In this document: piece by piece, positions 1 through 64,000 of the stretch
How positions within the stretch are numbered: position 1 is the first letter of the stretch
How the letters are laid out: the number at the start of each line of letters is the position of its first letter
Source: Mobula birostris
Lineage: Eukaryota
Assembly (NCBI RefSeq): GCF_030028105.1
Contig: NC_092377.1
Span: 40,192,450-40,256,449, forward strand
Reading direction: 5' to 3'
DNA length: 64,000 bases
Notes under the pieces: generated by a model
Databases searched by the model: none
What the model was told of the DNA's origin: nothing
What the model saw: only the letters and a program-made list of their open reading frames with translations
Made by a program: the position numbers and the translations under genes

Positions 1-75
1 TTAATCTAAAGATTATATCTCATAATGTTAACATATAGATCATTGGGAACTAAACAGAACTATCCTAAAAGTCTT

Positions 76-1420
76 AGAAGACCTATATTGGAGTCCATTA
101 TTGAGGATGAGGTTTCAGGGTATTTGGGGGCACATGATAAAATGGGCCAAAATCTGCATGGTTTCCTTAAAGGAAAATCCAGCCTGACAAATCTGTTGGA
201 ATTCTTTAAGGAAATTACAGGCAGGATAGACAAAGGAGAGTTAATGGATGTTGTTTACTCGGACTTTTAGAAGGTCTTTGTCCAGGTGCCACAAATGAGG
301 CTGCTTAACAAGATAAGAACCCATGGTATTACAGGCAAGATACTCCCATGCATAGAAGATTGGCTGACTGGCAGGAGGCAAAGAGTGGGAATAAAGTGGG
401 TTTTTCTGGTTGGCTGCTGGTAACAAGTGGTGCACCACAGTGGTTGGTATTGGGACCAGTTTTTTTTATGTTATATGTCAAAGATTTGGAAGATGGAATC
501 GATGGCTTTGTGACCAGCTTGACCGATGATAAGAAGATAGGTGGAGGGGCAGGTACTGATGAGGAAGTAGGGAGCCTGCAGGGCAAAAGAGATAGCAATT
601 GTGTACTGTACAGAAGTGTATAGGCATGCATTTTAGTACAAGGATAAAGGCGTATAATATTTTCTAAATGGGAGAAAATTAAAAAATCTGAGGTAAAAGG
701 GACTTGGGAGTCCTCATGCAGGATTTCCTAAAGGTTAACTTGCAGGGTGAGTCAGTGGTAAGGAAAGCAAATCCAATGAAAGCATTCATTTTGAGAGGAC
801 TGGAATATAAGACTAAGGATGCAATGCTGAAGATTTATAAGGCATTGCTCAGATGACACATAGAGAATTGTGAGCAGTTTTGTGTCCTGTACCTAAGAAA
901 AGATGCGCTGGCATTGGGGAAGGTACAGAGAAGGTTCATGAAAATGACTCCAGGAATGAAAGGGTTAGCGCATCGGGAGCATTTGATGGCTCTGGGCCTG
1001 TACTCGTTTGAGTTTAGAAGAATGACGGGGGATCTCATTGAAACCTATATTGAAAGGCTTAGTTAGTGCTGATGTGCAGAGGATGTTTTCTGTAATGAGT
1101 GAGTCGAGGACCAGAGGGCACAGCCTCGAAATAGAGGGATGCCCATTTAAAACAGAGATGAGGAGGAATTTCTTTAGGCAGACGGTGGTGAGTCTGTGGA
1201 ATTCATTGACACAGATGGCTGAGGGGGTCAAGTGTTTAAGTATATTTAAAGCAGAGATTGATAGGTTCTTGATTAGTCAGGGCATCAAAGGTTATAGAGA
1301 GAAGGCAGGAGAACGGGGTTGAGAGGGATAATAAATCAGCCATAATGGAATGACAGAGCAGACTTAATGGGTTGAATGGCCTAATACTGCTCATTATGTC
1401 TAATAGTCTTATGGTCTTAT
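76..1420 (+). mobile_element. CR1-type LINE, 5'-truncated ORF2 RT to 3' end, degenerate
   Basis: ORF fragments HGFLKGKSSLTNLLEFF, VTSGAPQ..VLGP, DDKKIGG, SRTRGHSL..FF....V..WN.L; ends in a tcttatggtcttat tail; multiple stops and frameshifts. Confidence 0.9.
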
Positions 1421-3639
1421 ATTCCCATGGGATACAGAATGCCAGTAAGTCACCTATTTTTGTAAAAAAAAGTCCTGACTGTGACAGCTACAGTTTTTGG
1501 ACAAATACTATTAATATTCAATGCTCATGATGCACAGATCTTTTGAAACTTAGATCCATTTGCCACTTAATAAAGAAATGGAAACCTGTTTTTATTTCCT
1601 TGGCATCCTCAAGCAATTTAACATTACAGAGTTTATTCCTTCAAAAGGAATTTAGTCTCTTGATATCATAAAAATTTACAATGTCAAGAGACTAAATATT
1701 TTCACCGTCAAAGAACTCAGTTTCATTGTGCAGAAAGTAAAAGTCAAAAGACTCTTAATATTGATATTTAGAGTCATCCCAATCTATATCAGTGAATAAA
1801 GCCCCACGATAACATTTGTAATGGGAATAGTTAGATTCTTAGCCAGGAACCATCATTATTTTTTTAAGCTGGTCTTGTAAGGGTAATGCAGGATCTGAAA
1901 TCTAAGTCTCCAACTTCTCAATGTGTAATACTTCCAAATCAGACAGAGATCAGCCAAGGCCATGATCATGTAAATGGTGTACTTGGAGCCAGGCTACAAG
2001 CATGGCCAAAGTGTTAATGGGGGGGGGGCAGAGGGGGCAAACATCAGTATTCCTGTAGCCTTGACTGAGGTTGTAATTGGGACAGATATATGCCTGATTA
2101 ATGTTCATCCTTCTAAGACGAATTTCATTTCCACATAATCATATTATGCCTGTACCATCAATTCTTCATCTACAAAGAAACCTCATTGTGGCCATGTGAT
2201 AATTTGATTCTGTCAGCACAGCACCGCAATCAACCTAATGATACAGAGCTTCTTTAAATAGCAAATTCATGACCTGACTAATACCTTCGTGTAATAATTA
2301 ATACAGGCCAGCCTCAAGTTATGATCACCTGATTTACAGAAACCTTTATATATGATCAAGTTCCCATAGTTTTAAAAATCCAATCATGTAGATACATTCA
2401 TACTACAGATACCAGAACTAATTTTCTCTCTTCTTGCATTTTTGTCAATTATTCTTTCTTATCTTAATTTTAAGAGCGATCATTGTGTACTTTTTGCAAT
2501 TTATGGGCAATTTTGATTTGTAGAGATCCGTAAAAACAGAACCCATTTGGAAAATTCCTATCAACCATTCCTGGTACTGTTGGAAACATGCAGAAGCAGT
2601 TTCCAGCAATTACGTATTCTTGGACACACTGAATCACAGGGACTGGCTTTCCAAATCTCTATGCTCATCCTGGTGTTTCCAAGATTTGTACTTTAATCTT
2701 TGGAATAAGCTGCAAACTGCTAATGCAGAGATGTTAACAGATCATGAAAATCTTTTTTTTCATTTTCCTTGCATATTTAAGCATTAAAATGGATGGCTAC
2801 TTTTACTAGGTGAAGAAGTTGAAGGCAAGTGGTTATGACACTAGCAACATATTCAAAGGGATTTGTTGGCACAGATAGTACTTGGCATTAAAATTTCTTT
2901 ACTTTAGCTTCCAATGGAAACTGTTCTGTATGCTCTGGCCAACTAATCTAATATGCCAATACATAGGTTTAGTAATTAGGTGCACCAGGGGTCTCCTATA
3001 ATGAATATTTTTGGAAATAATATTTTAGATTACTTTCATATAGCCACATCAAAAGTTTAAGCGAAGTGATCATATAAAAGAGCTTTTATATGAAATAGAG
3101 ATTATTATGAAACCTTTCGGAACAGCTTTGTTGGTTTGCCGATCCCTGGGTGATTTTATGCTAAACCAGGACTGATTCAACCCACTCACAAATTAGTACA
3201 AATCTAAGCAAAATTTAACAAACAAGACTGATTTTGTAGCGAGTTTTGTCATTATCAAGCTATTTCATAACGGGAGGATAACAGACCATAGATCTCAATT
3301 TGCAAATTACTGTTTGTTCAAACCGCAGAACTCATTAAGGTCAGTAAATCATTATTTTTAGTTTCTTTAATAACCATGAATTAGGCGGTTACAGCTGAAT
3401 GGGCCTATTAGCACTTGAAAAATGCGCAAGGCTTTGAAGCTGCAATAGCTTGACACCTCCTGTCAGGACTGTGCTTGTTCATGGATTAGTTGTGGCTTCA
3501 CTCTTTAGTGGAATGGAGTTAGAAATGGTTCTTTCTCTCTCTGCTGTGAGTAACTGAGGCTGGTCTACATAGGGCAACTTTTCCTCAAAAATACAGAAAA
3601 TGATGAATGTTGCCATTGGAGTTATGGGAAAATATGCCC

Positions 3640-5585
3640 ATACAAAGTACAGATGTGTCCCATATACAACCCAGAGATTCATTTTCTTGCAGGCATACTC
3701 AAATCCATAACAGAATAATAACTGTAATAGAATCAATGAAAGATCACACCATCTAGGCATTCGCATTCAACCGGAGTGCAAAATACAAACAACTGTATAA
3801 GTACAAAAATAAGTAAATAATAATAATAAATAAATAATCAATAACTATTGAGAACATGAATCAGAATCAGATTTATTATCACTGGCATGTGTCGTGAAAT
3901 TTGTTAACTTAGCAGCAGCAGTTCAATGCAATACATAATATAGAAGAAAAAAGGTGAAAATAAATAAATAACTTACAATATATGTATACTGAAGAGATTA
4001 AAAATTGTGCAAAAATCAAAGTAATATATATGAAAAAAAGTGAGGTATGTCCATTTAGGAATCAGATGGCAGAGGAGAAGAAGCTGTTCCTGAATCGCTG
4101 AATGTGTGCCTTCAGGCTTCTGTACCTCCTACCTGATGGTAACAGTGAGAAAAAGGCATGCCCTGGGTGCTGGAGGTCCTTAATAATGGATGCTGCCTTT
4201 CTGAGACACCGCTCCCTTGAAGATGTCCTGAGTACTTTGTAGGCTAGTACTTAAGATGGAGCCAAGTAAATCTATGACCCTCTGCAGCTTCTTTCTGTCC
4301 TGTGCCCCCCTCACCAGACAGTGATGCAGCCTGTCAGAATGCTCTCTATAGTACATCTATAGAAGTTTTTAAGTTTATTTGTTGACATGCCAAATCTCTT
4401 CAAACTAATGAAGTATAGTCGCTGTCTTACCTTCTTTATAACTGCATTGATATGTTGGGACCAGATTAGATCCTCAGAGATCTTGACACCCAGGAACTTG
4501 AAACTGCTCACACACTCTCTCGACTTCTGATGAAGAATCAATGAATGTGAGTCCATGGGTTGGGGGAACATTTCAACAATGGGGTGAGTGAAGTTATCCC
4601 CTTTAGTTCAAGAGCCTGGTTGCTGAGGAGTAATAACTGTTCCTGAAGCTGGTGGTGTAAGTCCTGAGACTCCTCCATCTTCTTCCTGATGGTAGTATCT
4701 AAAAGAGAACATCGCCTGGGTGGTTGGTGTCTCGGGTGATGGATGCTGCTTTCCTGTGACAATACTCCAAGCAGATGTGCTCAAAGACATTACCTTTATA
4801 CCCACAATGGATTGGGCCATATCCGCTACTTTTTGTAGGATTTCCTGTTCAAGGGCATTTGTGTTTCCTTGCCGGACTGTGATGCGACCAGTTAATAAAC
4901 TCTCCACACATCTGTAGAAGTTTATCAACGTTCTAGCTATCATGCCAAATCTTCACAATATTCCTAAGGAAACAGAAGCAATGCTGTGCTTTCTCAGCAA
5001 TTGCACTAACATGCCGGGCCCAGGACAGGTCCTCCAAAATAGTAACCTAAAAAGCTTAAAGTTATTGACCCTCTCCATCTCTGATCCTCTGAGGACTGGC
5101 TTCTGGACCTCTGGTTTCCTCCTCCTGAAGTCAATAATCAGCTCCTTTTTCTTGTTGACATTGAGTGAGAGGTCGTTGTTGTGGGAACACTCTGCCCGAT
5201 TTTCAATCTCCCTCCTATATGCTGATTCATCACCACCTTTGATTCAGTCTACAGCAGTGGTGTTGTCAGCAATCTTGAATATGGCATTGGAGCTGTGCTT
5301 AGCCACACAGTCATAAGTGTAAAGTGAGTAGAACAGGGGGCTAAGCACACAGCCTTGTGGTGCACCCACGCTGATGTAGATTGTGGAGCAGATGTTGTTG
5401 CTAATCTGAATTGATTGGGGCTGCAAGTGAGGATATCCAGGCTCCAATTGCATAAGGAGATATTGTGGCTAAGGTCTTGAAACCTATTGATTAGTTTTGA
5501 GACGATGATGGTATTGAATGCTGAGCTGTACTCAATGATGTACTTATCTTTGCTGATCAGATATTCCACGGTCAAGAGAAGAGCT
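3640..5585 (-). mobile_element. Rex1/Babar-type LINE fragment, interrupted by a second copy at 3859-4527
   Basis: Minus-strand peptides [45 protein letters not shown]; the 3' UTR appears to resume across the insertion (gagaacatga / atgaaga). Confidence 0.8.
3859..4527 (-). mobile_element. Rex1/Babar-type LINE 3' fragment with (gattct)n tail
   Basis: aatcagaatcag tail; peptide FKFLGVKISEDLIWSQH...FYRCTIESILTGCITVW. Confidence 0.85.
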
Positions 5586-6199
5586 ACACAACCTTAAGAC
5601 CACCTAATTCAGTCTTTAACATGTTGAATTATTGAAAGAAGCTGTGTCTGTAATGATATGAAAAGTATTATGTGAACTGTTCTACAGTGTTTCAGACTTT
5701 TGGGGATTACATACTTAAGATATCAAAGTCATTCAATACACTGTTCCAGAATCTTGGGTCACTGGCATAAATAAATATACAATTAACAAATGTAAGATCA
5801 GTTCTCCCATCAGGTATCCCACAGTGCGAGAGGATGTATGTCGGGAGCACAGCTGGGGATATTCAGGAAAGCAGTGCTTACATTTTTGTACAGCACATTA
5901 ATGGGCAAGAAAATCAGGGGCTGCAGTTTTTCAAATGAAACCTGTAATCAGTGTTAAATTACATGCACTTTCAATTCCTGAAGATCAAAAGATCCTTAAG
6001 GAATCTATGAAATCACCAAAGTTTTTTTTTCCCCAGAAGCAGTACTGGATGAAGTTAAAGATGTTGTTCAACACAATGTGAACACTGCCATCTGATGAGG
6101 GTACAAAGAGCATTAAAGATATAGCAAAGCTAAGGGTGGGCAGTGCCCAGTAAAGAAAGTACAATGTCAGTTTATCCATTTTGATAGGAAAAAAAGAGT

Positions 6200-6282
6200 C
6201 AGTGGAGGGACACAGCAGGTCAGGCAACTTCTGTGGAGTAAAATAGACAGTCAATATTTCAAACTGAGACCCTTCATCTGGT
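6200..6282 (-). mobile_element. Old Penelope-like pLTR end fragment with decayed hammerhead
   Basis: Reverse complement reads ccagatgaagggtctcagtttgaaatattgactg...ctgacctgctg, similar to the pLTR at 7081-7160. Confidence 0.55.
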
Positions 6283-6475
6283 CACCAGTTCAGATTATTT
6301 CCCTTTATTTAGAAATCTATCAATTCTTGTTTAGAATGATGACATTTCTCCTCATTTCAATTCTAAATAACCTAATCTTCATTTTCAGTTTCTGACATCC
6401 TAGTTTGAGACTCTGTGACCAGGGAACATATCCTCACTGCACTGACCCAGTCAAATTCAGTGAGAATTTTGTATA

Positions 6476-7213
6476 GACTAGGAAGAGTTACAGTCAGCTG
6501 GGGTGATATACTGCATCTGGTGCTCCCGATGCAGCCTTCTATATATTGGCGAGACCCGACGCAGACTGGGAGATCGTTTCACTGAACACCTACGCTCTGT
6601 CCGCCAGAGAAAGCAGGATCTCCCAGTGGCCACGCATTTTAATTCCACATCCCATTCCCATTCTGACATGTCTATCCACGGCCTCCTCTACTGTCAAGAT
6701 GAAGCCACACTCAGGTTGGAGGAACAACACCTTATATTCCATCTGGGTAGCCTCCAACCTGATGGCATGAACATTGACTTCTCAAACTTCTGCTATTGCC
6801 CCACCTCCCCCTCGTACCCCATCCGTTATTTATCTATATACACACATTCTTTTTCTCTCCCTCCTTTTTCTCCCTCTGTCCCTCTCACTATACCCCTTGC
6901 CCATCCTCTGGGCTCCCCCCTCCCCCTTTCTTCCTCCCTAGGCCTCCTGTCCCATGATCCTCATATCCCTTTTGCCAATCAACTGTCCAGCTTTTAGCTC
7001 CATCCCTCCCTCTCCTGTCTTCTCCCATCATTTTGGATCTCCCCTCTCCCTCTCAAATCTCTTACTAGCTCTTCTTTCAGTTAGTCCTGACGAAGGGTCT
7101 CGGCCCGAAACGTCGACTGTACCTCTTCCTAGAGATGCTGCCTGGCCTGCTGCGCTCACCAGCAACTTTTATGCGTTGCTTGAAATTCCAGCAACTGCAG
7201 ATTTCCTCGTGTT
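6476..7213 (+). mobile_element. Penelope-like element, 5'-truncated (GIY-YIG C-terminus + pLTR), 15-bp TSD
   Basis: Peptide IYCIWCSRCSLLYIGETRRRLGDRFTEH...EEQHLIFHLGSLQPDGMN; TSD tgagaattttgtata at 6461-6475 and 7214-7228; closely similar to 18620-19316. Confidence 0.93.
7082..7119 (+). ncRNA. Minimal type I hammerhead ribozyme (PLE pLTR); predicted cleavage after C7114
   Basis: tagtc-CTGACGA-a-gggt(ctcg)gccc-GAAA-c-GTC-gactg: helix I tagtc/gactg, helix II gggt/gccc, helix III reduced to palindromic ACGT. Confidence 0.85.
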
Positions 7214-7253
7214 TGAGAATTTTGTATATTTCATTTTGGTTCTCTCTCGTTCT

Positions 7254-7460
7254 CATAAACATAGAAAACATAGAAAACCTACAGCACAATACAGGCCCTT
7301 TGGCCTACAATGCTGTGCCAAACATGTACTTACTTTAAACATTACCTAGGGTTACCCATAGCCCTCTATTTTTCTAAGCTCCATGTACCCATCTAGGAGT
7401 CTCTTAAAAGACCCTATTATCTACCTGCATCACCATCACCGGCAGCCCATTCCATGCACT
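7254..7460 (-). mobile_element. CR1-type LINE 3' end fragment
   Basis: (catagaaaa)2 tail followed by acagcacaatacaggccctttggcc; same 3' UTR type as 44050 and 45613. Confidence 0.75.
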
Positions 7461-7761
7461 CCTCTGAACCTACTTCCAAAATCCCAAACTGGGCCAAGTC
7501 TACTCAATTTTTCCTGCTTTCCTGGAACCAGTCAGGTAAATTGTCACTGCATTCCCTCAATAACACTGTAGATAGGGAGATCAAAATTATATACAACACT
7601 GTAGATGCATTCTTAACAAGGTCTTATGTAATTGTTGTAGGATATCTTTACTCCTGTGTTCAAATGCTCTTTGAGTTTTCCTAACTGTCTGCTGCACCTG
7701 CATCACACATCAAAGTTGCTGGTGAACGCAGCAGGCCAGGCAGCATCTGTAGGAAGAGGTG

Positions 7762-7799
7762 CAGTCGACGTTTCAGACCGAGACCCTTCATCAGGACTA
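7762..7799 (-). ncRNA. Minimal hammerhead ribozyme, left arm of palindrome
   Basis: Reverse complement tagtc-CTGATGA-agggtctcggtct-GAAA-c-GTC-gactg; core intact, helix II weakened to G-U pairs. Confidence 0.65.
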
Positions 7800-7803
7800 A
7801 CGT

Positions 7804-7841
7804 TAGTCCTGACGAAGGGTCTCGGCCTGAAACGTCGACTG
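7804..7841 (+). ncRNA. Minimal hammerhead ribozyme, right arm of palindrome; predicted cleavage after C7836
   Basis: tagtc-CTGACGA-agggtctcggcct-GAAA-c-GTC-gactg. Confidence 0.75.
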
Positions 7842-8199
7842 CACCTCTTCCTACAGATGCTGCCTGGCCTGCTGTGTTCACCAGCAACTTTGATGTGTGT
7901 TTCTTGAATTTCCAGCATCTGGAGAATTCCTGTTGTTTTGCTGCACCTGCATGTTAGCTTCAAATGTGTACAAGGACATCCAAATCATTTTTACATCAGT
8001 TTTCACTGTGGAAGGTGCCAACACCATGCCTGAAATATACCAGAGTCAAGGGGCAGTCACCTAGTGCTACCTCAGATTTGTATTTTAATCAGTGGCAAAG
8101 GAAATGTGCAGATCCTAGATAATTGGTCTACTTGTCCACGATACATAAAGGAACTGCCCAGAAAAGCTAATAATATAGGATATGCAGTGCGATAGTTAC

Positions 8200-8780
8200 A
8201 ATCCTGATATAGCGGCTGGATGGTGGGTGCGCGTGAGTCTTGGGCTGGACATTCTGCTTATGTAAAGAAGGTGAAACACGCTCCATAGCCTCTCCTTTCA
8301 AGGTATAGTGATTACCGCAGGACGACTGCTTGGCTTGTCATGCAGGAGGTCACATGCATGTGGCCTCTCCTACACTACTGTGCCCATAGCAACACCTTCA
8401 CGTGGTGTTCCTATTCTTACGGAGTTTGCTATGTTATGATGTGGCCGAGTGTCCAGCAGTGTAACTGGGCAGGCAGGCTGGGCTCATCAGCCTTGGTTGG
8501 CAGCTAGCCTAGGAGAAGGACAGCTTCGATTCCAAACCCAGGCAGGTGGGACTCATTAGCCTTGCCAGCCAGTCTCCGATACTCAACCTACATCCTTGTG
8601 ATCGCCACAGTCATCACAGCTCACTGTGCCATTGTGGAATGTCCCCCAGCCTAAAGAGTGGAATTGGTCTGCGTGCACCAGTCCTCACTATAAACCTACG
8701 CAGTACAGGTGGGAAGAAAAGTCCTACAGCGATGGAGTTCCCTCCTGATCTTCACAAGTGAAGAATCACCCATCGTCATC
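8200..8780 (+). mobile_element. RTE-like LINE 5' UTR-derived remnant
   Basis: Motif gcctaggagaaggacagcttcgattccaaacc resembles RTE-clade 5' UTRs; GC-richer than flanks; no ORF support. Confidence 0.4.
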
Positions 8781-8879
8781 AGCTGAAATGTATTAGGCTG
8801 AAGTGTACTCACCTCACAGTGTTCATTCTATTGAGAATATCCAACAAGGTCCTGCCCGCGGACATTGAGACAATGATTT

Positions 8880-9350
8880 ATCTCTGACTACCACAATTGT
8901 GCTTTGCAATGTGTCAATCATAAAGAGCTAGAGGGCGTCTGCCAGGGTCTTTGACCTCTGATTCTACAACTGGTCTCATGACAGGAGCCTGCTGGCAGTG
9001 GTTTTTCATGCCCCTGCTGCCATTTACCTAATTGATGCTAGAGGCTGTGTGTCTAGTCGGTGACGACAGAGTAGCTAAGGAAAGCAGGAGCAGTGGATTT
9101 AATAGGTAGCATGCACTGCAGCTGCTGTGTACCATTGGTGGAGAGTATGAATATACAGGGTGGTTGATGGGATGTCAATCGATGCTTTAGCCTGGATATT
9201 GTTAAACGTTGATGGTATTCCACCACAGTCCTGATGGTGCCTTATGGATGGTAGTAAAGCTTTGGGCTGTCACAAGGCAAGTCACTCACCCACTGACTTG
9301 CTCTTGCAGTCTTGATATACGAGTCTGCAGAGCTTCTGGCCACTTGTGAT
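8880..9350 (-). mobile_element. Old degenerate LINE (CR1/L2-like) fragment
   Basis: Reverse complement resembles the 3' part of the old LINE at 23830-25525. Confidence 0.45.
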
Positions 9351-10092
9351 ACCTTGGGACATAGCTGGGAGTACCAGATGCACATAACGCAACTGAATGC
9401 CACATTGTAAATCCATGCTTCAAAGATAAGCTACTTGCAAGACAACACAGGAAATCTTGCTATTGTGAATGCTATCAGATTTTGCATAAACCACATTCTA
9501 GGGAAGTTTTCAGAAAAGTGAATCAGCCCACACATGATTCCAGACAAATTATACAGTTAACTCTTAGTAGTCTCTGGCATGGGTTAGTCAACGGAACAAG
9601 GCGTATTGGAAGAAGTTTCACTGTTACATCGTTGGGTTACTAGACACAGACAGTGAATTCCATCATAACCCATAAACAGATTGAAATATAAACTACCTCA
9701 CAAGGTTTGCTGCTGATGATCAAAGCACTGTTGATAGTTGGCAATATTTTTAAGTTTTGTCCAGCAATAAATCTGCTGAACAGTATGCTCTGCCAAACCT
9801 GTTCAGCCACAAAAGAGGAAATCCAGAACCAGAAGACAGTGTAGGACCCAGAGAAAAATTTATGGCCAAATCCTACTGTGGATATTCCCTGTAAAAAGGT
9901 GTTGACCAGTGACAGGGATATGCCCCCAGGCACTGGGATTTCAGAAAACACAAAGATAACACTTTGGAATTCTCAGTCCAGAGAGCTATAGATGGTTTGT
10001 TTTTGAGTAATTTCAACCTATCCCTAATTTTGTGATTACACAAGAGACCAAAGTTACGAAAATGTGGCAGGAAAGTGGAGATCAAAGAACTG

Positions 10093-10854
10093 ATCAGAAT
10101 CAGGTTTAATATCACCGGCATATGTTGAGGAATTTGTTGTTAGATGACAGCAGTACATTGTAATACATAATAATTAAAAAACTGTAAAGTTAAGTACTTT
10201 TTATATATATTTACTAAGTTAAATAAAGGAAATAGTGGAAAAAAGAGAAAAAAAGGTAATGAGGTAGTGTTCACGGTCTATTCAGAAATCTGATGGCAGA
10301 AGGGAAGAAGCTATTCCTGAATCATGTATGTGTGCCTTCAAGCTCCTGTACCTCCTCCATGATGGTAGCAATGAGAAGGAGGCACGTCCTAGGTGATGGG
10401 ATCCTTAATGCTGGATGCCTCCTTTTTGAGCCGTTGCTCCAGATGGTGTCCTGGATGCTGAGGAGGCTAGTGTCCATGATCGAGCTGACTGGGTTCACAT
10501 CTTTCGGCAGCTTTTTTTGATCCTGTGCAGTGCGCCACTCCCAGCCCTGCCACCCCACCGACCTACACCAGATGGTGATGTAGCCAGTTAGAATGTTCTC
10601 CATGGTACATCTGGAAATTTGCAAGTGTCTTTGGTGACATACAAAATCTCCTCACATTCCTAATGAAATATAGTCGCTGTCATGCTTAATTTATAACTAC
10701 ATCAATATGCTGAGCCCAGGACAGATTCTCAGAGATGTTGACACCCAGGAACTTGAAATTGCACACTCTTTCCACTATGAGGACTGCTGTGTGTGCCTTC
10801 TTACCCTTTCTGACGTCCACCATCAATTCCTTGGTCTTACTGATGTTGAGTGCA

Positions 10855-10896
<42 letters not shown>

Positions 10897-11360
10897 AATA
10901 CCACTGATCTACCTCACTCCTGCACACCTTCTCATCACCATCTGAAACTCTGCCAACAATAGTTGTGTCATCAACAAATTTATAGATGGCATTTGAGCTG
11001 TGCAAAGCCACACAGTCATGGTACAGAAAGAGTGGAGCAGTAGGCTAAGCACACATCCTTGAGGTGCACCAGTGTTGATTATCAGCGAGGTGGAGATTTT
11101 ATTTCCAATTTGTACCGTTTATGGTCTTCCGGTGAGAAAGTCGAGGATCCAATTGCAGAGACAGTTACAGAAACCCAGGATTTGGCGTTTTCTGATCAGA
11201 ACTGTAGGACTGAGCGTGTTAAACACTCACTGGATTGTAGTCAATGAACAGCAGCATTCTGTAAGTATTAGTACTGTCCAGGTGATCCAAGGCCACATGA
11301 AGAGCCAGTGAGATTGCATCTACTGTAGACCTATTGTGGCAAATGGCAAATCACAGTACG
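10093..11360 (-). mobile_element. Rex1/Babar-type LINE fragment
   Basis: atcagaatcag tail; peptides YKFVDDTTIVG, LNISKTKELMVD, FKFLGVNISENLSW. Confidence 0.88.
10856..10894. repeat. (TG)n microsatellite, about 19 units, inside Rex1 RT
   Basis: Direct reading. Confidence 0.97.
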
Positions 11361-11769
11361 ATCAAACTTAATCTTCTTGCTGAATTGATTGCAGCAATTT
11401 TGTCTAACTCCTGCATCTATGTCTTATAATCTCAGTCCTTAAGTACTTCTAATAATGCCAAGAGCAAGAAACTGAAATTGAATCCTGAAGTAAAACATAA
11501 TGGATTAAGCCTTGGTAAATATTTCAGATTTGGATGGGTCCTCGACACATCATTCGTTTTTGCCTCCGAGTCGGTAGATGCGGTGGCTACATTAGGCGGC
11601 AGATTTCGTCAAGGATAAACTTACTGAGGCTCAGAAGTTTGAGATATTGCTCCCCTTTCAGGTTCCATGGGTCACGAATACATTTCTCTTCCTTTTTTCC
11701 CCCCAGTGGCTTCCTGTGCTCTGCATTCTGCCACTCGCAGTGTACTTAAAGGGGAATGCAAGCAAATAT

Positions 11770-11900
11770 TCTATTTATTTATTTAGAGAAACAGTGCAGT
11801 ATATGCCCTTCCAGCCAAGCCTCCAGCAACCCTCAGATTTAAACCTAGCCTAACCATGGGACAATTTACAATGACTAATTAACCTAATGTCCAGTATGAC
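11770..11900 (-). mobile_element. SINE 3' fragment (same family as 20143-20431)
   Basis: atttatttatttagag...gcccttccagcc...gggacaatttacaatgac shared with the 20143-20431 copy. Confidence 0.65.
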
Positions 11901-12089
11901 TTTACAAAGCTGGTTTGTTAAAATCAGCAAAATACTTCAGTACTTGGAATATCCTGCGGTTTTGTTTTGTAAATCAAGTCAACTTTGGAGAATAACAACT
12001 GCCTGTACAAACACACCATTAGACAAAGGAATAAGTCAACATCTAGGTTGTAAGTGATTGCTGAGAAAAGATACAGTATGAGCCTACCC

Positions 12090-12400
12090 AATATCAGAAA
12101 TGGAAACTGATAGAGCAGAAAAAATCAAGTTAAATGGTGGTAACATTTGTTCTAAGTCCAAAGGCACAATGTGCCCAGACAGAGGTTGAGGCGCTGCTCC
12201 TCAAACTTGCATTGGGCCTCATTTTAACAGAATAGGAGTTAACAGACCAATACAGCAGAGTGGGAGTGGGGTGGAGAATTAAAGTAGGCACACAAAGCTC
12301 AGGTTACCTCTGCTGACTGAGTGCAGGTGTTATGCAAACTGGTCCCCAATCCGTATTCACTTTCTCCATGCTAAAGGAGACCACATCATAGACTGCAGGA
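12090..12400 (-). mobile_element. Old degenerate Penelope-like GIY-YIG fragment
   Basis: tgctcctcaaacttg, gtgggagtggggtggagaattaaagt and gcaggtgttatgcaaactggtccccaa match the antisense of the PLE endonuclease C-terminus. Confidence 0.55.
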
Positions 12401-13849
12401 ACTTGATTTTTCTGTCAGTATCAGTCATCTGTCTATGAAATAAACTCAGCATGTATGTTTTATTTCTCTTTCTCTGTTTTTCTCTGAAGGTGGATAACAT
12501 GTCGAGTCTGACCTGCTAGGCACGTCTGCCTGCTCTTAATTTCTCAACTCCTACATCCTTTTGTCTATGTTCTCACTTTGCAAAGGCACCCATTCACCCT
12601 ATTGATCTTACTGTACAACCTTGTCTGATCCTAAATGATCACCCCAGTTCTATCCTGACAGAGGTCTCCATCTCCCTCACTGCCCTGTGGCTTAAGAATG
12701 TCTTATGAACATTTCAATGCCATTTCAAACAATGAGACTTCAACTTGAAATGTTAACACTGTTCCTATTCTCATGGATGTAGTCTAACCAACTATTTTTG
12801 GCGTTTTTATTTCTATTTTATATTTCCTGCATTTTTTTCATATAGAGTATGTAATTTGGAATGAGACAATGTCTAAGTAAACAAATCCTGGGATCTGCTT
12901 CTTTTTGCCCTGAGTGTTTATAAATTTCCTTTGCCAGAACAAAGTTCTTTTTTACTTCAATGTTGTTCCAATTATGGTCCCAATCTTCTTCCACAATAAA
13001 GCACAGTCTTCCACTGGAAAAACTCAGCAGCACTTCCCAGTAATATTTTTCCAAGTGGAACTAAATATAAAATCCAATATTTTTGTTCATTTTAGCCAAC
13101 AACAAACTAAGTTACAAGTCAAAACATAAAATCACAGATAGAGGAAAGGTAAGGCATAAAACCCAGTAAACATGTAACAGAAATCTTCAGAATAAAAATT
13201 TGCAATAAATGACAAAGATCTGAGTTTGGAGATAGAAAGAAATTCTCAAAGAATAACTTAACAATCAGCAAGTGAAATAGAGAAAATAGTTATCATACAT
13301 AACACTTTTACTAACATCCTCTCAAGTATTGAATTGTCAGTATGTTTGCTGTTTATCCTTCTTTATGGAGGAGGGATTTTATCATGAATTGCTGTGAATT
13401 TAAGCATTATTCAGAAAAGCGATGCATTATTCTAGTCAAGATGGAACTGAGCTGCAGGCTCTGTCGAGGTCCTGACTCAACAGAGACATGTGAGAGGATT
13501 TTTAAGAGGTTATTCTTCTGAAAAAAAGACTAGGGAACTAAAATTGGAACAGCCATTTCAAGGGTTTGCAGTCTTATATCCTAGTGGTGCCACAGGGCCG
13601 ACAGTGCAGTCCCCTTTGGATTAATGTATCTCCATGAACAATGTACAAATAAACAAATCATTAATCAAAGCCAAAATGAGATCCCTCTTTGGTCATGTGG
13701 GTTATCTGACCAGCATCCTTTGTCAGTTATCCTTTCCTCCCTAACAACTCAGCTTAGATGGATTTCCACTAGGAAACCAATTACTGGGAGGAATGTTATA
13801 AAGGGGTAGCAGTGATTGCGAGGGTTAAAATCTTTATTCCTTGAACAAT

Positions 13850-15182
13850 GTATTGAATGGAATTGGATTGAATTGAATTGACTTGACTTTATTTCTCACA
13901 TACTTCGCATACATGAGTAAAAATCTTTACACTACCGAGGAACTTAAAGCTGTTTACTCTCTCAACCCCAGATCCATTAATGTCAATGGGGTTAGCCCGT
14001 CTCCATTCCTCCTGTAATCCACAACCAGCTCATCTGTTTTTGCGGCATTGAGGGAAAGGTTGTTTTCTTGACACCACTGTGTCAGAGGGATGATTTCTTC
14101 CCCGTAGGCCACCTCGTTATTGTTTGAGATTAGGCCAATCAATGTAGAGTTGTGGGCAAATTTAATTAGCAGATTAGAGCTGTGCATGGCAACACAGTCA
14201 TGAGTATACAGGGAGTAAAGGAGGGGACTTAGCCCTAAGGGGCTCCTGAGAGGTGGAGGTGAGGGAGCCCACTCTTACCACCTGCTGGTGACCTGACAGG
14301 AAGTCCAGGATCCAGCTGCACAAGGCAGGGTCAAGGCTGAGGCCTCTGAGCTTCTTGTCGACCCTGGATAAAATTAAAATGTTGAATGCTGAACTACAGT
14401 CCAAGTACAGCATTTTCACATAAGCAACCTTCTTCTCCAGATGTGTAAGGACGGTATGCAGAGCCGTGGATATTGCATCATTTGTCGATCGGTTGTGTCA
14501 GTAAGCGAATTGTAGGGGGTCCAGTTTGTGTGGTAGCATGCTGCAGATGTAATCCTTGACCAGCCTCTCAAAGCATTTGCTTATTATTGAGGTGAGTGCG
14601 ACAGGACTCCAGTCGTTCAGGCGTGTTACCTTCGTCTTTTTTGGTACAGGGAAAATGGTGGATAATTTGAAGCAGGAGGGCACTCGACACTGGGAGAGGG
14701 AGAGGGAGAGATTAAAATTGTCTGTAAACACACCTGCCACTTGTGCTGTGCACATCCTGAGTACTCACACTGTGATATCATCCGGTCCCGCAGTTTTGCG
14801 ACTGTCCACTCATTGGAAACATCTGCGTTCCTCAGCCTCAGAGATGACCGGGTTGCAGGTTGTAGCGGTGGCTTTCCTCGGAGGCTCAGAGTTAGCGACA
14901 TCGAACCGAGCATAAAGGCGATTGAGCTCATCTGGGAGAGAGGCCGCGATGTTGGCGGCACCATAACGTTTGGCTTTGAAGTCTGTGATGGTATGCAGCC
15001 CTCGCCACAAGTCACGTGTGCTATTCGTTGTGAATCTTGACTCAATCTTCTCCTTATATTGTGTTTCGCAGCCTTGATAGCTTTTCTTGAGCTCTAGCTG
15101 ATTGCTGTCAATGTACCGGTAAGATCTATTCACGCGATAAGTGCTGATCACACGGAACTATTGATCCAGGGTTTCTGGTCTG
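13850..15182 (-). mobile_element. Rex1-type LINE with (caatt)n tail, internally deleted near 13930
   Basis: Peptides [46 protein letters not shown]; same family as 37605-39590. Confidence 0.9.
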
Positions 15183-15436
15183 TGCAAAGTTTGGGATCTT
15201 CACCAGTACTGCATCCTCAACCTATGGACTCACTTTTAAGGACTCTACAGCTCATGTTCTCGATACTATTTATTACTTATTTGTTATTATTTTTGTTTTT
15301 CTTTTTGTACTTGCACAATTTATCGTCTTTTGTACATTGGTTGTTTGTCCACCCTTGCTTATGTGTAGTTTTTCATTGACCTTTTTGTGTTTCTTCATAT
15401 TTACTGCAGGTGCTGACGAAAATCAATGCCAGGATA

Positions 15437-16005
15437 GCGCTGGTGAGGCCTCACTTGAAGCATTGGGAGCAGTTTTGGGCCCCTTATCTTAGAAAGGATG
15501 TTCTGAAACCAGAGAGGGTTCAAAGGAGGTTCACAGAAATGATTACAGAATTGAGTGGCTTGTCATATGAAGAGCATTTGATGGCTCTGGTCCTGAATTC
15601 ACCAGAATTCAGAAGAATGTGGGGTGACCTCATTGAAACCTATTGAATGGTGAAAGGCCTTGATAGAATGGATGTGGATAGGATGTTTCCTGTAGTAGGA
15701 GACTCTAAGACCAGAGGACACAGTCACAGAATAGAGGGGCGTCCTTTTAGAACGGAGAAGAGGGGGACTTTCTTTGGCCAGAGAGTGGTGAATCTGTGGA
15801 ATTCTTTACCACCAGCAGCCGAGAAAGCCAAGTCTTTATGTATATTTAAGGTAGAGGTTGATAGATTCTTGATTGGTCAGGATATGAAGGGTTAGAGGGA
15901 GAAAGCAGGAGATTGGGACAGAGAGAAGAATTGGATCAGCCATGATGAAATAGTAGAGCAGAATCGATGGGCTAAATGGCCCAATTCTGCTCCTGTATCT
16001 TATGG
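15437..16005 (+). mobile_element. CR1-type LINE 3' fragment inserted in a Rex-like 3' UTR
   Basis: LVRPHL..W.QFWAPYLRKD, TRGH, VVNLWNSLP; tcttatggt tail. Confidence 0.9.
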
Positions 16006-16941
16006 TAGACATTTACGTATTTTGATAATAAATTTACTTTGAACTTTGATTTTGTACTGGGAGAGGACAAGGACTTCAAAGACTTTAGGGTAAGTTAGAC
16101 AGGGAACAAGGTGCTGACAGAAAGGATAAATTGGAAAACATGTGGACATCAAACCAGTAGATTGTAAGGGAGGGCTCAGGAGGAAAATCTGTATAATAAA
16201 CAAAAAGAAAAGAAATAAAGTAATAACTAATATCTGTGCATTAGGCGCTACAGGTTCAGGGAAATCTAAGAGCTGTAAACTAATCAAAACCAGGAGAGGG
16301 AAATTAGAAACACGTGAGTAAAATATTGGAGTAGAAGAATGGATTAGATTGACTGGCCAAAATAAGCCTGCTTATAAAAATGCACAAAGTAATAGGAACA
16401 AATCAGATGAAATGTGGTACTAATTCAACTTGGAGAGAATAGCTCAGAAGCCAAAAAAAATGACAACATGACGATTATGACTGCAAATTAAATATGCCCC
16501 TTCATAAGATATACAGGACACAGAAAACGTTGGGATAAAGCTGTTATCTTTGCAATTAAGTATGAATCCATCCATTGATGAGAGGGAGAATGACAAGAGG
16601 AAACCAGGCCACAGAAACTTTCAGAATCAGAATCAGGTTTAATATCACCAGCACATGCCATGAAATTTGTTAACTTTAAAGACAAAGTTAAAAAATAGAG
16701 TAGGATTTTAAGGCTACTGTGGGGAGGTATGCTGAGATCAGGTATGAATTAGTGGAATGAATAGATTAAAAATAGATAAATGCAGCAAAAACAGAATGGT
16801 TTTAACAGCAGATTTTAGTTTACATTTATTTTCAAATGAGTAGGCTTGTTCTTATCAGAAAGGGAATGAATATTTTGTGTATGATGTATAGTCTTCGGAA
16901 CTAGAATCAGAAACAGCTTAATATCACTGGTAACTTAATAA

Positions 16942-18921
16942 CCCTCCTCTTCTTCATGGACACCCCGCTCTGGTCTTCTGCCTGCTCTGGATCTCTTTAT
17001 CGCTAACTGCCGACGGGACATCAATCGTCTCGACTTCACCGCACCTTGTCCCCATTCCAACCTCACTCCTTCGGAACGCTCTGCTCTCCACTCCCTCCGC
17101 ACTAATCCTAACCTTATTATTAAACCCGCCAATAAGGGGGGTGCTGTTGTAGTCTGGCGTACTGACCTCTACCTTGCCGAGGCACAGCGACAACTCGCAA
17201 ATACCTCCTCTTATTTACCCCTCGATCGTGACCCCACTAAGGAGCACCAGGCCATTGCCTCCCACACCATCACTGACTTTATCCACTCAGGGGATCTCCC
17301 ATCCACTGCTACCAACCTTGTAGTTCCCACACCTCGCACTTCCCGTTTCTACCTCCTACCCAAGATCCACAAACCTGCCTGTCCTGGCCGACCTATTGTC
17401 TCAGCTTGCTCCTGCCCCACCGAACTCATTTCTGCATACCTTGACACGGTTTTATCCCCCCTTGTTCAATTCCTTCCAACCTATGTTCCTGACACTTCTC
17501 ACGCTCTGAAACTTCTCGATGATTTTAAGTTCCCCGGCCCCCACTGCTTTATTTTCACCATGGATGTCCAGTCCCTATATACTTCCATTCCCCATCAGGA
17601 AGGTCTCAAAGCTCTACGCTTCTTTTTGGATTCCAGACCTAATCAGTTCCCCTCTACCACCACTCTGCTCTGTCTAGCAGAATTAGTCCGTACTCTTAAT
17701 AATTTCTCCCTTGGCTCCTCCCGCTTCCTCCAAACTAAAGGTGTAGCTATGGGCACCTGTATGGGTCCTAGCTATGCCTGCCTTTTTGTTGGCTTTGTGG
17801 AACAATCTATGTTCCGTGCCTATTCTGGTATCTGTCCCCCACTTTACCTTCGCTACATCGACGACTGCATTGGCGCTGCTTCCTGCATGCATGCAGAACT
17901 CGTTGACTTTATTAACTTCGCCTCCAACTTTCACCCTGCCCTCAAGTTTACCTGGTCCATTTCCGACACCTCCCTCCCCTTTCTAGATCTTTCTGTTTCT
18001 GTCTCTGGAGACAGCTTATCCACTGATGTCTACTATAAGCCTACTGACTCTCACAGCTATCTGGACTATTCCTCTTCTCACCCTGTCTCTTGCAAAAACG
18101 CCATCCCCTTCTCGCAATTCCTCCGTCTCCACCGCATCTGCTCTCAGGATGAGGCTTTTCATTCTAGGACAAGGGAGATGTCTTCCTTTTTTAAAGAAAG
18201 GGGCTTCCCTTCCTCCACTATCAACTCTGCTCTTAAACACATCTCCCCCATTTCACGTACATCTGCTCTCACTCCATCCTCCCGCCACCCCACTAGGAAT
18301 AGGGTTCCCCTGGTCCTCACCTACCACCCCACCAGCCTCCAGGTCCAACATATTATTCTCCGTAACTTCCGCCACCTCCAACGGGATCCCACCACTAAGC
18401 ACATCTTTCCCTCCCCCCCCCCCCCCGCATTCCGCAGGGATCGCTCCCTACGCGACTCCCTTGTCCATTCGTCCCCCCCATCCCTCCCCACTGATCTCCC
18501 TCCTGGCACTTATCCGTGTAAGCGGAACAAGTGCTACACGTGCCCTTACACTTCCTCCCTTACCACCATTCAGGGCCCCAAACAGTCCTTCCAGGTGAGG
18601 CAACACTTCACCTGTGAGTCGACTGGGGTGATATACTGCTTCCGGTGCTCCCGATGTGGCCTTTTATATATTGGCAAGACCCGACGCAGACTGGGAGACC
18701 GCTTTGCTGAACATCTATGCTCTGTCCGCCAGAGAAAGCAGGATCTCCCAGTGGCCACACATTTTAATTCCACATCCCATTCCCATTCTGACATGTCTAT
18801 CCACGGCCTCCTCTACTGTAAAGATGAAGCCACACTCAGGTTGGAGGAACAACACCTTATACTCCGTCTGGGTAGCCTCCAACCTGATGGCATGAACATC
18901 GACTTCTCTAACTTCCGCTAA
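16942..18921 (+). CDS. PLE reverse transcriptase + GIY-YIG endonuclease; 659 codons open, native start lost (first ATG at 17560)
   Basis: Frame read codon by codon with no stop from 16942: IIKPANKGGAVVVW, FYLLPKIHK, GRPIVS, DVQSLYTSIP, QTKGVAMG, RYIDD, LPFLD, YKPTDS..YL...S.HP, Cys linker CKRNKCYTC, VIY..RCSRCGLLYIGKTRR. Confidence 0.93.
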   Translation, partial: PSSSSWTPRSGLLPALDLFIANCRRDINRLDFTAPCPHSNLTPSERSALHSLRTNPNLIIKPANKGGAVVVWRTDLYLAEAQRQLANTSSYLPLDRDPTKEHQAIASHTITDFIHSGDLPSTATNLVVPTPRTSRFYLLPKIHKPACPGRPIVSACSCPTELISAYLDTVLSPLVQFLPTYVPDTSHALKLLDDFKFPGPHCFIFTMDVQSLYTSIPHQEGLKALRFFLDSRPNQFPSTTTLLCLAELVRTLNNFSLGSSRFLQTKGVAMGTCMGPSYACLFVGFVEQSMFRAYSGICPPLYLRYIDDCIGAASCMHAELVDFINFASNFHPALKFTWSISDTSLPFLDLSVSVSGDSLSTDVYYKPTDSHSYLDYSSSHPVSCKNAIPFSQFLRLHRICSQDEAFHSRTREMSSFFKERGFPSSTINSALKHISPISRTSALTPSSRHPTRNRVPLVLTYHPTSLQVQHIILRNFRHLQRDPTTKHIFPSPPPPAFRRDRSLRDSLVHSSPPSLPTDLPPGTYPCKRNKCYTCPYTSSLTTIQGPKQSFQVRQHFTCESTGVIYCFRCSRCGLLYIGKTRRRLGDRFAEHLCSVRQRKQDLPVATHFNSTSHSHSDMSIHGLLYCKDEATLRLEEQHLILRLGSLQPDGMNIDFSNFR

Positions 18922-19218
18922 TGCCCCACTTCCCCCTCGTACCCCATCTGTTACTTACTTTTATACACACATTCTTTCTCTCACTCTCCTTTTTCCTCTC
19001 TCTGTCCCTCTGAATATACCCCTTGCCCATCCTCTGGGTCCCCCGCCCCCCCCCGTCTTTCTTCCCGGACCTCCTGTCCCATGATCCTCTCGTATCCCCT
19101 TTTGCCAATCACCTGTCCAGCTCTTGGCTCCATCCCTCCCCCTCCTGTCTTCTCCTATCATTTTGGATCTCCCCCTCCCCCTCCCACTTTCAAATCCCTT
19201 ACTCACTCTTCCTTCAGT

Positions 19219-19256
19219 TAGTCCTGACGAAGGGTCTCGGCCTGAAACGTCGACTG
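19219..19256 (+). ncRNA. Minimal hammerhead ribozyme; predicted cleavage after C19251
   Basis: tagtc-CTGACGA-agggtctcggcct-GAAA-c-GTC-gactg, identical to 7804-7841. Confidence 0.8.
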
Positions 19257-20142
19257 CACCTCTTCCTACCGATGCTGCCTGGCCTGCTGCGTTCACCAGC
19301 AACTTTTATGTGTGTTGCTTAATATCATTGGCATATGTTGTGAAATCTGTTGTTGTGTAGCAGCAGTACAGTAATAAAACTGTAAATTACAGTAAAAAAA
19401 ATATAAGTAGAGCAAAAAGAGAAAAAAAATGTAGTGAGGTAGTTTTCATGGGTTCAATGTCCATTCAGAAATCTGATGCAGAGGGGAAGATGCTATTCCT
19501 GAATCGTGTGTGTGCCTTCAGGATCCTGTACCTCCTCACCGATGATAGCAATAAGAGAGCATGTCCTGGGTGATGGGGGTCATTAATGATGGATGCCACC
19601 TTTTTGAATCATTGCTCCTTGAAGATGTCCCGGATGCTGAGGAGGCTAGTGCCCAGGATGGTGCTGACTGAGTTCACAACGTTCCACAGCTTTTTCCGAT
19701 CCTGTGCAGAGAACCACCCCCCACCGCGTACCAGACAGTGATGCATCCAGTTAGAATACTGCAGAAATTTGTGAGTGTCTTTGGTGGCTTAACAAATCTC
19801 AAGTTCCTAATGAAATACAGTCACTGTCATGCCGACTTTGTAACTGTATTGCTATGTTGGGCCCAGGATAGATTCTCAAAGATGTTGACATCCAGGTACT
19901 TGAAATTGCTCACCCTTTCCACTTCTGAACCCACTGGTGTGTGGTCCCATCTTACGCAGTACAATCAATTCTACTGCACCAATATGATTCAAAACCAAAC
20001 AGGGTGCAAGACGTGTCAGATTTAATAATGATTTACGAGTAGATCTAGTTAACAATCCAATGGCGCATAAGCATTTATGTAATTATGATCATAATTTGAG
20101 CACGTTCAAGAGAAAATCTAAGTCACTGCTGAGCGTTTTTAA

Positions 20143-20431
20143 AATTTATTGAGATTCAGTGTGGAGTAGGCCCTTCCAGCCCTTCAGGCCACACCACCCA
20201 GAAACAACCCCCCCCCCACCCCCCAAATTTAATGTGAGCCTAATCACGGGACAATTTACAAAGACAAATTGGTCTACCAACCTGTACGTCTTTGGGCTGT
20301 GGGAGGAAACTGGAGCCCCCGGAGGAAATACACACCATCACAGGGAGAACTCCCTCGCAGGCAGAGGCAGGAAATGAGCCCGGCTCACTTGTACTGTAAA
20401 GCGTTGTGCTAACCACTACGTTCTCATGCCG
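20143..20431 (-). mobile_element. tRNA-derived SINE (V-SINE/HE1-like)
   Basis: Reverse complement head cggcatgagaacgTAGTGGTTAGcac (A box), degenerate B box gggctcatttcc, V-domain-like ctccggggg...gtttcctcccacagcccaaagacgtacagg, AT-rich tail. Confidence 0.78.
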
Positions 20432-20549
20432 ACCTTTCTAGATTTAGGTAAACCAGCAAAATCTGTTGGAATATAAAGCAACAGCGGAAGGTAAATTTAG
20501 AGAATTTTGTGTAGAAAAAAACATTCTATATCCATGTACATCAAGTGCT

Positions 20550-20850
20550 GTAGAACATAGAACACATAACAGTACAGCACAGTTCTAACATCAAAGATTT
20601 CCTTCCGCATAGCCCTCTATTTTTCTTTCATCCATCACCTCTTAAATGTCCCTACCACCACCCCTGACAGAGCTTTCCACACACCCACCACTCTGGGTAG
20701 CCCTTTTAAAAACTCTCTGGCTCTCCACTCTATCCCTCTTATCATCTTGTACACTTCTATCAAATCACCTCTCATCCTTCTTCTTTCCACAGAGAAAAGT
20801 CTGAGCTCACTCAACCTTTACTCATAAGAAATACTTTCTAATCCAGGCTT
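20550..20850 (-). mobile_element. CR1-type 3' fragment, degenerate
   Basis: tagaacatagaac tail; atcttgtacacttctatcaaatcacctctcat (antisense of MRGDLIEVYK). Confidence 0.75.
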
Positions 20851-21085
20851 GATTCTACTAATCAAATTCTAATTGAATGAAACAGCAATCGGCAAGATTA
20901 AAGTAGGTGGCATTAAGATTACAGAAAAGGATGCAAACATGTAAGGACTATCACAAATCCTCATAGTTAGGGGAGATAAGATTTCTGCCAGTTGCGCAAT
21001 TTGTTCTGTTTTTTTGCACAATAGATGTTTGATGTTTTCTTGAACAGGTTCGATGGTGTTTCTTTGTTTGATGGTTGCCTGCAGG

Positions 21086-22760
21086 AATCAGAGTAACAGA
21101 GAAGTACTGCCCTTCAGCTAATCTAGTCCATGCTGACAAACCATTTAAACTGGCTACTCCCATCAACCGGCACCGGAACCACAGCACTCCATATCCCTAC
21201 TATCCATGTACCTATCCAAACTTCTCTAAAAAGTTGAAATTGAGCTTGTATGCACCACTTGTGCTAGCAGCTCATTCCACACTCTCACTACCCTCTGAGT
21301 GAAGGAATTTCCCCTCATGTTCCCCTTAAATTTCTCACCTTTCACTCTTTAGCCATGACTTCTGGTTGTAGTCCCACCCAACCTCAGTGGAAAAAAACCT
21401 GCTTGCATTGACCCTATCTAGACCCCTCATAATTTTGTATACCTCTATCAATTCTCACCTCAGTCTTCTATATTCTAAAGAATACAGTTCTAACCTATTC
21501 AGTCTTTCCTTGTAACTCATGTCCTCTAGACCTGGCAACATCCCTGCAAATTTTCTCTGCACACTTTCAATCTTGTTTACATCTTTCCTGTAGGTAGGTG
21601 ACCAAAACTGCATGCACTACTCCAAATTAGGCCTCACCAATGTCTTATACAATTTCAACATAATATTCCATCTTCTGTACTTAATACATTGATTTATGAA
21701 GGTCAATATGCCAAAAGTTCTCTTTTCAACACTACCTACCTATGACTCAATTTTCAATGAATTATATACTTGTATTCCCAGATCCTTTTGTTCTACCACT
21801 CTCCTCAGTGCCCTACCGCTCACTGGGTAAGACCTACCCTGGTTGGGCCTACCAAAATGAAAAACTTCACACTTGTCTGCATTAAATTCCATCTGCCATT
21901 TTCAGCCAATTTTCCAGCTGATGCAGATCCCTCTGCAAGCCACGATAGCCTTCCTCACTGTCCACTACACCCCCAACCTTGGTGTCATCTGCAAATTTGC
22001 TGATCCGGTTAACCACATTATCATCCAGATCACTGATATAGATGACAAACAACAAAGGACCCAGTACTGATCCCTGTGGTACACCTGCCTCCTACTCTTC
22101 TGTAAACTGTTAAGAGTCCATGAAGTTGATGCCACTTTGCCTCACTTCTATAGACCATGTATCTGTCTCCCAAGTAAATACAGATGCAAACAATGTACTT
22201 AAGATCTCCCCCATCTGTTTTGGCTCCACACATAGATTATAATTCTGGTCTCCCAAAGGATCAATTTTGTCTCTTGTAATCCTTTTGCTCTTCACATACC
22301 TGTAGAATCCCTAAGGATTCTCCTTCAACTTGTCTGCTAGAGCAACTTCATGCCTTCTTTTAGCCTTCCTGATTTATTTCTTAAGTGTCTCCTGCACTTA
22401 GGCACCTTATTTGTTCCTACTTGTCTATACCTTAATCAGAGCTTCAATGTCTCTTGAAAACCAGGGATCCCTCCACTTGTTATCTTTACCTTTTATTCTG
22501 ACAGGTACATACAAGCTTTGTACTCTCAAATTTACATTTTTGAAGGCCACCCACTTTCCAAGCACACCTTTGCCAGAAAGAGCCAGTCCCAATTGACACT
22601 AGCCAGATCATTTCTGATACCATCAAAATTGGCCTTTCTCCAAATTAGAATCTCAACCAGCAGACCAGACCTATCTCTTTGCATATTTACTTTGAAACTA
22701 ATGGCATTGTGGTCACTGGATGCAAACTGTTCCCCTAGCAAACTTCTGTCACCTCTTTGT
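21086..22760 (-). mobile_element. CR1-type LINE with internal deletion near 22090
   Basis: Colinear with 32786-35010 apart from a gap of about 600 bp; peptide SDHNAISF...WRKANFDGIR. Confidence 0.88.
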
Positions 22761-23091
22761 CACCAGATTCTGGGACGACAAATCTCAAAGTTAAATTCTG
22801 TACACATACTTCGATAATTAATGCACTTTTAATCTGTTTAACAGGAGAAAGTAAGCTAACATAAAGAAAGCTTAAAAGAAACTTGAGGGAAATCAAAATC
22901 AGCAGATAAATATTTGAAAGAACAGTGAGGAAAGAAGTAAAATGAGCATCTTGAAAGCTGATAATATTGGAAATCTATTTGAAAATCTGGAAATAACAAT
23001 CCTATTGAATAATTATTTTGAATATTTATTGGTGAATATGGTGGATGAAAATGGTAGCTCATAGGGGTTATTCTGAGGAAAAGGATATTGA

Positions 23092-23718
23092 ATTAGATTA
23101 TGAAGACACACGCAGTCCTCTTTTATTGTCATTTAGTAATGCATGCATTAAGAAATGATACACTATTTCCTCCAGTGTGATAGCACAAAAAATAGGACAG
23201 ACCAAGACTGAAAAAACTAACAAAACTACATAATTATAACATATAGTTACAACAGTGCAACAATACCATAACTTGATGAAGAAGTCCATGAGCACAGTAA
23301 AAAGTTCAAAGTCTCTCAAATGTCCCACATCTCACGCAGACGGGAGAAGGAAGAAAAACTCTCCCTGCCGTGCCGACCACAGTCCGACTCTGAGTCATCC
23401 GAAAACTTCGAGCCTCCGATCAACTCTCCGACACAGAGTACTGAGCGCCATCTCTGTCTGAACGATTCGACCGCAATCTCAGTCGCCAACGGCAGGCAAA
23501 GCCGGGGATTTTGAGGCCTTTCCTCCTGAAGATTCCCGACCACACAGTAACAACAGCAGCAAAATGGCATTTCAGAAATTTCTCCAGATGTTCCTCTGTG
23601 CTTTCATGTCCATCTCCATCAAATCAGAATTGTCCACGGCCCCTATTTAATGGATAGGATATCATTTTTCACTGGAGGGCTGCGCATGCACAGCGCGCTG
23701 CTCTCTCTCCTCTTGCCG
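23092..23718 (-). mobile_element. Unclassified non-coding retroposon-like repeat (Rex1-like 3' end, CpG-rich body)
   Basis: Minus strand ends aatgacaataaaag...ataatctaa like LINE 3' ends; body is CpG-rich, with no tRNA A/B boxes and no RT peptide. Confidence 0.5.
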
Positions 23719-23829
23719 ATTTAGTGTCCTAGAATTAGTGTCTAGGATTCAGCCAGAAGAAACTGAACCAAAGTTTTACATCAAGAGCTCTTCAATGGAG
23801 CATTAATGTACTATTACTCTACCATTTTG

Positions 23830-25525
23830 TGGCACTGCAATTATGCTAAATGGGAACAGATCTGTACACCACACAATCTGTAATCTCATTGGAGCCTATC
23901 ACTGACTCTGCTATTGCAATCAAGGCACGGGATCAATCTTAGTTTAACGAGAGGTGCAGAAGGCATGCAATCTGCAGTACTGGGCATAATGATATATGAG
24001 GTGCCAACCTGGTAGGGCTAGATCACAAGATTACTTTTATGCTAACCTTCTTAAAAAACATACAGCAGACAAAGCTAAGTGCTCCCATAGCTGACAGATC
24101 AGATCAAATCTTTTCGTTCCTTTCATGTTGAATTGCATTTAAACAACTAAGAGGAGGAGAAGCTCCATGATAAACCTTAGCCTTAAAGGTGGTGTGATTG
24201 CCAGGGAGAAGGATTCCCACCATCTCTGAAGCCAGACTTCAGCCAATTCACTTCAAAGGATATTAATAAACAGTAGAAAAGGCTGTATAGGATATTACAG
24301 AGGACTTGTGCTCCAAAACTTACTTACCACTGGCCAAATGGTACCAATGCAATTGCAATACTGGCATCAACATGACAATGTGAACAATTTCCCACATGTA
24401 TCCTGTGTACAAAAAAGCAGAACAAACTCAATTTGGCAAAATGCCACCTAATCATTCTCTTCTTAGTCATTAGCAAGGCAATGGATAGTGCCATTGACAG
24501 TGCCACAAAGTTGTTCACTGTACAACTCTACTCTAAACGTCATCACAGCCTTTGCCTTTGTAGGTGAGATTAGAATGACTGCCTTGGCACCAAGGCTGCA
24601 TTTGACCAAGAGCCACATTATGGATGTCTGGTAAAAGGGGTAACTGAGAGAAAAATACTCCAATGATTGAAGGCATATACTGCAAAAGGAAGATGGCTGC
24701 TGTTATCAGAGGTCAAGTCATTCTTGTACAAATTCATCAATGCATAAGCTCCTCATGGAGGGCAGCATGCTTGGACCAAATATTTTTTTAAAAACCTGAG
24801 ATGCAGCAGAACCTAGATATCATTCAGGCCACAAGAATACCAAATAATAACTATCTCCACTGTGAGGGAGTCAAATCACCTGTTTTCAATGTTCAGTGCC
24901 ATTACTGTGTTCCCCACCATCCATAAGCGAGGGTTAACCATAGACTTAAAAGTCAAATGGACCAGCAACATAATTACCATGGCAACAGAACCAGGTCAGA
25001 GGTTGTGTATTATACACTGAGTAACTCTCTTTCAGGTATTGAAAAATTTCCTTTCCATCATCCACAAGCCAGGAGAGTGATATAATACTCTCCTCTTGCC
25101 TGAATGAGTGAATCTCCAGCAGTCAAGATGCTCACCACCATCCAGAACAAAGCAGCCACTTAACTGATAAACACTATCAGTCACCCTGTGCATTCATTCC
25201 ATCCACAAATAGGGTTCAGGAAGGTGTTGTGTGCCAGTCATAAAATGTACTGTTATTCCTCACCTTAGTTACTTTGGCAATAACTCCCAAACTTATGGCT
25301 ACACACCAAGGAGGATAATTTACCCAGCATATGCATGGAAGCACTATCATATTTCTCTTCAAATTGGAAGTGTACCAGTCTTTCATTATTGCTGGTCTAA
25401 ACTCTGGCACTGCCTGTCCAAAAATACTATGGAACTACTTCAGCATTTTCTCAAGGTCAAATGCTGTTGGTTAATAAGTGCTGGTCTTGTCAAAGATGCC
25501 CATATCCTGAAAGCCAATAAATAAG
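23830..25525 (+). mobile_element. Old degenerate LINE (CR1/L2-like) ORF2 to 3' end
   Basis: Decayed RT motifs (ttggcaccaaggctgcatttgac ~ DIKAAFD; cctcatggagggcagcatgcttggacca ~ PQGS.LGP); 3' end gatgcccatatcctgaaagccaataaataa. Confidence 0.6.
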
Positions 25526-27316
25526 CAGAAAGAGAGAAATAGGTAAATAAGAAAATATTGGTATTACAGAGCAACAATCTTCTGGGGGCAGGTGGTGTCT
25601 ACTCCAGGATTTTAAAGGAACTAAATGACATTGCAGATGCCCTTGGTGTTGCTGTCCCAAGTGCTTCTGACTTATAAATAATTCCTTTAAATATAAATTA
25701 TATGTGTTACTCAACTAGGTAAGAAAGTTGAGAGTGGGTTACATTTCCCGGGTTGAAAGGTTGCAGCCCAAAAATTGGTCTTTGCGACGCCCAGGGCACA
25801 ACTGTTGCATGGTTGAACATAGCACTAGTACAGTGTTAACCAATGTTGTCTGCGTTTCTGGGCAAGTTAACACCGGAAATTAATAAGGATGATAGGAGTA
25901 CAGAAAACTGCAAATGACGTGTTTAGTACAAGGTAAATCATTAATGCAAAATTGGAGAATGGTAGCTTTTTTTGGTTAATCGAAGGGCTAAGGGCCAAAT
26001 ATGCATATGAAGTGTGTTGTCAGCAATCAACCCTGGCCTTAATTAATGTCAAAATCTTGAGAAGCTAAATCACTTATTACTAATTTTATATTCCTTTTTG
26101 TCAACAAGAAAAACAGAAAAATAAATCCAAAAAAGATTATGTTTAAAGTGCATTTGGCTTAAAATATCATAGAATGAGCTCATCTTTTCATATAACTCTA
26201 ATTTGCTTCAGGTTTTTCATACACCTTAAGTGAAAAGGAACTGGCACATGAGAAATCCTCACCGCCCGATGATATTTAATGAGCTGTGGGATGCTGCTGC
26301 TACCAGTTCCCAGAAACTATGCTGAGATGAAAATAAGTGGAAGTAAAATTAATTTGATGTTTCATTGGATGCCTGGGAGCAAAATATTTTGGCTGTGACC
26401 CCAGTGCTGGAAAATTACCCCACCTGCCTAGGACTTGATTTTTATCTGGCATGATTTTATTTGCTTCTTTGGCAACAAGCTAAGCAGCTTTTTGGAGCTT
26501 CTACTTAATAGCTATCTTCCGTTAATGACCAGCAATCATTGCAGTTGCCTCAATGGGGTAGCTCCATTTTAAATGCAATCTAATGTATCAGCCTACCAGC
26601 AAAGCAAAAGGGAACTTCATGAGAAAGTTTCCTTGATGAGAAGAAACAGGCATGTCTTTTTCTTGCAAGAATTTGTTTTAAAGAATCACTGCTATGTATA
26701 CTTGGCATTGCCAAAAAAACATCAAAATGATTGGTTTGAGCTCCCTTCCCTGAACATCATCACCTTTATCAGTAGTGAATCTGAACAATTTGATTATTTC
26801 TCTTCCACTTCCTCCCTTCTAAAAGTACTGATTATAGATATAGCTTAATAGCTGTAGCCAGCTGCTGGTATCTTCCCTAAGTGTATCAACCCAAATTATT
26901 AATTTTTGCAGATCACTGACAGACAACTTAGCCAAACCCAATCTTTTTCTTCAGACAATGACTAAATGCATCCAACCTTCAGGCAAAATCACTGGATAAT
27001 AAATTGTAAAAGGATTCAGAATTATCATTTGAGGGCAGGACCTCTGCAGTCCCTCAGCGGAGGCAGCAGTCCTAACACAGCCTCACATATTCAGCTTCAG
27101 ATCTAATCATTGTAAATAGAGTTGTATTGATACTCTCTGCTGGAAGCAGCATAGCAAATCAGAATTGTGTGCAGTCTGTTAATGGCAAGAAAGCTGCCAC
27201 AGAGAGGAAAGAGCAGGTAGGGGTGCATAGACTTTTAGCAATGGTAACTAACTCTTTGCAGCATTCACAGCTGCTGAGGTAATGCAGAGGTGTTGACAAT
27301 ACTCCATTTCACCAAC

Positions 27317-27982
27317 ATGAAATCCAAAGCAACAAGCACAAATTGCAGGAGGAACTCAGCAGGCCAGGCGGCATCTTTGGAAAAGAGTAAACAATCGATG
27401 TTGCAGGCCAAGACCCTTCCCCAGGACTGGAAAGGAAAGGGGAAAGAAATCAGAATAAGAAGGTGGGGGGAGGGGAGGATGAAGTATGAGGTGGCAGGTG
27501 ACAGGTGAAACCAGGAGAGGAAGAAGGGTTGAAGTAAAGAACTGGGAAGTTGATAGAAGAGGATAGAAGATCATGGAAGAAAGAGAAGGGGGAGGAGCAC
27601 CAGAGGGAAGAGATGGGCGGGTAAGAAGAGGAGTTATGAGAGGGAAACAAGAACGGGGAGTGGTGAAGGAGAGGAGGGACAGCAATTACCAGAAGTTCAA
27701 GAAATCAATGCTCGTGTCATCAGGTTGGAGGCTACCCAAATGGAACATAAGGCGTTGCTCCTCCATCCTGAGAGTGGTCTCACCTTCTCTTTTGTCTTCT
27801 CCCATCAGATCCCCCCTTCTCCAGCCCTGTATCTCTTTCACCAATCAACTTCCCAGCTCTTTACTTCATGCTCTCTCCCTCTCCCGGTTTCACCTACCAC
27901 CTGCCACCTTGTACTTCATCCTCCCCTCCCCCACTTTCTTATTCTGACTTCTTTCCCCTTTCCTTTCCCATCCTGATGAAAG
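27317..27982. mobile_element. Penelope-like element with inverted pLTR arrangement (minus 27317-27783, plus 27784-27982)
   Basis: Left part is antisense pLTR + endonuclease C-terminus; right part is sense pLTR ending at cctgatgaaag; the two share about 170 bp in inverted orientation. Confidence 0.8.
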
Positions 27983-28546
27983 TTGACATTTGTGACTCTC
28001 TCAATGGCCAGGCAACTCCCCTTTCGCTAACCCCAACCCCTGTTTCAGGCATCACCACTCCTCCATTCCTCCACCAAGATATCAAGGCTGTGATTACTAA
28101 CCAGCTGAAGAAGGCATCCTGTTTTCTTTTTTCTCTCCAATAGTGTGCTGAAATGATAATCAGCATTTATTGACATTCTAACAAGCATTAAAGGAATAAG
28201 AATAGCTCACTCTTGTTTTTGGATGAGAAAAAACTAAGAATTAATGCCTCAAGAAACAGTAAGTATAATTCTGTTTACAGAAAAGCCTTAATACTTCACT
28301 GTATGTTTAACTCTTCAGGTTTGAAAATTGGAACCATTTCTAAAATAAAATGGCCTAGAAATTCTACAGTACCTTAACTGACATACTGGATAGATGGCTA
28401 TTGCAATAGCATATCAATGACCATTTCAGTCATGAAATCACTGCTGCCAAAGGTCCGGAAGCACAAAAGGTAAATGTGGAATTTATGGGTTTCCAGTCTT
28501 GTGCTGTGAAGTCTACGTTTCCTCAGAAGGGCCCAATAGTACATAT

Positions 28547-29128
28547 TTCAAGATTCAAGATCCAACATTCAAGATTGTTCAATGTCGTTTCCAATACACA
28601 AGAATAAAGGAGAACAAAATAATTGTTACTCCGGATCTGATGCAGCTCAAAAGAAAGCAAAACAATAAATATAAATGCATAAGATTAGCTTTTATACGTA
28701 GATTGATTATATGTACCTAAAGTGACATTGGGTACAGGAGTGTCTGTATATAAGATGACTCTGGCAGGAAATGATAAAGTAGTGGTGATGGAGTGGGTTA
28801 GTGGCTGGAGTGTTGATCAGCCTTACTGCTTGGGGAAAGTACTGTAACTGTTTTCAGTCTTAAACATGAGAAAGTGTGCAGATTCTGGAAATCCAAAGTA
28901 ACACACAAAATACTGGAGGAACTCAACAGGCCAGGAAGCATCCATGGAAATGAATAAAGAGTCAGCATTTTGGGCCAAGACTCTTCTTGAGGATCCTTCT
29001 TCTTTTTCAGCCTGGTGGTCCTGGATGCTACGTAGCCTTCACCCTGAAGAGACTGGGACAAACAGAGCAGGGTGGATGGAGTCCTTCGTGACATTGCTGG
29101 CCTTTTTCTGGCACCTTTCTGCATATAT
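28547..29128 (-). mobile_element. Rex-like LINE 3' end hosting a PLE fragment; cut off by the Gypsy LTR
   Basis: ttcaagattcaaga tail; gatcagccttactgcttggggaaag...cctggtggtcctgg. Confidence 0.65.
28861..29003 (-). mobile_element. PLE pLTR end (decayed hammerhead + tail), probable 10-bp TSD
   Basis: ttttcagtct (28851-28860) / ttttcagcct (29004-29013); aaatactggaggaactcaacaggccagg. Confidence 0.75.
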
Positions 29129-29486
29129 TGTGGCTAGCATTTGATCCACAATGACAGAAGAGGAAGCTCATTGAACTCAGCTGTTTTATTGTGATAAACA
29201 CAAAACAGACCAGGCACCATGACCCCGAGAGTGACCCCCCCCCGCAGTTTCATACAGACGGGGGGGGGGGGGGTGCTTACCATCAGACACTCCGGTCACA
29301 GTCAGGATGACCCACAAATACACAAGCAAATAACTGTATAACCCAAGCTAAAATGTAACAAAAAATGAACTAGAACTTCCCACCATAATCATAGAAAAGC
29401 ATTTTAACACAAAAACAATATATAGTACTGGTCATTAAAAGTTCAGGGGTGGGCTGTCGATCACGTCCCCCCCCCAGAGCGTCACA
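29129..29486 (-). repeat. Gypsy 3' LTR (358 bp, TG...CA)
   Basis: Minus strand starts TGTGAC after the polypurine tract aagggtggggccaa (29487-29500), ends CCACA; AATAAA near 29185-29190. Confidence 0.85.
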
Positions 29487-31863
29487 TTGGCCCCACCCTT
29501 GGGATCAGCTGTCCTCGGCAACCCCAGAGTCCATAACAAAGTCCAAAAATCTCAGTGGGCGTCGACACTGCCTAGTTGTGTGAGGCAAGGGGCAGGTCAC
29601 CCAGAGTGTCACTTCCTTCCTTCAGCCTCGCTGCATTAGTGGTGGCCAGGGGGTGACACGGCGCCAGCTGGTCCCGGTGCAGCATGACTGCCTTCCGCCA
29701 CTCAGGTAACCACACCCAATATACCACATCAGAGATGCAGTCCAGCACCTCTTCCGACCCCTTCCAGAGGCTTCCAAGTCTAGGGGATAGTCCCTTATTC
29801 CGGGAGGGGCGGTAGACCCATACTGGGGCCCCCACCATGTACTGCTGCATTGGCAACCTAGACTGACTGCCCAGCCCTTTCTGGGACGTGCAAGAGTCAC
29901 AGCAGTGCATGAACAACTTCACCTCCTGCCTGTACCCAGGCCAGCAGAAGCGTTCATGCAGCCTGCCAACATCTTTGCTATTAAATGGCCAGCCCCCACC
30001 AGCCCATGCATCGACCACAGCACCACGGCACAGAGCCCCCGGAGGCCACCAGCTGCAAGAGGTGTCTGTTACTGTTAGACAACTGCCACTGCTGGAACAC
30101 CAACCCGTCACGCAGCTCCAGCGTCCCCCACTGCGAGTATAGGGCTTTGGTCTCTGGGTCCAGGGCGGAGACCTCTGCCCACTCCGGCCACCGTCCCACA
30201 CTCAGCAATTCCCTTACCCGGGCCAGCACAGGATCGCATACCTGTTCGCTGCGCAGCTGCTGGTCCAAGGTGGGGAGGTCGTCGCTGGACATCACCTCAA
30301 GCGCTGTCACTGTTGCTCGCCTGAAGTTCAGCTGCGTTGCGTTGGGCCACTGCCGCGGGCCGCTGTGAAACCGGTGGTGATTGCTTCCCCTGTTGGGACC
30401 GCTTCCTAGAGCTGCTCTGCTGGAGAGCCACAGCTTCAGCACCGAGGTAAAGTGTTGCACCCGACAACATCCACAGGGGCCCCCAGCGGGACAGCAGGTC
30501 CAGGCCAGTGATACAGGACTCTAGGTGTCGGCAAGCCACACCTCGTGCTCCACTGTGTTTTCCCCACCGCGATGTGCAGCCTCCTCTTCCCGCGCATCGC
30601 TGCACAGTTGCCAGCTGGACCGCCGTCATTGTCCACCCAGGCGAGGATGGTAGGTCCGTGTTGGGGGGAACGCCGGGAAGGTGATGGTGATGGTTAACCC
30701 TGTGTCCAGCAACGCATGGCATCTTACGCCCTCCACCACGCAGTCCACGTATAGCCCTGCCCAAACGGCCCACCCGGGGGGGCGACAATGAAAGGATTCT
30801 GCTGGAGGATTCGGGCGGCACTGCCCGCTCAGCGTTATCCGACGGCTGCTCTGAGCTGTGGTGTGGTGCCGGTGCGGGGCAGCCCTGGGCCAAATGACCT
30901 GCCTCACCACACCGGTAGCCAGCAGAGATCGTTTCATGGCCGCTGCGCTGGTCAGATATGCCTCACGGGCGCCACCTCGTCAGTTTCCTCCTCACCCTCG
31001 GTGACACAAGCCCAGGCTTTCTGCGTGTGGGGCGACACTGGAACACCTTGAGGGGCTAAAATTACTTCTGCCCTCTCCACCTCTGCTAGCGATGATGGTG
31101 ACGTCAGGCTAACGTGCTGCCGAAGGCGCACCGGTATCAGCACCTTTACAAAAGCTCTTCCTGGGTCGTGGGAGGGAACTAGGGGTCGCCATGCCAAGTA
31201 CAGCGGCGGACATCTGCCGCAAATGCCCCCAGACTTTCTCCCATGTGGCGTCCTCTGCTGCACTGTTCCTCCTTCATTGTTTCCACCAATGGCCTCTGCT
31301 CGAAATGTCTTTCAAGCACCACTACCAGGGCTCTGTAGTTACGCTGCTCCACTGGCATTAGGTCGAGGAGAGCCCGCAGGGTAGGTCCCTCCCGTGACAG
31401 GGCAAGGTGTACTGCCGTCTCTGTGGGACTCCACCCGTTGTGCCAAGTGGCAAGTTTGACTTGCTCCAGGCAGCTGGTACCATTGTATCTGGGGAGCTTC
31501 AGGGTAGACCTTGAAGTACAAATCGTCGAGGCCCTTTGGTCTTCTTGTTGCTGTGGCGGCGTCTGCCATGGTGCCCATCCTCCCGTGGCTACGGCATCTT
31601 TGGTTCTCCGATGTGAGTCACGACGGAGGCGGGTGATGCGCTCTGCTCTGTCCCCCGGTTTGGGGCGCCTGGGTACGCTCTCTCTATTGGGGCTCCCTGG
31701 GAAGGCACGATGCTCGGTTTCCAGATCCTCCCTCCGGGTCTCATCTTCGTGAGCTCTGTCCTGGGTGCGGGGGAGACATAATGATCGGTCCCTCGTCTTA
31801 TTCCCTGGGTCTTAAGGCACTCTGTCCGACATTGTAGCTCTTCAATCTTGTCATCAATCTCAC

Positions 31864-31881
31864 ATCCCACTCCTGACACCA
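31864..31881 (-). promoter_or_regulatory. Primer-binding site complementary to tRNA-Leu(CAG) 3' end
   Basis: TGGTGTCAGGAGTGGGAT, 1 nt after the LTR-terminal CA. Confidence 0.88.
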
Positions 31882-31882
31882 A

Positions 31883-31931
31883 TGTGGTGAGCATTTGGTC
31901 CATAATGACAGACAAGGAAGCTCATTGAACT
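31883..31931 (-). repeat. Remnant of Gypsy 5' LTR (49 bp)
   Basis: 43/49 identical to 29129-29177; similarity then stops. Confidence 0.85.
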
Positions 31932-32785
31932 ATAACTAGTACTGTTCATTAGAAATGCAGGGGTAGGCTGACAACCACCACCCCCCCCCCCCACCCAGAA
32001 CATCACAATAAGTTCTTGAAGGTGGGTAGTCTGGTGCTGGTGATGGGTTGGGCAGTTTTGACTGTCTGTTAAAGAGACAACAGGTGTATTGTGTGATGTG
32101 CATGTGATAAATGCCGTAAATCTGAATCAAGTGATTACTTGCAAGAGAAAGGATATTGCAGAGGGAGTTACAGAATTTGGTGTTCTACTGATAGGAAACC
32201 AAATGGAAGTAAATGTGGCTGCAGGTGAGTTATAAGCAAAGCTAGAAGTTAAACATTAGATAGCTCATACTGCATCTTAGACACTCATTGAATCTGGTGT
32301 CTGATCTTTGTGCTTATGTAGGAGGTCTGCATGGTGCGGTGGTGAAATATTTTGCCTTCCTACTCGGGGACTTGAATTTTTATCCAAGGTTGTAAAGCTA
32401 TCAGGATCCTACTTGGGTAATCTCATTATAGAATATGGACCTATAAAGCAAAGCAATCCATATTTTGGTACTAATTTGAAATCATATTCAAAGAGCAGAC
32501 AATGATTGATCTTTGGGAATAATTTATGCATACCTTTTACTTTAACCCTAACCCAGCTGCAAAGCCCAGACAGACATGAAACATTCTCAATGCAGTCTGC
32601 TCCATTCAACTCCAAGTCCCTCATTACCACATACCATGGAGCTCCTGTCTGTACACACGAGTAGGGTTTTGCATGGTAGAAGGTGGCCACAGGACCTTCA
32701 AGAGAATGGGTCTTATTCCAATGGGAGGGTTTGTTGCAGCAATCTAGCAAGTTGAAAGGTGAAAATGGGGGTGTAACTCATAGGG

Positions 32786-35290
32786 GAGTCATAGAGTCAT
32801 AGAATCATAGAAAAGTACAGTAAAGAAAGAGGCCCTTCTTGTATGTGCCAAGCCATTTAAACTGCCTACTCCCATCGATCGACATCAGGACCATAGCACC
32901 TCTACCAGGCATCTACCTATACAAACTTTTCTTAAACATTGAAATCAAGCTTGAATGCAGCACTTCTGCTGGCAGCTCGTTCCATATTCTAACGGCTCGA
33001 CTCATGTTCCCCTTAAACTTTTCACCTTTCACACTTAACCCATGACCTCTAGTTGTAGTCCCATGCAATCTCAGTGGAAAAAGCCTGCTTGTCTTTACCC
33101 TATCTATACCCCTCATAATTTTGTATACCTCTATCAAATCTCCCGTCAATCTTCTATGATCCAAGGAATCAAGTCCCAACCTATTCAATCTTTCCTTATA
33201 CTGTAACTCAGGCCTCCAGAGCCAGCAACATTCTTGTAAATTTTCTCAGAAATCTTTCAACCTTCTTTACATCTTTCCTGTAGGTGTGTGACCAAAACTG
33301 CACACAATACCCCAAATTAAACCTCACCAATATCTTATACAACTTCAACATAATATCCCATCTCCTGTACTTAATACTTTGACTTATGAAGGCCAAAGTG
33401 CCAAAAGCTTATTTATGATCCTATCTACTTGTGACTCTACTTTCAATGAGTTATGGACCTGTGTTCCCAGATCTCTTTGTTCTACCACATTCCTCAATGC
33501 CCTACTGTTCACTGTGAAAAACCTACCCTGGTTGCACTTGTCTGCATTAATTTCCAACTGCCATTTTTCAGTCTATTTTTCCAGCTGGTTAAGATCCCAC
33601 TGCAAATCATGATAGCCTTCCTCATTGACCAAAACACCCCCTATCTTGGTGTCATCCACAAATTTGTTGATCCAGTTAACCACATTATCATTCAGATCAT
33701 TGATCTAGATGACAAACAATAATGGAACCAGCACCGATCCCTGCAGCACTCCACTAGTAACAGGCCTCCAGTCGGAGAGGCAACACTCCACTGCCACTCT
33801 CTGGCTTCTCCCACAAAGCCAATGTCTATTCCAATTTACTACCTCATCTTGAATGTCAAGTCACTGAACATTCTTGACCAATCTCCCATGCGGGACCTTG
33901 TCAAATGCCTTACTAAAGTCCATGTAGACAACATTCACTGCCTTGCCTTCATCAACATTCCTAGAAACTTCCTCAAAAAACTCTATAAGATTGGTTAGAC
34001 ATGACTTGCCACACACAAAACCATGCTGACCGTACTTCCATCCTTCCTTTCATATCAGTCCCTGTCTATCCAACTTATTATATATCTGGTCCCTCAAAAT
34101 AACTTCTAGTAACTTTCCCACTACTGATGTCAGGTTCACCGGCCTATAATTTCCTGCTTTACTTTTACAGCCTTTCTTGAATAGAGGAACAACATTGGTG
34201 ATTGTCCAATCCTCTGGTACCTCACCTGTTTGCTAAGGATGATTCAAATGTCACTGCTAGGGCCCTGGAAATATCTGCACTTGCCTCCCACAGGGTCCGA
34301 GGGAACACTTGTCAGGCTCTGGGTATTTATCCACCCTACTTTGCCTCAGGACAGCAAACACTTCCTCTTCTATAAACTGTAAAAGGTCCGCGAAGTTGAT
34401 GCCTCTTTGTCTCACTTCTACAGACTCTTTGCCCATCTCTTGAGTAAACACAAATGCAAAAAAAAATTTAAGATCTGCCCCATCTGTTTTGGCTCCACAC
34501 ACTATTACCATTCTGAGGTAATTTTGTCCCTTGCAATCCTTTTGTGTTTGGCATATCTGTATAATCCCTTAGGATTCTCCTTCACCTTGTCAGCTAGGGC
34601 GACCTCATGCCTCCTTTTAGCCCTCCTGATTTCTTTCTTAAGTGTTCTCTTACACTTCTTATATTTCATAAGCACCCCATTTGTTCCTATCTACATATAC
34701 CTATTTTTTCAAGGCCTCGATAACTCTTGAAAACCAGGGTTCCCTACGCCTGTTGTCTTTACCTTTTATTCTGAGAGGTACATACAAGCTTTGAAATCTC
34801 AAAATTTCACTTTTGAAGGCCTCCCACTAACCAAGTACTCTTTTGCCAGAGAACAGCCTGTCCCAATCCACACTTGCTAAATCCTTTCTGATACCATCAA
34901 AGTTGGCCTTTCACCAATTTAGAATCTCAAGCCACTGACCAGACTGGTCTTTTTTCATATTTACTTTGAAACTAGATGAAGGGTGTTCCCCTACACTAAC
35001 TTCTGTCACCTACCCTTTCTCATTCCCTAATAGCAGACTTTCCTGTTGGAACTTCTACATAATGAAACTTCCCGGAACACATTTTGCAAACATACCATCT
35101 GGGAATCTCATTCTCTTCCACAGAACCTCTTTTCTGTTCCACTAAGTAACAAATCCCTTATCACCACAGCTCACTTCTTCTACCCCCTTCCCTTCTGAGT
35201 CACAGAGCCAGAATCATTGCCAGAGCCCTGGTCACTGTGACTTTTCGCTGCTAGGTCATTCCTTCCAATAGTATCCAAAGTCATTGAGGG
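32786..35290 (-). mobile_element. CR1-type LINE, long degenerate copy (ORF1 remnant to 3' end)
   Basis: gagtcatagagtcatagaatcatag tail; peptides GDLIEVYKIMRG, TRGHGL, YCVQFWS. Confidence 0.9.
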
Positions 35291-35539
35291 AGTTGGGAGG
35301 ACCAGCTTAATTGTTTCTTATTGGACCTGAGAAGAAATTATATATCTTGGCATGCAAAGAAACAAATACATCTGAATACTATTCTATTACAAAAACTTCG
35401 TACTGCCACTTAATGCAGAGAGTGTTCAGTCATAACGTAATTCAAATTCACACCCTGCTTCACCATCATTGCCAATCAGGCACTACTAAAATTGAGCGTT
35501 GTATGTCTTAAGTGAGAAGAGACCCATTGCCTATTTCCA

Positions 35540-37160
35540 TGATAGAGATAGAAAAGGCATGTCAGGAAGACAATATCATGATAACCGTTGGAGATTTTAA
35601 CATGAAAGTGGATTGGGAAAACCAGGTCAGTGCTGGACCTCAAGAGAGAGAATTCGTAGAATGTCTAAGGGATAGCTTTTCAGAACAGCTTGTTGTTGAG
35701 CCCACTAGGGGATTGGCTGTGCTGGATTGGGGTGTTGTGTAATGACCTGAAGGTGATAAGAGAGCTTAAGGTTAAGGAACCCTTAGAGAACAGTGATCAC
35801 AATATGATAAAGTTCACATTGAAATTTGAGAGGAAAAAAATAAATTCCAATGTGTTGGTATTTCAGTGGAATAAAGGAAATTACAATGGCATGAGAGGGA
35901 AACTGGCCGAAGTTGACTGGAAAGGGACATTTGCAGGAAGGACAGCAGAGCAGCAATGGCTGGAGTTTCTGCGAAAAATGGGGGAAGCGCAAGACAGATA
36001 TATTCCAAGTAAGAAGAAATTTTCAAAGGGAAGAAGGACACTACCGTGGCTGACAAGTGAAGTTACTAGCGTGGGTGGAGCATTGGTTGGTCAGCAGAAA
36101 ACAGGGAGTGGGAGTAAAGGGATCTTATTCTGTCTGGCTGCCGGTTACCAGTGGAGTTCCACGGAGGTTGGTGTTGGGACTGCTGTTTTTTGCGATGTAT
36201 ATCAATGATTTAGACTACGCTATCAATGGATTTGTGGCTAAATTTGCCGATGATACGAAGATAGGTGGAGGAGCAGATAGTGTTGAGGAAACAGGGAGCC
36301 TGCAGAGAGACTTAGATAGTTTAGGGGAATGGGCAAAGAAGTGGTAAATTAAGTAAAATGTTTGAAAGTGTATGGTCATGCACTTTGGTGGAGGAAATAA
36401 AAGGGCAGACTATTATTTAGTTGGGGAAGGAATTCAGAATGCAGAGAAGCAAAGGGACTTGGGAGTCCTAGTGCAAGATATCCTGAAGGTTAACCTCCAG
36501 GTTGAGTTGGTTGTGAATAAGGTGAATGTAATGTTGACATTTATTTCTAGAGGTATAGCATGTAAGAGCAGGGATGTGATGTTGAGGCTCTATAAGGCAT
36601 TCGTGAGACCACACGTGGAGTATTGTGTGCAGTTTTGGGCTTCTTATTTTAGAAAGGATATACTGACATTGGAGAGGGTTCAGAGAAGATTCACGAGAAT
36701 AATTCCAGTAGTGAAAGGGTTACCGTATGAGGAACATCTGGCTTCTCTGGAGTTCAAGAGAATGAAGGGGGATATCAGAGAAACATTCCGAAAGTTAAAA
36801 GGCCTGAACAGATTAGATATGGCAAAGTTATTTCCCATGGTAGGGGATTCTAGGACAAGAGGGCACGACTTCAGGATTGAAGAACGTCCTTTTAGAACTG
36901 AGATACGGAGAAATTACTTTAGTTAGAGGGTGGTAAGTCTGTGTAATTTGTTGCCACAAGTGGCTGTGGAGGCCAAGTCATTGGGTATTTAAGGCAAAGA
37001 TAGATAGTTTCTTGATTAGCCAGGGCATCAATGGGTGTGAGGTGAAAGCAGGGGAGTGGGGATGACTGGAAAAATTGGATCAGCCCATAATTGAATGGCG
37101 GAGCAGACTCAATGAGCTGAATGGTCTACCTCTGCTCCTGTATCTTATGGTCTTATGGTC
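35540..37160 (+). mobile_element. CR1-type LINE ORF2 (EN + RT) with internal deletion near 36060
   Basis: [45 protein letters not shown]; tcttatggtcttatggtc tail. Confidence 0.92.
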
Positions 37161-37604
37161 CTTTGGCCATAATCCTTCAATTATCCATGTTCAACAATGG
37201 AAGAAAATATAGACTGTTGGTCAGCTTCTGACAATTCACACTGTTGATATATCCTTAATCTGAAAACAACCTAATCTAGGCATTTGTGTAAAGTGTTGTG
37301 AATATAGGGTCATTTTCAGGATTAAGGAAAACAACGGATCATAATTTTTTCAATTAAATTCAGATTTGAGGAAACCTAGAACTGAGTTAGTAAATTGTAT
37401 GTAAGTAAAGTGAAAAACTTTGTTTTGCATACCTTCTGCACTGGTCATGTCATCACATCAGTACATTAAGGTAAAACTAGGGAAAACACTAATCGAGAGC
37501 AGAATAAAGTGTTACAGTTACATAGAAAGTGGAGTGTAGACAGACGTTAAGGTGCAAGGACATAAAAAAGTAGCTTGTGTGATGCAGAGCCCATCCTTAT
37601 CGTA

Positions 37605-39590
37605 CTAGGGACTAGGATCGCCATGCTGCAGGACTGCTTCAATGACGTCGACTGGAATGTCTTCCATGATGAGGTTGTCTCCGAGTTCACATATGGAGTC
37701 ACGTGCTTCATCCAGAAGTGCATTGACGATGTTGTCCCCCAGAGGCTGGTCAGAGTCTTCCCGAAACAGAAACCCTGGATGAGTAGTTCGGTGTGAGCAG
37801 CACTTACTGCATGACACAGTGTTTATGCTACCGGCAATCAGCAGGAGCTCATGAAAAGCAGCTAGATCTGCGCAAAGCTATCAAGGTGGCGAAACAACAA
37901 TACAGGGACAAGATTGAGTCAAGATTCACAACGAATAGCACACGTGACTTGTGGCGAGGGCTGCATACCATCACAGACTTCAAAGGCAAACATGGTGCCG
38001 CCAACATCGCGACCTCTCTCCCAGATGTGCTCAATCACTTTTCTGCTCAGTTTGATGTTACTAACTCTGAGCCTCTGAGGAAAGCCACCACTACAACCTG
38101 CAACCCGGTCATCTCTGAGACTGAGGCACGCAGATGTTTCCAAGAGTGGACAGTCGCAGGGCTGCGGAACCGGATGGTACCCCAGGGTGAGCACAACTGG
38201 CAGCTGTGTTTACAGACATTTTTAATCTCTCCCTCTCCCAGTGTAGAGTGCCCTTCTGCTTCAAATTGTCCACCATTGTCCCTGTACCAAAAAAGACCAA
38301 GGTAACATGCCTGAATGACTGGCGTCCTGTCGCACTAACCTCAATAATAAGCAAGTTCTTTGAGAGGCTGGTCAAGGATTACATCTGCAGCTTGCTACCA
38401 CCCAAACTGGACACCCTACAATTTACCTAATGACAGAACCAATCGACAGACGGCACAGTAGCCACTGCTCGACACACCGTCCTTACACATCTGGAGAAGG
38501 ATGCTTATGTAAGAATGCTGTTCTTAGACTACAGTTCAGCATTCAACACTATAATTCCATCCAGGCTTGACAGGAAGCTCAGAGACCTCGGCCTTGACCC
38601 TGCTTTGTGCAGTTGGATCCTGGGCTTCCTGTCAGATCGCCGGCAGGTGGTAAGAGTGGGCTCCCTCACCTCCACCCCTCTGACTGTCAACACAGGGGCC
38701 CCTCAGGGCTGTGTATTAAACCCCCTCCTTTACTCCCTGTATACTCATGACTGTGTCGCCAACAACAGCTCTAATCTGCTAATTAAATTTTCTGACGACA
38801 CTATATTGATCGGCCTAATCTTAAACAATAACAAAGTGGCCTAAAGGGAAGAAGTCATCTCTCTGACACAGTGGTGTCAAAAAAAAACTTCTCCCTCAAT
38901 GTCACAAAAACAAAGCTGGTTGTGGATTACAGGAGGAATATAGACACAGGCTAAGCCCTATTGACATCGATGGATCTGGGGTTGAGAGGGTAAACAGCTT
39001 TAAGTTCTTCGGCATCCACATCACTGAGGACCTCACATGGTCTGTACTCACCAGCTGTGTGGTGAATAAGGCACAACAGCGCCTCTTTCATCTCAGACGT
39101 TTGATATGGGTCCCCAGATCCTAAGAACTTCCTACAGGGGCACAATTGAGAGTATCCTGACTGGCTGCATCACTGCCTGGTATGGGAACTGTACCTCCCT
39201 TAATTGCAGGGTTCTGCAGACAGCCCAGCACATCTGTAGTTGTGAACTTCCCATGATTTAGGACATTTACAAAGATAGGTGTGAAAAAAAAGGCCTGAAG
39301 GATCATTGGGGACCCGAGTCATCCCAACCACAAACTGTTCCAGCTGCTACCATCCGGGAAACGATACCACAGCATAAAAGCCAGGATTAGCAGGCTCCGG
39401 GAAAACTTCTTCCACTAGGCCATCAGACTGATTAACTCACGCTGATTTGAGTGTATTTCTATGTTACATTGACTGTATTTATTATAAATTACTATGATTG
39501 CACTTTGCACATTTAGACGGAGACGTATCGTAAAGATATTTACTCCTCATGTATGTGAAGGATGTAAGAAATAAAGTCAATGCAATTCAA
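37605..39590 (+). mobile_element. Rex1-type LINE, 5'-truncated, degenerate
   Basis: [53 protein letters not shown]; caatgcaattcaa tail. Confidence 0.92.
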
Positions 39591-42500
39591 GTTTTATAAT
39601 AGAGGGATAGAGCCTGGACTGCAACAACAGGAGCATTGGCCCCAAAATTCATAATATTCAGTCCAGGCTAATAATCTCAATGAGACAGATCAACAAAAGG
39701 TAAACAGTACAAGGGGTTTGTTTTGTGGTTAGACATGCCAGGCTTAATCAGTGAAAACTTAAATGCTTACACTTCGCATGTTGGATTGGGAAACATTTAT
39801 TTTCAAACTTTTTAATTTAATGATCAAAAACTTTATTTTTCTAATTATTTTAGTGTAAATTGTTTTTAAGCTTTAAAACCATTGAATTCAGTTTTCACTT
39901 TAGAAAGCAAGTCCTATCACTTTCACATTTATTTGATAAACAAAATTCATTTTTTTTATTTCTCTGAAGGATGTTTTAAGTAAGGAAAATTAAAGAACTT
40001 GCTTTTTTTATCTATATTAAAGCAAGTGAGTAATAAATCAGATAAAAAAAAAGTTGACCAAATCATATTTCACGTAAAAATCTCATAATCAGAAGTTATA
40101 TGCGTTGGGCAAGATTAGTTTCAAAGTTCAAGTTCAAGCTGTTTTTTTGTCACTCAACCATCCACATGTATACCATCAAATGAAACAAGGTTCCTTTGGA
40201 CTAAACAGTGCATATAAGTCACACACACGACACATAAAGTAACATTACTTTATATAACTTAAATAAATTACTGGTTGTAATAAATGCCCATGGTCTACCT
40301 TCATTTGACTAGAATGATAATCTACTTGTTGTCTTGAGGACTGAATATTGTTTAAAACAAGAAGCACATGGTGTGCTTCTGAACATTCTGATAATTCATT
40401 TATCAATTGTTTCTATTTTTTCACTTGGCTGAGTATTCACATTCCTTCATGGATATGTGGAAATGAAAGCATTACAAATGAGGCAAAGAACACAACACTG
40501 GTTAGATTTTTTTTCTGGGGCCTTTAATAGCTTACCCAGCCTTAAGCTTATCGTTGTGTTTTTATGATGGTTGTTATGATTTTGAGCAAACAACATAACA
40601 CGTATTTTGTAACCAGCAATATAACAACTGACAGTAGCCTCCTATTCCATTTAAAGGGGTGGGCTCATCTTGGTTTAAGTGACTGCTTTGAAAACAATGG
40701 GGCAGATAGGCACCCAAATAAACAGAATCTTTGTTCTGTATCCTGGTTCTCTTCCAGCGTTATAATTGGTTCCTTCCTTTTGTACACCAAAACCTCTCTT
40801 TCTCTCATATTTTGTTGATTGTATTATGATTAATGAGTGTTCTGAAGAGATTTCCTTTCTCATTTTTCCTCATGGGGAAATGAGATGCTTGGCAAATTAC
40901 TCTTTCTCACTATGTTCAGCTGGAAACAGCAGGTAATTGTGGTCCAGTTGCTGCTCAGAATAACACCTTTATTCACATATAACTGATCAAAATAAAATAT
41001 GCCATCAAGCATCAATGATATAACTCATTCATTTCTCCTTCCTACAGTGCAACAATTTTTTATGTAGCCACTCTTACCATTGTTATACCACTAATACCCT
41101 AATTTACCTCTTCCCATTGTTGTTGGGGCCTTTCACTTTGATTTGAAAACATGGATTCAATTTTGCACGCTGGGACTATTTTTGGTTTTGACACAAGTGT
41201 GAATGACAGACATTCATTCAGCTATTATGCATTCGCTTGTTAGTCATCTCCATAACTCTTACAGAAATATATAAGGCACAGAAAAGAATCAAAATCTCTG
41301 TTTTGTAGTTAGGAATAATCAAAATGATTATTTCATCAAACTACTCTATTTTGGACAAAATCTGTAGAAGTATTTCCTCACATTTGGCCACTAACTCCTG
41401 TTATTTACCAAATTCAGATTCCTGATTTGGGGATGTCTAGTTTTCATGGGGGAACTCCTGGGAAGAATAAGGTACAATGTTACCCAAATGCTGCCAAAAT
41501 TGATCTGGTTCCCAATTAACTCTAAATTCCAGGCCCATATATGCAGTGCAGTCATTGTTAGGGACGACCACATTGGACCCTTTAGGAAATCAGTAGTCAC
41601 GTGAGCTCTGACCTGAAAGTGTTATTGCTGCTACTGTTGACCAGCTGTGTGTGAAGGCATGTTTTATAAAACTGTAGATTTATGATCAGCAGTAAAACTC
41701 ACAAAAAGCTAATCACTTATGTTAAATGGCAGAAATTCTTTTGGGATGCAATACTGGTGAGAAAATGGAGAAAGAAACCTGAAAGTCTTTTCTTCCCTGT
41801 ATCTTCAGTTTGCTGTGGAACAATCCACTTAATCATCCTTATTTTTCTCTTTAATCTTTTTTTTAATTCATGTTTAGAAATATTTCCTCAATTAAAAAAA
41901 GACAAAGAAGGTCTTTACTTAAATCCATTTCTAATACTGAACAAACCAAAGTGCACTGTTTTGTTTCTGTGCAACATTGTGCCACTCCAGACAGTGTCTT
42001 CATAAATCCAGACCCCATGTTGTTCAGTTCAGGGAATACACCAATCTCTATACAAACTTTCAGCTAGAGAGGCAAGGAGGAAGCTTCAAACCCTCAGCAT
42101 ATCTTCCTTATTTAGACGGTCAGAATCTCCTGATAGTTGCTTTACATTTGTATATTTATTGTGAATGCATTTGTGACAGATTTCTCCACTGGCCTGCCTG
42201 TAGCATCTGGAAATGTGCATTGGATTACATCAATAATTGTCAAGCGATAAACGAAGTAGGCTGCCCGTTGCTGTGCCCAGCCTGGCATCCACAGCATATT
42301 TCACAGCATACATAGGACCATACTTTATTGTGTGACTTTTTTTTACTGCTGTATTATATGGGCTATGTATGCCTTCTGCTGTATGTATGACCATCAGTAC
42401 TGTGTTTCGCACCTTGGCCCCAGAGGAACACTGTTTCATTTGTCTGTGTTCATGGATATTCCTGTGTCATTGAATGACAATTAAACTTGAACTTAATTTA

Positions 42501-44049
42501 AAAATCTTCCAGGAGGCTCCATTGTGCAAACTTTCTACTCTAGTTTTTCCTTGGATAATAAAGCATTAACCTTATTTTGCCAAGGATACTTTTAAGTACT
42601 GTACTGGCAAGGCAGGAAGAACTTGACACAGTTTGAGCATTCTCACTAACGTGTAATGCCCTCAGTACAATGGCACTTTATATTGGGAGATGTTTTACAA
42701 ATTCCTTTCTCATGCTGTCAGTGGGATGAACGCTACACCTTAAAATGTGTACTGACCAGCTGCAACCTTGGGATGTCCAAGCATATCCTTCCCCTGTTTC
42801 GGAAACTGGAAAGCACTAGACACAGACTGAAACTACTTACAGGCTAAGTAACACAACAGTGAAATATTCAGAATGCTGTATTTAGAAAATTAGGAAGATG
42901 CAATGGACCAAAAAATGCAAACATTTCCACTGAAACTAGAGCTCTGTCTTTCAGGTAAGACTAGAGTATGGTGGGAGTATTCTCTAAGCTTCACTGATGT
43001 CCAGCACTGCAACAAAGATATATTTTCTTATCATTTAAAAATAATGCAAATCTTTTAATGGCTTCAGTGTGTATAAGTTAATTTGTACTAAAACTAAGTC
43101 TATAAGTCCTGGGTTATTTGTAGAGTAAACAGTCTGTGGTACATTGAGCAGATGTCCTGGCTCCAGTCCATATTTTGAAATTTGGTACCAAAGTAAATTG
43201 TTTTGTTTTGGTATAGTTGTCAAATTTCATAATATTACTGATGGTATAGGAAAACCATGAAGTTGGATACCATAAGCCCATTGATGAAGGTAGCTCAGAT
43301 GGAAAGAGGGAATTGATGATGCCCAAGGAAAGGAAGGAATTATTCAGGATGTTGTAGAAGCAGGTACCATTGGTAAATGACTCTGTGTGCCTGATATAAC
43401 CCAAGTGCAAAGTTCAGATTACTGTGTAATGGTTGTTTTATGGGTAACTGCATGTCACAATGCTTTCTATACCTGCTCTCTGCCTCAGCCTGGTGTAGGT
43501 CTTTGATGCTTGCCTCCTTGCAGCTCTTTCTTCTGGTGTTGGAGCCTCAGATTGAGGCCAGCAGAAAATTATATTACTGATGATAAAAAGTCCTAAAAAG
43601 GGATTTATCTGCAATAGTACTTTAAACAAATAAAAGAATGGCCCAAACACAGCCAAGAATTTACAAAAATGAACCAGAGACATAACTTAATGAAGTTGGA
43701 AGATTTTTTTTAAATAGCAGTTACATAAGTTTTTCATCAAAGGTACCAACCATAATTTATTGAGCATGTGAAGGAAATGGCCTTTCAGTCTCACACAGAG
43801 GTCACGTTCATAAATGAGCTCTGATTTATGAGCAGGTCCCTTTTGAACATATTCGAATGATGCCTGTACTTGTAATACATGGATGGCCAAGCTGGCTGTA
43901 AGGCATCAGAGCCAGGATGCTGTTGTGTGCATTCCCTGCGACAATCCATTCTGAAATGGTGTCACATTGAACAAGACACTTATGGTTTCTGCTTTGAGTT
44001 CCGCAAATCATACAAAGTACAAGGCAATTTTTTGCCTAGGTGGCATCAA

Positions 44050-45172
44050 ACATAAACATAGAACACAGAACATAGAATAGTACAGCACAGTACAGGCCCT
44101 TTGGCCCACAATGTTGTGCCGACCCTCAAACCCTGCCTCCCATATAAGCCCCCACCTTAAATTCCTCCATATACCTGTCTAGTAGTCTCTTAAACTTCAC
44201 GAGTGTATCTGCCTCCACCACTGGCTCAGGCAGTGCATTCCACGCACCAACCACTCTCTGAGTAAAAAACCTTCCTCTAATATCCCCCTTGAACTTCCCA
44301 CCCTTCCCTTAAAGCCATGTCCTCTTGTATTGAGCAGTGGTGCCCTGGGGAAGAGGCACTGGCTATCCACTCTATCTATTCCTCTTATTATCTTGTATAC
44401 CTCTATCATGTTTCCTCTCGTCCTCCTTCTCTTCAAAGAGTAAAGCCCTAAATCTCTGATCATAATGCATACTCTCTAAACCAGGCAGCATCCTGGTAAA
44501 TCTCCTCCGTACCCTTTCCAATGCTTCCACATCCTTCCTGTAGTGAGGTGACCAGAACTGAACACAGTACTCCAAGTGTGGCCTAACCAGAGTTTTATAG
44601 AGCTGCATCATTACATCACGACTCAAACTCTATCCCTCAACTTATGAAAGCTAACGCCCCATAAGTTTTCTTAACTACCCTATCCACCTGTGAGGCAACT
44701 TTCAGGGATCTGTGGACATGTACCCCCAGATCCCTCTGCTCCTCTACACTACCAAGTATCCTGCCATTTACTTTGTACTCTGCCTTGGGGTTTGTCCTTC
44801 CAAAGTGTACCACCTCACACTTCTCCGGATTGAACTCCATCTGCCACTTCTCAGCCCATTCCTGCATCCTATCAATGTCTCTCTGCAATCTTCAACAATC
44901 CTCTACACTATCTACAACACCACCAACCTTTGTGTCATCTGCAAACTTGCCAACCCACCCTTCTACCCTCATATCCAGGTTGTTAATAAAAATCACGAAA
45001 AGTAGAGGTCCCAGAACAGTTCCTTGTGGAACACCACTGGTCACAATCCTCCAATCTGAATGTACGCCCTCCACCACGACCCTCTGTCTTCTGCAGGCAA
45101 GCCAATGCTGAATCCACCTGGCCAAACTTCCCTGGATCCCATGCCTTCTGACTTTCTGAATAAGCCTTCCTC
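44050..45172 (-). mobile_element. CR1-type LINE, relatively young 3' 1.1 kb
   Basis: [53 protein letters not shown]; (atagaac)n tail. Confidence 0.93.
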
Positions 45173-45612
45173 TTAAACACAGAGCCAAATTCCTGCACAG
45201 CCACATGATTTGCATGTAACTTGATGCTCTTTGTGCTGCAGCTCCAGGTGAGAAGGAATTACAGAAGGATGCTGGAAATTCGTTAAATTCATTCCCAGAG
45301 TGTGGGCAGAAGTGGCCAGGCCAGTGTTTCTTGTTTGCTCTTTGTTGCCTTTGAGCCCACGTCTTCACATAGACCACTTTAGAGGGAAGCATGGTTAAGT
45401 TCAACCTCACTTTGTGTTTGCAGTCAATATACAGACCAGACTGGACAAGAAAATCAACTTCCTTCCCTAATAGGCAGAAGTAAATCAAGATGGTTTTTAT
45501 TTCAATCAGGTAATTTCATCAATTGCACTGATTTTTTTTACCAGATTTAGTCACTGGAATTTTAATTCCCCAGCTGCCAATGTCAGATTTGAATACAGCT
45601 CTGAATTGTTGT

Positions 45613-48230
45613 TAGAACATAGAACATAGCACAGTACAGGCACTTCCTCTCATGATGTTGTGCCTACCTTTTAACCGACACCAAGATCAATCTAACCCTC
45701 CTGTCCCACATAGTCCAATATTTTCTTTCATCCATGTACCTATCGAAGAGTCTCATAAATATCCCTAATGTATCTGCCATTACTACCACCGTGGCAGTGA
45801 GTTCTATGCACTCACCACTCTCTGTGCAGAAACAAAAACAACCTCTGACATCATCCCTATACTTTCCTCCAATCTCCTTCAAAAAAATAGCCATTGCCAT
45901 CCTGGGAAAAAGAAACACTGGCTGTCCACTCTGTCTGCCTCCTATCATCTTATACACCTCTATCAACTCTCCTCTCATGCTCCAAAGAGAAATGCTCTAG
46001 CTCACTTAACCTTTCTTAATAAGTCATGTACTCTAATCCTGACAGCATCCTGGTAAATCTCCTCTAAACCTTCTACATGCTTCCTATAATGAGGCAACCA
46101 GAACTGAACACAATAATCCAAGTGTGGTCGAACTAGAGTTTTACAGAGCTGCAGTATTACCTCGTGGCTCTTGAGCTCAGCCCCCCTGACTAACAAAGGC
46201 CAACACCCCATATGCATTGCTAACCACCCTATTGGCTGAGGAGGCCAAGTCATTGAGTATATTTAAAGCAAAGGTTGATAGGCTCTTGATTAGTCAGGAT
46301 ATCAAAAGTTATGGGGAGAAGGCAGGAAAATGGGTTTGAGAGAGATAATAAATCAGCCTTGATGGAATGGCAGAGCAGGCTCAAAGGGCTGAATAGTCTA
46401 ATTCTGCTCCTGTATCTTAAGATCTCAACTTGCACATCAACTTTGAGGAATCTATGGACTTGGATCACTTCACACATTTCCGGATTGAACTCAATCTGCC
46501 AGTTTTCAGCGCAGCTCAACTTGCTGTCAATGTCCTGTTGTAATCTATGACAACCTTCTACATTATCCACAACACCACCAACGTGCATGTCATCTCCAAA
46601 CTTACTAACTCACTCTTTCACTTCCTCACTAAATCACTTGACAAAGAGCAAAGAGCAGGAGTTCCAGAACAGATCCCTGCAGAACAACACTAGTAGTCAT
46701 AGACCTCCAGGCAGAATATGCTCCATCGACTACCTCCCTCTGCCTTCTGTGGGCAAACCAATTCTGAATCCAGCCAAATTTCCATGGATCCCATGCCCCC
46801 TGACCTTCTGAATGAGCCTACCATGTTGAACATCTTGCTAAAATCTATAGGCAATACATTCACTGCTCTACTTTCGTCAGTTTATTCTTTCACTTCCTCA
46901 AAAAAGCCAAACAGGCCTGTAAGGCCTCACCAAACCATGATGATTATTATTCTCCAAATGCTCGTAAATCCTGTCTCAAAAATCCTCTCCAGTAGTTTGC
47001 TCACCACTGATGTAAGTCTCACTGGTCTGTAATTCCCAGTATTATCCCTATTCTTTTTCTTGAATAAAGGGATAACATTTGCAAACCTCCAATCATCTGG
47101 TACTATTCCCGTTTCCAGTGTGGACACTAAAATCATTGTCAACAGTGCAACAATCTCTTCTCTTGCTTCTCATAGTAACCTGGAATATATCCTGTTTGAC
47201 CCCAGGAACTTATCTATTCTAATGTTTCTCACAGGCTCCAAAACTACCCCCTTATTAATGTCAAAATGTTCCAGCACATTAGCCTTTTCTACACTGACCT
47301 ACATTCATTAAGGTCTCTCTCCCTGGTGACTCCTGAAGCAAAGCATTCATTAGCTACTCCCTTACTTACTCTGACTCCAGACACATTTCTCTTTTGTTCC
47401 TGATCAATCCTACACTCACTCCATTAATCCTGCTATTCTTCATGCACATGCAGATTGCCTTGGGTTTTTTCATAATCCTACTTAGCAAAGGCTTCTCATG
47501 TCCTCTTCTAGCTCTCCTAAATCCATTCTTAAGCTGCTTTCTCGCTATGTTATAACTCTCAAAAGTACTGTCTGATATTTGCTTCCTAAACCTTAAGTGT
47601 GCTACCTTCTTCTTCTTGACTAAATGTTTCAACCTCTCTTTTCCACCATGGTTCCATCCTACCATCCTTTATCTGTCTCAATGGGACAGATCTGTACAGA
47701 ACCTTATCCAAGTGCTACCTAATCAATCTCCACATTTTCATTGCGCATTTCTCCGAGAACATCTATTCCCAAATTACTCTCCATAGTTCTCACCTAATAG
47801 CATCATAATTAGTCTTCCCTGATTTAAATACTTCCCCGTACATACTGTCTGCTCCTACCCTTATCCAAAGTTGTGCTAAAAGTCAGGGAGTTATGGTCAC
47901 TGTCTCCAAAATGAGAGATGTCACCTGACCAGGTTCATTGCCTACTACTATATCCAATATGGCCTCACCTCTAGTTGGTCTGTACACATATTGTGTCACA
48001 AATCCATCCTGGACGCACCTAATACATTTTGCCCCATCTAAACCTTTTGCACTGAGGAGTTCCCAATCAATATTGGGGAAGTTGAGTTCACCCATAACAA
48101 TAATCCTGCTATTTCTGCACCTTTTGAACATCTGCCTACTGATCTGCTCCTCAGTGTCCCTATTGCTATTGAGCAATCTATGGAATATTCCCAATAGAGT
48201 GATTACTCTCTTCCTGATTCTGACTTCCTT
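45613..48230 (-). mobile_element. CR1-type LINE, degenerate, interrupted at 46232-46419
   Basis: GELNFPNIDW, PTRGEAILD, VPDDWRFANVIPLFKK, GNYRPVRLTSVVSKLLE, LVRPHLDYCVQFW. Confidence 0.88.
46232..46419 (+). mobile_element. Short CR1 3' end inserted in opposite orientation
   Basis: gaggccaagtcattgagtatatttaaagc...ctgctcctgtatctta, same family as 1220-1420. Confidence 0.85.
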
Positions 48231-48539
48231 CCACTGCAGCTGTGATACTATCAGTGCCGCTCACCCACCTCTATTCTGGATCTTTGATTGGTAGCTTAAT
48301 TAGCTTGCTATTAAGCAACACTCACAAAATGCTGGAGGATCTCAGCAGGTCCAGCATCTGAAGACTTTGTTGTGTTTATTATAGCTTGATGAACATAGTC
48401 CAGATGAACGAATATTCAAGTTTTGCTAAAAGGGCTAACAAGTTTGTTCCTTCTGTGCCAGGAGTCTTAATTTTACAGGCTTTATTATAGGCAACTATGA
48501 GCATGACATTACAAAGCCTCCATGCTACTGTTGCATAGT

Positions 48540-49345
48540 TTTGCTGAGGGTCCATTGGTCCTCCAGCACTCTCTTACTTTCCTCACAGTATTTTTCTTTT
48601 TCAAATACATCTAAAAGGCTCTTATGTTTCATTAATGCTGTATTCCCATCAAGTTCTGGAATATTCTTCAATCTTCCAAAGTTTGGATGGCACAAGAGAT
48701 TTTTTACCAAACTTCTCCTGCTAGGAAAACCACAAACCAACCCCACACCATATATCCATCCCAGAAATCAATCTGGTGAAACCTCCTTGCAAATCTTTCA
48801 ATCACAAGAATATAATTTCTTAGTCAGAGACAGCAGACCTGTGCACAATAGGTAACTGAAGCAAAATATCTCTGTTCTTCTCCTCAAACCCTTTTATAAT
48901 AAAAGCCAATGTATTGTTTGACTTCCCAAATGCTTGTGGTACCTTCACATTAATTGTCAGTGTACATGGACACTTCCTGAACATCAAAATGTTTCAATCT
49001 CTCACTATTTAAGAAAATCTGCCCATTTACTCTGCCTTTCCATGGATGCTGAGGATAGTTATCCTACTCACTCTACTATCAAGCTTTGTGTCAGCAAGGT
49101 TCTGTGTTCTTCACTTGATTCCCTCATCCAAATCACTGATGTGGAATGTGAACAACTGGGGCTTCAGGACTGATCCTGGTGAAGCCTCATCAGTTGCAGT
49201 CTCCTAAACTAAAAGTGATCCATTTATTCTTACCATTCATTAGCTGTCAGTTAAGAATCCTCAGCCCATATCAGTTCATAATATGCTTTAACTGTGTTTA
49301 ATATCTTGTATGTGGCACCTCCTTGAAGGCTACACCCCATTAGTT
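48540..49345 (-). mobile_element. Old CR1/L2-like LINE fragment
   Basis: Decayed antisense RT motifs (ggggcttcaggactgatcc, tgtggcacctccttgaaggc). Confidence 0.5.
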
Positions 49346-49354
49346 CTCCCTCAT

Positions 49355-49900
49355 TCTGATATGTCTATCCACAGCCTCCTCTACTGTCAAGATGAAGCCA
49401 CACTCAGGTTGGAGGAACAACATCTTATATTCCGTCTGGGTAGCCGCCAACCTGATGGCATGAACATCGACTTCTCTAACTTCCGCTAATGCCCCACCTC
49501 CCCTTCGTACTCCACCTGTTATTTATTTATCTTTTATTATTATTAATTTTTTTCTCTCTCTCTCTCTCCTTTTTCTCCCTCTGCCCCTCTCACTATACTC
49601 CTTGCCCATCCTCTGGGCTTCCCCCCTCCCCCTTTCTTTCTCCCTAGGCCTCCCATCCGTCCCATAATCCTCTGATATCCCTTTTGCCAAACAACTTTCC
49701 AACTCTTAGCTCCATCCCTTCCCCCTCCTATCTTCTCCCATCATTTCGGATCTCCCCCTCCCCCTCCCACTTTCAAATCTCTTACTAGCTCTTCCTTCAG
49801 TTAATGCTGACGAAGGGTCTCGGCCCGAAACGTTAACTGTACCTCTTCCTATAGATGCTGCCTGGCCTGCTGTGTTCACCAGCAATTTTTATGTGTGTTG
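49355..49900 (+). mobile_element. Penelope-like 3' fragment with decayed hammerhead, 9-bp TSD
   Basis: TSD ctccctcat at 49346-49354 and 49901-49909; colinear with 18787-19316; hammerhead at 49801-49839 keeps CTGACGA/GAAA but helix I is broken and GTC has become GTT. Confidence 0.9.
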
Positions 49901-50167
49901 CTCCCTCATCTGTCTGCTAATTACAGCCTTCAAAAAATAAATTTTGTCAAAAATGATTTTCGTAGAGTCACAAAGTCATACGGCACTTTTCACCAAGTTT
50001 ATGGCTATCTGCCCTAATGGGTAGTTTGGCATCATTTCTTTTCATAATGTCACCAGTAAACCTTACCACAGAGTGATATCCACATTAAAATTAGTCACTA
50101 CTGGCATCAAAGATGAACCATGCTTCAAGCAAACAGGTTTATCTATCAGAATATAGATTCCCCATTG

Positions 50168-50466
50168 GGCGCCATGACAGTGTAGCAGTTAACACAATGC
50201 TATTACAGCTTGGGACGTTCCAGAGTTCAATTCCGGCGCTGATCTTTAAGGAGTCTTTGTACGTCTTCCCCATGGAGTGTGTGTTTTTTCCCCCAAGGTT
50301 CTCCAGCTTCCTCCCACAGACCACAGTCCGGGTAGGTTAATTAGTCATTGTAAATTGTCAAGTGATAAAGTTAGGGTTAATTGGATTTGTTGGGGGTTGC
50401 TGGGACAGCAGGGCTCAAAGGGCCTGAAGGGTTTTCTCTGCACTGTATCACTAAAATAAAAAAAAG
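50168..50466 (+). mobile_element. tRNA-derived SINE (V-SINE-like)
   Basis: A-box-like tagcagttaac, B box gagttcaattcc, cttcctcccacag domain, A-rich tail. Confidence 0.78.
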
Positions 50467-50884
50467 AAATATATGACTATTTTGTATTATAGAAGCGCCT
50501 AACCCTGTAATTTGAAGGGACACCATAGCCCAGATTTTTCTCTTTTACACTGATGAATTAGCACTGAGAGACAGAATTATGTAAAGTGTTGAAGGAACTG
50601 TGCAATTTTTTATCCATTAATTTGGTTCTATTCCTTCTCTCTCTCTGCTTGATTTATGCTCACATATGTGCACATTCAGAATTAGCAAAAATCAAATCTG
50701 TCTCAAATTCTTAATCTGTGAATACATTTTGAAAGAAAATACTGTAAAATATGACTAATATACTGAATGATTCAAAATTTCCAGGCTGCAAGCTGTTAGT
50801 TATTTCTCACCAACCCTTTCAATAATGACATTACCATTTCAGTTAACCATGCCAGATTATAGTAAATTCCTTCAGCATTGCTAT

Positions 50885-51330
50885 TGGAGGAGAATGACCT
50901 AACAGAGGAAAACCACAGCGGTCAAGTTTCTGGCAATGAGTCTGGCTCTGTGGGTCTGAAGGGAACTGGGGAGAAGAGGAGTGCTGAAGTGATAGGGGAT
51001 CCATTGTCAGAGAAGACAGGAGACACCTGAGTGGAATGTTGTCTCCCAGTTGCCAGGGTGGAGGACGTCTCTAACTGGGTCCTCAGCATTCTAAAGGGGG
51101 TGAATGAGCAGCCTGAGTCATGGTAGTACATATTGGTACCAATGACATGGGTAGGAAAAGGGAGGAGGTCCTGAAGAGAGAATGTAGTGAATTAGGTAGA
51201 AAGCTGAAAAGCGGGATCTTCAGGATAGTAATCTCTGGATTGCTGCATGTACCACTTGCCAGTGAGAATAAGAATAGGATGATTTTGCAGATGAATGTGT
51301 GGCTGAGGAATTGGTGCAGGAGGCAGAGAG
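50885..51330 (+). mobile_element. CR1 ORF1 (SGNH esterase-like) fragment
   Basis: VIGD.., VVHIGTNDMGRKREEVLK, RIVISGLL, MNVWLRNWCRR. Confidence 0.85.
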
Positions 51331-51334
51331 TGTG

Positions 51335-54300
51335 CCTGTGAAAACCTACTGTACATTCCCAAACCAAAAGCTATGGATGAACCAGGAGGTTTGTAGTCTG
51401 CTGAGGGCTAGATTTGTGGCATTTAGGTCTCGTAACCCAGGTCTCTACAAGAAAATCAGGTATGACTTGCGGAGGGCTATTTCAAGAGCCAAAAAAAACA
51501 ATTCTGGGAGAGGTTAGAGGCGAAATTGGACGTATGTCAATTCTGGCAGGGTTTACAGGCCATTACTTCCTACAAAGCAAAGCCCAACATCATGAATGGC
51601 TGTGATGCTTCACTCCAGATGAACTCAATGCCTTTTAAGCTTGCTTTGAAATGGAGAATAAAACCACAGCTATGAGGATCTCTGCAGAATCCGATGACCC
51701 TGTGATCGCTGTCTCAGAGGCAGAAGTCAGGTTGTCTTTCAAAAGGGTGAACTCTCGCAAGGCAGCAGGGCCAGATGGAGTACTTGATAAGGCTCTGAAA
51801 ACCTGTGCCAACCAACTGGCGGGAGTATTCAAAGACATTTTCAATTCTCATGCTACAGTCGGAAGTTCCCACCTGCTTCAAAAGAGCAACAATTATACCA
51901 GTGCCCAAGAAGAGCAGTGTGAGCTGTCTCAATGACTATTGTCCAGTAGTGCTCATATCTACAGTAATGAAGTGCTTTGAAAGGTTGGTCATGTCTAGAA
52001 TCAACACCCATCTCAGGGAGGATCTGGGCTCACTGTTATTTGCCTATCACCATAATAGGTGTACAGCAGACATGATCTCAATGGCTCTCCAGGTAGCCTT
52101 GGATTACCTGGACAATGCAAATACCTATATCAGGATGCTGTTTATTGACTATAACTCAGTGCTTAACACCATCATTCCTACAGTCCTGATCGATAAGCTA
52201 CAGAACCTAGGCCTCTGTACCCCCCTCTGCAATTGGATCCTCGACTTCCTAACCAGAAGACCACAATCTGTGTGGATTGGAAATAACATCTCCACCTCGC
52301 TGACGATCAACACTAGCACACCTCTGGGACGTGTGCTTAGCCCACTGCTCTACTGCGTGGCTAGGCATAACTCAAATGACATCTATAAATTTGCTGATGA
52401 TACTACCATTGTTGGCAGAATTTCAGATGATGATGAAAGGGCGTTCAGGAGCAAGATATACCAGATAGTTGAGTGGTGTCATATCAATAGCCTTGCACTC
52501 AACGTCAGCAAGACCAAAGAGCTGATTGTGAACTTCAGAAAGAGTAAGACGAACCAATACTCATAGAAGGATCAGAAGTGGAGAGAGTGAGCAATTTAAG
52601 TTCCTTGGTGTCAGTACCTTTGAGGACCTAACTTGGACACAACATATTGATGCAGCTGTAAAGAACAGCTGTATTTCATTGAGTGTTTGAGGAGACTCGG
52701 TGTGTCAACTAAAACACTCAAAAACTTTCACAAATGTACCGCAGAGAGCATTCTGACTGAGTGTGCCACCGTCTGGTATGGGGGAGGGGGGCTACTGCAC
52801 AAGATCGAAATAACTTGCAGAAACCTGTAAAATTAGTCAGCTCTATCATGGATACCAGCCTCCATAGTATCCAAGACATCTTCAAAGAGTGGTGCCTTAA
52901 AAAGGCAGTGTCCATCATTAAGGATTCCCACCACCCACGACATACCTTCTTCACACTGTTACTGTCAGAATCAGAATTAGGTTTATTATCACCAGCATGT
53001 GACATGAAATTTGTTAACTTAGCAGCAGCAGTTCCATGCAATATATAATATAGAAGAAGAAGAAGAATGAATGAATAAATAAATAAATAAATAAATTGTA
53101 GTATACATATATTGAATAGATTAAAAATCATACAAAACAGAAATAATATATATTTAAAAAGTGAGGCAGAGTTCAAGAGTTCAATGTCCATTTAGGAATC
53201 AGATGGCAGAGGGGAAGAAGCCGTTCCTGAATTGCTGAATGTGTGCCTTCAGGCTTCTGTATCTCCTGCCTGATGGTAACAGTGAGAAAAGGGCATGTCC
53301 TGGGTGCTGGAGGTCCTTAATAATGGACGCTGCCTTTCTGAGACACCATTCCTTGAAGATGTCCTAGGTACTTTGTAGGCTAGTGCCCAAGATGGAGCTG
53401 ACTAGATTTACAACCCTCTGCAGATTCTTTTGGTCCTGTGCAGTAGCCCCCCCAATACCAGACAGTGATGCAGCCTGTCAGAATGCTCTCCACAGTACAC
53501 CTATATAAGTTTTTGAGTGTATTTGTTGACATACCAAATCTCTTCAAACTCCTAATGAAGTTTACCCACTGTCTTGCCTTCTTTATAACTACATTGATAT
53601 GTTGGAACCAGATTAGATCCTCAGAGACCTTGACACCCAGGAACTTGAAACTGCTCACTCTCTCCACTTCTGATCCCTCTTTGAGGATTGGTGTGTGTTC
53701 CTTTATCTTACTATTCCTGAAGTCCACAATCAGCTCTTTTGTCTTACTGATGTTGAGTGCAAGGCTATTGCTGCAAAACCACTCCACTAGTTGGCATCTC
53801 TCGCTCCTGTACTCCCTCTCATCTCCATCTGAGTCTCTACCAACAATGGTTGCATCACCAGCAAATTTATAGATGGCATTTCAGCTATGCCTAGCCACAC
53901 AGTCATGTGTACAGAGAGAGTAGAGCAGCGGGCTAAGCACACACCCCCTGAGGTCGGGAAGGACGTACAGAAGCCTGAAGGCACACAGTGAACAATTCAG
54001 AGATAGCTTCTTCCCCTTTGCTATCCAATTTCTAAATGAGCATTGAACCCATGAACACTACCTCGCTACCTTTATTATTTCTGTTAGTTTGCATTGCTTA
54101 TTTTAACTTAACTACTTAGTGTTCCCTCGTCTCACCCTTCCTGAAATCCACAATCGGCTGTTTGGTCTTGCTGACATTGAGTGCAAGGTTGTTGCTACGG
54201 CACCACTCAACTAACTGGTATACTTAATGTAGCTCAGACTTTTTTCCTCTATATTTGTTTATCATGTATTTCATTGTACTGCTGCTGTAAAGTTAACAAA

Positions 54301-54345
54301 TTTCATGACATACTGTATGCCGGTGATATTAAATCCGATTCTGGA
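51335..54345 (+). mobile_element. Rex1/Babar-type LINE (RT remnant ORF 51805-52566), interrupted by 52966-53952
   Basis: FPNQKLWM, KAAGPDG, LNDYCPV, IDYNS..NTI, KFADDTTIVG, LNVSKTKELIV; ccgattctggatct tail. Confidence 0.9.
52966..53952 (-). mobile_element. Rex1/Babar-type LINE nested in opposite orientation
   Basis: agaatcagaattag tail; LNISKTKELIVDFR, FKFLGVKVSEDL; closely similar to 3859-4527. Confidence 0.9.
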
Positions 54346-57052
54346 TCTTTGGTTCGCTTCTGGTGAAGGTACTGTGTGTCCTGTACAAAAAGGACAGGTT
54401 ACTCTTGAACCCTAGGGTGGCCAATATCCTCAAGGGCAAGTTGCTAAAGCTGTTGTGGAGGGTATAAACTAATTTGACAGAGGTATGGCTGAGGATGGGG
54501 CACTTGATATACAAGCAGATACAGTGTGCAGTGAGACTGTGAGGAAGGCCAGGCTGATGATAAGGTAGAATTACAGTCAGTGGGATGAGTTGAAGCGCAA
54601 CATGGGAGCAAAATCGAAAAGGCAATGAATACAGGACCGAAGGTGTTATATTTGAATGCAGAGGTAAATGATCTTGTAACGCGGTTAGAGATTGGCAGGT
54701 ATGACATTGTGGGCGTCACTGAGTTGTGGCTGAAAGAAGATCATAGTTGGGAGCTTAACATCCAATGATACCCTTCGTATTGAAAGGACAGGCAGGTAGG
54801 CAGAGGGGATGGGGTGACTGTTGTTGGCAAAGAAAAAAGTGAAATCAAATCCTTAGAAAGAAGTGACATAGGATCAGAAGATATAGAACCCTTGTGGGTA
54901 GAGTTAAGAAACTGCAAAGGTAAAAAGACCCTGATAGGGATTATATACTCTACAAGCCACCAAACTGTAGCCAGGGGGTGAATACGAATTACAGCAAGGG
55001 ATTGAAAAGGCATGTAATAAGGGTAACGTTAGGATAGTCATGGGGGATTTCAATATGCAGATAGATTGAGAAAATAATGTTGGTGCTGGAACCCAAGAGA
55101 GGGAATTTGTAGAATGCCTATGAACTGGCTTTTGAGAGCAACTAGTAGTTGACTCCACTTGGGGAAAGACAATTCTGGATTAGGTGCTGCAGAATGAACC
55201 AAATTTGATTAGGAAGCTTTAGCTAAAGGAACACTTAGGAGGCAGTAATCATATTACGATAGAATTTACTCTGCAGTTTGAGAGGGAGAAGCTAAAGTCA
55301 GATGTGTCAGTATTGCAGTGGAATAGAGGGAATTACAGAGGCATGAGAGGGGAGCTGGCCATATTTGATGTTGTTTTCTTGGATTTTCAGGTGGCCTTTG
55401 ACAAGGTGCCACACATGAGACTGCCTAACCAGGTAAAAGCCCATGACATTAAAGGAAAGATACTGACTGGCAGGAGGTGAAGAGTGGGAATAAAGGGGGC
55501 CTTTATTGTTGGCTGCCAGTGACTAGTGGTGTTCCGCAGGAATCAATGTTGGGATCGCTTCTTTTCACATGATATGTCAACAATTTGGATGACAGAATTG
55601 ATGGCTTTGTGACCAAGTTTGCGAATGATATGAAGCTAGGCGGAGGAGCAAGTAGTGCTGAGGAAGCAGAGAATCTGAAGACTCTCCCAAATTCTGGGAG
55701 AAGTGGAAGATAAAATAGAATCATAACCTATTCTACAGGGATGTTGGAAATCGCTGGAGTTTAGAAGAACGCACTCAAAATGCTGGAGGAACTCAGCAGA
55801 TCAGGCAACATCTTTGGACACTTTGGGCCAAGACCCTTCTTTAGGACAGGAAAGGAAGGGAGAAGATGCCAGAACAAAAAAATGGGGGGAGGGGAAGGAG
55901 GATAGCTCGGAGGTGATAGGTGAAGCCAGGTGGGTGAGAAAGGTAAAACGCTGAAGAAGAAGGAATCTGATAAGAGTGGAGCGTGGATCATGGGAGAAAA
56001 TGAAGGAGGGGCACCGGTGAAGGTGATAGGCAGGTGATGAGAAGAAATCAGAGGCTAGAGTGGGGAATAGAAGAAGAGAGAAGGGGGAAGGAAAAATTAT
56101 CAGAAAGAGAAATCAATGTTCATGCCATTAGGTTAGAGGCTACACAGACAGAATATGAGGTGTTTCTCCTCCACCTTGAGAGTGGCCTCATCATGGCAGT
56201 AAAGAAGGTCATGGATCAACATGTTGGAATGGGAATGGGGATAGGAATTAAAATGGTTGGCCATAGTGTAAGGAAATGTATGGTCATGCACTTTGGTAGA
56301 AGAAATATAGACATAAACTATTTTCTAAGTTAGGAGGAAATTCAAAAATTAGAGGTGCAAAGGAACTTGGGAGTTTTTGTGCAGGATTTCTAAAGGTTAA
56401 TTTACAGGTTGAGTCGGTGGTATGGAATGCAAATACAATGTTAGCATTCATTTTGAGAGGGCTAGAATATAAACGCGAGGATGTAATGCTAAGAATTTAT
56501 AAGCCATTGGTCAGAACTCACCTGGAGCAGTTTTGGCCCTCTCATCTGAGAAAGAAAGTGCTGATGTTGGGGAGGGTCGAGAGGAGGTTAATGAGAATGA
56601 TTTCAGGAACGAAAGGGTTAACATATGAGGAGCATTGATGGCTCTGGGCCTGAACTCGCTGGAGTTTAGAAGAATGAGGGGGGATTTATTTGAAACCTAT
56701 TGAATATTGAAATGCCTAGATGGAGTGGATATGCAGAATATATTTCCTATCTAGGGAGAATGTAACACCAGAGAGCCCAGCCTCAGAGTAGAGGGACATC
56801 CATTTAGAACAGAGATGAGGAGGAATTTCTTTAGTCAGAGGGTAGTGAATCTGTGAAACTCAATGCCATAGATGGTTGTGGAGGCTGAGTCATTGGGTAT
56901 ATTTAAGACAGAGGTTGATAGATTCTTGATTAGTCAGGGTGACAAAAGGTACAGGAAGAAGGCAAGTGAATGGAGTTGAGAGTGATAATAATTCAGCCAT
57001 GATGGACTGGTAATGGGCTGAATGGCCTAAGATTATTTCTACGGCTTATGGT
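54346..57052 (+). mobile_element. CR1-type LINE (ORF1 end, EN, RT), internally deleted, hosting a PLE fragment
   Basis: atgggggatttcaat (MGDFN), gactagtggtgttccgcagg (TSGVPQ), LVRTHLEQFW, cttatggtctcat tail. Confidence 0.88.
55768..56263 (-). mobile_element. Penelope-like 3' fragment, hammerhead decayed
   Basis: aaaatgctggaggaactcagcag...gagaaatcaatgttcatgccattaggtt (antisense of PNGMNIDF). Confidence 0.82.
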
Positions 57053-57634
57053 CTCATTTTGTGTATGATGCCAGTTTAGGGGCCATGGATTAACAACAAT
57101 TTCTATTAATGTTATTCCCCTTGCCACTGCAAGAAAAACATAGAATAGAAGCCCTGTGGAAAGTGAATGCAAACCAGGGAGCAGCTTCAAAACTGGAATT
57201 TAACGGTATTTAGATGATGGTTATAAATTGCTTAACTTTTTGTACTGATGATCAATGATTTTGTTTGGATCCTTTAACTTGATTACAGTCCGTTCATTAC
57301 CCCCAGATATCCATTACCAGATTTGCTCATTGTTCTGTTGTAAATATATATGCAAACAGACAAGAGCCTTAGTTACTTTTTCTGACATGACTGAATTATA
57401 GTGCAGTTATATTTATTTAGTGTGCATTACTCAGCCACAAGGAGCATGTAGTCATACAGTCATTCTCCCCGTGGTCTTAGGGCTAGTGATTTTCATTGAC
57501 ACAGTTACAAAATGAGATTAATATGTGCTTAGCTTTCTACAAAAAAAAACACAAATAACCAATATATTAAAAATTTTAAAGTGTTATATTTTCTATGAAT
57601 TCACTACATCATTTATTATATTTCATTGGCATAG

Positions 57635-57943
57635 TTATTAGCACAGCAATAGGTCCTTTGACCCATTGAGTTCACCCTGACCATGTACACCAATCCTCTA
57701 CTGATCATATTTTATTCTCCAGCATGCTCAAGAACTCTCTCCAGATTCAGCTGCTCACTTGCACACCGGGGCAGCTTACATCCCATGCTTTTGGGATGTG
57801 GAAGGTAACCCAAACACCCGGAGGAAGCCCCACACAATCACAGCATGCAAACTCCACACAGATCACACAGTAAATCATGATTTAGCCTGTGGGTCACTGG
57901 AGCTTAGAGGCAGAAGTTCTAAAAGCTGAGCCACTGTGCTGCT
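57635..57943 (-). mobile_element. Old V-SINE-like SINE
   Basis: tttgggatgtggaagg...cacccggaggaagccc, tgcaaactccacacaga, gagccactgtgctgc. Confidence 0.7.
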
Positions 57944-58999
57944 GTTTTTTTGGTCTGGTATTATCTTCTGATTATGCTCTTAGGCCAAAGCAGATATACT
58001 GTCTGCAGATCAACAGGGCCGTAAAACCAATTCGGACACCAGCAAAACCCTGACTGACCCATTATATCATGTGTCAGCCAGAAGCTCCTCAATGATTATA
58101 GGAGATGAAGTTTCTGTCCACTCCATTGAGGATAAATTATAGACAAGATCTCACAGATCTCTGTTATGGATCTCACTGTTATAGGAAGCATACAGATGAA
58201 TGGAAATTACCTCCTTTCCACACTGGTAGGTCCCAGGTTAGCTTATGAGCCTGGGCAAGATGCAGAAAGGTGCTACACCTGTGGCTAATGTAATGGAGAT
58301 GGTCACCTAAGATCAAAGTGGTGCTTTCAACTAATTTACTTGCCATCCTGCTGACCATTAAAATGCTGGTAAAACTAGAACTGGAGCAGATAATCAAGTG
58401 CCTTCCTTGTGTAAGCACCTGGTTTGCAAGCTGCAGAAAATTAAGATGTCTCCAGGGGGTCCCCCTGTGGAAATATTCCAATGTTCGGCAAGTGGAGACA
58501 AATTGATAGTAATGCAAGTTCGCTCCCACTTCCAACTCCTGACCCTTTCTGCTGTACATCTGACTTCCTTTACATGGTTTTAATTTCACTGTTAGTGGAG
58601 CATTTACTGCCCCATGAATTCCCAAAGAGTTGGCCTAAATCATATTGTTTTAAACCTGTGTGAACCAGGTACACCTGCTAACAGCAAAGACTGCATGTGG
58701 ATTCCAGGGACCCGTTACAACTGAGGTGTAGAACATAAATCGGGTTTAACATCACAGTCACCAAGTACAGGCTCATGAAAGCAGGACTATTCCAGAGTGA
58801 TGTTGAGGAAGAGCAGTATAAAAGTTTAAGATGGATGCTGGTTCAAACCCCAGCTTTTCCAGTGTTAAAAGACCTTGGCTGAGTCAATATCATTGGCATT
58901 ATATTTTATTTCCTATTAGATTATAGGTCTGCCAGCCACAATAAGAATGTGGTTGATACCACATGATAGGAATATGGTTGGGCACTGCCTTCCTAGCAA

Positions 59000-59102
59000 T
59001 CAGGACATCCTCAGAAGGCAATCCACCATCATTAAGAATCCCCATGGCCATGACAAGCTCTCGTCATATTACTATCATCAGAAAGGAGGTACAGGAGCTT
59101 GA

Positions 59103-59143
<41 letters not shown>

Positions 59144-59825
59144 TGAGAGCATCCTGACTGGCTGCATCACTGCCTGGTTTGGGAACTGTACTTCTTTCAA
59201 TTGCAGGACTCTACAGAGAGTGGTGCGGACATCTGCAGGTGTGAACTTCCCACTATTCAAGACATTTACAGTGACAGGTGTGTAAAAAGGGCCTGAAGGA
59301 TCATTAGTTACCCCAACCACACACTGTTCCAGCTGCTACCATCCAGGAAACAGTACCACAATACTAAATCCAGGACAGCTTCTTCTGCCAGGCCATCAGA
59401 CTCATTAATTTACGTTGACACAATTGTATTTCAAAGCTATATTGTCTTTTCTGTTGTATACCTTACTGAACATACTATTTATTACAAATTACTGTAATTT
59501 GCACATTCAGATGGAGACATAATGTAATGATTTTTACTTCTCTTGTAGGTGAAGGATCTAAGAAATAGTCAATTCATTCATACAATTCATACACCACATC
59601 AATTTAAGTACAGCTTCTTCCCCTCTGCCATCAAATTTATGAACGGACAATGAAGCGACCTATGACCTCTACTTCACTCTTTTTGCTCATTCTGCACTAG
59701 CTATTTAATTTTTGTTTATATATTTTTTATTGTAATTTATAGTTTTTATACATTGCGCTGTACTGCTGCTTCAAAACAACAAATTTCACAATATATATCA
59801 ATGATTCTAAAGCTGATTCTGATTG
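59000..59825 (+). mobile_element. Two nested Rex1-type 3' fragments (inner about 59141-59588)
   Basis: Inner copy colinear with 39141-39590; outer copy ends in ctgattctgatt. Confidence 0.8.
59105..59140. repeat. (AC)18 microsatellite
   Basis: Direct reading. Confidence 0.97.
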
Positions 59826-62039
59826 TGATATACAGAGACACACACTGTACTCAAGGGAAACAAGCTGACATGGAGCTTTCATTCAGTATCAGTGAATAAT
59901 GCATCTGATGGCAGGCACAAGCAGCGCAGAGTGCCCGACTGGTTCCTCCTTACTGGTTAACAGCTTCACGTAACATTGCTAGGCTTTCCTGTTGTTGTCC
60001 TGAATCAGAGAAAGTTCAAGATATTCAGAGACACAGAAGATTGCAGATGATAGAATCTGGAGCAAAAAAACAACACACTGCTGGAGGAAATGAGCCAATT
60101 TTATCTCACTGAGCGATAAAGGTCCAAAGGGACAGAAAAATTAATGGCAATGTAAATTCAGAAAGTAATATTCAGACTATAAATCTGTCCTTGAGAATCC
60201 ACAAGTGCGTTTAACAATAGTTATGTTGCTTATAATGTGAGTGTTTATGAGCTATCCATTGGTGAAAACACCACAAGCAATCCATGGTATATTGAGACTG
60301 CTCCACTGCGTACTGGCGAAATAACATTGTTGAGAAGGCAGCCGCCAACCGCTTTGGGTGGACTGATAGAGTCCAATGCTAGTATACAAAGTCTGTGGAA
60401 TAAACAGGAGTGATTTCAATGATGGCTTGTTTATATTGCACTGGTCCGGTTTTCCAGTTCGGGAGCAGATTATGATGTGTTGACATGTTCTGCCTAAAGG
60501 GCAGATATTGCTCAGTCACAGACTAGGTGTAATTAATGTGTATCTGCATTCACATTATAAACACATCCAATGTTTATAGAACAACCTAAACGGTCTTTTC
60601 AAGTATGGCTGAGATCCAGAACAGTGTTTAATAGTTAAGACATTTATACTAAAGGTTTACAAAAACATGCCCACAAGCATGAATTATAATAGCATCACCT
60701 CAAAGGCAACCAATGTGATGATTTAATGGAAGGCACCAAAATTAGTGTTCAATTTGCTGCAATTATAATGCTGTGGATACTTTTTGGGAATGTGTTTATT
60801 TTTCACTTTTGCAATTCGTCTCTTTCTCTCCACTTGTAATTTGTTCTCAATTAAACTGCATCTGCAGCTTTCATCGTACTGGCAGAAGACTGGCTCCTTA
60901 AATCATTGATTGCATGTAACTGGAGCTGATACATTCCATAGCTGTTGAATGCATGGATATGATTGAATAGAGATAATAGAAAGCCCTTCTTAGGTATCAG
61001 TGCAATGACAGAGATATCCAAGAGGAGTACTGTAATAGACAAGCAGATGTGAGAGCAAATCCTTTACATCTGAAATTAGGATTTATTTCCTAATACTTAA
61101 AAACATGTCTCTTTCATCTAATGGCTATTGAAATTTCTAACACATAGCTCTAAATTCTAGATTCCACACCTGGGGTGACAACCTTTCCAGCAGATAATCT
61201 GTCAGCCTGCATCAGAATCTCATTTGTCTCAAAATGACCATCTCTCAGTCTTCTAAATTTCGGTAAAGACAATTCCAACCTGCTTAACCTTCCAGAAGAC
61301 AACCTTTTTACCCCAGCAATTAATACCTGGTCTAGGAAGCAGCAGGTAACAAAGGTAAGCTGCCTAGTGGTCCACAATTCTTCCCATGGTCCTCAAAAAA
61401 TCTAATTCCTGGTCAGGGGAACCTTATGGGTTACTTGAGACAGGTTAAATGTAGTTTCCTTTCTTTGCTGAATTCATACTGCCCTACTTCCTAAATAGAT
61501 CTTCTGTTCTTGCATTTTTCTCCAAGAGTTTGACCATTCAAAAGATTTAGCATCTACTGGAGATTTAATAGGGGCAGAAAATTAGTGAGTGATTGACATC
61601 AGGAAGTAACAAACTGCCAAGATCTGGTTTGTAAATTATCCATTCCACTCCAATGCCAAATCCTAATGACTTGAACAACAGTAAATGAGTAACCTTTTAA
61701 ATGCAGAATCAGACAAGATCAGTCAATTTGTAAAACCAGAACAAGAATACAGTTTAGGTTATTCATGAAGTTCCTTCTGTTACAGCTGCTGCATTTGCGA
61801 TGAGTAATGTACAGAATTAAAATGGTCATTGGTGGATTTTCTGTGGAAACTGGGGGGAAAGTTAATTCATACTCAGATGTGTCATACCTATGGGACAGAT
61901 AGAATTAAAACCAGTGGTCTGGTCCCAGAATCCATTTGCAACAACGTTGTCATAAATATTCAACTTAACTGCTCAAAATGAAATTTAATCATAACAGCAT
62001 GTCTCCTTTAATTCAAGCTTAGTTACAATTTCTTCTCTG

Positions 62040-62400
62040 AGTATCGTCACTATGTCGAATTGGAGAGGCTTGTGAGTTCCTGAGATCCCTAAAGCGTTGC
62101 CATCTGAAGTTTAGCTATCTGATGCTTAGCTCGTGGTAGGGTCACCCATGATGGTAAGATTAAGGGGGAGGTCCCAGACAAACAGGGATCCATCTAAGAT
62201 CTCAATGGTGGAAATGACAGAAGATATGACATATCACAATGTCATCTTGCATTCCATGTCACTGGACCCTGACCCGATCTATAAAGGACCTTATAGTGTA
62301 TGCCCATGCATCAGCCTCCTCATGTTAAACAAAGGTACGCACAGGCGTTCTCCATTCAGGGAATGGACTGACAATACCTTAGGAGAACTTTATACTTGAC
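62040..62400 (+). mobile_element. RTE (Rex3/Expander-like) 5' UTR-derived remnant
   Basis: tggagaggcttg...ggtagggtcacccatg...ggtcccagacaaa resembles fish RTE 5' UTRs. Confidence 0.55.
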
Positions 62401-63694
62401 TTGAGTGATCACACTACTACTATAATTTGGTTGTAGGTGTTGTTTAAAAAAGAAATATATAAAATTTCTTGGAAGTGCTCATTATAGTTCCTGCAGTATT
62501 CAGTTTCAACTCCTATTTTAAATTAGATTACTTACAATAGCTGTGTGCCACATCCTACACTCCAGCAAAGTTGGCAGGCTCCATTCTCATATTAGGTATT
62601 AAAGGAAGCGTGTATTTAGTGTAAAATTTAGCTCTGCTTATCAATGTACCTGATTGCATCCAATTCTTACATTGTGACACGGCTCGGAGGATTTTTAAAT
62701 CGAGTTTTTGAGAAGAAATTAGTGTGTTTATACTTTATGTCTTTTTTGGAAGCTTTGCTGCTGTATTGGATATTTGGAACTTCTGGCTGCCTCTCATCTG
62801 TATGCTGCCATAAAAAATCACAGAAATGGAGCAAACATGCATAATATTCCTTTCTGAGAAATGAATAAACATGCTGACACTGTCCAAATATCAGAACAGC
62901 AGACAGCTGGCAGATCAACTGGAACAGATCACCACTTCTGCAGGGCTGTCTTTTCTGAAAAGAACCATATCTGTAGATTGTCTGTTGGTTGTAAGTTGTT
63001 AATCACCTCACAATATGCTTTGATGGCATTAGTCATGGGTGGGTTACTGGGTCATCACTTTATCTCATCTTTATTTCACTAATCTTACTAATCACCAATA
63101 TATCTCAAACTTTTTTTTAGGAAATTGCTGGGTTTGAAATTCTCAAATATAAGGCAGAGGCACTGCCTTCAGTGGCTACCATTGTCCCTTCTTGCTCCCT
63201 GCTGTGTAAGCATTCTTTTGTATTGAAGGGTCAGGGTTCAACCTCCACCTTGGGATTTGCCTATCCAGGACAGTATGGAGAAAGCCGAGGGTTACCAATC
63301 AAAGAAGTCGTACATAGAACACCGAATAGAATTGCAGAGTAAAAGGCCCTTCAGCCCATAACGGCTGTGCCAACCATAATGCCAACTCATTCTTCGCAGC
63401 TATCCACACATGGTTTATATTCCTCCATCCCTCGCATGGTCATGTGCCTTCTAAATTTAACCTAATATGGTATGATATCAATAGCCAGAGTGAGTCCGTG
63501 AAGTAAATCTAGATAGATTTATACTTAATGTTGAATACTATCTTTCAGTCGCTTTCACAACCAAGCTAGTAACTGAAAGATAATTCATTTTCTTTCCCTT
63601 TCATGTATGCTTTGTCAGCTTTTTTTTTTACATCCGCCCTGTTTCATTTAGTGCTAATTTAATACCCTACCGATGGAATAAGGCTAAGAATATT

Positions 63695-63878
63695 AAACAT
63701 AGAAACATAGAAAATAGGTGCAGGAGTAGGCCATTCGGCCCTTCGAGCCTGCACCGCCATTTATTATGATCATGGCTGATCATCCAACTCAGAACACCGC
63801 CCCAGCCTTCCCTCCATACCCCCTGACCCCCGTAGCCACAAGGGCCATATCTAACTCCCTCTTAAATATAGCCAATGA
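63695..63878 (-). mobile_element. Young CR1-type 3' end fragment
   Basis: aaacatagaaacatagaaaataggtgcaggagtaggccattcggccc; CpGs retained. Confidence 0.85.
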
Positions 63879-64000
63879 AAATATATCTTATGAAGAGTAA
63901 CAAATCCTAGATTCCCAGTGTCCATAATCTCTTCTTCTGGCAACTCACTGCCTCCTCTGTTCCTTGCACTGTAGAAATATGCTCAAAACCATTCTGAAAT

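Follow-up and report, generated by a model that had tools for sequence, protein, structure and literature searches.

In L1 twin priming, the second target strand primes by microhomology and an inverted part comes to lie inside one TSD, the two arms covering different parts of one RNA. Insertions with inverted pLTRs are known from endonuclease-bearing Penelope-like elements (PLEs) as well, namely from Pen2a, Pen2 and Pen3a of Adineta vaga (PMC3846280) and from Penelope of D. virilis (PMC2377424), with a scheme in PMC8557442, and self-priming has been proposed to explain them (PMC3846280). In the available text of PMC8557442 and PMC11167929, the origin of tandem and inverted pLTRs and of the one-sided tail is called unresolved. 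In vitro, a PLE protein, a predicted dimer, places a nick in each target strand and extends both, begins reverse transcription at two internal positions that bound the tail and has no need for ribozyme cleavage (PMC11167929). Pairs of hammerhead motifs on opposite strands, 100-700 bp apart, have been described in Schistosoma, and the portions of that paper at hand offer neither junction mapping nor a mechanism for them (PMC4209133).

The palindrome described here shares with the published inverted-pLTR insertions, as far as their accessible descriptions go, a head-to-head inverted 5'-truncated copy, a tail on one end, a TSD around the whole unit and palindromes at the junction, an architecture that is already published (PMC3846280, PMC8557442) and whose inverted pLTRs the first-pass annotation had given as established for PLEs. 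Unlike those, the locus has no ORF and both of its arms are 140 nt or shorter, such units number in the thousands, and their junctions peak at the base of hammerhead helix I.

Structure and parentage of the locus

The window, by which we mean the whole 64,000-nucleotide stretch of DNA that was analysed, belongs to an assembly of 4.0 Gb. The window contains two 98-bp arms, 7704-7801 and 7802-7899, each the reverse complement of the other but for three mismatches (7728, 7777 and 7790), all of them transitions and two attributable to CpG decay, and these arms meet with 0 nt of spacer; our arm comparison agrees with the geometry first annotated. We number the element from the first right-arm base, 7802 (+1), which is the first G of the helix I 5' strand; on this scale the Watson-Crick core of helix I lies at +4 to +7, the predicted cleavage after +35 and the end of the tail near +137. 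The tail-less left arm (7704-7801, minus strand) is the PLE pLTR end from +1 to +98 and stops at the short priming site of the family. The tailed right arm (7802-7938, plus strand) runs from +1 to +137, the same end that precedes the ORF start in intact copies, and only this arm carries a PLE 'tail' in the sense of PMC3846280 and PMC11167929 (7904-7938, plus strand, about +103 to +137). The head-to-head junction (+1/+1, 7796-7807) is centred between 7801 and 7802.

The insertion as a whole measures 235 bp (7704-7938) and is flanked by a 14-bp TSD whose left (7690-7703) and right (7939-7952) copies match on the plus strand; no third copy of this 14-mer occurs in the window. In the contigs of organisms C (X9) and D (X10), 7689 is followed directly by 7939 with a single TSD copy, the empty site that the first-pass annotation had proposed to look for and one that bears out its claim of a single event. 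Short-read contigs of organisms A (X1) and B (X5) reach both outer ends from unique flank (7432-7726 and about 7909-8390), and the centre at 7801/7802 is spanned by none of the listed contigs. The locus is one real insertion of an endonuclease-bearing PLE end.

Both arms possess the features of a minimal type I hammerhead, i.e. core boxes, helices I and II and a palindromic minimal helix III, which were identified by motif alone, and self-cleavage is putative. In the left arm (7759-7801, minus strand) the core is intact, stem II has an extra G.U pair and cleavage is predicted between 7767 and 7766 from features given in PMC4209133. The right-arm motif (7802-7844, plus strand) comprises the helix I 5' strand (7802-7808, Watson-Crick core 7805-7808), the catalytic core (7809-7815), stem II (7817-7828), a GAAA (7829-7832), the predicted cleavage after 7836 and the helix I 3' strand (7837-7844); helix I is paired in the computed fold, which as a whole is no better than the folds of shuffles. 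The closing pair of stem II is G.U at the locus and in 84 of 102 copies, and an Rfam scan of the window returned only two chance matches and no hammerhead. Folded as RNA, the palindrome span reaches -212 kcal/mol (z = -26.8), a value matched by none of 200 shuffles. A transcript through it would hold one sense ribozyme buried in this hairpin, so what was inserted does not amount to a ribozyme dimer.

Long copies of the family that matches the arms encode an RT followed by a GIY-YIG nuclease in a unit of about 3.5 kb. The near full-length copy L234 gave RVT_1 with E 5e-5 (below the Pfam cut-off) and GIY-YIG with E 4e-5 (above the cut-off), and a second long copy, L202, supports the same ORF. 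With its RT and C-terminal GIY-YIG domain the parent is an endonuclease-bearing PLE; a PLE origin had already been assigned from the letters of the window. The linker of the ORF contains a three-cysteine cluster, a candidate sign of membership in the Neptune clade. Copies that reach the ORF start are laid out as 3'UTR, hammerhead, tail and then an ATG about 35 nt on; a pLTR end leads into the ORF start at at least 237 loci, and the layout holds in most of the 30 loci that were read. The pLTR ahead of the ORF stems from a partial tandem, as is characteristic of PLEs, and the exact 30-mer of its end occurs 58,644 times in the genome.

Three ordinary 5'-truncated copies of the same family lie in the window (about 6460-7214, 18617-19320 and 49352-49902) and match the palindrome arms at 88-96%. 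Of these, the copy at about 6460-7214 is tailed and has what looks like a 14-bp TSD, and the remaining two stop at short ends. The left arm had been said to end near these short ends, which needs a correction in position, the arm reaching +98 and the copies +104 (19320) and +103 (49902). On the minus strand, related hammerhead-bearing PLE families are represented by older copies that have diverged (74-78%), at 27319-27428, 28862-28993 and 6210-6281. Elsewhere, internally deleted copies (L272, L274, L276, L288, L290, L291, L293 and L300) jump from a pLTR end plus about 110-220 nt of ORF start to -53 to -305 of a second pLTR, with differing breakpoints; they are short head-to-tail derivatives that resemble retrozyme precursors.

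Head-to-head pairs across the genome and the formation of their arms

As a single locus the palindrome is ordinary for its family, and its value lies in the population evidence on mechanism. A two-anchor spacer count, which requires intact anchors and includes some related families, yielded about 11,800 short head-to-head pairs genome-wide. Spacers of 10-39, 40-69, 70-99 and 100-129 nt account for 614, 2883, 5924 and 2380 pairs, respectively (108 nt at the locus), with 1280 and 890 pairs in the next two bins for the nearer anchor. These counts peak and then fall, whereas independent uniform truncation would give a rise with spacer length.

An unbiased sample was drawn from the loci of the first 100 matches of the 30-mer minus the last, i.e. 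93 insertions from the first 5.2 Mb of one contig. Head-to-head pairs make up 39 of the 93 (42%, an upper estimate because pairs are sampled via two anchors). All 39 combine exactly one tail with an inverted 5'-truncated copy and a TSD, another PLE trait, and in 23 of them both arms are short (start at -20 or later). Single insertions end at the tail in 26 cases and at the short site in 28 (28/54). Among 77 short pairs (loci partly overlapping), tallied from end lists with a short end taken as at most 111, 76 have one tail and none has two. The sole junction seen with tails on both arms, L299, has a sense arm that continues into the ORF and is a full-length-type insertion, not a stump.

In 56 pairs the outer ends fall at about +134 to +140 for the tail and at +98 to +102 for the short end, and TSD length has its mode at 14-15 bp. 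The mean overlap of TSD and element is 1.3 nt for tail ends and 1.9 nt for short ends, where chance predicts 0.33; maximal TSD extension biases this estimate upwards. Overlaps of at least 3 nt are found at 12/56 tail ends and 16/56 short ends against 1.4% by chance. The two arms of a pair rarely disagree at subfamily sites (3/63 and 5/73, compared with about 45% in random pairs and a background of 3.5%), so they derive from one RNA or from two RNAs of one source copy. Five of the 39 head-to-head pairs have arms that barely overlap, the tailed one starting at +83 to +100, beside the second priming site.

The 235-bp insertion probably arose by priming from both nicks on RNA of the same source, run-off at the RNA 5' end and head-to-head joining. 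One nicked target strand would prime the RT at the tail end and the other about 35 nt earlier, on RNA from one source copy that might be either a single molecule with strand displacement or two molecules from one locus. Priming internal to the 5' pLTR (internal initiation) might yield the cDNAs of 140 nt or less; both would likely run off close to where the RNA begins, at the hammerhead base, and then be joined head to head, the centre perhaps by microhomology-type end joining. Priming from both nicks is in itself likely, and at two fixed sites it is the favoured account, covering every arm pattern seen; we prefer it to fold-back because of the microhomology at both ends, the same-haplotype arms and the five barely overlapping pairs. 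Against it count the fully overlapping arms, which require strand displacement or a second RNA, and the position of the locus junction at +1/+1, outside the main peak of 5' ends. Priming from both nicks was among the options of the first-pass annotation, and this part of it agrees with the microhomology and the fixed sites; the ribozyme dimer on two RNAs that went with it fares worse (see below).

Fold-back or self-priming, in which a cDNA, or else an antisense RNA (PMC3846280), would fold onto itself and be copied into the mirror arm, had been listed as well and is unlikely. It would account for arms that are concordant at subfamily sites, for the perfect zero-spacer centres (5 of 79 other pairs), for short snap-back-like inserts at many centres and for the correlated arm lengths (odds ratio 21, p = 4e-4). 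However, in 28 of 77 pairs it is the tail-less arm that extends further 5' (local-alignment ends being approximate), the arms of L281 and L292 are without any overlap and cannot be copies of each other, and the short ends sit at a fixed site, with microhomology, that is used by singles too. As to a snap-back route to the exact centre, a C precedes the +1 start in three of only four cases.

Many centres contain short templated or repeated inserts copied from an arm (e.g. L018, L020, L029 and L104). We take these to be reminiscent of polymerase-theta end joining. Deletions of the hammerhead core in one arm, at short repeated words (L003, L004 and L001), possibly reflect instability of the palindrome after insertion.

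The helix I edge, shared junctions and weaker alternatives

The 5' ends of 103 arms lie beyond -22 in 51 cases, in -21 to +2 in 7, at +3 to +6 in 21, at +7 to +24 in 19 and further downstream in 4, with one each at +35 and +38 and none at +36. The pile-up at +3 to +6 (21/103 vs 7 over 24 upstream positions) has a p of about 1e-12. None of these unbiased arms starts at 0 to +2, where the locus itself joins (+1/+1), and none ends on the 3' side of helix I. The helix I edge that had been read from the locus is therefore a genuine hotspot, centred on +4 and not on +1, and the proposed histogram of inversion points does peak at helix I. No cDNA end among the 103 arms falls at the predicted cleavage site, so the edge is not set by cleavage, although this count is no measure of catalysis. 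Because the ends pile up at the base of helix I (+4) and none falls at the cleavage site, the pattern points to run-off at an RNA 5' end. This end might be a start site or a processed end, and run-off at the RNA start would explain both the sharp upstream edge and the trimming tail downstream.

A cap-G test looked at the base before +4 in 1,709 matches, of which the first 100 (a count by eye) had G in 29, A in 25 and C in 46; 26 true ends had G in 9, A in 7 and C in 10. A splice-acceptor origin of the edge gained no support: none of 30 loci showed a conserved first exon upstream of +2/+6, the TSD there lying next to the arm or a few bases from it, and the branch-point-like motif varies between subfamilies. 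An intron in the tail linking an upstream ATG to the ORF was dropped given the true tail-to-ORF sequence. Three contigs aligned to a pLTR-ORF junction displayed neither a start nor a clear splice joint. Full-length-type copies (30 ORF-start loci) have no pile-up at +4; about a third extend upstream of it, which means that longer templates also exist, and most others stop downstream.

The ribozyme itself would set the junction if a pair of RNAs held as a hammerhead dimer templated the arms and if helix I, as a nuclease block or RT release point, fixed the edge. The sharp +3/+4 edge coincides with the Watson-Crick base of helix I, minimal hammerheads have been proposed to act as dimers (PMC4209133), and a slight excess of discordance at +53 (5/73) allows two templates in some cases. 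We nevertheless consider this explanation quite unlikely, given that ends are absent at +36 and on the 3' side of the helix, where the RT would stall. Position +4 is also a pyrimidine-purine start-site-like step near an initiator-like motif and an AG splice-acceptor-like motif. Further, the intron of D. virilis Penelope ends at helix I (PMC4209133), with transcription starting within the pLTR, 46 nt upstream of this intron (PMC2377424), and catalytic mutants still insert in vitro (PMC11167929). The dimer that had been added to priming from both nicks is not supported, given concordant arms, the lack of ends at the cleavage site and a single sense ribozyme per transcript.

The 20-mer centre of the locus recurs identically at 23 assembly loci (control 0). 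All 23 differ in TSD (9-17 bp), and each joins a tailed arm to a short one that ends anywhere from +48 to +110; their haplotypes at +41/+53 are TG in 10, CG in 6, CC in 5 and other in 2, with the arms within a locus agreeing at subfamily sites in 22/23 and 21/22 cases. A search for this junction had been proposed on the understanding that many loci with different TSDs would mean a mobile family; the loci exist, but their several haplotypes do not allow that conclusion. A non-autonomous, ambisense mini-element family moving as a unit would fit the exact centre shared among different TSDs and the junctions common to two insertions in three pairs of longer insertions, and is still very unlikely, because haplotypes are concordant within and not between loci, outer ends vary, the 23 loci sit among about 11,800 heterogeneous junctions and a genome-wide count of one shared long junction gave no more than two occurrences. 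A MITE-like family with one palindromic founder and fixed ends was rejected on the same variation of haplotypes and ends. An assembly or library artefact (fold-back chimera) is exceedingly improbable even though no listed contig spans the centre at the locus, since the arms differ by CpG-type decay, the outer junctions occur in short-read contigs of two organisms and the empty site in two others, and thousands of TSD-flanked equivalents exist in the genome.

The three pairs of longer neighbouring insertions (L174/L179, L161/L168 and L175/L186) lie 156-390 kb apart and have identical or near-identical junctions, with their own TSDs, unrelated flanks and, in two of the three pairs, the tail on opposite arms. 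The pair that was counted, L174/L179 (G000 C1, 3.94 and 4.10 Mb), has a junction present exactly twice in the genome, on which ground re-mobilised long palindromic families were rejected for this junction. Shared junctions may have arisen when a broken palindrome centre was converted from a neighbouring copy, or when a single event produced two insertions; the variants that the copies share fit conversion and a common event alike.

A more far-reaching reading, which we put forward tentatively and regard as doubtful, is an obligate two-primer integration of PLEs, in which a dimer primes at the tail end and the short site, helix I acts as a non-cleaving 5' boundary of the template, and the fragile centres are copied between neighbouring insertions, as suggested by the twin junction 156 kb apart. 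If so, integration would by default yield palindromic stumps, and single copies would be what is left of these after trimming.

Comparison with known systems

A literature search with thin coverage of subscription journals returned no mapping of PLE inversion junctions to helix I and no twin priming for PLEs. What is new here is genome-scale evidence on the PLE mechanism, together with the oddity of junctions shared between neighbours. The more than ten thousand fossil products in this genome offer testable rules for PLE integration: each pair has exactly one tail, priming uses two fixed zones, both outer ends show microhomology, the arms come from the same source, and a sharp 5' edge lies at helix I, not at the cleavage site. 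Moreover, the element has scattered thousands of short, almost perfect palindromes through the genome, and these probably give rise to dsRNA and fragile DNA.

The hammerheads are like the minimal type I motifs of PLE pLTRs, as described in the accessible text of PMC4209133, in their core boxes, the unpaired base before stem II, the short helix I and the palindromic minimal helix III, and differ in the G.U closing pair of stem II at the locus and in most copies. Non-LTR retrozymes are likewise non-coding, hammerhead-bearing and PLE-derived (bioRxiv 10.64898/2026.07.22.740005). These, however, are described there as head-to-tail tandems with two same-strand ribozymes, whereas the locus is a single head-to-head unit that is not self-propagating, and we do not assign it to them.

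The head-to-head pairs differ from L1 twin priming in that 34 of 39 have overlapping arms and the second priming site is fixed; the remaining 5/39 look L1-like, and at the locus itself the arms overlap fully. Another close likeness is to target-primed reverse transcription by PAc (Poseidon, Anolis) in vitro, where both strands are nicked and extended from two internal RT starts that bound the tail, where products shorten when the template 5' end is cut back and where cleavage is not required (PMC11167929). The available text of that study does not describe head-to-head products, and the PAc ORF starts inside the hammerhead (PMC11167929), compared with a first ATG about 35 nt past the tail here. 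The rules derived from the pairs tie this published two-start-site, both-strand biochemistry to real insertions, and they argue against self-priming: double priming fits our data better than the self-priming route put forward in PMC3846280.
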